A stretch of 34,063 nt of DNA from a virus (lineage: Duplodnaviria > Caudoviricetes): IMG/VR virus record IMGVR_UViG_3300018015_000022, positions 1 to 34,063 of that record, one strand, 5' to 3'. The translations under genes and the position numbers were made by a program. Under the pieces are notes generated by a model. The model did no database searches and was not told the DNA's origin. It saw only the letters and a list, made by a program, of their open reading frames with translations. Positions 1 through 34,063 of this stretch are shown here, piece after piece (position 1 is the stretch's first letter; each line of letters begins with the position of its first letter).

Positions 1-1
1 A

Positions 2-493
2 AAAGCTGCGGTTAAAAGGATACAACACAGCTCAAATCAGCAGCGACATGACTTAGCCAGCAAAGCGGCAAAGCAAAGATGGGCGGGTAAGAACAAGAAA
101 GTCGCAAAAGGTTCATTGAGGGTATTTAGCACAGCTTTAAACGCTGCCGAAAAACGTCTGGCAAAAGCAATTGAAGAAAGGGCAAAAGCCGCTAATCTTT
201 GGGCTGTACTTAGCGCTGAAATTCCTTCACTACAGCAAACGATTGCCGCACTCAAAAACCAGCAAAATCCTAACGTAGCGACAAGCACTAATCAAGCGGA
301 TCTTGCCACCATGATTTCCGGTCGATCTGCATCCGCTTCGTCGCCTGCTCAGCCCAATCCAATTGCCACGTCTACTCGGCCTTTACAAGCATCGCGTGCT
401 CGCGGGGCGGCCGTTGATGTAAACTTGGAAGGCGTTGATGACGAAAACAAATTTCTTGACGGAAGTGACGTTGCTGCGGGAGAATGGCACTGA
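2..493 (+). CDS. Hypothetical protein, 5'-truncated (basic N-terminal motif plus coiled coil)
   Basis: The frame of ORF 116..493 is open back to base 2 (KAAVKRIQHSSNQQRHDLASKAAKQRW...). R..A.KAA..RW resembles a small basic nucleic-acid-binding motif seen in phage proteins. Coiled-coil segment AAEKRLAKAIEERAK. Stop TGA at 491-493, 7 bp before the array. Confidence 0.7.
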   Translation, partial: KAAVKRIQHSSNQQRHDLASKAAKQRWAGKNKKVAKGSLRVFSTALNAAEKRLAKAIEERAKAANLWAVLSAEIPSLQQTIAALKNQQNPNVATSTNQADLATMISGRSASASSPAQPNPIATSTRPLQASRARGAAVDVNLEGVDDENKFLDGSDVAAGEWH

Positions 494-500
494 TTGAAAT

Positions 501-1393
501 GTTGCAAGTAAGCTAAAGTGCATCGAGCAGATGCAACCGTATCTGGATCAGGATGAAGCTGTCAAGTTTGGTCACAACAAAGCTAAAGTGCATCGAACAG
601 ATGCAACTATGAAGCATCGCTGGTATTTGCCCTTGATATAGGCGCAACAAGGCTAAAGTGCATCGAGCAGATGCAACGCCATCCTTTTGTTCGGACTGTC
701 GGTTGCTCCCGGTCTCAACAAAGCTAAAGTGCATCGTGCAGATGCAACTCTGGAGGTAGAAATATTTTTTATTTTTGAGTCGAGATGCTGCGGCAAATTT
801 AAAGTGCATCGGACAGATGCAACGCCACGGAATGGCAAAAAATCCGCAGCAGACGCTGTAGCAACAGGCTTTTAGTGCATCGGACAGATGCAACTGCCAA
901 CGTTTGTCAGAGCGCAGCAACCGATTTCATAGCAACGGGTTTTAAGTGCATCGAGCAGATGCAACGATCAGGAACGCAAACTTCCACGTCGTCGTTTGCG
1001 TCGCAACAAAACTAAAGTGCATCGAGCAGATGCAACCAGAAAGCGTTTAGGCGTGAATATGCCAGGCAGCGGTCGCAACAAAGCTAAAGTGCATCGTGCA
1101 GATGCAACCTTTGCAGCGTAATTCAGAAACGAATGCAGGTGGGTCGCAACAAAGCTAAAGTGCATCGTGCAGATGCAACAGATGTTAAGTGGAGAATGGG
1201 ATATAAAAAATGCGGTCGCAACAAAACTAAAGTGCATCGGACAGATGCAACCCAACAGGTGATTATGCAAATTGTGTGGACTAATGTAGCAACGCTTTTT
1301 GAGTGCATCGAACAGATGCAACCAGACAAACCTGTTAATGCTTTTAACATTTTTTCGTAACAATGAGCTAGCAGTGCATCGCACAGATGCGAC
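501..1393 (+). CRISPR. CRISPR-like array: 13 repeats (37 bp, consensus GTCGCAACAAAGCTAAAGTGCATCGNRCAGATGCAAC) and 12 unique spacers
   Basis: Repeats at 501-537, 571-607, 641-677, 712-748, 787-823, 858-894, 929-965, 1000-1036, 1072-1108, 1143-1179, 1215-1251, 1286-1322 and a degenerate copy at ~1355-1393. Spacers are about 32-35 bp (one of 38 bp) and all different. Invariant hairpin TGCATC-GNRCA-GATGC. Orientation is inferred, not proven. Confidence 0.93.
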
Positions 1394-1401
1394 AAGAGTT
1401 T

Positions 1402-2313
1402 TCAAGAAGAAATCATTTTAAATATTCCATTTCTCGGCTCGCTGCCGGCGTGGCACTCATTACGAAATTGGCAAGGTTTAGGCCAATCGCAACCGGTCAT
1501 TTGTTCATCCGGCAACGTCTTTAACGCTTCTATTGCTTTTAGCTTTCGCTTCATCAGATCCAGCATATGCTGGCGAGCGCTTTTTTCCGGCACGCCGATT
1601 TTGACAGAAAAGCAAAGGTCGGCAAGAACACCATCCGCAAGCATTTCCTCCAGCCAAGCCGTCGTCTCAATCTCATCATGATCTTCGCGCCAGACTGATT
1701 CCCATGAATCTTTAAATGGTTCATGTTGCGCATTCTTTTTACGAAATCGCAGTTTTTTGTTTCGCGGATGAAGTAATCCGTGCGTCCAAAAACTATGATA
1801 TTTTCCGCTGCGATGTGGACCTAAAACTATAACGGCAATTTGCATTGGCAACGAATAATTGCAAACGGCACCTAACGTAGCCCATGATCGACAAACAGAA
1901 TAATGCCGTTCATCGCTCCATGACGTTACACATACTACTCGACGTAAATATGCACCATCCGGCGATAGAAAACACGACGGTTTCCAGCACGAAAGCGTTT
2001 CAGGAATTAACCACGGCGGTTCCGATGGTTTCCGAACGGCCGTTGCAATAATGTCGCATAACGATGCCGCATGAATCACTTCGGAATGTAAATCATATTC
2101 GTGGCTATCTATTCCAGGATCGACGCCTAATCCATAAACCGTCTCGCCAGCAACATTACCGTAGTCTTTGCGATTTTTTTCAATTACTGCTGCACGAATT
2201 CCAGCATCAAGCATTTCCAAAGCGGCTAATTTCCGCTTTTCCCATCGCTTCATCCAAAAACATTGACGCGGGCAATGTTCAAATGTAGACAGTATTTCTG
2301 CGGTTCCAACCAT
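1402..2313 (-). CDS. Cas4/RecB-like PD-(D/E)XK-fold protein with four putative Fe-S cysteines
   Basis: N-terminal LSTFEHCPRQ and C-terminal CDWPKPCQFRNEC give the 1+3 Cys 'staple' typical of Cas4/AddB-like nucleases. A canonical D..(D/E)xK catalytic motif is not obvious. Confidence 0.7.
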   Translation of the reverse strand: MVGTAEILSTFEHCPRQCFWMKRWEKRKLAALEMLDAGIRAAVIEKNRKDYGNVAGETVYGLGVDPGIDSHEYDLHSEVIHAASLCDIIATAVRKPSEPPWLIPETLSCWKPSCFLSPDGAYLRRVVCVTSWSDERHYSVCRSWATLGAVCNYSLPMQIAVIVLGPHRSGKYHSFWTHGLLHPRNKKLRFRKKNAQHEPFKDSWESVWREDHDEIETTAWLEEMLADGVLADLCFSVKIGVPEKSARQHMLDLMKRKLKAIEALKTLPDEQMTGCDWPKPCQFRNECHAGSEPRNGIFKMISS

Positions 2314-2323
2314 ATGTAATGCC

Positions 2324-4651
2324 CTACGGCATCACTTCTGACCCTTCAGATTCCGTTTCATCTGGCGATTCAGGTTGCGTTTCTTTAGTAGGTTCTGTTG
2401 GCGCTGGTTGCTGCGCTGGTGCTTGAGCTGGCGTAGATTGAAGCTGCTGTGCTTGCTTTCGTAATTGCTGCAAAGATTGAGGTTGTCCAGCGCCAGAAGC
2501 CAAAAATCCGGCAACAGAAGGAGAAACAGTAATTGGTCTTCCCTCTTTGGCTGACGCTTGAATAACATTTCTGGTGACATCTGCTATTTTTAGCCGTTCT
2601 GCATTTGGCAATTGTCGTAATCCAGCAACTTCTTCCGGCGTCGCGCGAGATACCCATTCAACAAAACGAGGATTCCGTAAAAGAGTTTGAAATGCCAATT
2701 TACTACCAACATATCCCCATGCGCCAGTTCTAAAAGCTACTTCTCCTGCGCCATGAAACAACGGTCGAAACGCTTCCATTAAAGACGAGCCAAGAATTGC
2801 ATAATCATATCCCGTCAACCCTACCCGTTTTGCTTTACTTTCAAGCATTTTTACGCGTTCAGCTTGGACATCTAGCGTCGGGCGAGGCGCTGCAGCAACT
2901 GGCCGTTCACCACCCGGCAACGGTAACGGTTGCGTAGTCGGCCGTTCCGGATATTGTTGAAGCCCTTCACGCAAAGGCTCCTTTGACATACCTTTTAGCG
3001 CCGTACGCTTAGTATCAAGTTCAGAAGACAGCCGACTAATTTCTGGATCATAAGCCGACAGCTTTTCCCGCCGATTTGCAATCCCTTGTTCCTTAGCCAA
3101 TTCAGGGGATGTTTCTCGCAACGATTGCGTTTGTACTGTTCTTGGATCGGTCGGAGAATCATGGAATGCTTCCATCATTTGCGTATGCGAAGCACGTGCG
3201 CGCGTTAATTGCTTAGTCATTTTTTTACGCACCGCAATTGCATCCATGGACTGATCTATTCCGTTCAAAATCATTTTCAACGAGTTGTATGTGCCAGCTT
3301 CCAGACGGCCACCGCTATACATCCGGTTAAGAGTGTACGTACGAAGCCGTTGTAAACGCGCAAAACTAGTATTGCCCGCATTGTCTCCCACTGGCGGCAG
3401 TTCGCCGTATTGCATTTCATAAAACTGACTGTAGTTTCTGTCGTTAATAGGTACTTCTTTGTTGTTGGCAATGACTTGGCGCGCCTTGCCGTTTACGATC
3501 GGCCGTCCAACGTTATCAAATTTCACCCCTCCTTCGTGCAAAATGCTGCGTACAATCGGAAGTGTTACTGGGTCGGCATAAGCAGAAGCGCTTTTCGCAA
3601 TTGTCTTTAATGGCGCAACAGGCGTTTCTTCCTGATCTAACGCCTTATGCACTTGATCCCAATTTGCATCGTTTTCTTTTTCTGCTTTAGTTTGAGCAGC
3701 TTCGTGGCGCTTAGCTAATTCTTGAGACGACTTCTTTACATCATTTTCAAGACGAATACGATCTTGATGCTCTTTTAGAACTTTTAGATTCTTCTCCCGA
3801 ATTGCTGCACGTTCCTGCGCAGAAGTTCCTGCTTCTTCTCGGGCTTTTCCTAAAGCAGTCGTTCGTGCTTTTCCTGCTTTTTCAATTTCACCTTTTGCCG
3901 CTTCTTTTACTGCACCTTTTCCAATTCCGGCAATCGTCTGCGCACTTCTACGAAACTTTTCGCTAGCAGCTTCACGAAGATTAGGTAGACTGCTAAGGCG
4001 TTTACTGGCACCATGCGTAGCGGCACCAACAATTGCCATGCCAGCCAACGTTCCTATAGCATTTTGCACAGCCATTCTAGGATCGGTCTTCACATCTTCC
4101 TTAAATTGATCTCGCAAACCCACAAGCGTGTTACCTGGATCGACCATATCGAGCAGATTGTACACGTCATTAACATTTCCGCTAGAAGAACTAGCCTTAA
4201 AAAATGTTGACGCGAGATCTTTTAAATAACCAGGCGTACCGTATAAAACACGACCCGCTGCCCGATCCACATTGCTAATGCCAGGCGTTTTCATGTTTTT
4301 TATGGTCTCGCCCGGTACTGGCTGTAATCCCTGCTGAACACGTGCTTTAGCCTTTTCCAACCACGATGGTCCTTCGCCCTGGTGCGCAAAATCCTTTTCG
4401 TACTTCGACGCCTCATCAGGATGCAAATGATAACCTGCACTTTGCGCATCTTGAACACGGCTAAAAGGAACCATCTTTACGTCTTCAGTTCGCGTAAATC
4501 CGGCATTTGAAGCCGGAAGCATTCGATAGAGTCCTTCACCCTTTGGATTTGCCGTAAAATCAGGCATAGCAGAAGGAGCATTTTTTACAAACCAGTCCCC
4601 GCCTTTGGCATTTGTCTTTGGCGCATTTGCAGTGAACCAATCTTGAGCCAT
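2324..4651 (-). CDS. Putative internal virion / DNA ejection protein (large)
   Basis: 775 aa, Ala/Lys/Glu-rich and helical. Third of three coupled genes (TAATG overlap at 4651) after the tail genes, as in podovirus ejection-protein clusters. Confidence 0.55.
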   Translation of the reverse strand: MAQDWFTANAPKTNAKGGDWFVKNAPSAMPDFTANPKGEGLYRMLPASNAGFTRTEDVKMVPFSRVQDAQSAGYHLHPDEASKYEKDFAHQGEGPSWLEKAKARVQQGLQPVPGETIKNMKTPGISNVDRAAGRVLYGTPGYLKDLASTFFKASSSSGNVNDVYNLLDMVDPGNTLVGLRDQFKEDVKTDPRMAVQNAIGTLAGMAIVGAATHGASKRLSSLPNLREAASEKFRRSAQTIAGIGKGAVKEAAKGEIEKAGKARTTALGKAREEAGTSAQERAAIREKNLKVLKEHQDRIRLENDVKKSSQELAKRHEAAQTKAEKENDANWDQVHKALDQEETPVAPLKTIAKSASAYADPVTLPIVRSILHEGGVKFDNVGRPIVNGKARQVIANNKEVPINDRNYSQFYEMQYGELPPVGDNAGNTSFARLQRLRTYTLNRMYSGGRLEAGTYNSLKMILNGIDQSMDAIAVRKKMTKQLTRARASHTQMMEAFHDSPTDPRTVQTQSLRETSPELAKEQGIANRREKLSAYDPEISRLSSELDTKRTALKGMSKEPLREGLQQYPERPTTQPLPLPGGERPVAAAPRPTLDVQAERVKMLESKAKRVGLTGYDYAILGSSLMEAFRPLFHGAGEVAFRTGAWGYVGSKLAFQTLLRNPRFVEWVSRATPEEVAGLRQLPNAERLKIADVTRNVIQASAKEGRPITVSPSVAGFLASGAGQPQSLQQLRKQAQQLQSTPAQAPAQQPAPTEPTKETQPESPDETESEGSEVMP

Positions 4652-6333
4652 TACTTCACCACCGCGGCGCCTAAACTTTTGTAATGGTCGACTTGATCCA
4701 TAGGTACTTGCTTAATCATTCCATTAGGCGCTCTCATTTTTACCATACCGCCGCCAGCAACATCACCACCCCGGCCGTATTCAGCATTGAGCCGATCAAG
4801 ATGCTGTTTTAAAATATCCACTTTTTCATGCGCCAATTGAACCATTTGCCGCATTTGCTCAGGAGCTAATGTCACACCGGACAATAAACCCCGACTATCA
4901 AACCGAGCTTTAGCCCGTTCCAACCACGGAGCCGACTGTACGGCTTCGTTCCATACTGCTTGGTTAATACGCGCGCCCTTTTGGCCACCGAGCGTCATAC
5001 CAATGTGATTAGCAACCAACGAAAGCATGGCTTGCTGATCGTTGTGTAAAGCGTTCGTTAAGTTGCGATCCATCGTTTTCATCCTATCGATGGAAGATTC
5101 ATAATCCTTTTTCGTATCCGAATATTCTTTTGGCGTTTTAAATCCGATTACACGGCCGACCTTAGGTGCATTAGGTGCCGCGGCAGTATTCGCAGGAACC
5201 GTACCTGCTCTAGGAGCTTGCGCTGTTGCACGCGGAACACGGCTACGCGCTTCCCCTGGCGTTTTTGGCACGGTAGATACTGCCGGTGGAGCCGCTGCGG
5301 CGGATTGCGCCGCAGACGACGTGCCAGCAGAAGTTGATGGCCCTGCAGCGCCCGGTCTTCCAGCACCCACAGGAACCGACATACGTGTTTCTGGAACTTG
5401 AATGACTTGTCCAGTTTCTGGATCATAGTAATGATAGAAACCAGTTGTAATTCTTCCCGTTAACGATGCCGGCGGCACCAAGCTGTAATTTCGAGATCCT
5501 GGAATTTCCTGGTGCGTCTTTGCATCCAAGTTTACAGAGTATATTTTTCCGCTTTTGTCGCGCGCCCACGCTGTTTTTGGTTGCAGTTCCTTTGGCGCAA
5601 TCTTAGCGCCTTGCAACACGTCATTAGGTATTTGTTCGCCGGTCAGATACTGCCATTTTCCGCTTTTGATATCTTGTTGAGCTGTAAGCGTTGTACCATT
5701 TGGCAATGTCAAAGTTTGCGTTTTAAAACTTTCACCAGTCGGCTTAGGCTCTGTTATTTTTCCAGTAAGCGCGAATTCTTTTTTTTGCTCATCAGAGGGT
5801 TGAGCTCCAGATCCCATTACTTCCTGGTAATTAGCCAAATATTTTTCCCACGGAGTTTGCGGTGCAACGTATGTCGGTGCCGCCGTTGCTTTCCTTTGCG
5901 CCTCCGCTTGCGCTCTTAGCTGCGCCGGAGTCTGTGGCCCCCGAATCATGTATGCCGCACCTGTGGGAACTTTTTCACCACCAATATCCATTGTCGGTTG
6001 ACCAATGACCGGAGGAGCAACCGCAGGCTGCTTGCCGCCACCTTTTGTCAAATGCAGCAAGTGGCCAAATTTATGCAGCGCGCCAGGCTGTTGCGCAAAA
6101 AGTCCGTTCCGGCTCTCGATCGCTTGTTGCAAGGCATACTGGGTTTTTAAATATTCAGGGGTTCCAGGCTTAACCGTCGAAAGCTTTGTCTGCAAATTAC
6201 CAATGTCTTGCTGTAGATCGCTAAAATGAGTCTGAAACTCTTCGTCAGACAGCTGCTGCTTCCGCGCAGTTCGCTGCTGCGCAAGTTGCGAACCTAGATT
6301 CCAACCACTTTGCCATGCTTCGCCGCTTGCCAT
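4651..6333 (-). CDS. Putative DNA ejection protein (middle)
   Basis: 560 aa, Gln/Ala/Pro-rich, N-terminal GWNLG..LAQQR, C-terminal MVKMRAPNG...VP...V.HY..LGA module. Synteny with podovirus ejection genes. SD GGGAG upstream. Confidence 0.55.
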   Translation of the reverse strand: MASGEAWQSGWNLGSQLAQQRTARKQQLSDEEFQTHFSDLQQDIGNLQTKLSTVKPGTPEYLKTQYALQQAIESRNGLFAQQPGALHKFGHLLHLTKGGGKQPAVAPPVIGQPTMDIGGEKVPTGAAYMIRGPQTPAQLRAQAEAQRKATAAPTYVAPQTPWEKYLANYQEVMGSGAQPSDEQKKEFALTGKITEPKPTGESFKTQTLTLPNGTTLTAQQDIKSGKWQYLTGEQIPNDVLQGAKIAPKELQPKTAWARDKSGKIYSVNLDAKTHQEIPGSRNYSLVPPASLTGRITTGFYHYYDPETGQVIQVPETRMSVPVGAGRPGAAGPSTSAGTSSAAQSAAAAPPAVSTVPKTPGEARSRVPRATAQAPRAGTVPANTAAAPNAPKVGRVIGFKTPKEYSDTKKDYESSIDRMKTMDRNLTNALHNDQQAMLSLVANHIGMTLGGQKGARINQAVWNEAVQSAPWLERAKARFDSRGLLSGVTLAPEQMRQMVQLAHEKVDILKQHLDRLNAEYGRGGDVAGGGMVKMRAPNGMIKQVPMDQVDHYKSLGAAVVK

Positions 6334-6343
6334 ACATTACTCC

Positions 6344-6937
6344 CTACTGATTATCACCGCCAGAAAAATAACTTTGCAGCCCGCTCATAGCGCCTTTGCG
6401 TGCACCAGTTTTAGAAAGCGCACCACCGGCCGCTCCCAATCCAAAAGACTCGGCCGCTCCAACTCCGCCAGAAACAGCGCGCCCCAAAATGCTGTTTGAC
6501 CAATTTTGCGTTTGCTCCTGCGACAATGTCGCTTGCTGGCCATACGCTTGCATTCCCTGGCTCAATAGGCTACTGCCAGAGCTTGCCAATCCGCTGGCCG
6601 AGGTACCCAGAAGCGAAGAGATCATACTGTTGACGGAAGCCCGCGACTTGTCGTCTGCGGACTGCATGGCAGCGTTGCTGCCTCCTCCGCGGTTTCCGAA
6701 CTGCGCCGTTTGCAATTTGGACTGCTGGCCCTGCCCTTTGATATTGCTGATCTCCGGTCCCAGCACCTTTCCAATTTTGGATTGATTTCCACTGAGGATA
6801 GAAGACATAAAGTTCGAAGACTGCGACAGGTTGCTCTCGCCCAGATTGGTGGCAAATTTGCCAATCTGACCAAACTGGTTTATGTCGCCTGACAAGGTCG
6901 AATTTGAACCGCCAAAAAGAGAATTCCAGAACCCCAT
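6344..6937 (-). CDS. Putative DNA ejection / pilot protein (small, Gly/Ser/Gln-rich)
   Basis: 197 aa starting MGFWNSLFGG, low complexity, first of the ejection-like trio (P22 gp7-like position). Confidence 0.55.
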   Translation of the reverse strand: MGFWNSLFGGSNSTLSGDINQFGQIGKFATNLGESNLSQSSNFMSSILSGNQSKIGKVLGPEISNIKGQGQQSKLQTAQFGNRGGGSNAAMQSADDKSRASVNSMISSLLGTSASGLASSGSSLLSQGMQAYGQQATLSQEQTQNWSNSILGRAVSGGVGAAESFGLGAAGGALSKTGARKGAMSGLQSYFSGGDNQ

Positions 6938-7057
6938 AATACACCTACTTGTAGTAAAATAAAGATGCCAAAGATATAGATCTTAGTTGGTTACAAGCAT
7001 TGTTGAGAAGTAACTACGGCACCTTCAGCTAATTCGTTGTATCCCGTTATTAACGGG

Positions 7058-7642
7058 ATGAAGATATGCTGCCGAAAAGACTGCAAATTTGCAGGCATTC
7101 CACAGCCCATCAAAAACTTTGACAAAAATCCAAAAATTAAGTCCGGAAGATGTGGGCATTGCCGATCATGTGCTAATGCGTACAAGGCAAAATGGGAGAA
7201 AAAATGGCGAAAAGAGCATCTTGAAGAGGCACGAGCCAGAGATCGGGCATATTTGCGTAGCGAACAACATCGTGCTTGGTATTTGCGCCGCCGCGACGAA
7301 TTAAACGCACTAGCTAAAGAATGGAGAAAGGCCCACCCAAAGCACGTAAAAGACTTATCTATTAAGAAAAGGTTTCGACAATACGGAGTAACTCCAGAGT
7401 GGTACGAAGAGACTTTACGCTTACAGGGGGGTAAATGCGCTATCTGCGGCTCGTTTGATCCAAAAAGTAATGGAAAGACCTTCCACGTTGACCACGACCA
7501 TTCTTGCTGCGGTAATTCGTGCCACGCTTGTGATAAATGCAGACGCGGTTTGCTTTGCGCCGTATGTAATACGAGGCTTGGAATTTTGGAAGACACGGAT
7601 TGGATCAAGCAAGCAACTGCGTATCTAGCTCGATATAAATAA
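7058..7642 (+). CDS. Endonuclease VII-family (His-Me finger) putative homing endonuclease, antisense to the operon
   Basis: QGGKCAICG...FHVDHDH...RGLLCAVCNTRLGIL is the EndoVII motif. N-terminal Cys-rich segment. Start could be TTG 7037 or ATG 7058. Confidence 0.88.
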   Translation: MKICCRKDCKFAGIPQPIKNFDKNPKIKSGRCGHCRSCANAYKAKWEKKWRKEHLEEARARDRAYLRSEQHRAWYLRRRDELNALAKEWRKAHPKHVKDLSIKKRFRQYGVTPEWYEETLRLQGGKCAICGSFDPKSNGKTFHVDHDHSCCGNSCHACDKCRRGLLCAVCNTRLGILEDTDWIKQATAYLARYK

Positions 7643-7683
7643 CTTGCAAAAAGGCTTGACCAAAATCCCATATTCCCCCCAAG

Positions 7684-7765
7684 CAAAAACAAAAATGGCC
7701 CAGAGGCCACTTCGGACTCTGAGCCATTGCTTGTTCCCAAAAGGGGGGCATGCTGCTCGACAACT
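7684..7765 (-). promoter_or_regulatory. Conserved attenuator-like RNA element, copy E
   Basis: - strand GAGCAGCATGCC-CCCC-TTTT-GGG-AACAAGCAATGGCTCAGAG..CTCTGGGCCAT-TTTTGTTTTT, matching four other copies. Confidence 0.8.
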
Positions 7766-7848
7766 TCTTTCCCGTACAGTTTACCGCTATTACGCAAATA
7801 AGACTATCGACAAATCAACGTCAATTCCAAGTTTTTTATATTATTAAA

Positions 7849-8979
7849 TCAAGGAAAAACAACAACTTCGAGCGTAATTGTATCCCAAGAAACGCCAATA
7901 TTTGGACAAGTAACTTCCGCTGAAACTGTATTTGTTGCGCTTACACCGCATAAAATATTTTCCAGACTGGCAGCCGGAGTTCCTGAAACAGGCCCTCCCA
8001 ACGGGCTCGCAACAGCACACATTCCCACTGTCGCTCCAGTAACCGTAGTCGAGCCATAAAATGTACCGCTTGATGCACCTCCGGCGTTAATCGTGATTGT
8101 TCCCTTTAGATAACCGGTTCCGCCACCTCCGCTTGCTGTAATTGTTTGATCCGGCCAGCTCCCCGTGATGGTGATGTTTGTACCGGCTACCAAGCTGGGA
8201 CTTGCTGTACCCGTTCCACCATTTGCCACAGACACCGGCGTCGAAAGCGACAGCGTCACATTTCCGCTTGTACCGCCGCCAGTCAGCCCGGTTCCAGCCG
8301 TTACACCAGTAATTGTTCCGCTTCCGCCCCCCGTCGAATTGACGGTAACAGCTCCCACACCACTGGTGGGCGATATTGTCACATTGGTTCCCGCAACAAT
8401 CTGCGTAACCACGTTTCCAATATTTGGAACCAGCTCCGCCCAAAAATTTGTGCCATCGTAGACCACCACCGCCACACAGCCTTGTGGAACTGGCATCGAA
8501 GCTGCAGCCAAATTATTATCGTAAGAAATCGTTCCGGTAATAGGCGTCAATGTCGCCGTACCGGCGCCATAATTCAAGATGCTTGTAAACCAAGGTACGG
8601 TAATTGCTGGGGAAGACGAGCCCACGCTTAACGTCACCGCAATCGCCGAGGCATTATCAAGAATAATGTATTTTCCGTAATCCGATTGCACCGTGGTGTA
8701 GGCTGTCACTCCAGATTGATCGTTCACGTAACCAATCGTTGTTGTAGAAGTATTAGTAACAACCGTCTCTGAACCCGAAGACGTGCTCGCCGTTGATGTT
8801 GTTGTCGCCGTTGTTGTCGTTGTTGTTGTCGAAGTTAATTGCGATTTTAACGAAGCAACCGCTTGATTTAGGTCAAGAATTCCCTGAAAAGCATTGCGAT
8901 GCGCTGTTTTCGCCCCTTCGCTTTCGTTGGCAATTTCCGATTCAAAAGGATAACGAAACGATTCCAGATTAATTGCCAT
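7849..8979 (-). CDS. Putative tail fibre protein
   Basis: Likely start MAINLESF (ATG 8979, GGAAGG upstream). Thr-run linker and Gly-rich repeats (VAGTNVTISP, TAGTGLTGGGTSG, VAGTNITIT) typical of fibres. Confidence 0.6.
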   Translation of the reverse strand: MAINLESFRYPFESEIANESEGAKTAHRNAFQGILDLNQAVASLKSQLTSTTTTTTTATTTSTASTSSGSETVVTNTSTTTIGYVNDQSGVTAYTTVQSDYGKYIILDNASAIAVTLSVGSSSPAITVPWFTSILNYGAGTATLTPITGTISYDNNLAAASMPVPQGCVAVVVYDGTNFWAELVPNIGNVVTQIVAGTNVTISPTSGVGAVTVNSTGGGSGTITGVTAGTGLTGGGTSGNVTLSLSTPVSVANGGTGTASPSLVAGTNITITGSWPDQTITASGGGGTGYLKGTITINAGGASSGTFYGSTTVTGATVGMCAVASPLGGPVSGTPAASLENILCGVSATNTVSAEVTCPNIGVSWDTITLEVVVFP

Positions 8980-9091
8980 TGTGTTTGGCCTTCCATATCG
9001 TGCAATTTGGGCATAAACCGTTGGGAGGTGGTGTAACCTGTATCGCTCCACAACGTTTGCATCGCCGATCAGTTATCGTAATTTTTCCCAT
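8969..9091 (-). CDS. 40-aa Zn-ribbon microprotein (not in the ORF track)
   Basis: MGKITITDRRCKRCGAIQVTPPPNGLCPNCTIWKAKHNGN with CxxC..CxxC. ATG overlaps the upstream stop (TAATG), SD GGAGGTGGAGG. Fills the intergenic gap exactly. Confidence 0.7.
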   Translation of the reverse strand: MGKITITDRRCKRCGAIQVTPPPNGLCPNCTIWKAKHNGN

Positions 9092-12000
9092 TATCCTCCA
9101 CCTCCATTTTCAGCAAAGGGCTGCACCTCTCTGTACGCCCCTGTCGATCCCCAATCTTTTACTTGCACCACAAAGTCTTCCAAATTAAGTTGAAACTGCA
9201 CTGTTGAAGTAAACTGAAACCACAACAACTTCCACTTGCTCGCGCCGCAAACAAGTTTTAATTTCGTCAGCGCACCGCTTGACGAGGGAATCGTAATAGC
9301 TGGTGGCCCATAACTGCCGTTATCCGCATCCGCCGCATAGCCGGTCAGCGTAATCGTAGACGTGGAAGAATATTCCACAATCAATACCGGCCCCAGCGTC
9401 TGCCATCCCTTTCCCCCGATCGCGGGAGTCTGCACAATGGCGGTTCCTGTTTCCGTGCCGCCGCTGGCTAGCTGACGAATGCTGCCATCGTTGCAACCTA
9501 CCAGCACCCCTTGCTGGCTCAAACCTTCGTTGGTTGCGTGGATTGTGGCTGGCCATTCGTACACATCCCACACCCAGCCCATCGCCTGAATATCAAAAAC
9601 CAGTGTCCGCGGCACATTGGTCGTGTCAACATAGTCGTAGTAAAGATATCCGTTTACAATCGAAAATTTTTGTAATTGCGATTGTGTGTCATCGGGCGGA
9701 TAGATCGTTACACCTTCTCGCGTCACCGGCTGAGGAACGCTTGTTCCACCATCCTCGTTTTCATGCGGAAAAATTGGATACAAACTATCGTCGGTAATCG
9801 ACTTTGACGCGCCGCCTCCAGGTGAAAAGTGAATTCCGTCGTCCACGCGAAAGAAAATAAGTCCGCCGCCCTCGATCGCTACACAGCGCGGCATAAACAG
9901 CCCGCGGTTAATGCTCGTGGCTTGCAAGGTCCAGGTTGATCCCGTGGTTCCCGTTACAGTGGCAAGAGCATTAAAAAAGTTAGGCATAATAACCCATGCC
10001 CGTCGGATCGAAAACAGCACACCCCGCCCCCCAGACATGGCGCCGTTAACCAGAGGCTCGCCAGGATCGGTTACGTCCATTTGGTTAGTATCCGGCGCCG
10101 CATCAAGATTCGATCCTGAGCACCAATAAAGTGTTCCCGGTCGCAGCGTATCACCTACACCAAATGTGTAGTTAATATTATCCGTGGGGCCAAATAGATA
10201 CGGCAACGGCTGAGCGGCAAGAATGGGTTCGGAAATTTCATAAGCCAGATCTGTTCCATCAGGAACACCAGGAATCGTAATTTCGTTGACAAAACCGTCA
10301 GGAACAACAATGCCCTTATCCGTAAAGATTACCGTTCCGCTGACCGTCGTACCTCCCGTAGTGCTAAAGGTCGGGGTTGTGCTGCCTGAAATTCCCGCCG
10401 TTGTAACAAGCTGGTAATGGCCATTGGTATCTTCAATGACCCAGTCCAATGCATATGCGGTTAAAGCAGCAAAATTACTGGCTGAGGGGCGCGAAATGAA
10501 GGTATAGGCCAAGGAAGTCGGGGAACCTATTTTAATGATTGTTCCCGCTAGCCATCGCGTATTAAATCCAGTAGCTGTACCTCCAATCGCCCCCCCGCTG
10601 ACCCAAGTAATTACGTTACTTGAAACTGTACAAATTCCTTTTTGCGGCAAATCAATCGAAGGAAAGGGTTCGTAATTGGTGTAAACAAGTATATTTGTGC
10701 CAAGTTCAGTATCCGTCAGCGAATCAGAAACTGGAGTATTAGTTCCCCCTCCGCCAAGGTCATCATTTGGCCCCGTGCAAACGTACGTAAAATCTGTAAT
10801 AGCGGAATCGACACGGTAATAATCAACCTTGTCTACTTGAGGATCGTTCGACCAATTTGACGTAATGGTGTTTGCTTTGACAGGAACAGATTCCGCCGTC
10901 GACTCAGGCGAAGGATTAGAAGTCGCTCCCGTTGCGCTGGAGCGATACGTGTAGCGATACTGCACCTCTTCTCTAACCGTGTCGCTCAAGGGAAGAACAA
11001 TCGTTGGCGTGGTCACGCCAGAGATTGTTGATGAGGCAGTGGGAGAAACCATCAAAAGAAGAATACGGCCGGAGTGGTACCAAAAGTCATAGTCGATCTC
11101 GATTGAATGAATTCCTGCTGACGCAAAATGTAAAATCACGGTCGTAACCGTGCATTGGCCACCTTCGTTGTAATAAGTGCCGTTATATTTCAGCGGAGCA
11201 ACAGGAAGAAGAGCAATTCCGCTTACCACCGAAATAGTTTGCCCGTAAGAAGATATTTGAGATTTGCTTAATGAAACCGTTCCGGCAGTTGTTTCTTCGT
11301 TACCGGTCATGTATGTTGCACTCGCCGAAACAAAGGTGGGGCTTCCGCCAATACCCCAGATTGTTTGATCTTTATTGGTTAGAACAAATTTGTAATATCC
11401 ACCTGCAGGAATATAAATGCTTCCGGTCAAGCAAAAATTAAAGTTTGTATACGTCGTACTGGTTGTATATGTCGATGTGAGAGGCGAGGCAAACACGGCA
11501 TTTGAACCTGAAACAACGCCCTCCGCAGTCAATTGAAACCATTCCATCGGGTTATTTATAACGTAATCAGAAGTTCCGTTAGAAATATCCACGCCAGGCA
11601 ATCCAGGTATTCCGGCGGCAAGGGGTGGAACGCACGCCGTTCCAAACGAGGCATCAAAAATAAAGGAATTTCCTGTTGTACTTCCGTCCGCATTTGACGT
11701 AGAGCGAGTTGGTCCACTTCCGCCAGAATCGTCTGGATTTTTCCAGATGTAAGACCCAACTTGGCCTGACGACGGAGAATCTCCCCAGTAACTAAGCGAC
11801 AATGTGCCGAGTGTGGATACAACCAACGGCAATGCATTTGTTGTTACTGTTACCGTAATGCTAAAAGAACCAGAGTTATTGCTAAAGGTGTTTCCAGTCG
11901 AGTCAATGCCGATTTGCATCGATACGGCCGTGCTGGGAACAGTAATTTCTACACCCAGATTTCCACCCACGTCCACAATATTTTTGATATAAAGCGGTGC

Positions 12001-13356
12001 CTGTCCAGCGGCAATCACGTTGCCGTCGCCATCCGTAAACGCTCCAATAATGATCGATGGAACTGTCGACGGAGGAGACACTCCGCCCGTAGGTTGTACG
12101 TAGTAACCTGGATTGGTCGAGGCCAGCGGTAGCCCTGTGGCCGTCGGGGTTGTGATTACGTTTCCGTTGATAATCACCGTGTCCGTGGAATCAGGAATAG
12201 TAATTGTCACGGTGGTCGCATTTTGCACGTTTACCGTGTACGGTGCGGTTCCATCAACAGGTGGAGTGGTATTTGGGTACCCTTCGGTTTCGCCGTAATC
12301 AAAATCCGAGTTTGTTCCTGTCGGATAGTTTGTCCAAGGAATCGCCGTCGCGTAAAGCACTCCGGTTGTCGTCACACTAGAATTTTCGGTGGAGACAGAA
12401 GGAGCAAGTTGCGGCTCCTTAATGCCCATTTTGTAGCAAACATTATCCGACCGAACCTTCATCATACCGTTCGATGGGAAATTATCAGCGGTATGGCCAC
12501 CGCTGGCATTGGTAATTAAAAATTCCGTTTCGAGAGTAACGTCTCCTTGTATAGCCGAATCGCCAACATACATCCACGGCTGCACTGAAGAGTTGGGCCT
12601 AAACGGAATCATCGAAACCGGATTGCCACTTAAACCAATCGCTACCACGGCAGTGCTAGAAAACAAAGTAGTATTGACGCCAGTCATTAGCACATATCCA
12701 TTCGCTGGTCCGTTGGGCGTGGAATCGTTTAAACGACGAATTGTATGTAGAGCGGCAGGAGTCGTGTAATAAATTGTGACTACGACACTGTTGACATAGG
12801 TTGTGGCTGTTATGCCGCTTAAGTTATCTACTTCAAATACGGGTGTAAATCCAGCGTTGATAATTGCCGGAGTGACAGTCGCGCCCCATAAAGAAGTGTT
12901 GCCGCCAAACGTATATGTTGCCGCTGTTGTTGTTAGTGTTGCTTTATCAAGGGTTGCTCCAGAAATTCCAAGTCCAAACGATAACGATTGCGATCCCGAT
13001 GTGGCATAAGCGTTGCAAGTTATTTTTATGCCCGCGATCGTTGCCGTCGTTGGAATTGTTTGTGCGCCAATCGCTAACGATAACGTGCCTGATCCCATAT
13101 CGGCAGCTACAGAAACTGATGTAAATAATGAGGTAGATGTTGCATTTGCAGGATTAGTCCAATAACTACTGCTGCAAGTAAGAGTCGGAACGAGCGTAAA
13201 CGGATTTCCAACGGTTTCAATCGCATTTGTAAGCAAATTGCGAAAGTTGACGCTACCAGCCGAATAGGTACGGACATTTTGAGCAATGCTTACCGATCCG
13301 CTAGGCTCGCGGTTTGGGGGGTGAGTTAAATCGAAACCTTTAAAATTAAGCGCCAC
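9091..13356 (-). CDS. Large tail protein (nozzle / tail tubular B-like) with accessory domains including a PA14-like domain
   Basis: Probable start GTG 13356 (VALNFKGFDL), because the ORF-track extension runs through the RNA element. Propeller-like C-terminal half (LYWCSGSNLDA, IFFRVDDGI, TLVFDIQAMGWVWD). PA14-like TGSIYIPAGGYYKF...AGIHSIEIDY. Confidence 0.6.
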   Translation of the reverse strand: MALNFKGFDLTHPPNREPSGSVSIAQNVRTYSAGSVNFRNLLTNAIETVGNPFTLVPTLTCSSSYWTNPANATSTSLFTSVSVAADMGSGTLSLAIGAQTIPTTATIAGIKITCNAYATSGSQSLSFGLGISGATLDKATLTTTAATYTFGGNTSLWGATVTPAIINAGFTPVFEVDNLSGITATTYVNSVVVTIYYTTPAALHTIRRLNDSTPNGPANGYVLMTGVNTTLFSSTAVVAIGLSGNPVSMIPFRPNSSVQPWMYVGDSAIQGDVTLETEFLITNASGGHTADNFPSNGMMKVRSDNVCYKMGIKEPQLAPSVSTENSSVTTTGVLYATAIPWTNYPTGTNSDFDYGETEGYPNTTPPVDGTAPYTVNVQNATTVTITIPDSTDTVIINGNVITTPTATGLPLASTNPGYYVQPTGGVSPPSTVPSIIIGAFTDGDGNVIAAGQAPLYIKNIVDVGGNLGVEITVPSTAVSMQIGIDSTGNTFSNNSGSFSITVTVTTNALPLVVSTLGTLSLSYWGDSPSSGQVGSYIWKNPDDSGGSGPTRSTSNADGSTTGNSFIFDASFGTACVPPLAAGIPGLPGVDISNGTSDYVINNPMEWFQLTAEGVVSGSNAVFASPLTSTYTTSTTYTNFNFCLTGSIYIPAGGYYKFVLTNKDQTIWGIGGSPTFVSASATYMTGNEETTAGTVSLSKSQISSYGQTISVVSGIALLPVAPLKYNGTYYNEGGQCTVTTVILHFASAGIHSIEIDYDFWYHSGRILLLMVSPTASSTISGVTTPTIVLPLSDTVREEVQYRYTYRSSATGATSNPSPESTAESVPVKANTITSNWSNDPQVDKVDYYRVDSAITDFTYVCTGPNDDLGGGGTNTPVSDSLTDTELGTNILVYTNYEPFPSIDLPQKGICTVSSNVITWVSGGAIGGTATGFNTRWLAGTIIKIGSPTSLAYTFISRPSASNFAALTAYALDWVIEDTNGHYQLVTTAGISGSTTPTFSTTGGTTVSGTVIFTDKGIVVPDGFVNEITIPGVPDGTDLAYEISEPILAAQPLPYLFGPTDNINYTFGVGDTLRPGTLYWCSGSNLDAAPDTNQMDVTDPGEPLVNGAMSGGRGVLFSIRRAWVIMPNFFNALATVTGTTGSTWTLQATSINRGLFMPRCVAIEGGGLIFFRVDDGIHFSPGGGASKSITDDSLYPIFPHENEDGGTSVPQPVTREGVTIYPPDDTQSQLQKFSIVNGYLYYDYVDTTNVPRTLVFDIQAMGWVWDVYEWPATIHATNEGLSQQGVLVGCNDGSIRQLASGGTETGTAIVQTPAIGGKGWQTLGPVLIVEYSSTSTITLTGYAADADNGSYGPPAITIPSSSGALTKLKLVCGASKWKLLWFQFTSTVQFQLNLEDFVVQVKDWGSTGAYREVQPFAENGGGG

Positions 13357-13372
13357 TTTGCCCTTGTCTGGT

Positions 13373-13455
13373 AAAACAGCAATGGCCCAAAACCATTGCT
13401 GGTCTTGAGCCATTGCTTGTTCGCCACAGGGCGAGGGCATGTTGCTCGACAACTT
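13373..13455 (-). promoter_or_regulatory. Conserved attenuator-like RNA element, copy D
   Basis: - strand GAGCAACATGCCC-TCGCC-CTGT-GGCGA-ACAAGCAATGGCTCAAGACCA-GCAA-TGGTTTTGGGCCATTGCTGTTTT. Confidence 0.8.
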
Positions 13456-13487
13456 ATTTTATACTTTTCATTATTTCATATTTAAAC

Positions 13488-14819
13488 TTATTTTGTTCCT
13501 TCGCTTGGCTGCGATTTCTGCCTTGCGTCGTTGTACCGCTCTTGATTTCGATCTTGCGCCTGTCCGCGCTGCACCAGAATATCGCTAAAGCTACCCATGC
13601 TCTTAAGTCGCGAGTTCTCCGCCGAGCACGCTTGAATAGCGCGTGCCTCCAGTTCCAATGCCGATTGGAATTCGGCACCAGCCATTTTAAAGGTCGCATA
13701 AGCCTGAGCTAGATCTAAAACAACATCCCAATTGCTGCGCGAAACTTGAACATAATCGGCATCCAATGACGGCACTGGCGCATTCGCTAAAACGGTTGCC
13801 CCAATGCCAGATCCCGTAGGCGCGGCTAAAAAATCAATACCCCCAATCACGATGCAAGGGCCAAAACTTGTTGGCGTTGAATCCCACTCCGGCGCATACC
13901 GGTCCATAGCGGCAATCGACGGCATATCGGTAGCTGCGTTGTTTACCTTTGCCAACATGATCCAGGGCGTTTTAAGCAACAAATTCAAACCATCCTGGTA
14001 TCTGCGTAAGCAGTATGCAGCGCGCAGACGATCCGTGGCCTCGCTTTCCCTTCCCAAAAGATCAGCCATTGCCCCCCAGATCAGCACCCATGCAAAATCA
14101 TCTGGAATATTCAATAACGTCGCCGTAGGTGGAGAAAAGGCTGCGCCCGATTTCAACACCACGGCTTCATATGTTCCCGGCAAGTTAGGCGTAATGTCTA
14201 CATCCCAAGCAAGTGGCGGTTCTGAAGTCAGCATAAAGGTTTCGGGCGTTCCAGAACCTAATTGATACAATGGTGCTTCATAAAACTCCTGCGCCACTGT
14301 ATCATCGCGATAAAGAGTATTTGGATTTCCGGTTACCGGAATATAGCGAACCCGCTCAACGTCTATAACTGTGTCAGGAAGATAGGTTCGACGCGTATTG
14401 GGAACTATCGCAACGTTAGAAAGCAACATCTGGTTGCAATTTGATATTTGCAGCATTTCGTCGCGTCGATGCTGCAAAGCTGTTGAAAAATCGTTGATGG
14501 TAAATTGCGAAGTTCCACTCCAAGTTCCTCCTGTTGGCGGTTCCAACAGCATGTATTCCATCAACGTATAGCAATAAGTATCTGTAAGCGTACGTATGCG
14601 CGGCGAATTGGTCAAAGTTGCTAGCGAATTCCAAAGCGTTGATGAATTAAAGACAAAGTCCTGTTTCCAAGTAAACGTAAGCACATTAAACATTCGCAGC
14701 GCTTGGCAAACATAAATTCCGCATTCAGTGTCCGTCCAAAACACATTTCCGGTATCCGCCAGCCGCGACGCAAGCTGTTGGCGTGCAGTCAGAAATGTAA
14801 GCCAGCTATACGCCGTCAT
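13488..14819 (-). CDS. Putative tail adaptor / tubular protein
   Basis: 443 aa. N-terminal ARQQLASRLAD..FWTD.E...Y and later IPDDF...L.WGA.ADLL resemble phage head-tail adaptor proteins. Directly precedes the nozzle-like gene. Confidence 0.5.
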   Translation of the reverse strand: MTAYSWLTFLTARQQLASRLADTGNVFWTDTECGIYVCQALRMFNVLTFTWKQDFVFNSSTLWNSLATLTNSPRIRTLTDTYCYTLMEYMLLEPPTGGTWSGTSQFTINDFSTALQHRRDEMLQISNCNQMLLSNVAIVPNTRRTYLPDTVIDVERVRYIPVTGNPNTLYRDDTVAQEFYEAPLYQLGSGTPETFMLTSEPPLAWDVDITPNLPGTYEAVVLKSGAAFSPPTATLLNIPDDFAWVLIWGAMADLLGRESEATDRLRAAYCLRRYQDGLNLLLKTPWIMLAKVNNAATDMPSIAAMDRYAPEWDSTPTSFGPCIVIGGIDFLAAPTGSGIGATVLANAPVPSLDADYVQVSRSNWDVVLDLAQAYATFKMAGAEFQSALELEARAIQACSAENSRLKSMGSFSDILVQRGQAQDRNQERYNDARQKSQPSEGTK

Positions 14820-14822
14820 TCC

Positions 14823-15077
14823 TTACCTTTTTGATGCCAAGCGCTTCCGGCTACCCTTTTTCCCTTTGCCCTTTTTCAAGCCACTAACAGCAATTCCAGG
14901 GAACTTGGCATGCACCTTACGCCGTACTTCAGCTTTTTCTTGCGAAGAACCAAACTGTGATACACGCGCTAATGCATTCTTTGCATGCGCACGATCATGA
15001 ATTGGGAAGCGACGTCCTTTAACCGCGAACGCTTTACTTGGCAACTTTTGCCGCTTTTTGTAGGTCAACTTCGCCAT
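14823..15077 (-). CDS. Small highly basic protein (R..LP...FA....R.FPIHD..HA.NALAR family)
   Basis: 84 aa, K/R-rich. Motif recognised from phage head-associated proteins (DUF6582-like). SD AAGGTGAG. Confidence 0.75.
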   Translation of the reverse strand: MAKLTYKKRQKLPSKAFAVKGRRFPIHDRAHAKNALARVSQFGSSQEKAEVRRKVHAKFPGIAVSGLKKGKGKKGSRKRLASKR

Positions 15078-15097
15078 AGCTCACCTTCTAGGGCCAC

Positions 15098-15175
15098 AAA
15101 TAAAAATAGCCCAAGGCCATTTCGGTCTTGAGCCATTGCTTGTTCCCTAAGAAAAGGGAGGGCATGCTGCTCGCG
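15098..15175 (-). promoter_or_regulatory. Conserved attenuator-like RNA element, copy C
   Basis: - strand GAGCAGCATGCCC-TCCCT-TTTCTT-AGGGA-ACAAGCAATGGCTCAAGACC-GAAAT-GGCCTTGGGCTAT-TTTTATTT. Confidence 0.8.
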
Positions 15176-15200
15176 TTTTTCCTATACAATCATCTACCAG

Positions 15201-15401
15201 TTACTTTCTGGTGACAACTTTTTTTCTGTGTTTACTCTTCTTGGTTAAGGATTTACGTGATCCAATTCGACCTTCCTTTCGTAAATACGAAAGCAAAATC
15301 GCCTTTGCTTGTTTCTTGTTACGAACGATCTTTCCTCCCTTACCAGAATGTAGCTGATGCTTGCGGAACTTTTTCATGATTTCGCGAGCGGGCATAAGCA
15401 C
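15201..15401 (-). CDS. Small basic protein (DUF6496-like)
   Basis: IMKKFRKHQLHSGKGGKIVRNKKQAKAILLS resembles the M.E.K.G.LHSG..G..V..RKQA.AI.LS family. Start may be the downstream ATG (MPARE). Confidence 0.7.
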   Translation of the reverse strand: MLMPAREIMKKFRKHQLHSGKGGKIVRNKKQAKAILLSYLRKEGRIGSRKSLTKKSKHRKKVVTRK

Positions 15402-15734
15402 TCACTTTGCTGCGTTGTCTCCTGTCACAGCCGCAGGTTTAGAGGAATTTGTTAATTTGGACACTGTTCCATGAATTCCAGCAGAACCAAGCGCCGCAGT
15501 TAAAATAATTAAAAATGAATTGGCTGTATAAAGCTGATCGGACGGTATTGCCACCATTGCACCAAGTGCATTTAAAACCAAGTTAAGCGCTGCCGCTGTA
15601 GGGCCTGTAATATACTGCCCAATCAATGGAGACTGTTTTAATATTTGCAATACGCCATATACCACCACAGCAATTGCAAGAATTTTTGCAGCAGGTGGAA
15701 AAGTAAGTATCACCCCAAATAAAATCGTTGCCAT
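15402..15734 (-). CDS. Putative holin (about 3 transmembrane segments)
   Basis: Hydrophobic segments, directly downstream of the endolysin. Strong SD AAGGAGG before MATILFG. Confidence 0.65.
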   Translation of the reverse strand: MATILFGVILTFPPAAKILAIAVVVYGVLQILKQSPLIGQYITGPTAAALNLVLNALGAMVAIPSDQLYTANSFLIILTAALGSAGIHGTVSKLTNSSKPAAVTGDNAAK

Positions 15735-15756
15735 ATCTCCTCCTTTTCTCAAATGC

Positions 15757-16272
15757 CTATGTAGCTGTTGCAGCGCTTAAAAACTGTTGATAATGCTCAA
15801 CCAATTCAGTTAAGTTTTTACCGCCGTGTTCCGCGTAATCATTACCAGGAAAACTTGCCCAAATATTTGAGCAAGCATTGATAGCTAAAGCAATTTCTCC
15901 TTTTTCAATTTCATCAATTGCGCTGCGTTCTTGAATCTGCCGAACAGCAACCGCATCTTGACTAGCCGGGCTAAAATCATTCAAGTGTAACATCAACTTA
16001 TACGCCTCCCACCATTTTAGTTCTAATTGGTAGCGTCCGCTAGCCGTTGAAGTAAGGCGTTTTGGTCCAGTGCAAATAACTTTTGCTGGACGGCCTGTAG
16101 CAAATGGATGATCGATATAAATTGTAAAGATCTCTAAACCCTTTTCTCCGGCAGCTTCATCGCCAGATACAATTACGTCGTAACCGTCGTTTTTAGTTAA
16201 TGGATGTGTACTGGTACCTTCGGACCATGCAATGGTATCGAGAAAGGCGCGGATTTTATTGTTAATTAGCAT
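15757..16272 (-). CDS. Endolysin, lambda R-like lysozyme / lytic transglycosylase
   Basis: IRAFLDTIAWSEGT...GYDVIV...STASGRYQ...DFSPASQDAVA...IWASFPG matches the lambda-lysozyme family. Likely start MLINNK. Confidence 0.92.
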   Translation of the reverse strand: MLINNKIRAFLDTIAWSEGTSTHPLTKNDGYDVIVSGDEAAGEKGLEIFTIYIDHPFATGRPAKVICTGPKRLTSTASGRYQLELKWWEAYKLMLHLNDFSPASQDAVAVRQIQERSAIDEIEKGEIALAINACSNIWASFPGNDYAEHGGKNLTELVEHYQQFLSAATAT

Positions 16273-16276
16273 AATG

Positions 16277-16534
16277 TCAACGTCGGCTAAAAAACCATTC
16301 CAATGCTCCACCGATACAAGTTCCTAAAAAGCCAAACGCAGTCATAAATCCTCGTTGCTGATCCCGTGATATTTTTAGGGAATCTACATCAGCAATAACT
16401 TCACCTAGTCGCCCATTGGTACCTTCAACGCCAACAAGCATGTTCATTTTGGCGCGAAGATCTGCCATACCAACTTTTACTTCCAAGATTCCTTCCAGCA
16501 TTTCTTGTTCATATTGGCTCGTTTTGTAATCCAT
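16277..16534 (-). CDS. Small membrane-anchored lysis-cassette protein (coiled coil plus C-terminal TM helix)
   Basis: MDYKTSQ...GFMTAFGFLGTCIGGALEWFF. SD GTAGGA. Directly upstream of the endolysin. Confidence 0.55.
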   Translation of the reverse strand: MDYKTSQYEQEMLEGILEVKVGMADLRAKMNMLVGVEGTNGRLGEVIADVDSLKISRDQQRGFMTAFGFLGTCIGGALEWFFSRR

Positions 16535-16565
16535 CAATGTCCTACCATCAAACCAGTTATTATTT

Positions 16566-19500
16566 CTATGGCAAATACAAACCGGTTGCAGTTGACGCCC
16601 CACAATCACCCGTCGTGATAGTTAAAGTTCCAATTGGTAGCGTTCCAGCCGTAGTACAACGATAAACTTGATTAGTGCCGCTATTTATTGATGCGGTACC
16701 AACGACAATTAGTTTATAGCCAGAATCTGTACCATTACCTATGGACACATTACCACTGCTAAAAATAACCAAGCCGTCCCGCCCATAAATATTTATTAAT
16801 CCATAATTTGATGCCGATCCAGTTCCGCCTGAATTAATAAAATTAAAGTCTAGTGCATTATAGTTTGAAACATCGGTACCTAATATTATTCTTGTATAAT
16901 TGCCAGTTCCAATATTGGGGCCTAGAAATATTGCTCCTGTAATAATACCTGTTGAAGTATTAGTAAATGTGCTGTACGTGCTACCGCTTTCCGTAATTAC
17001 TCCCGTGCTAAGCGTGCCTCCGATTGTAGTATTACCCGCGGAGCTCACGCTAAGCACGTTAGTTCCTTGCTTTACTAACTCAAATAAATTTCCAGTAGAT
17101 GCAGTTGTATCCTCTCCACGAATAATAGCGCCGGTCGAGGTATACGAACCAAGAGTTTGATTTCTGTAAGCGTATAAAGTCGAATGTGTGGTAGAAGCTG
17201 TAAGTGTTCCATCCTGCATAAAATATCCTGCTTCATTACTTAAACTTTCACCTTCTACACCTGTTCCTGATGTGCTAGATCCGTACACACCTTCGCCACT
17301 TGTAGCATTTCCCCATATAGCGTTTCCGCTAGTGGCGCTTCCTTGAACACCTACTCCACCTGTGCCCGTTACCGATCCAAATACGCCAATTCCAGCACTA
17401 CCACTGTTAATAGCAGAAAGCAAAGCTACATTTGCTATTGCTCCACTAAACGTATTGGTTGTTGAACCACTCTCCGTAATTGGGCCTGTACTTAAGCTGG
17501 TCAACGTGCCCACGCTCGTAAGGCTAGAACTTACCACATTACTCGCCAAGGTAGTACCGCTAAGTATGCTTGCAAGTAACGGCGTAGCTGATGCACTTAC
17601 ATAATCGGTGTTGGTGCTGCCATATTGCAACATAGGAGCAGAAAAACTTACCGTGTTAGCAGTGGTAAAGACTACAGAAGGATCGTTCCAAAGTATTTGT
17701 ACTGACGTAACGCCGGTAGGGATTGTAAATAACATAAGAATACGGCTTTGACTCTGACCAACCGTCAAATAATAATTTTTAATGTTTGTTCCTGAAGGAT
17801 AACTTGGATTAGTACTATCTATTACGATTACATTTAGATTTACTTGGCCACTAGTTGCACTAGACTCATTCATGCAAGCAGTTAATGTATAAGTCGCTCC
17901 AGGAACAACATCAACCGGCTCAAGCCAAACGTCTGCTGCAGTGCCACTTGTTGTGGCAACAAAAGCAGTAGTATCTTGGCAACCTACCCCCGAAACTACT
18001 GCTGCCGCACTTGTGGCGTTCCATACTGAGGTGCCCTGAACAAAATCCGTATCTTGCAAAAGATTTGGCTGGACTTTTTGCTGAAAATCATCTGTTTGTT
18101 CAAATATGTTTCCGAAGCCCGCCGTAGATGGCGGGTAAATCGCTATAGAAATGCCACTGATGTAATTGAATGTGGCAGCTGCACCCATTACCAATGAATT
18201 TCTACTAGGACTGTCCCAAGCCACAAAATCAATAAAGCGATTAAATGAAATCTGGCTTGCAACCGTACCTGTCATGTTGAGGTAGTTTCCGGTCTGACCT
18301 TCGCACTGAAACTTCGAGACAATATTGCCATCAATACTGTCTCCAGCGACTCCCTGAGACCCTGTATTCATCGTAATGCAATTCACGGGAGATACAGCCA
18401 CAAAATCATCAATAATATTGCCGTTGATAAATTGTCCTCCCGATGTTCCAGTTCCAACACTATTATCCATATCAAGGGCGTTTAAAAATCCTGTTGTACG
18501 CACATGCTCTAGTTTTACAAACGTTTGATATTGTGTTCCTGTAGTATTATCCGTCAAAAATGCAATTGCATTTCCAGTTGTACCATTGCTAAATATGTTT
18601 GCATCTTGAAGAAGGGTTGTATCGGCCCCTGCAATAGTCGTGTCAAAAACGACTACATTGCCATAATACGGCGATGTAGAAACTGGGCAGTTTGCGTCAG
18701 CATTAACACTTAATCCTATAAGCTGACCGTTTTGTTCAATTTCAAACACTTTTGATCCTGCCACACAAAGCGCAGAACTTGGCCGAAACGTAGTCGCATT
18801 GCTCATAATTACTTTTATAGGGTTATTTCCACTATTTCCTACAGTGACTGTTGCAGCAATTGTTTGATTTGTTGCACCGTAACCAGTTGCATCGCAAATG
18901 CCGCCAGTTAAAGTAGTAAGTTGCGCAATACAAGCATTTAACTGTACATCAGCTGTTGCACCAGAAAACTGTTCTACTTTATATACATTATTAAGGCTTT
19001 TTGCAGTTGCATTTCCAATGTTGGGCGTTACTAGCGTTGGACTAGTCGCCAAAACCACACTTCCGCTGCCGGTCGTACTTGCTACCACAAGCTGCGACGA
19101 ACTGTTACTGCCAAGAACCGTTGCCGATGCTGGTATTGCTGCACCATTAATTCGAACTACAGTCGCTACTAACGATCCAGATCCTGGCCCAGCAAGCACG
19201 TCTCCAGTCAATTGCGTTATGCCAGCAACTATATTTGTTCCAGGATACATCCCTGTAAGAGTAACTGCAGAGGAATAAACATTGGGACTTATGCCACCGC
19301 TTAACGAAACATCGTATCCTTGGTTTGCAGCCGCAAAAAACAGCCAATAGCCAGGATTGGTTGACGATGCCGCATTTGCGGTAAACGGATTAGTTAATGG
19401 CGTTTCGCTTGAATCGGAATAGATCGTTGCTAGTGTCGTAGTCCCGGTTAAATAGACCTTAACAGTGCAACTAGGGATAATACCTAGCAAATAATTTGAC

Positions 19501-19622
19501 GACGACAAACCAGAAGTAACCGACTGCGCGCCGCCAAGGTTGCAATAGCCGTTAATCGCGGCAATTTGCGCTGACGCGCTTACGGTAAAAATCAACACGC
19601 ATAAAGCATAAAGATGCTTCAT
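16566..19622 (-). CDS. Tailspike/fibre-like protein with N-terminal signal-peptide-like sequence
   Basis: 1018 aa. MKHLYALCVLIFTVSASAQ, then VKVYLTGTTTLATIYSD...PLTNPFTAN (spike attachment-type domain), a beta-helix-like middle, a CBM-like NLLQDTDF..W module and GVYG repeats. Confidence 0.7.
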   Translation of the reverse strand: MKHLYALCVLIFTVSASAQIAAINGYCNLGGAQSVTSGLSSSNYLLGIIPSCTVKVYLTGTTTLATIYSDSSETPLTNPFTANAASSTNPGYWLFFAAANQGYDVSLSGGISPNVYSSAVTLTGMYPGTNIVAGITQLTGDVLAGPGSGSLVATVVRINGAAIPASATVLGSNSSSQLVVASTTGSGSVVLATSPTLVTPNIGNATAKSLNNVYKVEQFSGATADVQLNACIAQLTTLTGGICDATGYGATNQTIAATVTVGNSGNNPIKVIMSNATTFRPSSALCVAGSKVFEIEQNGQLIGLSVNADANCPVSTSPYYGNVVVFDTTIAGADTTLLQDANIFSNGTTGNAIAFLTDNTTGTQYQTFVKLEHVRTTGFLNALDMDNSVGTGTSGGQFINGNIIDDFVAVSPVNCITMNTGSQGVAGDSIDGNIVSKFQCEGQTGNYLNMTGTVASQISFNRFIDFVAWDSPSRNSLVMGAAATFNYISGISIAIYPPSTAGFGNIFEQTDDFQQKVQPNLLQDTDFVQGTSVWNATSAAAVVSGVGCQDTTAFVATTSGTAADVWLEPVDVVPGATYTLTACMNESSATSGQVNLNVIVIDSTNPSYPSGTNIKNYYLTVGQSQSRILMLFTIPTGVTSVQILWNDPSVVFTTANTVSFSAPMLQYGSTNTDYVSASATPLLASILSGTTLASNVVSSSLTSVGTLTSLSTGPITESGSTTNTFSGAIANVALLSAINSGSAGIGVFGSVTGTGGVGVQGSATSGNAIWGNATSGEGVYGSSTSGTGVEGESLSNEAGYFMQDGTLTASTTHSTLYAYRNQTLGSYTSTGAIIRGEDTTASTGNLFELVKQGTNVLSVSSAGNTTIGGTLSTGVITESGSTYSTFTNTSTGIITGAIFLGPNIGTGNYTRIILGTDVSNYNALDFNFINSGGTGSASNYGLINIYGRDGLVIFSSGNVSIGNGTDSGYKLIVVGTASINSGTNQVYRCTTAGTLPIGTLTITTGDCGASTATGLYLP

Positions 19623-19639
19623 CGCTTATTCCTTTGCTG

Positions 19640-19915
19640 TTACTTAATTGCAGTCGGTTTAACTTCCTTGCTTTCCAGCTTTTTCTCTATCGGTTTCTTC
19701 TTTTCTTGCTCGACACGCAATGCATTTTGTGTGTTTTGAACTTCCTGCTGAATCTGCGGGGCTTGGCATTGTAAAAATGCAGACTGCAATTGCAAAACCT
19801 GCAACTTAAGCTGCGCTATTTGCGCCTTTAACTCAGTTACTGTTGGTTCATTTGTTTGCTGAGAAAAAGCTGGAATAGCCAGCAACAAAAACAATACATA
19901 TACAATCTTTTTCAA
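19640..19915 (-). CDS. Small secreted/periplasmic coiled-coil protein
   Basis: TTG start with SD AAGGAG. MKKIVYVLFLLLAIPAFSQQ signal-like sequence followed by a heptad segment. Confidence 0.65.
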   Translation of the reverse strand: MKKIVYVLFLLLAIPAFSQQTNEPTVTELKAQIAQLKLQVLQLQSAFLQCQAPQIQQEVQNTQNALRVEQEKKKPIEKKLESKEVKPTAIK

Positions 19916-19938
19916 GGTCTTCTCCTTTTCGCTTTAAA

Positions 19939-21414
19939 CTAGTAACCACATTGGTAATGGATGGTGTACGTCGTACTAGCCGATGGCGCGCCAAATGAGT
20001 AGCGGGTAAACCCGGTACTGGTTTCCACTGTGTAGTCCGTTGCCCCAAGTGACGTTGGTGTGTGCACCTCGGCCGAGCAGTTTGGGTAGTATGTTTGTGC
20101 TGATCCGTATAGCACTACCGTAACTTCAGTGCCAGTCGTTGTAGCTGTACCGGTTGCAAGCGTCAAATCGCCGCTATTAGTAGTGCAAGTGTGATTTGTT
20201 GCGCAAACGCAACTCGCGCCCGTGCCGGCTGCTACACCAGGAGTGCAAGAAAAGTTAGTAGAAACACCGGCATAAACTGACGATGTAACTGTTCCTAAAA
20301 ACGTAGTCGGCCCTTGATAACCTGTAACTAAGGTGCAGTTTGTGATTGAAGACAAATTAAACCCAAAGGCAACATAGGTTGTAGTGCCAGACGCACAAAC
20401 CACACCTGATCCTGTCCCAGTGATCAAGCCGCTAATCGCATGGAGTGTTGAAACGGAGTTGGCCGTCGGCAAATAGATATTTGCAGTTCCCGCCACTGTA
20501 TTTAAAAGTCCACCACTTAAAAGCAACTGACCGCCTGAGGTCATGTCGATGTTATATCCACTTGACTTGGTCATATTCGGGTTGTACATCGCCAATAATG
20601 CGCTGCTGCCACCCGATTTAATTTTCATGCTTCCAGTTAGCGCTTCACCGTATAATGTCCCATTTACAGTCAGCGTATAGCTGTTTCCGCTTAAATTTGT
20701 TCCGTAAATATGGTTGTAGCAACTCGCGCCAAGCGTTACATTTCCGCCGCTATAGCTGCCGCCGTGGCGCTCACTACGTATTGTGCTAGAGCAAGTGGCA
20801 TATGTCGTCACTCCAACTGTATTTAAGTCATAAATGATTGTCGGCAAGGAATTAACCGTTACTCCGCCACTAAAAGTCCACGTCGAGCTATTTCCATAGA
20901 TGGTTATTGGAATTGCCGGTAAAGTTGCGGCAGACGAAACAGAATAGGAAGAGTTCGGACTTGTAAAGATTGATGCCAGTCCCGTACTAGGTAAAGCAGC
21001 CGTTAAAGCTGAAAGTGTTTTGTATGGGCGTTCAATTGTTCCATCTGCTGTGTATGTGTCTGTTCGGTTTGCGTCCAGAGTCAACATGGCAGTGTCGGTT
21101 GCAGGGTAAACAAAAGCCGTTGTGCTTGCGGCAGTTTGGTATGGCTGCGCGCCAGTGGAACCGTTCAATAAACTTGCAGCGGTGGCCGATGATCCTCCCG
21201 AGCCAAATGCAACATACGTACCACCATTGCAATAGTACGGAACCCATGTTGTCGTCAAAGTAAATACAGAGCTGCCGCTGCATGAGGACGGAAGCGGTGC
21301 TCCCGACTGAAACGACGTTGCCGTGTAATTTCCAACAATAATCTGCCCATGCGCCGCTGTAGCCACTATTTCCATCACAAATATTGTCGAAAATAATGCA
21401 ATCAGCTTTTTCAT
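19939..21414 (-). CDS. Fibre/adhesin-like Thr/Ser/Gly-rich protein with signal-peptide-like N-terminus
   Basis: MKKLIALFSTIFVMEIVATAAHGQ. DGTIERPYKTLSA motif typical of the start of beta-helix proteins. Cys-containing C-terminal domain. Confidence 0.6.
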   Translation of the reverse strand: MKKLIALFSTIFVMEIVATAAHGQIIVGNYTATSFQSGAPLPSSCSGSSVFTLTTTWVPYYCNGGTYVAFGSGGSSATAASLLNGSTGAQPYQTAASTTAFVYPATDTAMLTLDANRTDTYTADGTIERPYKTLSALTAALPSTGLASIFTSPNSSYSVSSAATLPAIPITIYGNSSTWTFSGGVTVNSLPTIIYDLNTVGVTTYATCSSTIRSERHGGSYSGGNVTLGASCYNHIYGTNLSGNSYTLTVNGTLYGEALTGSMKIKSGGSSALLAMYNPNMTKSSGYNIDMTSGGQLLLSGGLLNTVAGTANIYLPTANSVSTLHAISGLITGTGSGVVCASGTTTYVAFGFNLSSITNCTLVTGYQGPTTFLGTVTSSVYAGVSTNFSCTPGVAAGTGASCVCATNHTCTTNSGDLTLATGTATTTGTEVTVVLYGSAQTYYPNCSAEVHTPTSLGATDYTVETSTGFTRYSFGAPSASTTYTIHYQCGY

Positions 21415-21418
21415 CGCT

Positions 21419-21796
21419 CTACCTCGTTAGCAGCACCGATACATTCACGGGATTTGTTAAAGCGACTAGTTTTACGCGCACGTATTTCGTATAAAACGAC
21501 GGCAATTCTATGCGCGTTACATACGAAGCATTTAGTCCGACCGTGATCGCGTCAACCGTTACGTAATGTGAATCCATATCGATATCTGCATCCTGAAGAT
21601 CAACTTCAAAAGCGCCAGGATTTCCACTAAAGAAAATCTCTAGCGAAATACCCCACGGATAAAACGTGCGGTTAACTCTTTCAATTTGGAAGGCAATGCT
21701 TGCCTCCCCCACCGCAACCGTTTCGTTGTTCCACAAATATTTCTGGTTGTTGTCACGAATCAATGCAGCTTGTGCTGTTCCCGCATAGCCTGGCAT
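21419..21796 (-). CDS. Small putative virion structural protein
   Basis: 125 aa beta-rich (KYVRVKLVAL), SD AGGAGG, within the structural operon. Confidence 0.6.
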   Translation of the reverse strand: MPGYAGTAQAALIRDNNQKYLWNNETVAVGEASIAFQIERVNRTFYPWGISLEIFFSGNPGAFEVDLQDADIDMDSHYVTVDAITVGLNASYVTRIELPSFYTKYVRVKLVALTNPVNVSVLLTR

Positions 21797-21867
21797 TACA
21801 AACCTCCTGCATAACTGGGTATAATAAAAAAGCGGTTGAACACCGCAATCTCATTCGAGGTGAGATT

Positions 21868-22386
21868 ATGGCCAAGCGTCGCGTCGAGCGCGAGCCTGTT
21901 GTCCAACCGCTCGATCAATCTATCAAACTTATTCCACTGACAAAAGGCCAAGTTGCAACTGTCGATGTTGCTGATTACGAATGGCTGATGCAATGGCCTT
22001 GGAATGCTTATTGGCACCCCAGGACCAAAAGCTATTATGCCAGACAAGCTCATGGAAAATTGATGCACCGTCTGATCCTTGGCCTGACAGATCCAGCGAT
22101 TAAATGTGATCATCAAGATGGCGATACATTGAATAACCGTCGTTATAATCTTCGCGTTGCAACTGATCAACAAAACGCTCAAAATCGTAAAACAAGAAGC
22201 GACAACAAATGTGGCCACGTTGGAATATGGTGGAGAAAAGACGTGCAGATGTGGCAAGCGTCGATTTTTGACAACGGGAAGCCTCGTCATTTGGGATACT
22301 TCCGTAACTTTGATGATGCTTTTTTCGCGCGCAGTATGGCGGAGATCGAAGTGTTTGGTCAGTTTGCGCCAATTTTGCGTCATTAG
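21868..22386 (+). CDS. HNH-AP2 homing endonuclease, antisense to the operon
   Basis: IPLTKGQVATVD..DYE, MHRLIL, CDHQDGDTLNNRRYNLR (HNH), GHVGIWW...WQASI...HLGYF...A..AR (AP2). SD GAGGTG before ATG 21868. TATAAT at 21820-21825. Confidence 0.93.
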   Translation: MAKRRVEREPVVQPLDQSIKLIPLTKGQVATVDVADYEWLMQWPWNAYWHPRTKSYYARQAHGKLMHRLILGLTDPAIKCDHQDGDTLNNRRYNLRVATDQQNAQNRKTRSDNKCGHVGIWWRKDVQMWQASIFDNGKPRHLGYFRNFDDAFFARSMAEIEVFGQFAPILRH

Positions 22387-23396
22387 CTTCCCCAGTTGCC
22401 CAAATTTAGTTGTCCAGTAACACTTGAATACGGCTCACCAAATGCAGACGGCAAACGTTGCATCTTGCTAAAATACAGATCCACTAGACTGCGATCCATT
22501 ACGCGAATATGTTTAAGCCGGTCATCGTATTCGGCTCGCGCCGCTTGCAATAGGAATTGCCAATTCGCTCCCGCGCCGCGCTCCATCTCATCGCCCTTTT
22601 GTGATTCCTTCCACAAATAGAGCATTTCGTACGCACGCAACTTAACTAACTCGTCATTTAGCGGATACGGCACGGTGTCAGATGGATTGCTTAGCGACGG
22701 CCAATTCGCTTGGCAAGCGAACGTATAAGGGAGTTGCGTAATCGGATGCGGCCACAGCTCATACAGCATTTGGCCGTACGTTGTACTTCCCGCGCGCGTA
22801 TCCATCTTGTACGGCACCACATACAGCGGCTCGTCAAAATCGGTTCGTTCGGCATCTTGCTCCGAAAGATCGATTTCCGTTCTGCTCCACCAATCCATAT
22901 AATTGTTGTTGGTGGTATCGCGAATGTTGTACCAGCGCTTAAATCCAGGCGGCGCGGCATAATACGCTTGGTAGATCATGTATGTGCCGCTGGTTTGCCT
23001 TGGTTCCATCCATGGCCGATCAATAGTCAATACCACTGCGTTAGGATTCGATACGTTTGCAGAAATAATGTTGTAAAGCGAATAGTAAGGAACGCGTATT
23101 TGTTGCTGCGTAAGTAATGGAGGGCTGATTAATGCTGCTGTCCACGCGGCAGAAGCCGTTGCATCCCCTGTAATAGAGGTAGTAAATGGCGTAACGGTAA
23201 TTCTTCCTGGACTAAGGAATTCCGTAGTCGGTCCGCCCAGCAATCCAGGCGTTAGCCAACCGCCATCAATTAGCTGGAAACTCCAAACGTTTTCATTCTG
23301 AATTGCAGCAAAAGCCTCATTGAGCTTAGTGGTCACTAAGCCAAAGTTTGTTCCCGGAATTCCTAATAGCTCTTGCCGCATGTTTTGAAGTGCCAT
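22383..23396 (-). CDS. Putative head-tail adaptor protein
   Basis: 337 aa with LNEAF..I.....WSF, YELWPHP and ..L.N.SD.VP motifs resembling podovirus adaptors. Follows the capsid accessory genes. Confidence 0.55.
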   Translation of the reverse strand: MALQNMRQELLGIPGTNFGLVTTKLNEAFAAIQNENVWSFQLIDGGWLTPGLLGGPTTEFLSPGRITVTPFTTSITGDATASAAWTAALISPPLLTQQQIRVPYYSLYNIISANVSNPNAVVLTIDRPWMEPRQTSGTYMIYQAYYAAPPGFKRWYNIRDTTNNNYMDWWSRTEIDLSEQDAERTDFDEPLYVVPYKMDTRAGSTTYGQMLYELWPHPITQLPYTFACQANWPSLSNPSDTVPYPLNDELVKLRAYEMLYLWKESQKGDEMERGAGANWQFLLQAARAEYDDRLKHIRVMDRSLVDLYFSKMQRLPSAFGEPYSSVTGQLNLGNWGS

Positions 23397-23407
23397 ACTT
23401 TGCCTTT

Positions 23408-23447
23408 AACAAAACGCCCCCTGCGAGTCGACCCCGCAAGAGGCGTT
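23408..23447 (-). terminator. Intrinsic terminator-like hairpin after the head genes
   Basis: - strand AACGCCTCTTGCGGG-GTCGA-CTCGCAGGGGGCGTT followed by TTGTT. Confidence 0.65.
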
Positions 23448-23475
23448 AAGTTTGTCCTTCGGGAGAAAGACTCCG

Positions 23476-24483
23476 TTAAAACTGTCCGACAAACGCTAAA
23501 AGCTGAACGGTTTCTCCAGATAAATTTTGCCCGGATACAACCTCTGATCCAATTGAAGCTGCTGCACTCACAGTCACATTGGTTGCCCCCGAAATGGTTA
23601 CTGCGCCTGTCGTAGTAAGTGCTCTGCCATTAAGTGTGCCGCCGCCAAGGGTAACCCCACTTACCGTCAAAATGTTTCCGTTTACTGTCGAAGTTGCTAC
23701 CGAGGTAAAAGCGCTTCCAGCTACAAAAACCACATTTGCGGCTTGTGCGCCGTTAATCAGCGCAACCGTCTGTCCACTAGCAAGGTTGATCGTTGATCCC
23801 GCAACGAACACAAACACAGCACTTGAATTTCCTTGAGCGTCCAGAATAATTCCCGTAGGCATTGTCAAACTGGTCGACCCAAAATAATATCCTGGCGTGT
23901 AAGTCGATGCTGTCGAGCCATTGCCACCCGTGCTTAGATTGGTCAGGCCAGACAATGTCGGGGTCAACCCCTGGTAATAAATGATTGCCGCCGTCAACGC
24001 TGTTTGCGCAGCGGATGCAGCGGTGTTGTCAATTACCGCCGGAGAAGTCAAAGTGCCTGGAGGAAATCCGCTAATGCTTGTGGTGGGATAGCTTCCGATG
24101 TTCCCACCCGTAATGACGGAACTTCCAGTGTTTGTGATGCCGGAGTATGCCAGCAACGCGTAATTAGCGGCTGTGCCAAGGCGTGTCGTGACAACGGAGC
24201 CCCCACCGCTAGTGCTTGCAAGAAACCAACGTAAATACCACTGCTGCCGAACGCCAATTCCCGTGGGATTGGCATAAACCACGTAATTTTTGCTTATGCT
24301 TTCTTCGCCGCCGATAAGCGCATCAATGTAGTAATTCGACAAGTTCAGTGTTACCAAATCTCCTGTACCAGCAACGTAAGCCGTCGGTCCAGTACCACTT
24401 CCGACAAAAAGTCCGCGCCGTCCAACAAATTCTGGATAGAGTGGACCTGCTCCGGTACCTTTTCCGATCGCTGTAAGAATCAC
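23476..24483 (-). CDS. Putative decoration protein paralog with inserted DUF3494 ice-binding-like domain
   Basis: N- and C-termini align with the 120-aa neighbour. Insert LGTAANYALLAYSGITNTGSSVITG.NIG..P..SISGFPPG...TPGYY...LDAQGNSSAVFVF...LINGAQAANV.F...GNIL...NGRALT matches DUF3494. Confidence 0.88.
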   Translation of the reverse strand: MILTAIGKGTGAGPLYPEFVGRRGLFVGSGTGPTAYVAGTGDLVTLNLSNYYIDALIGGEESISKNYVVYANPTGIGVRQQWYLRWFLASTSGGGSVVTTRLGTAANYALLAYSGITNTGSSVITGGNIGSYPTTSISGFPPGTLTSPAVIDNTAASAAQTALTAAIIYYQGLTPTLSGLTNLSTGGNGSTASTYTPGYYFGSTSLTMPTGIILDAQGNSSAVFVFVAGSTINLASGQTVALINGAQAANVVFVAGSAFTSVATSTVNGNILTVSGVTLGGGTLNGRALTTTGAVTISGATNVTVSAAASIGSEVVSGQNLSGETVQLLAFVGQF

Positions 24484-24504
24484 AATTGCTCCTTGCTGCG
24501 ACTG

Positions 24505-24867
24505 TTAAAACTGACCAACCAGCGCACCAAGCTGAACAGACTCGCCTGAAAGGTTAGTCGTACTTGTCACTTCGGTTCCGACCGTGCCAGCAGATGCCAA
24601 AGCGTAGAACCAGCGTAGATACCATTGCTGTCGTGCACCAGTTCCTGCAGGTGCTGGGTAAACCAAATACTTGCCGCTTACGCTTGTTACGCCACCGAGA
24701 AGAGCATCGATATAGTAGCTAGGCAAGGGCAATGTCACCAGATCTCCCGTGCCAGAAACGTAGGATGCAGGCCCAGTACCATATCCGACAAAGGTTGCGC
24801 GTCGACCGATAAAGTCCGGATAGAGTGGACCAGCGCCACTGCCTTTTACGATCGCTGTGAGAACCAT
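24505..24867 (-). CDS. Putative capsid decoration / minor structural protein
   Basis: 120 aa, SD AAGGAG, located after the capsid genes. Paralog of 23476..24483. Confidence 0.6.
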   Translation of the reverse strand: MVLTAIVKGSGAGPLYPDFIGRRATFVGYGTGPASYVSGTGDLVTLPLPSYYIDALLGGVTSVSGKYLVYPAPAGTGARQQWYLRWFYALASAGTVGTEVTSTTNLSGESVQLGALVGQF

Positions 24868-24904
24868 GGTTGCTCCTTACTGCAATGACTCGATGGCAAT
24901 GTTC

Positions 24905-24930
24905 GGGAGCAAGCATTGCTGCTTGCTCCC
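24905..24930. repeat. Perfect 11-bp inverted repeat (GCAA tetraloop on - strand)
   Basis: GGGAGCAAGCA-ttgc-TGCTTGCTCCC, intergenic, no U-tract. Confidence 0.75.
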
Positions 24931-24938
24931 AATCGCAA

Positions 24939-25805
24939 CTAGTCCTGGACTACCGGCACGCCGTTCATGTAAATCTTGAACAGATTGGAGGCAACAGGTT
25001 TATCAACCGCTTGACCAACAGTCGCGGCAATCGGAGATCCACTTGCAGCAGTCGATGTAACTGTTCCAGCCGCGCCAGTGCCAATGGTATTAACCCAATC
25101 GCCGACATTTGCCGTACCAATTGTCGCGTTGCCCAAGACCGTTGCCGTGCCAAGTTCCTGAACAAAGCCGTAGTTGCCCGGCGTAATCGAGTTCAAGAAC
25201 ACAACCGGCCGAACGGTGCCGACACCCGGCAACGCAGCATTACCAGCCGTAGCAACGTCGTAGCTAGTCACAAGATTCGGAGTGGTGTTTAGCTGCGCAG
25301 CGACCGTGCCGCCATTTGTACCGGTCACCGTCAGCGAGAACGATGGAACAGAAGTGTAGCCGTAGCCAGACTGCACAACGGTCGCGCTGGTGATCGTTCC
25401 CGTAGAGCCAACAACAACCTGAATCACCGCATTAAAGCCGCCGCCGCTGCCAACAGTTGCAGCAATGTTATAGGTTCCCGTTGTCGCGCCTGTGCCGGCT
25501 ACCGTAATCACAACGCTAGCAACAGTGCTCCCAGCGCGCACGTAGCCAACGGTTCCGGTCTTCACATTTGCCGCCGTGGCGCCAGAATCGACTTGCACAA
25601 AGCGATAACGCCCAGCAAACAAAATGCCATTGGTCGTATATGAACCTTGGTAAGCTTCTTGGTTAGTAGCGTCAAAGAAATCGCCAAGATTTAGTCCACC
25701 AGCCGCAAACGGTTGGCCAGTACGGAAATCCGTAATCGCAGTCGGCGAAGTAAAGTTTCCGTTATTCCATGCCAACCAAGTAGGTACGATCGGTTGAAAG
25801 GGCAT
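24939..25805 (-). CDS. Putative capsid cement / decoration protein
   Basis: 288 aa Gly/Thr/Ala-rich, directly after the major capsid gene. YRFVQV and ITPGNYGFVQ..G.A.V motifs. SD AGGAG. Confidence 0.6.
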   Translation of the reverse strand: MPFQPIVPTWLAWNNGNFTSPTAITDFRTGQPFAAGGLNLGDFFDATNQEAYQGSYTTNGILFAGRYRFVQVDSGATAANVKTGTVGYVRAGSTVASVVITVAGTGATTGTYNIAATVGSGGGFNAVIQVVVGSTGTITSATVVQSGYGYTSVPSFSLTVTGTNGGTVAAQLNTTPNLVTSYDVATAGNAALPGVGTVRPVVFLNSITPGNYGFVQELGTATVLGNATIGTANVGDWVNTIGTGAAGTVTSTAASGSPIAATVGQAVDKPVASNLFKIYMNGVPVVQD

Positions 25806-25820
25806 GATTTTCTCCTAACT

Positions 25821-27053
25821 TCAGGCAGTAAATCCAAACGCGTAATTGGAATGCCGCGGCTGGGTGTTGTATAAATTGGTGCCAAGCCGCATGAACAAAG
25901 CATCAATGCTCACGTTGTTCGGCATGGGCGCGCGCCGCAGTCCAAAGTTCCAACCCTTCTTATTTGTCGGGCGGATCTTGAAGCTTTCTGGCTCCAGGAA
26001 ATAAAGCACTTCAGACGGCTGAATCGTCGCATTCGAAGGCAACCCAGAACCGGTCGGCGATACAGATACAGGAGCGCCATTCTTCGTAAACTGCGGCGTG
26101 GTAAACGAAACCGTCGCCGTGCTCGATCCAACGCCGTCAGCAAGATTTGTGTTTCCAGCCGCGCCATTGGCTGGTGCCAGTTCAAGATAGTTTTGAGCCT
26201 GAACGGAAGGAGCTAACGGATCGGCATAAATGTCAACGCCGTTAAAGTTCAGACCATCCCACTTAATGTCGTGCTTGGTATTCGAAATATCGCGACGCTG
26301 CGCATCAAGCGCAACCGCAACAGCCTTAAATCCAAACACGTTTGTAATGCCCAACGTCGGATTGCCGCCGGTCACTTTGCACTGCGACCAAAGCTGCATC
26401 AGCGCCGCAAAATCAATTTGACCAGTTGCGCCAGTCGATGTACCCAAATACAGCGGCGTGGTATTTAGCGCTGTACCAATATTTCCATTGCGCGCCTGGC
26501 CACCGTAAGTGGTATAAATGTTGCCGTACACCGAGGGATCAATTCCGTTATTCAGCGCTTCATCCAGGCCATTGATCGTCTTAATACGATTGTCCTGAAC
26601 GGTCGTCGAAGAAGGCTGGCCGTGGCGGAACGAATCCATCTCTTGCATGGTGTTCATGGTCATAACCATGGCTTCCATGAAGAGCTGGTACTCATCCACA
26701 ATCCGCGACGGGCCGGAATTGATAACGCCTCCGGTGCCGGAGCCATCATCCATTTCCCAGTCATCCAGCGGATACCAGGTCGCATACGCCTTCGGCAGGA
26801 ACTTGATGCCGGTGTTGATCTGCTGGCGCGTAACCGTCACGGTCTGGCCAGGATTCACCGCTGCACCCTGCGTACGCCCGTACAGGATGCCTTCCATCAT
26901 GCCCGCGCCGCCTAGGAACTCGTCCCAAACACCAGCACGACGCAACTTAGCCTGAAAGGGGGTATCCACGAACAAGTTGTTATAAACTACATTTTTGCGG
27001 ACGCTTTCGAGGTTACTAGCGTCAATCTCGTTATACAGAGGATCTTGTGGCAT
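25821..27053 (-). CDS. Major capsid protein
   Basis: About 410 aa, between scaffold and decoration genes. ..INGL.., G...LNFNGVDIYAD..P, LYFL, and C-terminal NL...PR features resemble HK97-fold capsids of podoviruses. Start ATG 27053 or GTG 27059. Confidence 0.8.
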   Translation of the reverse strand: MPQDPLYNEIDASNLESVRKNVVYNNLFVDTPFQAKLRRAGVWDEFLGGAGMMEGILYGRTQGAAVNPGQTVTVTRQQINTGIKFLPKAYATWYPLDDWEMDDGSGTGGVINSGPSRIVDEYQLFMEAMVMTMNTMQEMDSFRHGQPSSTTVQDNRIKTINGLDEALNNGIDPSVYGNIYTTYGGQARNGNIGTALNTTPLYLGTSTGATGQIDFAALMQLWSQCKVTGGNPTLGITNVFGFKAVAVALDAQRRDISNTKHDIKWDGLNFNGVDIYADPLAPSVQAQNYLELAPANGAAGNTNLADGVGSSTATVSFTTPQFTKNGAPVSVSPTGSGLPSNATIQPSEVLYFLEPESFKIRPTNKKGWNFGLRRAPMPNNVSIDALFMRLGTNLYNTQPRHSNYAFGFTA

Positions 27054-27065
27054 AATCACGACCAG

Positions 27066-27671
27066 CTAGGCAATAGCTAGAACTTTTTGAACTGTTGCCG
27101 TATGCTGCTCCTTTCGATTTTTCCAATCAATTCGAGCTTTTTCGTTCTTTGCTTGAAGCCAAGCTGGATCAGATGCTTTGCGCCGGTAATATTCCGCTTT
27201 TTGCTCCCTACGCGCTTTAGCAGTTGGGCTACTACGCCGTTCCCGTTCCTCTTCATAAAACGAAAGGAGACTATTTTTTAAAAAATCCATCGAAAGTCCG
27301 CTTGTAGACTTTCCTTTTAAAAACTCCAAGCTATTAGTTGCATCGACTTGTCCCTTACGCCGTGCCGTCAAAAATTCGTAAATAAGAGCTATAAAAATAC
27401 GCGCGCGATCGCCACAAATCTCCCAAGAATGGCAACCGCTTTTATTTAGGCCACGGATACTTCCGCCAAACCAATCACGCAACCAATAAAGAAGTTCCGG
27501 ATCTTTTTGTGGAACAGTAACCATAAATCCGCGTTTGGTATGCCCACACAACCGGCACGTCCCTTCGCCCTCGTAGATTCCTGCGGACCATGCGATATCA
27601 GTCGCGGTAGGAATCTTTGTGGCTTCAAGCTCGGGTTTGTTTGGCCTTGTCCAGTTATTCATTGCAATCAA
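27066..27671 (-). CDS. LAGLIDADG-family putative homing endonuclease
   Basis: DIAWSAGIYEGEG motif, V.QKDPELLYWLRDWFGGSI and a basic C-terminal tail. Start TTG 27671 or ATG 27662. Confidence 0.8.
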   Translation of the reverse strand: MIAMNNWTRPNKPELEATKIPTATDIAWSAGIYEGEGTCRLCGHTKRGFMVTVPQKDPELLYWLRDWFGGSIRGLNKSGCHSWEICGDRARIFIALIYEFLTARRKGQVDATNSLEFLKGKSTSGLSMDFLKNSLLSFYEEERERRSSPTAKARREQKAEYYRRKASDPAWLQAKNEKARIDWKNRKEQHTATVQKVLAIA

Positions 27672-27683
27672 GCTTTCATGCCT

Positions 27684-27760
27684 AAAAATAAAAATGGCTC
27701 AAGCCATTGCTGACTTGAGCCATTGCTTGTTCCCCGAAGGGGGGCATGTGTCTCAACTTA
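27684..27760 (-). promoter_or_regulatory. Conserved attenuator-like RNA element, copy B
   Basis: - strand TTGAGACACATGCCC-CCC-TTCG-GGG-AACAAGCAATGGCTCAAGTCA-GCAA-TGGCTTGAGCCAT-TTTTATTTTT. Confidence 0.8.
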
Positions 27761-27781
27761 CAAATTCAAAACGTCGCCTCA

Positions 27782-28801
27782 TTACGCCGCTACTGCTTGC
27801 TCCGTAATTTCTTGATGAATGGACTGCGAAGTAGACTGCCGACGTTGCTGCTCATTCAAATTCAACGGATCGGGGCGTTCATTGGCCTTTACGGCACGCG
27901 CTACATCGGCAAATCGCGATGGTTGCGCAATGCGAACATCCGGGTTCGAGCCAATCTTTTCCGCCCATTCCTTATCTTTCGCCACCAGTTTTTCTTGGAT
28001 TTCTTTATCTTTGGCGGCTAACTGCTCTTGCAAAGGCTTTTGCGCAGCGGCAGCAACTTCGGCATCGTGTGCCTGTTGCGCTTTTTGCTGCAACGCTGTT
28101 TGCTTAGTAGCGAAATCATATTTGCGCGCCACATAATCGCGGAATGGCAAACGAGCGTTTGATGCTTCTTTCGCTAAGACATCAAAACTGTCGGGCAAAA
28201 ACTGACCACCGCTCAGCCGCGCATATTCCTGCATTGCCCAACCGACATTGCTGATGCCGGCACCCAAGCGTTCGTCAATGGCCTCCATTGAAAAGACCGG
28301 AGAGCCAGGCGTCCCATCGCCCGTGCCAGCCACATAGCGGCCTTTCGCATCGCGTACTTGGTTGGGTAAAGCGGCTGGTGCTGGTAAGTTTTGCGGCTGA
28401 TACCCTGGCGCATCCTGCGGAATAAATCCTCCGCTTCGCGCCGACTCATTTTGAGTTTTATAAAACGCGATTTGCGCATCTAAATTAGCTTTTTCCGTAC
28501 CCCATGTATTAAGTGCAGGCGCGATACTTTCGTCGTAGAACTGACGATAGCTGCGCTCTGCGACTTCGGCCGCTTCTTTTGCCTCAGCGGCCGTCTTGCG
28601 TTCTTGTTCAGCCTTAGTCACTGCCTCAGCGGCGGCTTTTCTTTCCTGCTCAGCTTTTGCCGCAGCTTGCTGTGCAGCTTGGCGTTCCTGTTCCGCGGTC
28701 GTCAATACGCCGCTAAAAGCTTCAACAGCCTTAGCGTCGATTGCGGCGATTTGCTCATCGGTAAAACCGGATTGTTTCAGTATTTCTTGAACAGTGGCCA
28801 T
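27782..28801 (-). CDS. Putative capsid scaffolding protein
   Basis: Likely start MATVQEILK (SD GGGAG). Long Ala/Glu/Gln/Lys coiled coils. Lies between portal and capsid. Confidence 0.65.
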   Translation of the reverse strand: MATVQEILKQSGFTDEQIAAIDAKAVEAFSGVLTTAEQERQAAQQAAAKAEQERKAAAEAVTKAEQERKTAAEAKEAAEVAERSYRQFYDESIAPALNTWGTEKANLDAQIAFYKTQNESARSGGFIPQDAPGYQPQNLPAPAALPNQVRDAKGRYVAGTGDGTPGSPVFSMEAIDERLGAGISNVGWAMQEYARLSGGQFLPDSFDVLAKEASNARLPFRDYVARKYDFATKQTALQQKAQQAHDAEVAAAAQKPLQEQLAAKDKEIQEKLVAKDKEWAEKIGSNPDVRIAQPSRFADVARAVKANERPDPLNLNEQQRRQSTSQSIHQEITEQAVAA

Positions 28802-28824
28802 AACAGTGTTTTCTCCCGAATTTT

Positions 28825-29139
28825 TCAATATTGCGGTTGTTGACCCATAGGCGTAGGCTGCGGCGGCGTAATAAGTGCCGTCTGCATATCTTGAATGCCT
28901 TGAGAAACTTTTTCGGCGCCTGCGGCAAGACGAGGATCAGATGCAGCCATTTGCTTAACAACCTGGTACCACTGAGCTAGTAATCTTTGTAGATCGGTAC
29001 CAGGAGCTTGCGAAGGCGCTTGCTGCGGTTGCTGCGAGGCATCAGGCTGGGAAGGAGTTTGCGGAGGCGCGCCGCCTCCCTGGGGGGGAGCGGCGCCCTG
29101 GGCTTGTTGATCTGGCATTGGTGTGGGTGTAGTCGCCAT
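28825..29139 (-). CDS. Pro/Gln-rich small head-module protein
   Basis: 104 aa with a helical core and P/Q-rich ends, typical of a post-portal gene. Confidence 0.65.
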   Translation of the reverse strand: MATTPTPMPDQQAQGAAPPQGGGAPPQTPSQPDASQQPQQAPSQAPGTDLQRLLAQWYQVVKQMAASDPRLAAGAEKVSQGIQDMQTALITPPQPTPMGQQPQY

Positions 29140-29143
29140 TTAA

Positions 29144-29251
29144 TTAAGCCTTGATGGCGCTTTTCTTGCCACGGCCCTTGCGACCACGGCCCTTGCGGCC
29201 CCGTTTCAGATGGCTCGCCTTCATAGCTTTAACACGACGTCTCTTTGCCAT
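29144..29251 (-). CDS. 35-aa protamine-like microprotein (not in the ORF track)
   Basis: MAKRRRVKAMKASHLKRGRKGRGRKGRGKKSAIKA. Strong SD AAGGAG 6 nt before ATG. Stop is 4 bp before the next start. Confidence 0.8.
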   Translation of the reverse strand: MAKRRRVKAMKASHLKRGRKGRGRKGRGKKSAIKA

Positions 29252-29269
29252 GATGTTCTCCTTGGGTTG

Positions 29270-29345
29270 AAATAGAAACGGCTCAAGGCCGTTTCGGTCT
29301 TGAGCCATTGCTTATTCCCCAAGGAGGGGGGGCATGCATCTCAAT
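29270..29345 (-). promoter_or_regulatory. Conserved attenuator-like RNA element, copy A
   Basis: - strand TTGAGATGCATGCCC-CCCC-TCCTT-GGGG-AATAAGCAATGGCTCAAGACC-GAAAC-GGCCTTGAGCCGT-TTCTATTT. Confidence 0.8.
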
Positions 29346-29355
29346 ATCTTTTTGA

Positions 29356-29384
29356 GATATATGACTTATTTAGTTGTTTGTCAA
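29356..29384 (-). promoter_or_regulatory. Candidate sigma70 promoter just upstream of element A
   Basis: TTGACA-N17-TATATC on the - strand, in an AT-rich intergenic region. Confidence 0.5.
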
Positions 29385-29391
29385 GCACTAA

Positions 29392-29631
29392 TTACAAAAT
29401 TTTTGTACCTATGCCTAACAAGTTTCGAACTTGATCAACTAAATGCTCCGGAATTTTGGTTCGCTGCTCCACATTAACTCCTTGCACAGTGCCCTGGTTA
29501 TACTGAATCGCCATTTTCCCATTCGTTCCGATCGCTTTAAGCAATTCATCGACCTCGGCGACATTAGTTGGTAAACTAACACTTACCTCAGTCAAGATGT
29601 AATCTTTTTGAACTTTGATTCCAACAGTCAT
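29392..29631 (-). CDS. Hypothetical protein (79 aa)
   Basis: SD AAGGAG before MTVGIKVQ. Sits between the portal gene and element A. Confidence 0.65.
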   Translation of the reverse strand: MTVGIKVQKDYILTEVSVSLPTNVAEVDELLKAIGTNGKMAIQYNQGTVQGVNVEQRTKIPEHLVDQVRNLLGIGTKIL

Positions 29632-29669
29632 GCTCAATCTCCTTGCTATCGGCAAAATAAGTCATTCGC

Positions 29670-31739
29670 CTAAGATTCACTTACAACGGTTCTAGGACTG
29701 CCGCCTTGAGACCCTTTTTGTTTTAACTTTGGCGCTTTTGCTCCGCTCGGGGGACGGCCGCCGCCGCCTTTTCCCCCACCGCCACCTTTACCGCCACCCT
29801 TTTCACCGCCTTCTTGCGGAATTTGAATTCCTAGTTGCTGCATTAACTGCTGAGCAGCCGCGGCAGCTAAAATTTTGAGTTTTTGCATTTCAATTTCTTC
29901 GTTAAACCATTTTTCGCGTTCAGTATTGCCGGGAACATCGCCGTAATTCGGCACATCGAGTTTCTTCATTACCGTTGCCCATGAAATAGGCGCATTCCCG
30001 CGTTTTAGCTGCAAATACTTCATCTGTTCCTGCATCTGCGTAATGCGCAGCAATGTACTAGGAACGGAAACCAAGCGTATTTGTTTAGCAAACCAACGAG
30101 CGCGCGTTAGCCGATCATACTGGGATGGATTTTCCGGGAATACGCCGTTAATAAGCTCATCCGGCATATGGCTAGGAACCAGATCATCCGGATTAAAGTC
30201 GAATACCGTCCTATCGAGTTGATCCGGTCCCACGTATTCCATAATCCGTTTTACGTTAAACCATTGCAAAATAAGAAATTTCATGCGATAACCAATCGCT
30301 TTATTGGCTTTTTCAATTCTTGCCGCAATGCCCTTTGCAATGGGCCCAATCGATTCGAGCATCTTATCGGCCGTATCATTGGCCAGATTCATTTTCATAT
30401 TTTGCAAGTTTCCCAAATCCTGCAATCCAAGTTGCGATTGCTTGCAGTTTTTCAAGTATTCCAAAAATTTAAAATGCTCACTATTAACGCGAACTTCTTC
30501 AGGCAAAATCGACTGCATGATTTTTTTGGGTTCGCCATCAACGCCATATCGAACGTCTTCTTCAAAAATGTCGAAGTGCTCGATTTTTGGGCCGCCGGTT
30601 GCGGTGTGATCGTAGCCGATCGGGGGATTTAGCGTAGCCGTAATCACTTGATCGATTTTTCGTTCAATTTTCCGAGTTGTAATTTCGATTGAGCCAACAT
30701 CGCCGACCAAAGATCTTCCCAGCGGTTCCCACGCCCAATCATCTACGACGTATTGGATGACCGGCATCTTGCCGTCCCAATCAAATGCCGGGCCATCGTA
30801 CATTGGCCGATCCAAGCCAGCAGAAGTGATGATGAGCCGCAGATTGGGATAGACGCGGCAATCTTCAACACTTGCCGGACGCATAAAAGGCATACCGTTA
30901 TGCATGCCGCCAAAAATCATTTGGCCAACAAAAGGAACTTTGTAAAACCAGCTGGTGCCCGGATCGCCCATCGGCAGTTCAAAGCCCGTAGTATTAATAC
31001 GAAGATCGCGAATAAACGTATAGCGGATCTCCGTATAGAGATTTCCAAAACTACGCCCTTGTTCGCCATAGCGATAGCGTTCAGCATAATCCAAGCGTCT
31101 CGCCTGAACTTGCGTTTTGTAGCTACGCGGCCCAACTGTTTGTAAAAGTCCCTGGTAAAGCGGAAATCTGCCATGTGCTTCTGCGATTGGCATGTAATCG
31201 TAAATTGTTACCGCATAGGCGTCTTGCACATCATTGGTTCGCGGAATTTGTACCGGAACAACATCCAAAAGCCCTAACGCTTCAAAAACAATCTTACGTT
31301 CGCCATATCCATATTCATCAGCGCGAACTTTTGGCCACAGATAGCCAATGCCCATCACGCTGGCATATTGCAAGACTTTTAGAATCTGAAAGGGAAAATC
31401 TGACTCTAGATAGACCGCTCTAGCAACTTTGGTAAGCATTTCTGCAAATTTTTTATAAGCAGGAAAGTCAGAACCATAGGCTGCAATTTCACGTACTTCC
31501 GCCAAAGTTTCGCAGAATTTACGGATGTCATACTTTAGTTCGTTTGTCAGTAGGGTCGAACGCGACTTATCGCGAAAAATCGCATCAAACACACGCAGAT
31601 TGACGCCCAAATTCTTGAAGCAGGTTTGGCCCTCCAAAAACCCTTCGCCCTCTTGAATTTGTTCTTCAATCCATCCAGCGCGAACGCTGGGGGACGACTC
31701 AAATACCGGGGCCTGCCATGCCGTGGTATCTAATTCCAT
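29670..31739 (-). CDS. Portal protein
   Basis: 689 aa after the terminase. YASVMGIGYL, GRSLVGD, ...KIDQVI..TLNPPI helical pattern. Gly/Lys-rich tail. Synteny. Confidence 0.75.
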   Translation of the reverse strand: MELDTTAWQAPVFESSPSVRAGWIEEQIQEGEGFLEGQTCFKNLGVNLRVFDAIFRDKSRSTLLTNELKYDIRKFCETLAEVREIAAYGSDFPAYKKFAEMLTKVARAVYLESDFPFQILKVLQYASVMGIGYLWPKVRADEYGYGERKIVFEALGLLDVVPVQIPRTNDVQDAYAVTIYDYMPIAEAHGRFPLYQGLLQTVGPRSYKTQVQARRLDYAERYRYGEQGRSFGNLYTEIRYTFIRDLRINTTGFELPMGDPGTSWFYKVPFVGQMIFGGMHNGMPFMRPASVEDCRVYPNLRLIITSAGLDRPMYDGPAFDWDGKMPVIQYVVDDWAWEPLGRSLVGDVGSIEITTRKIERKIDQVITATLNPPIGYDHTATGGPKIEHFDIFEEDVRYGVDGEPKKIMQSILPEEVRVNSEHFKFLEYLKNCKQSQLGLQDLGNLQNMKMNLANDTADKMLESIGPIAKGIAARIEKANKAIGYRMKFLILQWFNVKRIMEYVGPDQLDRTVFDFNPDDLVPSHMPDELINGVFPENPSQYDRLTRARWFAKQIRLVSVPSTLLRITQMQEQMKYLQLKRGNAPISWATVMKKLDVPNYGDVPGNTEREKWFNEEIEMQKLKILAAAAAQQLMQQLGIQIPQEGGEKGGGKGGGGGKGGGGRPPSGAKAPKLKQKGSQGGSPRTVVSES

Positions 31740-31777
31740 TCATAACTGCTTTCCTCCTCGGTAAGCTGCTATTGTGC

Positions 31778-31805
31778 ATAGTAAAACAATTCGATCTTTT
31801 GTCTA
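31778..31805 (-). promoter_or_regulatory. Candidate promoter upstream of the portal gene
   Basis: TAGACA-N16-TACTAT on the - strand, intergenic. Confidence 0.35.
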
Positions 31806-31816
31806 CAGCAAGTTAG

Positions 31817-32197
31817 TTATCGCCCCTGTTCGTAAGCTTCGCTGTGTAAATAACTAACACGTTTTTGCTTTGTACGATTTTCTTTTTTGTCATAATTTGC
31901 TAAATGCCGTTCCAAAAATTCCCGGTTAATAGAATTGCGCGCATTTGATGCCAACCATAAAATTTCCTTGCGTAGTGCATCCCGCATTGGGCCTTCAACC
32001 ATTTCGCGCTTTTGATCTTCTATCTCGCCGTTCATTGCTTCCCATATGCGCATTCTTTCTGAACATAGTTCGGCTTCGTGCGCCGTATTACACACTACTT
32101 TTTCGAATCCATCTGGTGCTGGATAAACCTCGGGTAGCCCCATTCGCCATTCGCAAGTCATCGGATTAAACCAAAATACAATTTTTTTGCCAAGCAC
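31817..32197 (-). CDS. Hypothetical protein
   Basis: 126-aa ORF tightly packed in the operon. Confidence 0.65.
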   Translation of the reverse strand: MLGKKIVFWFNPMTCEWRMGLPEVYPAPDGFEKVVCNTAHEAELCSERMRIWEAMNGEIEDQKREMVEGPMRDALRKEILWLASNARNSINREFLERHLANYDKKENRTKQKRVSYLHSEAYEQGR

Positions 32198-32198
32198 T

Positions 32199-32801
32199 TT
32201 ACGCCTCCGGTTTATCCAACTTAAATTGGTTTTTTGATTGAAGCCATTTAGCTCGCATTTTCCTAAATTTATTTCGCAAATCTTTTTGCGTCAATCGAGA
32301 CAATCGCTTAAATTCTTCAGGATCTAAAACAAATTGCGAATCGATTCCATCATCATTTACTGGAAGTAAGCTGTTTACAATTCCTCCGCTTTCCAAAGCT
32401 TGTAAAGTTAATGGCGTGGTCATTGCTTCAACAAACGTCTTGCTCCACCGCATCTTGCGAACAACTTTTGCGGTTTGGTCATGACGCTGCATAGGCGTCA
32501 TCATAGTTGGATGAAGCCTTTTTCCCTTTTGAATAGCTTTTTCCTGTTCACAAAAAAACTTTTGTTGCTTTTTCCACCAACCCAATTCGGCAAAACAATG
32601 ACGATCAAGTCGAACTATTTGTAACCAAGAATGACCTTGAAGTCCCCAAACACGCTTTTGCACAGTTATATCGCCATTTTTTTCTTTAACTATCGTTCCC
32701 AAATTAAAAACAAGTTCTTTCCAAAATAAGTGAACAAACATTTTATCTTCATCACGCTGAACGTTTAGCCATTTTCCCAAATGGATTAACTCTTTTTTCA
32801 T
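32199..32801 (-). CDS. Hypothetical basic protein
   Basis: 200-aa ORF starting 1 bp after the terminase stop, AT-rich. Confidence 0.6.
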   Translation of the reverse strand: MKKELIHLGKWLNVQRDEDKMFVHLFWKELVFNLGTIVKEKNGDITVQKRVWGLQGHSWLQIVRLDRHCFAELGWWKKQQKFFCEQEKAIQKGKRLHPTMMTPMQRHDQTAKVVRKMRWSKTFVEAMTTPLTLQALESGGIVNSLLPVNDDGIDSQFVLDPEEFKRLSRLTQKDLRNKFRKMRAKWLQSKNQFKLDKPEA

Positions 32802-32802
32802 T

Positions 32803-34062
32803 TCAATCCCATCCTCCTACAGCAACGGCATTAAGCGAGCACGTTGCGCGGCAAAGCGGCGGATTTAGACTCGTTGGCGGCGAATAACGACGTTGCGCAC
32901 GATCCGCAAGTACATCCATGTCGTGAACCGTAAAGTACGATTGCGCGGCCGCGCGCACACGATCATCATGGTAGCCACTGCGATGAACCATTTTTGAAGC
33001 CCTGCCGGCAGCCTCATGACGCTCTAGGGTTTTAAGTTCTTCAATCAACCACCTAGACGAGGGTCGATACCAACCGCCATTTACAGCTTCCGTAAAGCGC
33101 GTCATCAAAATTGGCACGCTCCATACATTTGAAAACCATCCCTCTTTCTTTCCGGAATCGTCTTTAATTTTTTTGCTGTCGTATCGCCGTGGTTTGTGAT
33201 GGTAATGAAATCCCATCAGCTTGAGCTGGTGCTGGCAAGTATCGCCAGGTCGGCTAATCTGCTCTACGCAAAATTTGACGCCCAGCGGATTTTTAGTTCG
33301 TTCGCCATACCATGCAGCTAAACATGCCGCAAAACCTACGATTTGCGCCGAATTAATTCGATTTGAAGTTAGCTCACAAACCTGAACGTCGCACTCATCG
33401 CCAAATCTATTGCGCGTCATTGAAACGCAAGTACGGTCTTCGTCTTCTTTTCCCAAGCCGTCGGCTGTATCAATTCCGCAGCTATAGTCGCAGCCCGGTT
33501 TTGGTTCTTCATAAACCAGCAGTTTGTCCAGGGTATCGTTTTCGTCTTCTTCGTCTACCGTTTTTAAGGGCACCAGCGTCCAGAAAAATCTTTGCCCGCG
33601 GTCCGAAGTCCAACTAACGCGAATATGTTGCTTTTCGTAGTCAATGATCGATTCATCTGGATAGAATTCTTTGACAATTGAATCGCCAGTAATCGCGTAT
33701 GCTTGAACAGGATTTTTTCTTTCCGCTCTTCCATTGGGCTGGATTTCATAAACATACTTTTCGATTTGATCAATTACGTCAGAATCAAAAACGCTGTCGT
33801 AAACACCAGTTAGGGCTTCAAAATCATCGGCAGCCATTTGTGCTAGCCATATTTTTTGGGTATGGTTCTTACATGCTTGGAGATAATTAAATTCCCAAAA
33901 CCATTTTTGCTCAATTGGCATCCGCCAATCCTTGCCAACAACTTTAGTTAAATATGAGGTGTTACGAACATAGAGTTCGCAACGCGTTATATGTTTACGC
34001 GTTGCATCGGTTGGTTGCCAGCCGCCTGGAATAGGAAATTTTCGAAGCCAATCATCTTCGGG
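32803..34062 (-). CDS. terL: Terminase large subunit, C-terminal part (5'-truncated)
   Basis: Frame is open to the window end. RNase H-like nuclease motifs YSCGIDTADGLG..D, VEQ and HDDRVRA. Upstream of the portal gene. Confidence 0.85.
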   Translation of the reverse strand, partial: PEDDWLRKFPIPGGWQPTDATRKHITRCELYVRNTSYLTKVVGKDWRMPIEQKWFWEFNYLQACKNHTQKIWLAQMAADDFEALTGVYDSVFDSDVIDQIEKYVYEIQPNGRAERKNPVQAYAITGDSIVKEFYPDESIIDYEKQHIRVSWTSDRGQRFFWTLVPLKTVDEEDENDTLDKLLVYEEPKPGCDYSCGIDTADGLGKEDEDRTCVSMTRNRFGDECDVQVCELTSNRINSAQIVGFAACLAAWYGERTKNPLGVKFCVEQISRPGDTCQHQLKLMGFHYHHKPRRYDSKKIKDDSGKKEGWFSNVWSVPILMTRFTEAVNGGWYRPSSRWLIEELKTLERHEAAGRASKMVHRSGYHDDRVRAAAQSYFTVHDMDVLADRAQRRYSPPTSLNPPLCRATCSLNAVAVGGWD

Positions 34063-34063
34063 A

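Follow-up and report, generated by a model that had tools for sequence, protein, structure and literature searches.

The array at positions 501..1393 of the 34,063-nucleotide stretch of DNA analysed here (the window) is, in the reading that we consider probable, a leaderless CRISPR array of a likely temperate Acidobacteriota phage. Its repeats would carry an RNA handle for a Cas12m-like effector of ~750 amino acids encoded in the same genome, and would have become mosaic by drift and by recombination at the handle, away from cas1-cas2. The array would be transcribed by read-through from the upstream gene; the effector would process the transcript inside the repeat, with the handle as its grip on the crRNA, and guides of about 17-20 nt would bind DNA behind a TTN PAM, most likely silencing or blocking competing phages. 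The spacers themselves would first have been captured by a type I-C-like Cas4-Cas1-Cas2, after which cassettes made up of handle, spacer and the next 16 nt would have been deleted, duplicated and exchanged by short-homology recombination, with preferential loss of the units that lie between identical repeats. Away from cas1-cas2, repeats would thus drift and recombine at the handle rather than being recopied.

The source sequence is a 34-kb virus record that carries mostly minus-strand virion genes. On its plus strand, a strand assignment taken from PAM-flanked protospacers of relatives, the array comprises 13 repeats of 37 nt (a length counted from the 3' end, with a deduced 5' boundary) and 12 spacers of 33, 33, 34, 38, 34, 34, 34, 35, 34, 35, 34 and 34 nt, all 12 of them unique. 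It accordingly shows the direct repeats and unique spacers of constant length that define a CRISPR array, with 13 repeats and spacers of 33-38 nt. The first repeat starts 7 nt past the stop codon of the upstream plus-strand gene and the last ends 8 nt ahead of the stop codon of a convergent gene; because the array is squeezed between these two stop codons, there is no room for a leader. Overlapping contigs of metagenome run X7 span 89-3000 with no differing letters, and contigs of run X17 span the array with a single substitution within it, at 1290, so the array is not an assembly artefact. A search of Rfam gave no match below E 2.8.

The upstream gene (2..493, plus strand) is the 3' part of a conserved phage gene with no Pfam or PHROG match. 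Its transcript probably reads into the array; the search for a promoter ahead of the array gave one weak sigma70-like site at 456-485, at chance level. The convergent gene (1402..2313, minus strand) is a core phage gene of 303 amino acids with 119 homologs and four invariant cysteines, which are spaced like those of an iron-sulfur staple. It was considered as a Cas4 and rejected, having no Pfam, PADLOC or NCBIfam match and an hhalign probability of 1.3%; a role as an array-linked Cas4 partner was likewise rejected, as four of eight homolog loci lack an array of this repeat in the DNA examined.

Twelve of the 13 repeats are distinct, and the only identical pair is repeats 9 (1072..1108, loop GTGCA) and 10 (1143..1179). 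A main dialect is represented by repeats 2 (571..607, loop GAACA), 3 (641..677, GAGCA), 4 (712..748, GTGCA), 8 (1000..1036, GAGCA) and 11 (1215..1251, GGACA), and a T-rich dialect by repeats 6 (858..894, GGACA), 7 (929..965, GAGCA) and 12 (1286..1322, GAACA). Repeat 1 (501..537, loop GAGCA) has its handle at 517-537, repeat 5 (787..823, loop GGACA) has a divergent 5' half, and the terminal repeat 13 (1357..1393) is the most divergent. Deviations from the array consensus fall in 48 of 208 cells at positions 1-16 and in 13 of 26 at loop positions 26-27, against one of 247 in the rest of the repeat (Fisher p = 5e-17). The AGTGCATC..GATGCAAC part carries that single deviation, an A-to-G change in repeat 13 (A35G), the sole stem change of the array, which retains a G-U wobble pair.

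A preliminary description of this array, made from its letters alone, had reported one identical repeat pair, five loop types (GAGCA, GAACA, GTGCA, GGACA and GCACA), and a near-invariant 3' hairpin behind a variable 5' region of ~16 nt, all of which the counts bear out. Its term "extremely polymorphic" needs one qualification, since distances from the consensus fall into two tiers: eight repeats lie 1-3 nt from the consensus, and repeats 5, 6, 7, 12 and 13, interleaved rather than polar, lie 8-13 nt away. The repeat ends that it gave as GTTGCA...ATGCAAC also need narrowing, since repeat 1 alone has a perfect GTTGCA start.

The handle, repeat columns 17-37, is a 21-nt hairpin whose conservation was followed through related phages with search anchors blind to pairing at the inner stem. 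With the inner stem left free, 340 distinct repeats were collected. In these, pair 23-31 is T-A in 295 and C-G in 39, pair 24-30 is C-G in 297 and T-A in 31, and pair 22-32 is A-T in 314, G-C in 10 and G-T in 14. Among 79 distinct 21-mers, 228 of 237 inner-stem cells pair; 5000 shuffles gave 206 on average and never more than 215. This statistic counts variants rather than events, because the repeats are related by descent. Fully compensated stems are seen in several lineages. Judged by these compensatory changes in its 6-bp stem, the handle is an RNA structure under selection. Covariance folding and a comparison with arrays of related phages were among the checks named in the preliminary description, which had proposed selection on a structured handle of ~21 nt 5' of the spacer, as in type V crRNAs; the stem covariation, and the orientation given by two TTC-flanked protospacers, sustain that proposal. 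Strain pairs differed too little for substitution rates to be of use, with 11 changes in 125 units.

Outside the stem, 279 distinct repeats yielded no covarying helix in the 5' half and no pairing of the 5' half with the loop, which has only 5 nt. The 5' half is nevertheless partly conserved, with an entropy near or below 1 bit at 7 of 16 positions, a constraint that pure drift leaves unexplained. The handle matches the core of the Cas12m guide scaffold: an unpaired A comes first, then a G:A(-2) pair and a helix of 6 bp that stops at -3, and last a C(-1). Within this match, the search pattern itself had prescribed G18 and some of the outer stem. In the accessible text of PMC10442227, the Cas12m2 scaffold core has a flipped A followed by the G:A(-2) pair and six pairs, the last at -3, and its C(-1) is read specifically. 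The second helix of the Cas12m scaffold, which forms a pseudoknot with the first, was not found in these repeats.

The handle pattern occurs at 52 loci on 22 IMG/VR contigs, several of which are copies of one phage and three of which overlap the window's own genome. In species genomes it occurs at 13 loci, five of them with arrays, including Telmatobacter bradus, a Terracidiphilus MAG and an Acidobacteriaceae MAG; the other matches are isolated and some are likely chance. The chromosome of T. bradus, a cultured Acidobacterium, carries a near-uniform 7-repeat array, a 2-repeat array and a single isolated repeat (L058:9285-11658), grouped around a fragment of a phage-like gene and a methyltransferase-like gene, in a genome with no effector or cas1 match; the locus is likely a prophage remnant.

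Proteins of 745-770 amino acids with a C-terminal TNB zinc finger are encoded directly upstream of such arrays in relatives, and belong to a family of 104 homologs, some from Terracidiphilus. Their PDB sequence matches are Cas12m in four of four cases, with no Cas12f among them. An AlphaFold model of the 747-residue effector of metagenome locus L134 (pLDDT 88) gave Cas12m as its top four Foldseek matches (E 7e-21 to 1e-16), and PADLOC assigned Cas12u1 (V-U1) at E 2e-28, one model labelled Cas12f being level with it. Cas12f was rejected as the closest effector, its best Foldseek E-value being 2.6e-11 against 7e-21 for Cas12m2. The Cas12f/Cas14 lead that had been drawn from the repeat ends is therefore not supported: sequence and fold both place the effector closest to Cas12m, and a simple search for a 12-nt anti-repeat beside the effector found none in four of five loci and two short matches in the fifth (L110).

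Full-length members of the family measure about 710-800 amino acids, against the ~600 of a compact Cas12m. An extra beta-rich N-terminal domain of ~100 amino acids is confidently modelled (L134:10001-10318). Structure comparison found no clear counterpart for it (Foldseek E 0.13; best Z 4.4, PAS-like; nothing in the Atlas), which does not by itself make it a new fold. The RuvC triad is D-E-D in the L134 effector and in 53 of 86 aligned homologs, E-E-D in 15 and H-Q-D in 6; D-E-D orthologs of Cas12m did not cut DNA, according to the available portion of PMC11013384. From sequence and fold comparison, the system likely works like type V-M and likely belongs to it formally, with an effector above the usual size and a handle of one helix. 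In one lineage, the array adjoining the effector gene is inverted and faces that gene (L119:12305-12555).

A lone handle stands 15-23 nt before the effector start codon in eight of 18 loci (L134:9964-9984, L117, L118, L119, L122, L123, L133 and L138), a sample that includes one locus with no more than 24 nt of upstream sequence and two whose starts are uncertain. These lone handles carry compensated stem variants, and would likely place the effector's own mRNA under feedback control. The same 17-nt sequence resembling a ribosome site follows a handle in three lineages (L119 near 9985, L134 near 17950 and G006 near 2485); in one of these places it precedes the effector gene, and in the others it lies apart from that gene.

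The effector gene is absent from the window and from the overlapping virus record G013, which overlaps the window downstream for 27 kb (99.96-99.98% identity) and contributes one more array. It is found among five further arrays on metagenome loci L134-L137. Read depth of L136:4700-12300 in four runs was 9.1, 24.2, about 5 and 36.1, against 9.2, 24.4, 4.7 and 39.3 for the window, a match in all four. The main 5' half of the window's repeats recurs exactly in L134-L136 and in G013, and is at least four changes away in other lineages. In the relative L133, the upstream gene (81% nucleotide identity), a 20-repeat array and the effector all lie on one contig. No contig bridging the window and the effector locus was found, and an attempt to extend the window's contig upstream gave no matches. 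From depth, repeat dialect and the L133 layout, window and effector would likely belong to the same genome. Together the window, G013 and the L134-L137 pieces hold seven arrays with 91 repeats, 82 of them distinct, and gave no hit for cas1 or cas4.

How repeats become mosaic is suggested by lineages that differ in their adaptation genes. Twelve lineages have an array just downstream of the effector, and a single repeat type is found in both of those with cas4-cas1 (in 11 and 22 copies) and in none of the ten without (Fisher p = 0.015). With two positives and lineages that are related, the sample is small and non-independent, and "without" refers to tblastn searches that found nothing in partial records or in flanks of no more than 10 kb. 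Cas1 of the two lineages is of type I-C, above the NCBIfam cut-off, and a Cas2-like frame was recognised by eye. Remote arrays of both cas1-bearing phages are heterogeneous, made of versions of their own repeat. Two counter-cases are on record: the T. bradus array, near-uniform with two types in seven repeats in a genome with no cas1 match, and array 9 of G003, in which the first four repeats are identical. The spacer-length mode is 34 in uniform and mosaic arrays alike, as expected if all spacers were first captured by the same kind of integrase. TTC is the PAM of type I-C. A host type I-C array as the source of the repeats was ruled out, the host type I-C repeat seen in L234 being different.

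Rearranged arrays show where the joints lie. A junction was counted as informative when the same spacer stood in two contexts whose upstream 5' halves differed by at least 2 nt, and uninformative rows were dropped. Eight cases remained, and in seven of them the two contexts share the same upstream handle despite 2-12 nt of difference in the 5' half that precedes it. A random pair of handles would be the same with a probability of 0.067, a figure that is higher within a lineage. The downstream 5' half moves with the spacer in five of the eight and differs in the three between-lineage cases, which may instead reflect two separate captures of one spacer, or a conversion that came afterwards. Since handle and spacer mostly keep together across a change of the preceding 5' half, the unit of rearrangement looks like handle, spacer and the next 16 nt, with crossovers placed at identical handles. 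One 35-nt spacer is identical between lineage B and L134. The suggestion, made at the outset, that the array had been assembled from several donor arrays holds to the extent that cassettes move between arrays and occasionally between phages; the repeat types of the window, on the other hand, are those of its own lineage rather than of unrelated donors. None of its 12 spacers has a full-length twin in another array.

The same observations could mean, as the preliminary description also suggested, that diversity is itself selected, the varied loop and 5' half shortening identical tracts and so guarding a large guide library in a recombinase-encoding phage. This explanation has a real, if minor, chance of being correct. 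The longest identical tract between two repeats of the window has a median of 12 nt and is at most 12 nt in 43 of 78 pairs, identical adjacent pairs make up only 4.3% in heterogeneous arrays, and indels between identical handles are observed. Genes for RecA, ERF or RecT lie near the effector locus in several phages, with a putative part in rearrangement, and polymorphism that guards terminal repeats from collapse is discussed in the accessible part of PMC8047081. However, loss of units between identical repeats gives the same pattern without selection, 17 of the 78 pairs still share at least 21 nt, and a Pfam scan of 115 proteins found no diversifying enzyme such as a reverse transcriptase. 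Drift combined with recombination at the handle remains the preferred account. A broader reading is tentative and rather doubtful as a whole: the clade would pool a CRISPR library mostly without a Cas1 of its own, a few cas4-cas1-cas2 members minting spacers while the rest trade handle-bounded cassettes among up to seven arrays and among phages, keep repeats diverse against collapse, and use the handle as a feedback switch in the leader of the effector's own mRNA.

Targets are known for few spacers. Of 350 distinct clade spacers, two have matches in other phage records, G010 and G015, with 4 and 6 mismatches and CTTC directly ahead of both; a control with reversed spacers gave none. These two TTC-flanked protospacers fix the plus-strand orientation of the arrays, and their presence in other phages suggests competition between phages. 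The two protospacer-carrying records also bear a 3-repeat mini-array or a single repeat of the same type (for G010, at the end of L102). For the 12 spacers of the window, no target was found in the window, in the collected clade DNA or in 0.9 Mb of candidate target phages. Against 401 Acidobacteriaceae genomes they gave only repeat matches and matches at chance level, and against phage and plasmid collections a best E of 3. A PAM-plus-seed scan of IMG/VR returned no match for spacer 4, and 4 and 9 for spacers 9 and 7, all of which diverge straight after the seed (12-16 mismatches).

Spacer 4 (749..786, 38 nt) bears on a further explanation, in which the array is old and mostly regulatory, its guides being directed by short complementarity at host or phage promoters in the manner of crlRNA/Cracr guides, so that only handle and seed are kept. 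Its first 17 nt match an L133 spacer with two mismatches and the remainder is unrelated; the likeness, confined to the first 17-19 nt, fits the 17-bp heteroduplex of Cas12m2 (as given in the available text of PMC10442227). In a few other pairs the likeness is limited to 13-17 nt at the 5' end, full-length targets were not found, lone handles precede genes (the effector gene included), and the accessible portions of 10.1101/2024.10.29.618823 and 10.1101/2023.03.03.530964 supply precedent. We nonetheless regard this explanation as unlikely. Under a strict control the likeness is weak, with two pairs alike at the 5' end only against one at the 3' end only among 61,075; one-mismatch matches to the PAM and seed of spacer 4 turn up in 2 of 301 Acidobacteriaceae genomes, no more than chance would give; in the clade's own DNA, PAMs are not enriched beside seeds; and the only two protospacer matches are long and lie in other phages.

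It is very improbable that the array is decaying into a relic, or has been recruited to terminate transcription between the convergent genes, and yields no functional guides. Read on the minus strand, nine of the 13 repeats (519-1249) do resemble the hairpin and T-tract of an intrinsic terminator, against a shuffle mean of 2.2, and the array is leaderless, stands at the end of the late operon and has no targets found. Against this, the handle is almost wholly spared (the one deviating cell in 247), including unpaired bases useless to a terminator, periodicity is kept, and at this convergent junction G016 has a T-rich array that does not yield the T-tract. That the array serves a host CRISPR system or a Cas12f/Cas14 effector instead of the phage's Cas12m-like protein is scarcely credible: the missing effector in the window and the one PADLOC Cas12f model favour it, but the host type I-C repeat is different, the repeat is found mainly in this phage clade, the full-length effector is absent from 401 Acidobacteriaceae genomes (with one partial match), and Cas12m structures beat those of Cas12f by at least five orders of magnitude in E-value.

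Related records carry the window's virion genes at 70-85% nucleotide identity and up to five arrays each, and five of them are classed as proviruses; these records make an Acidobacteriota host and a temperate life style likely. The runs that hold the window come from peat or wetland metagenomes in 20 of 23 rows among those listed. Several other features of the window are recorded here. A dispersed motif with internal inverted repeats has five copies at or near virion gene starts (7719, 13405, 15128, 27715 and 29300) and similar stretches in relatives, and is possibly a late promoter or structured leader. A protein with an ice-binding-like domain (Pfam PF11999, E 2.5e-33) is encoded at 23476-24483 (minus strand) among the head genes, and an adjoining shorter gene (24505-24867, minus strand) shares with it a duplicated stretch of 276 nt. 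Two free-standing endonuclease genes, endonuclease VII-like and HNH, lie among the virion genes at 7037-7642 (plus strand) and 27066-27671 (minus strand).

Type V-M (V-U1) Cas12m, represented by MmCas12m2 (PDB 8hhl/8hio; PMC10442227), GoCas12m (8pm4; PMC11013384) and UnCas12m4a (23vu), is the closest known system, in sequence and fold, in the 6-bp helix, the G:A(-2) pair and the C(-1) at the end of the handle, in a T-rich 5' PAM, in a single repeat-derived guide for which no anti-repeat was found, and in the usual absence of adaptation genes. The present system differs in its effector of about 750 amino acids with the extra N-terminal domain of ~100, and in a handle that is a single 21-nt hairpin with no second helix detected. 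It also has several mosaic-repeat arrays per genome, whereas the accessible text of PMC11013384 has high repeat conservation between orthologous systems, and cas4-cas1(I-C type)-cas2 in two of 12 lineages.

Two phage systems come nearer in life style, as far as the available text of each goes. MvCas12m (10.64898/2026.09.14.751636) is likewise a phage-encoded Cas12m with a D-E-D triad, no adaptation genes and no protospacers found; it has 610 amino acids, one array of eight spacers with one consensus repeat, and a myxobacterial host. Cas12r of the Thermus Lalka phages (10.64898/2026.04.20.719267) shares a temperate-phage type V system with repeats degenerate throughout the array, no cas1, and guides against competing elements. 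It differs in belonging to another effector branch, and in its 29-bp repeats, ARG PAM, active nuclease and one array; its authors propose adaptation by a host type I-E system rather than cassette recombination. Viral mini-arrays, solitary repeat units and crlRNA/Cracr guides resemble the present case in having arrays or lone repeats away from cas genes and spacers conserved in the seed only, but in the accessible parts of the reports (10.1101/2023.03.03.530964; 10.1101/2024.10.29.618823; PMC11656645) they use host effectors and 1-3 spacers, while here there are up to 28 repeats and the phage lineage's own effector.

Much of this is already known. Phage Cas12m and degenerate repeats in a type V array of a cas1-less phage are in print, and the available portions of three further sources report viruses with more than one array (PMC12607003), some prophages with V-M (PMC11656645) and repeats that recombine with one another (PMC8047081). 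The effector may already be tabulated in supplements to surveys of Cas12m and TnpB (PMC11013384, PMC10691335). A literature search, with most subscription papers beyond its reach, gave nothing on this clade, the reduced handle, the cas1 contrast or handle-bounded cassettes, nor on Cas12 arrays of peatland Acidobacteria phages or autoregulation of Cas12 via a repeat in its own mRNA. A 2022 survey in Cell of virus-encoded Cas systems reportedly covers the Cas-mu family.

The 340 natural repeat variants map the bases that a Cas12m-like effector needs, and point to the 21-nt handle. Non-identical repeats within one array are what stable multiplexed guide arrays need, and repeat finders that require high identity would likely miss arrays of this kind. 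Where CRISPR arrays of phages and plasmids persist without cas1-cas2, the usual explanation is that adaptation enzymes are borrowed from the host. This clade offers a natural comparison, with uniform arrays beside cas1, mosaic arrays without it and visible junctions between cassettes, in which cassette exchange is directly testable.
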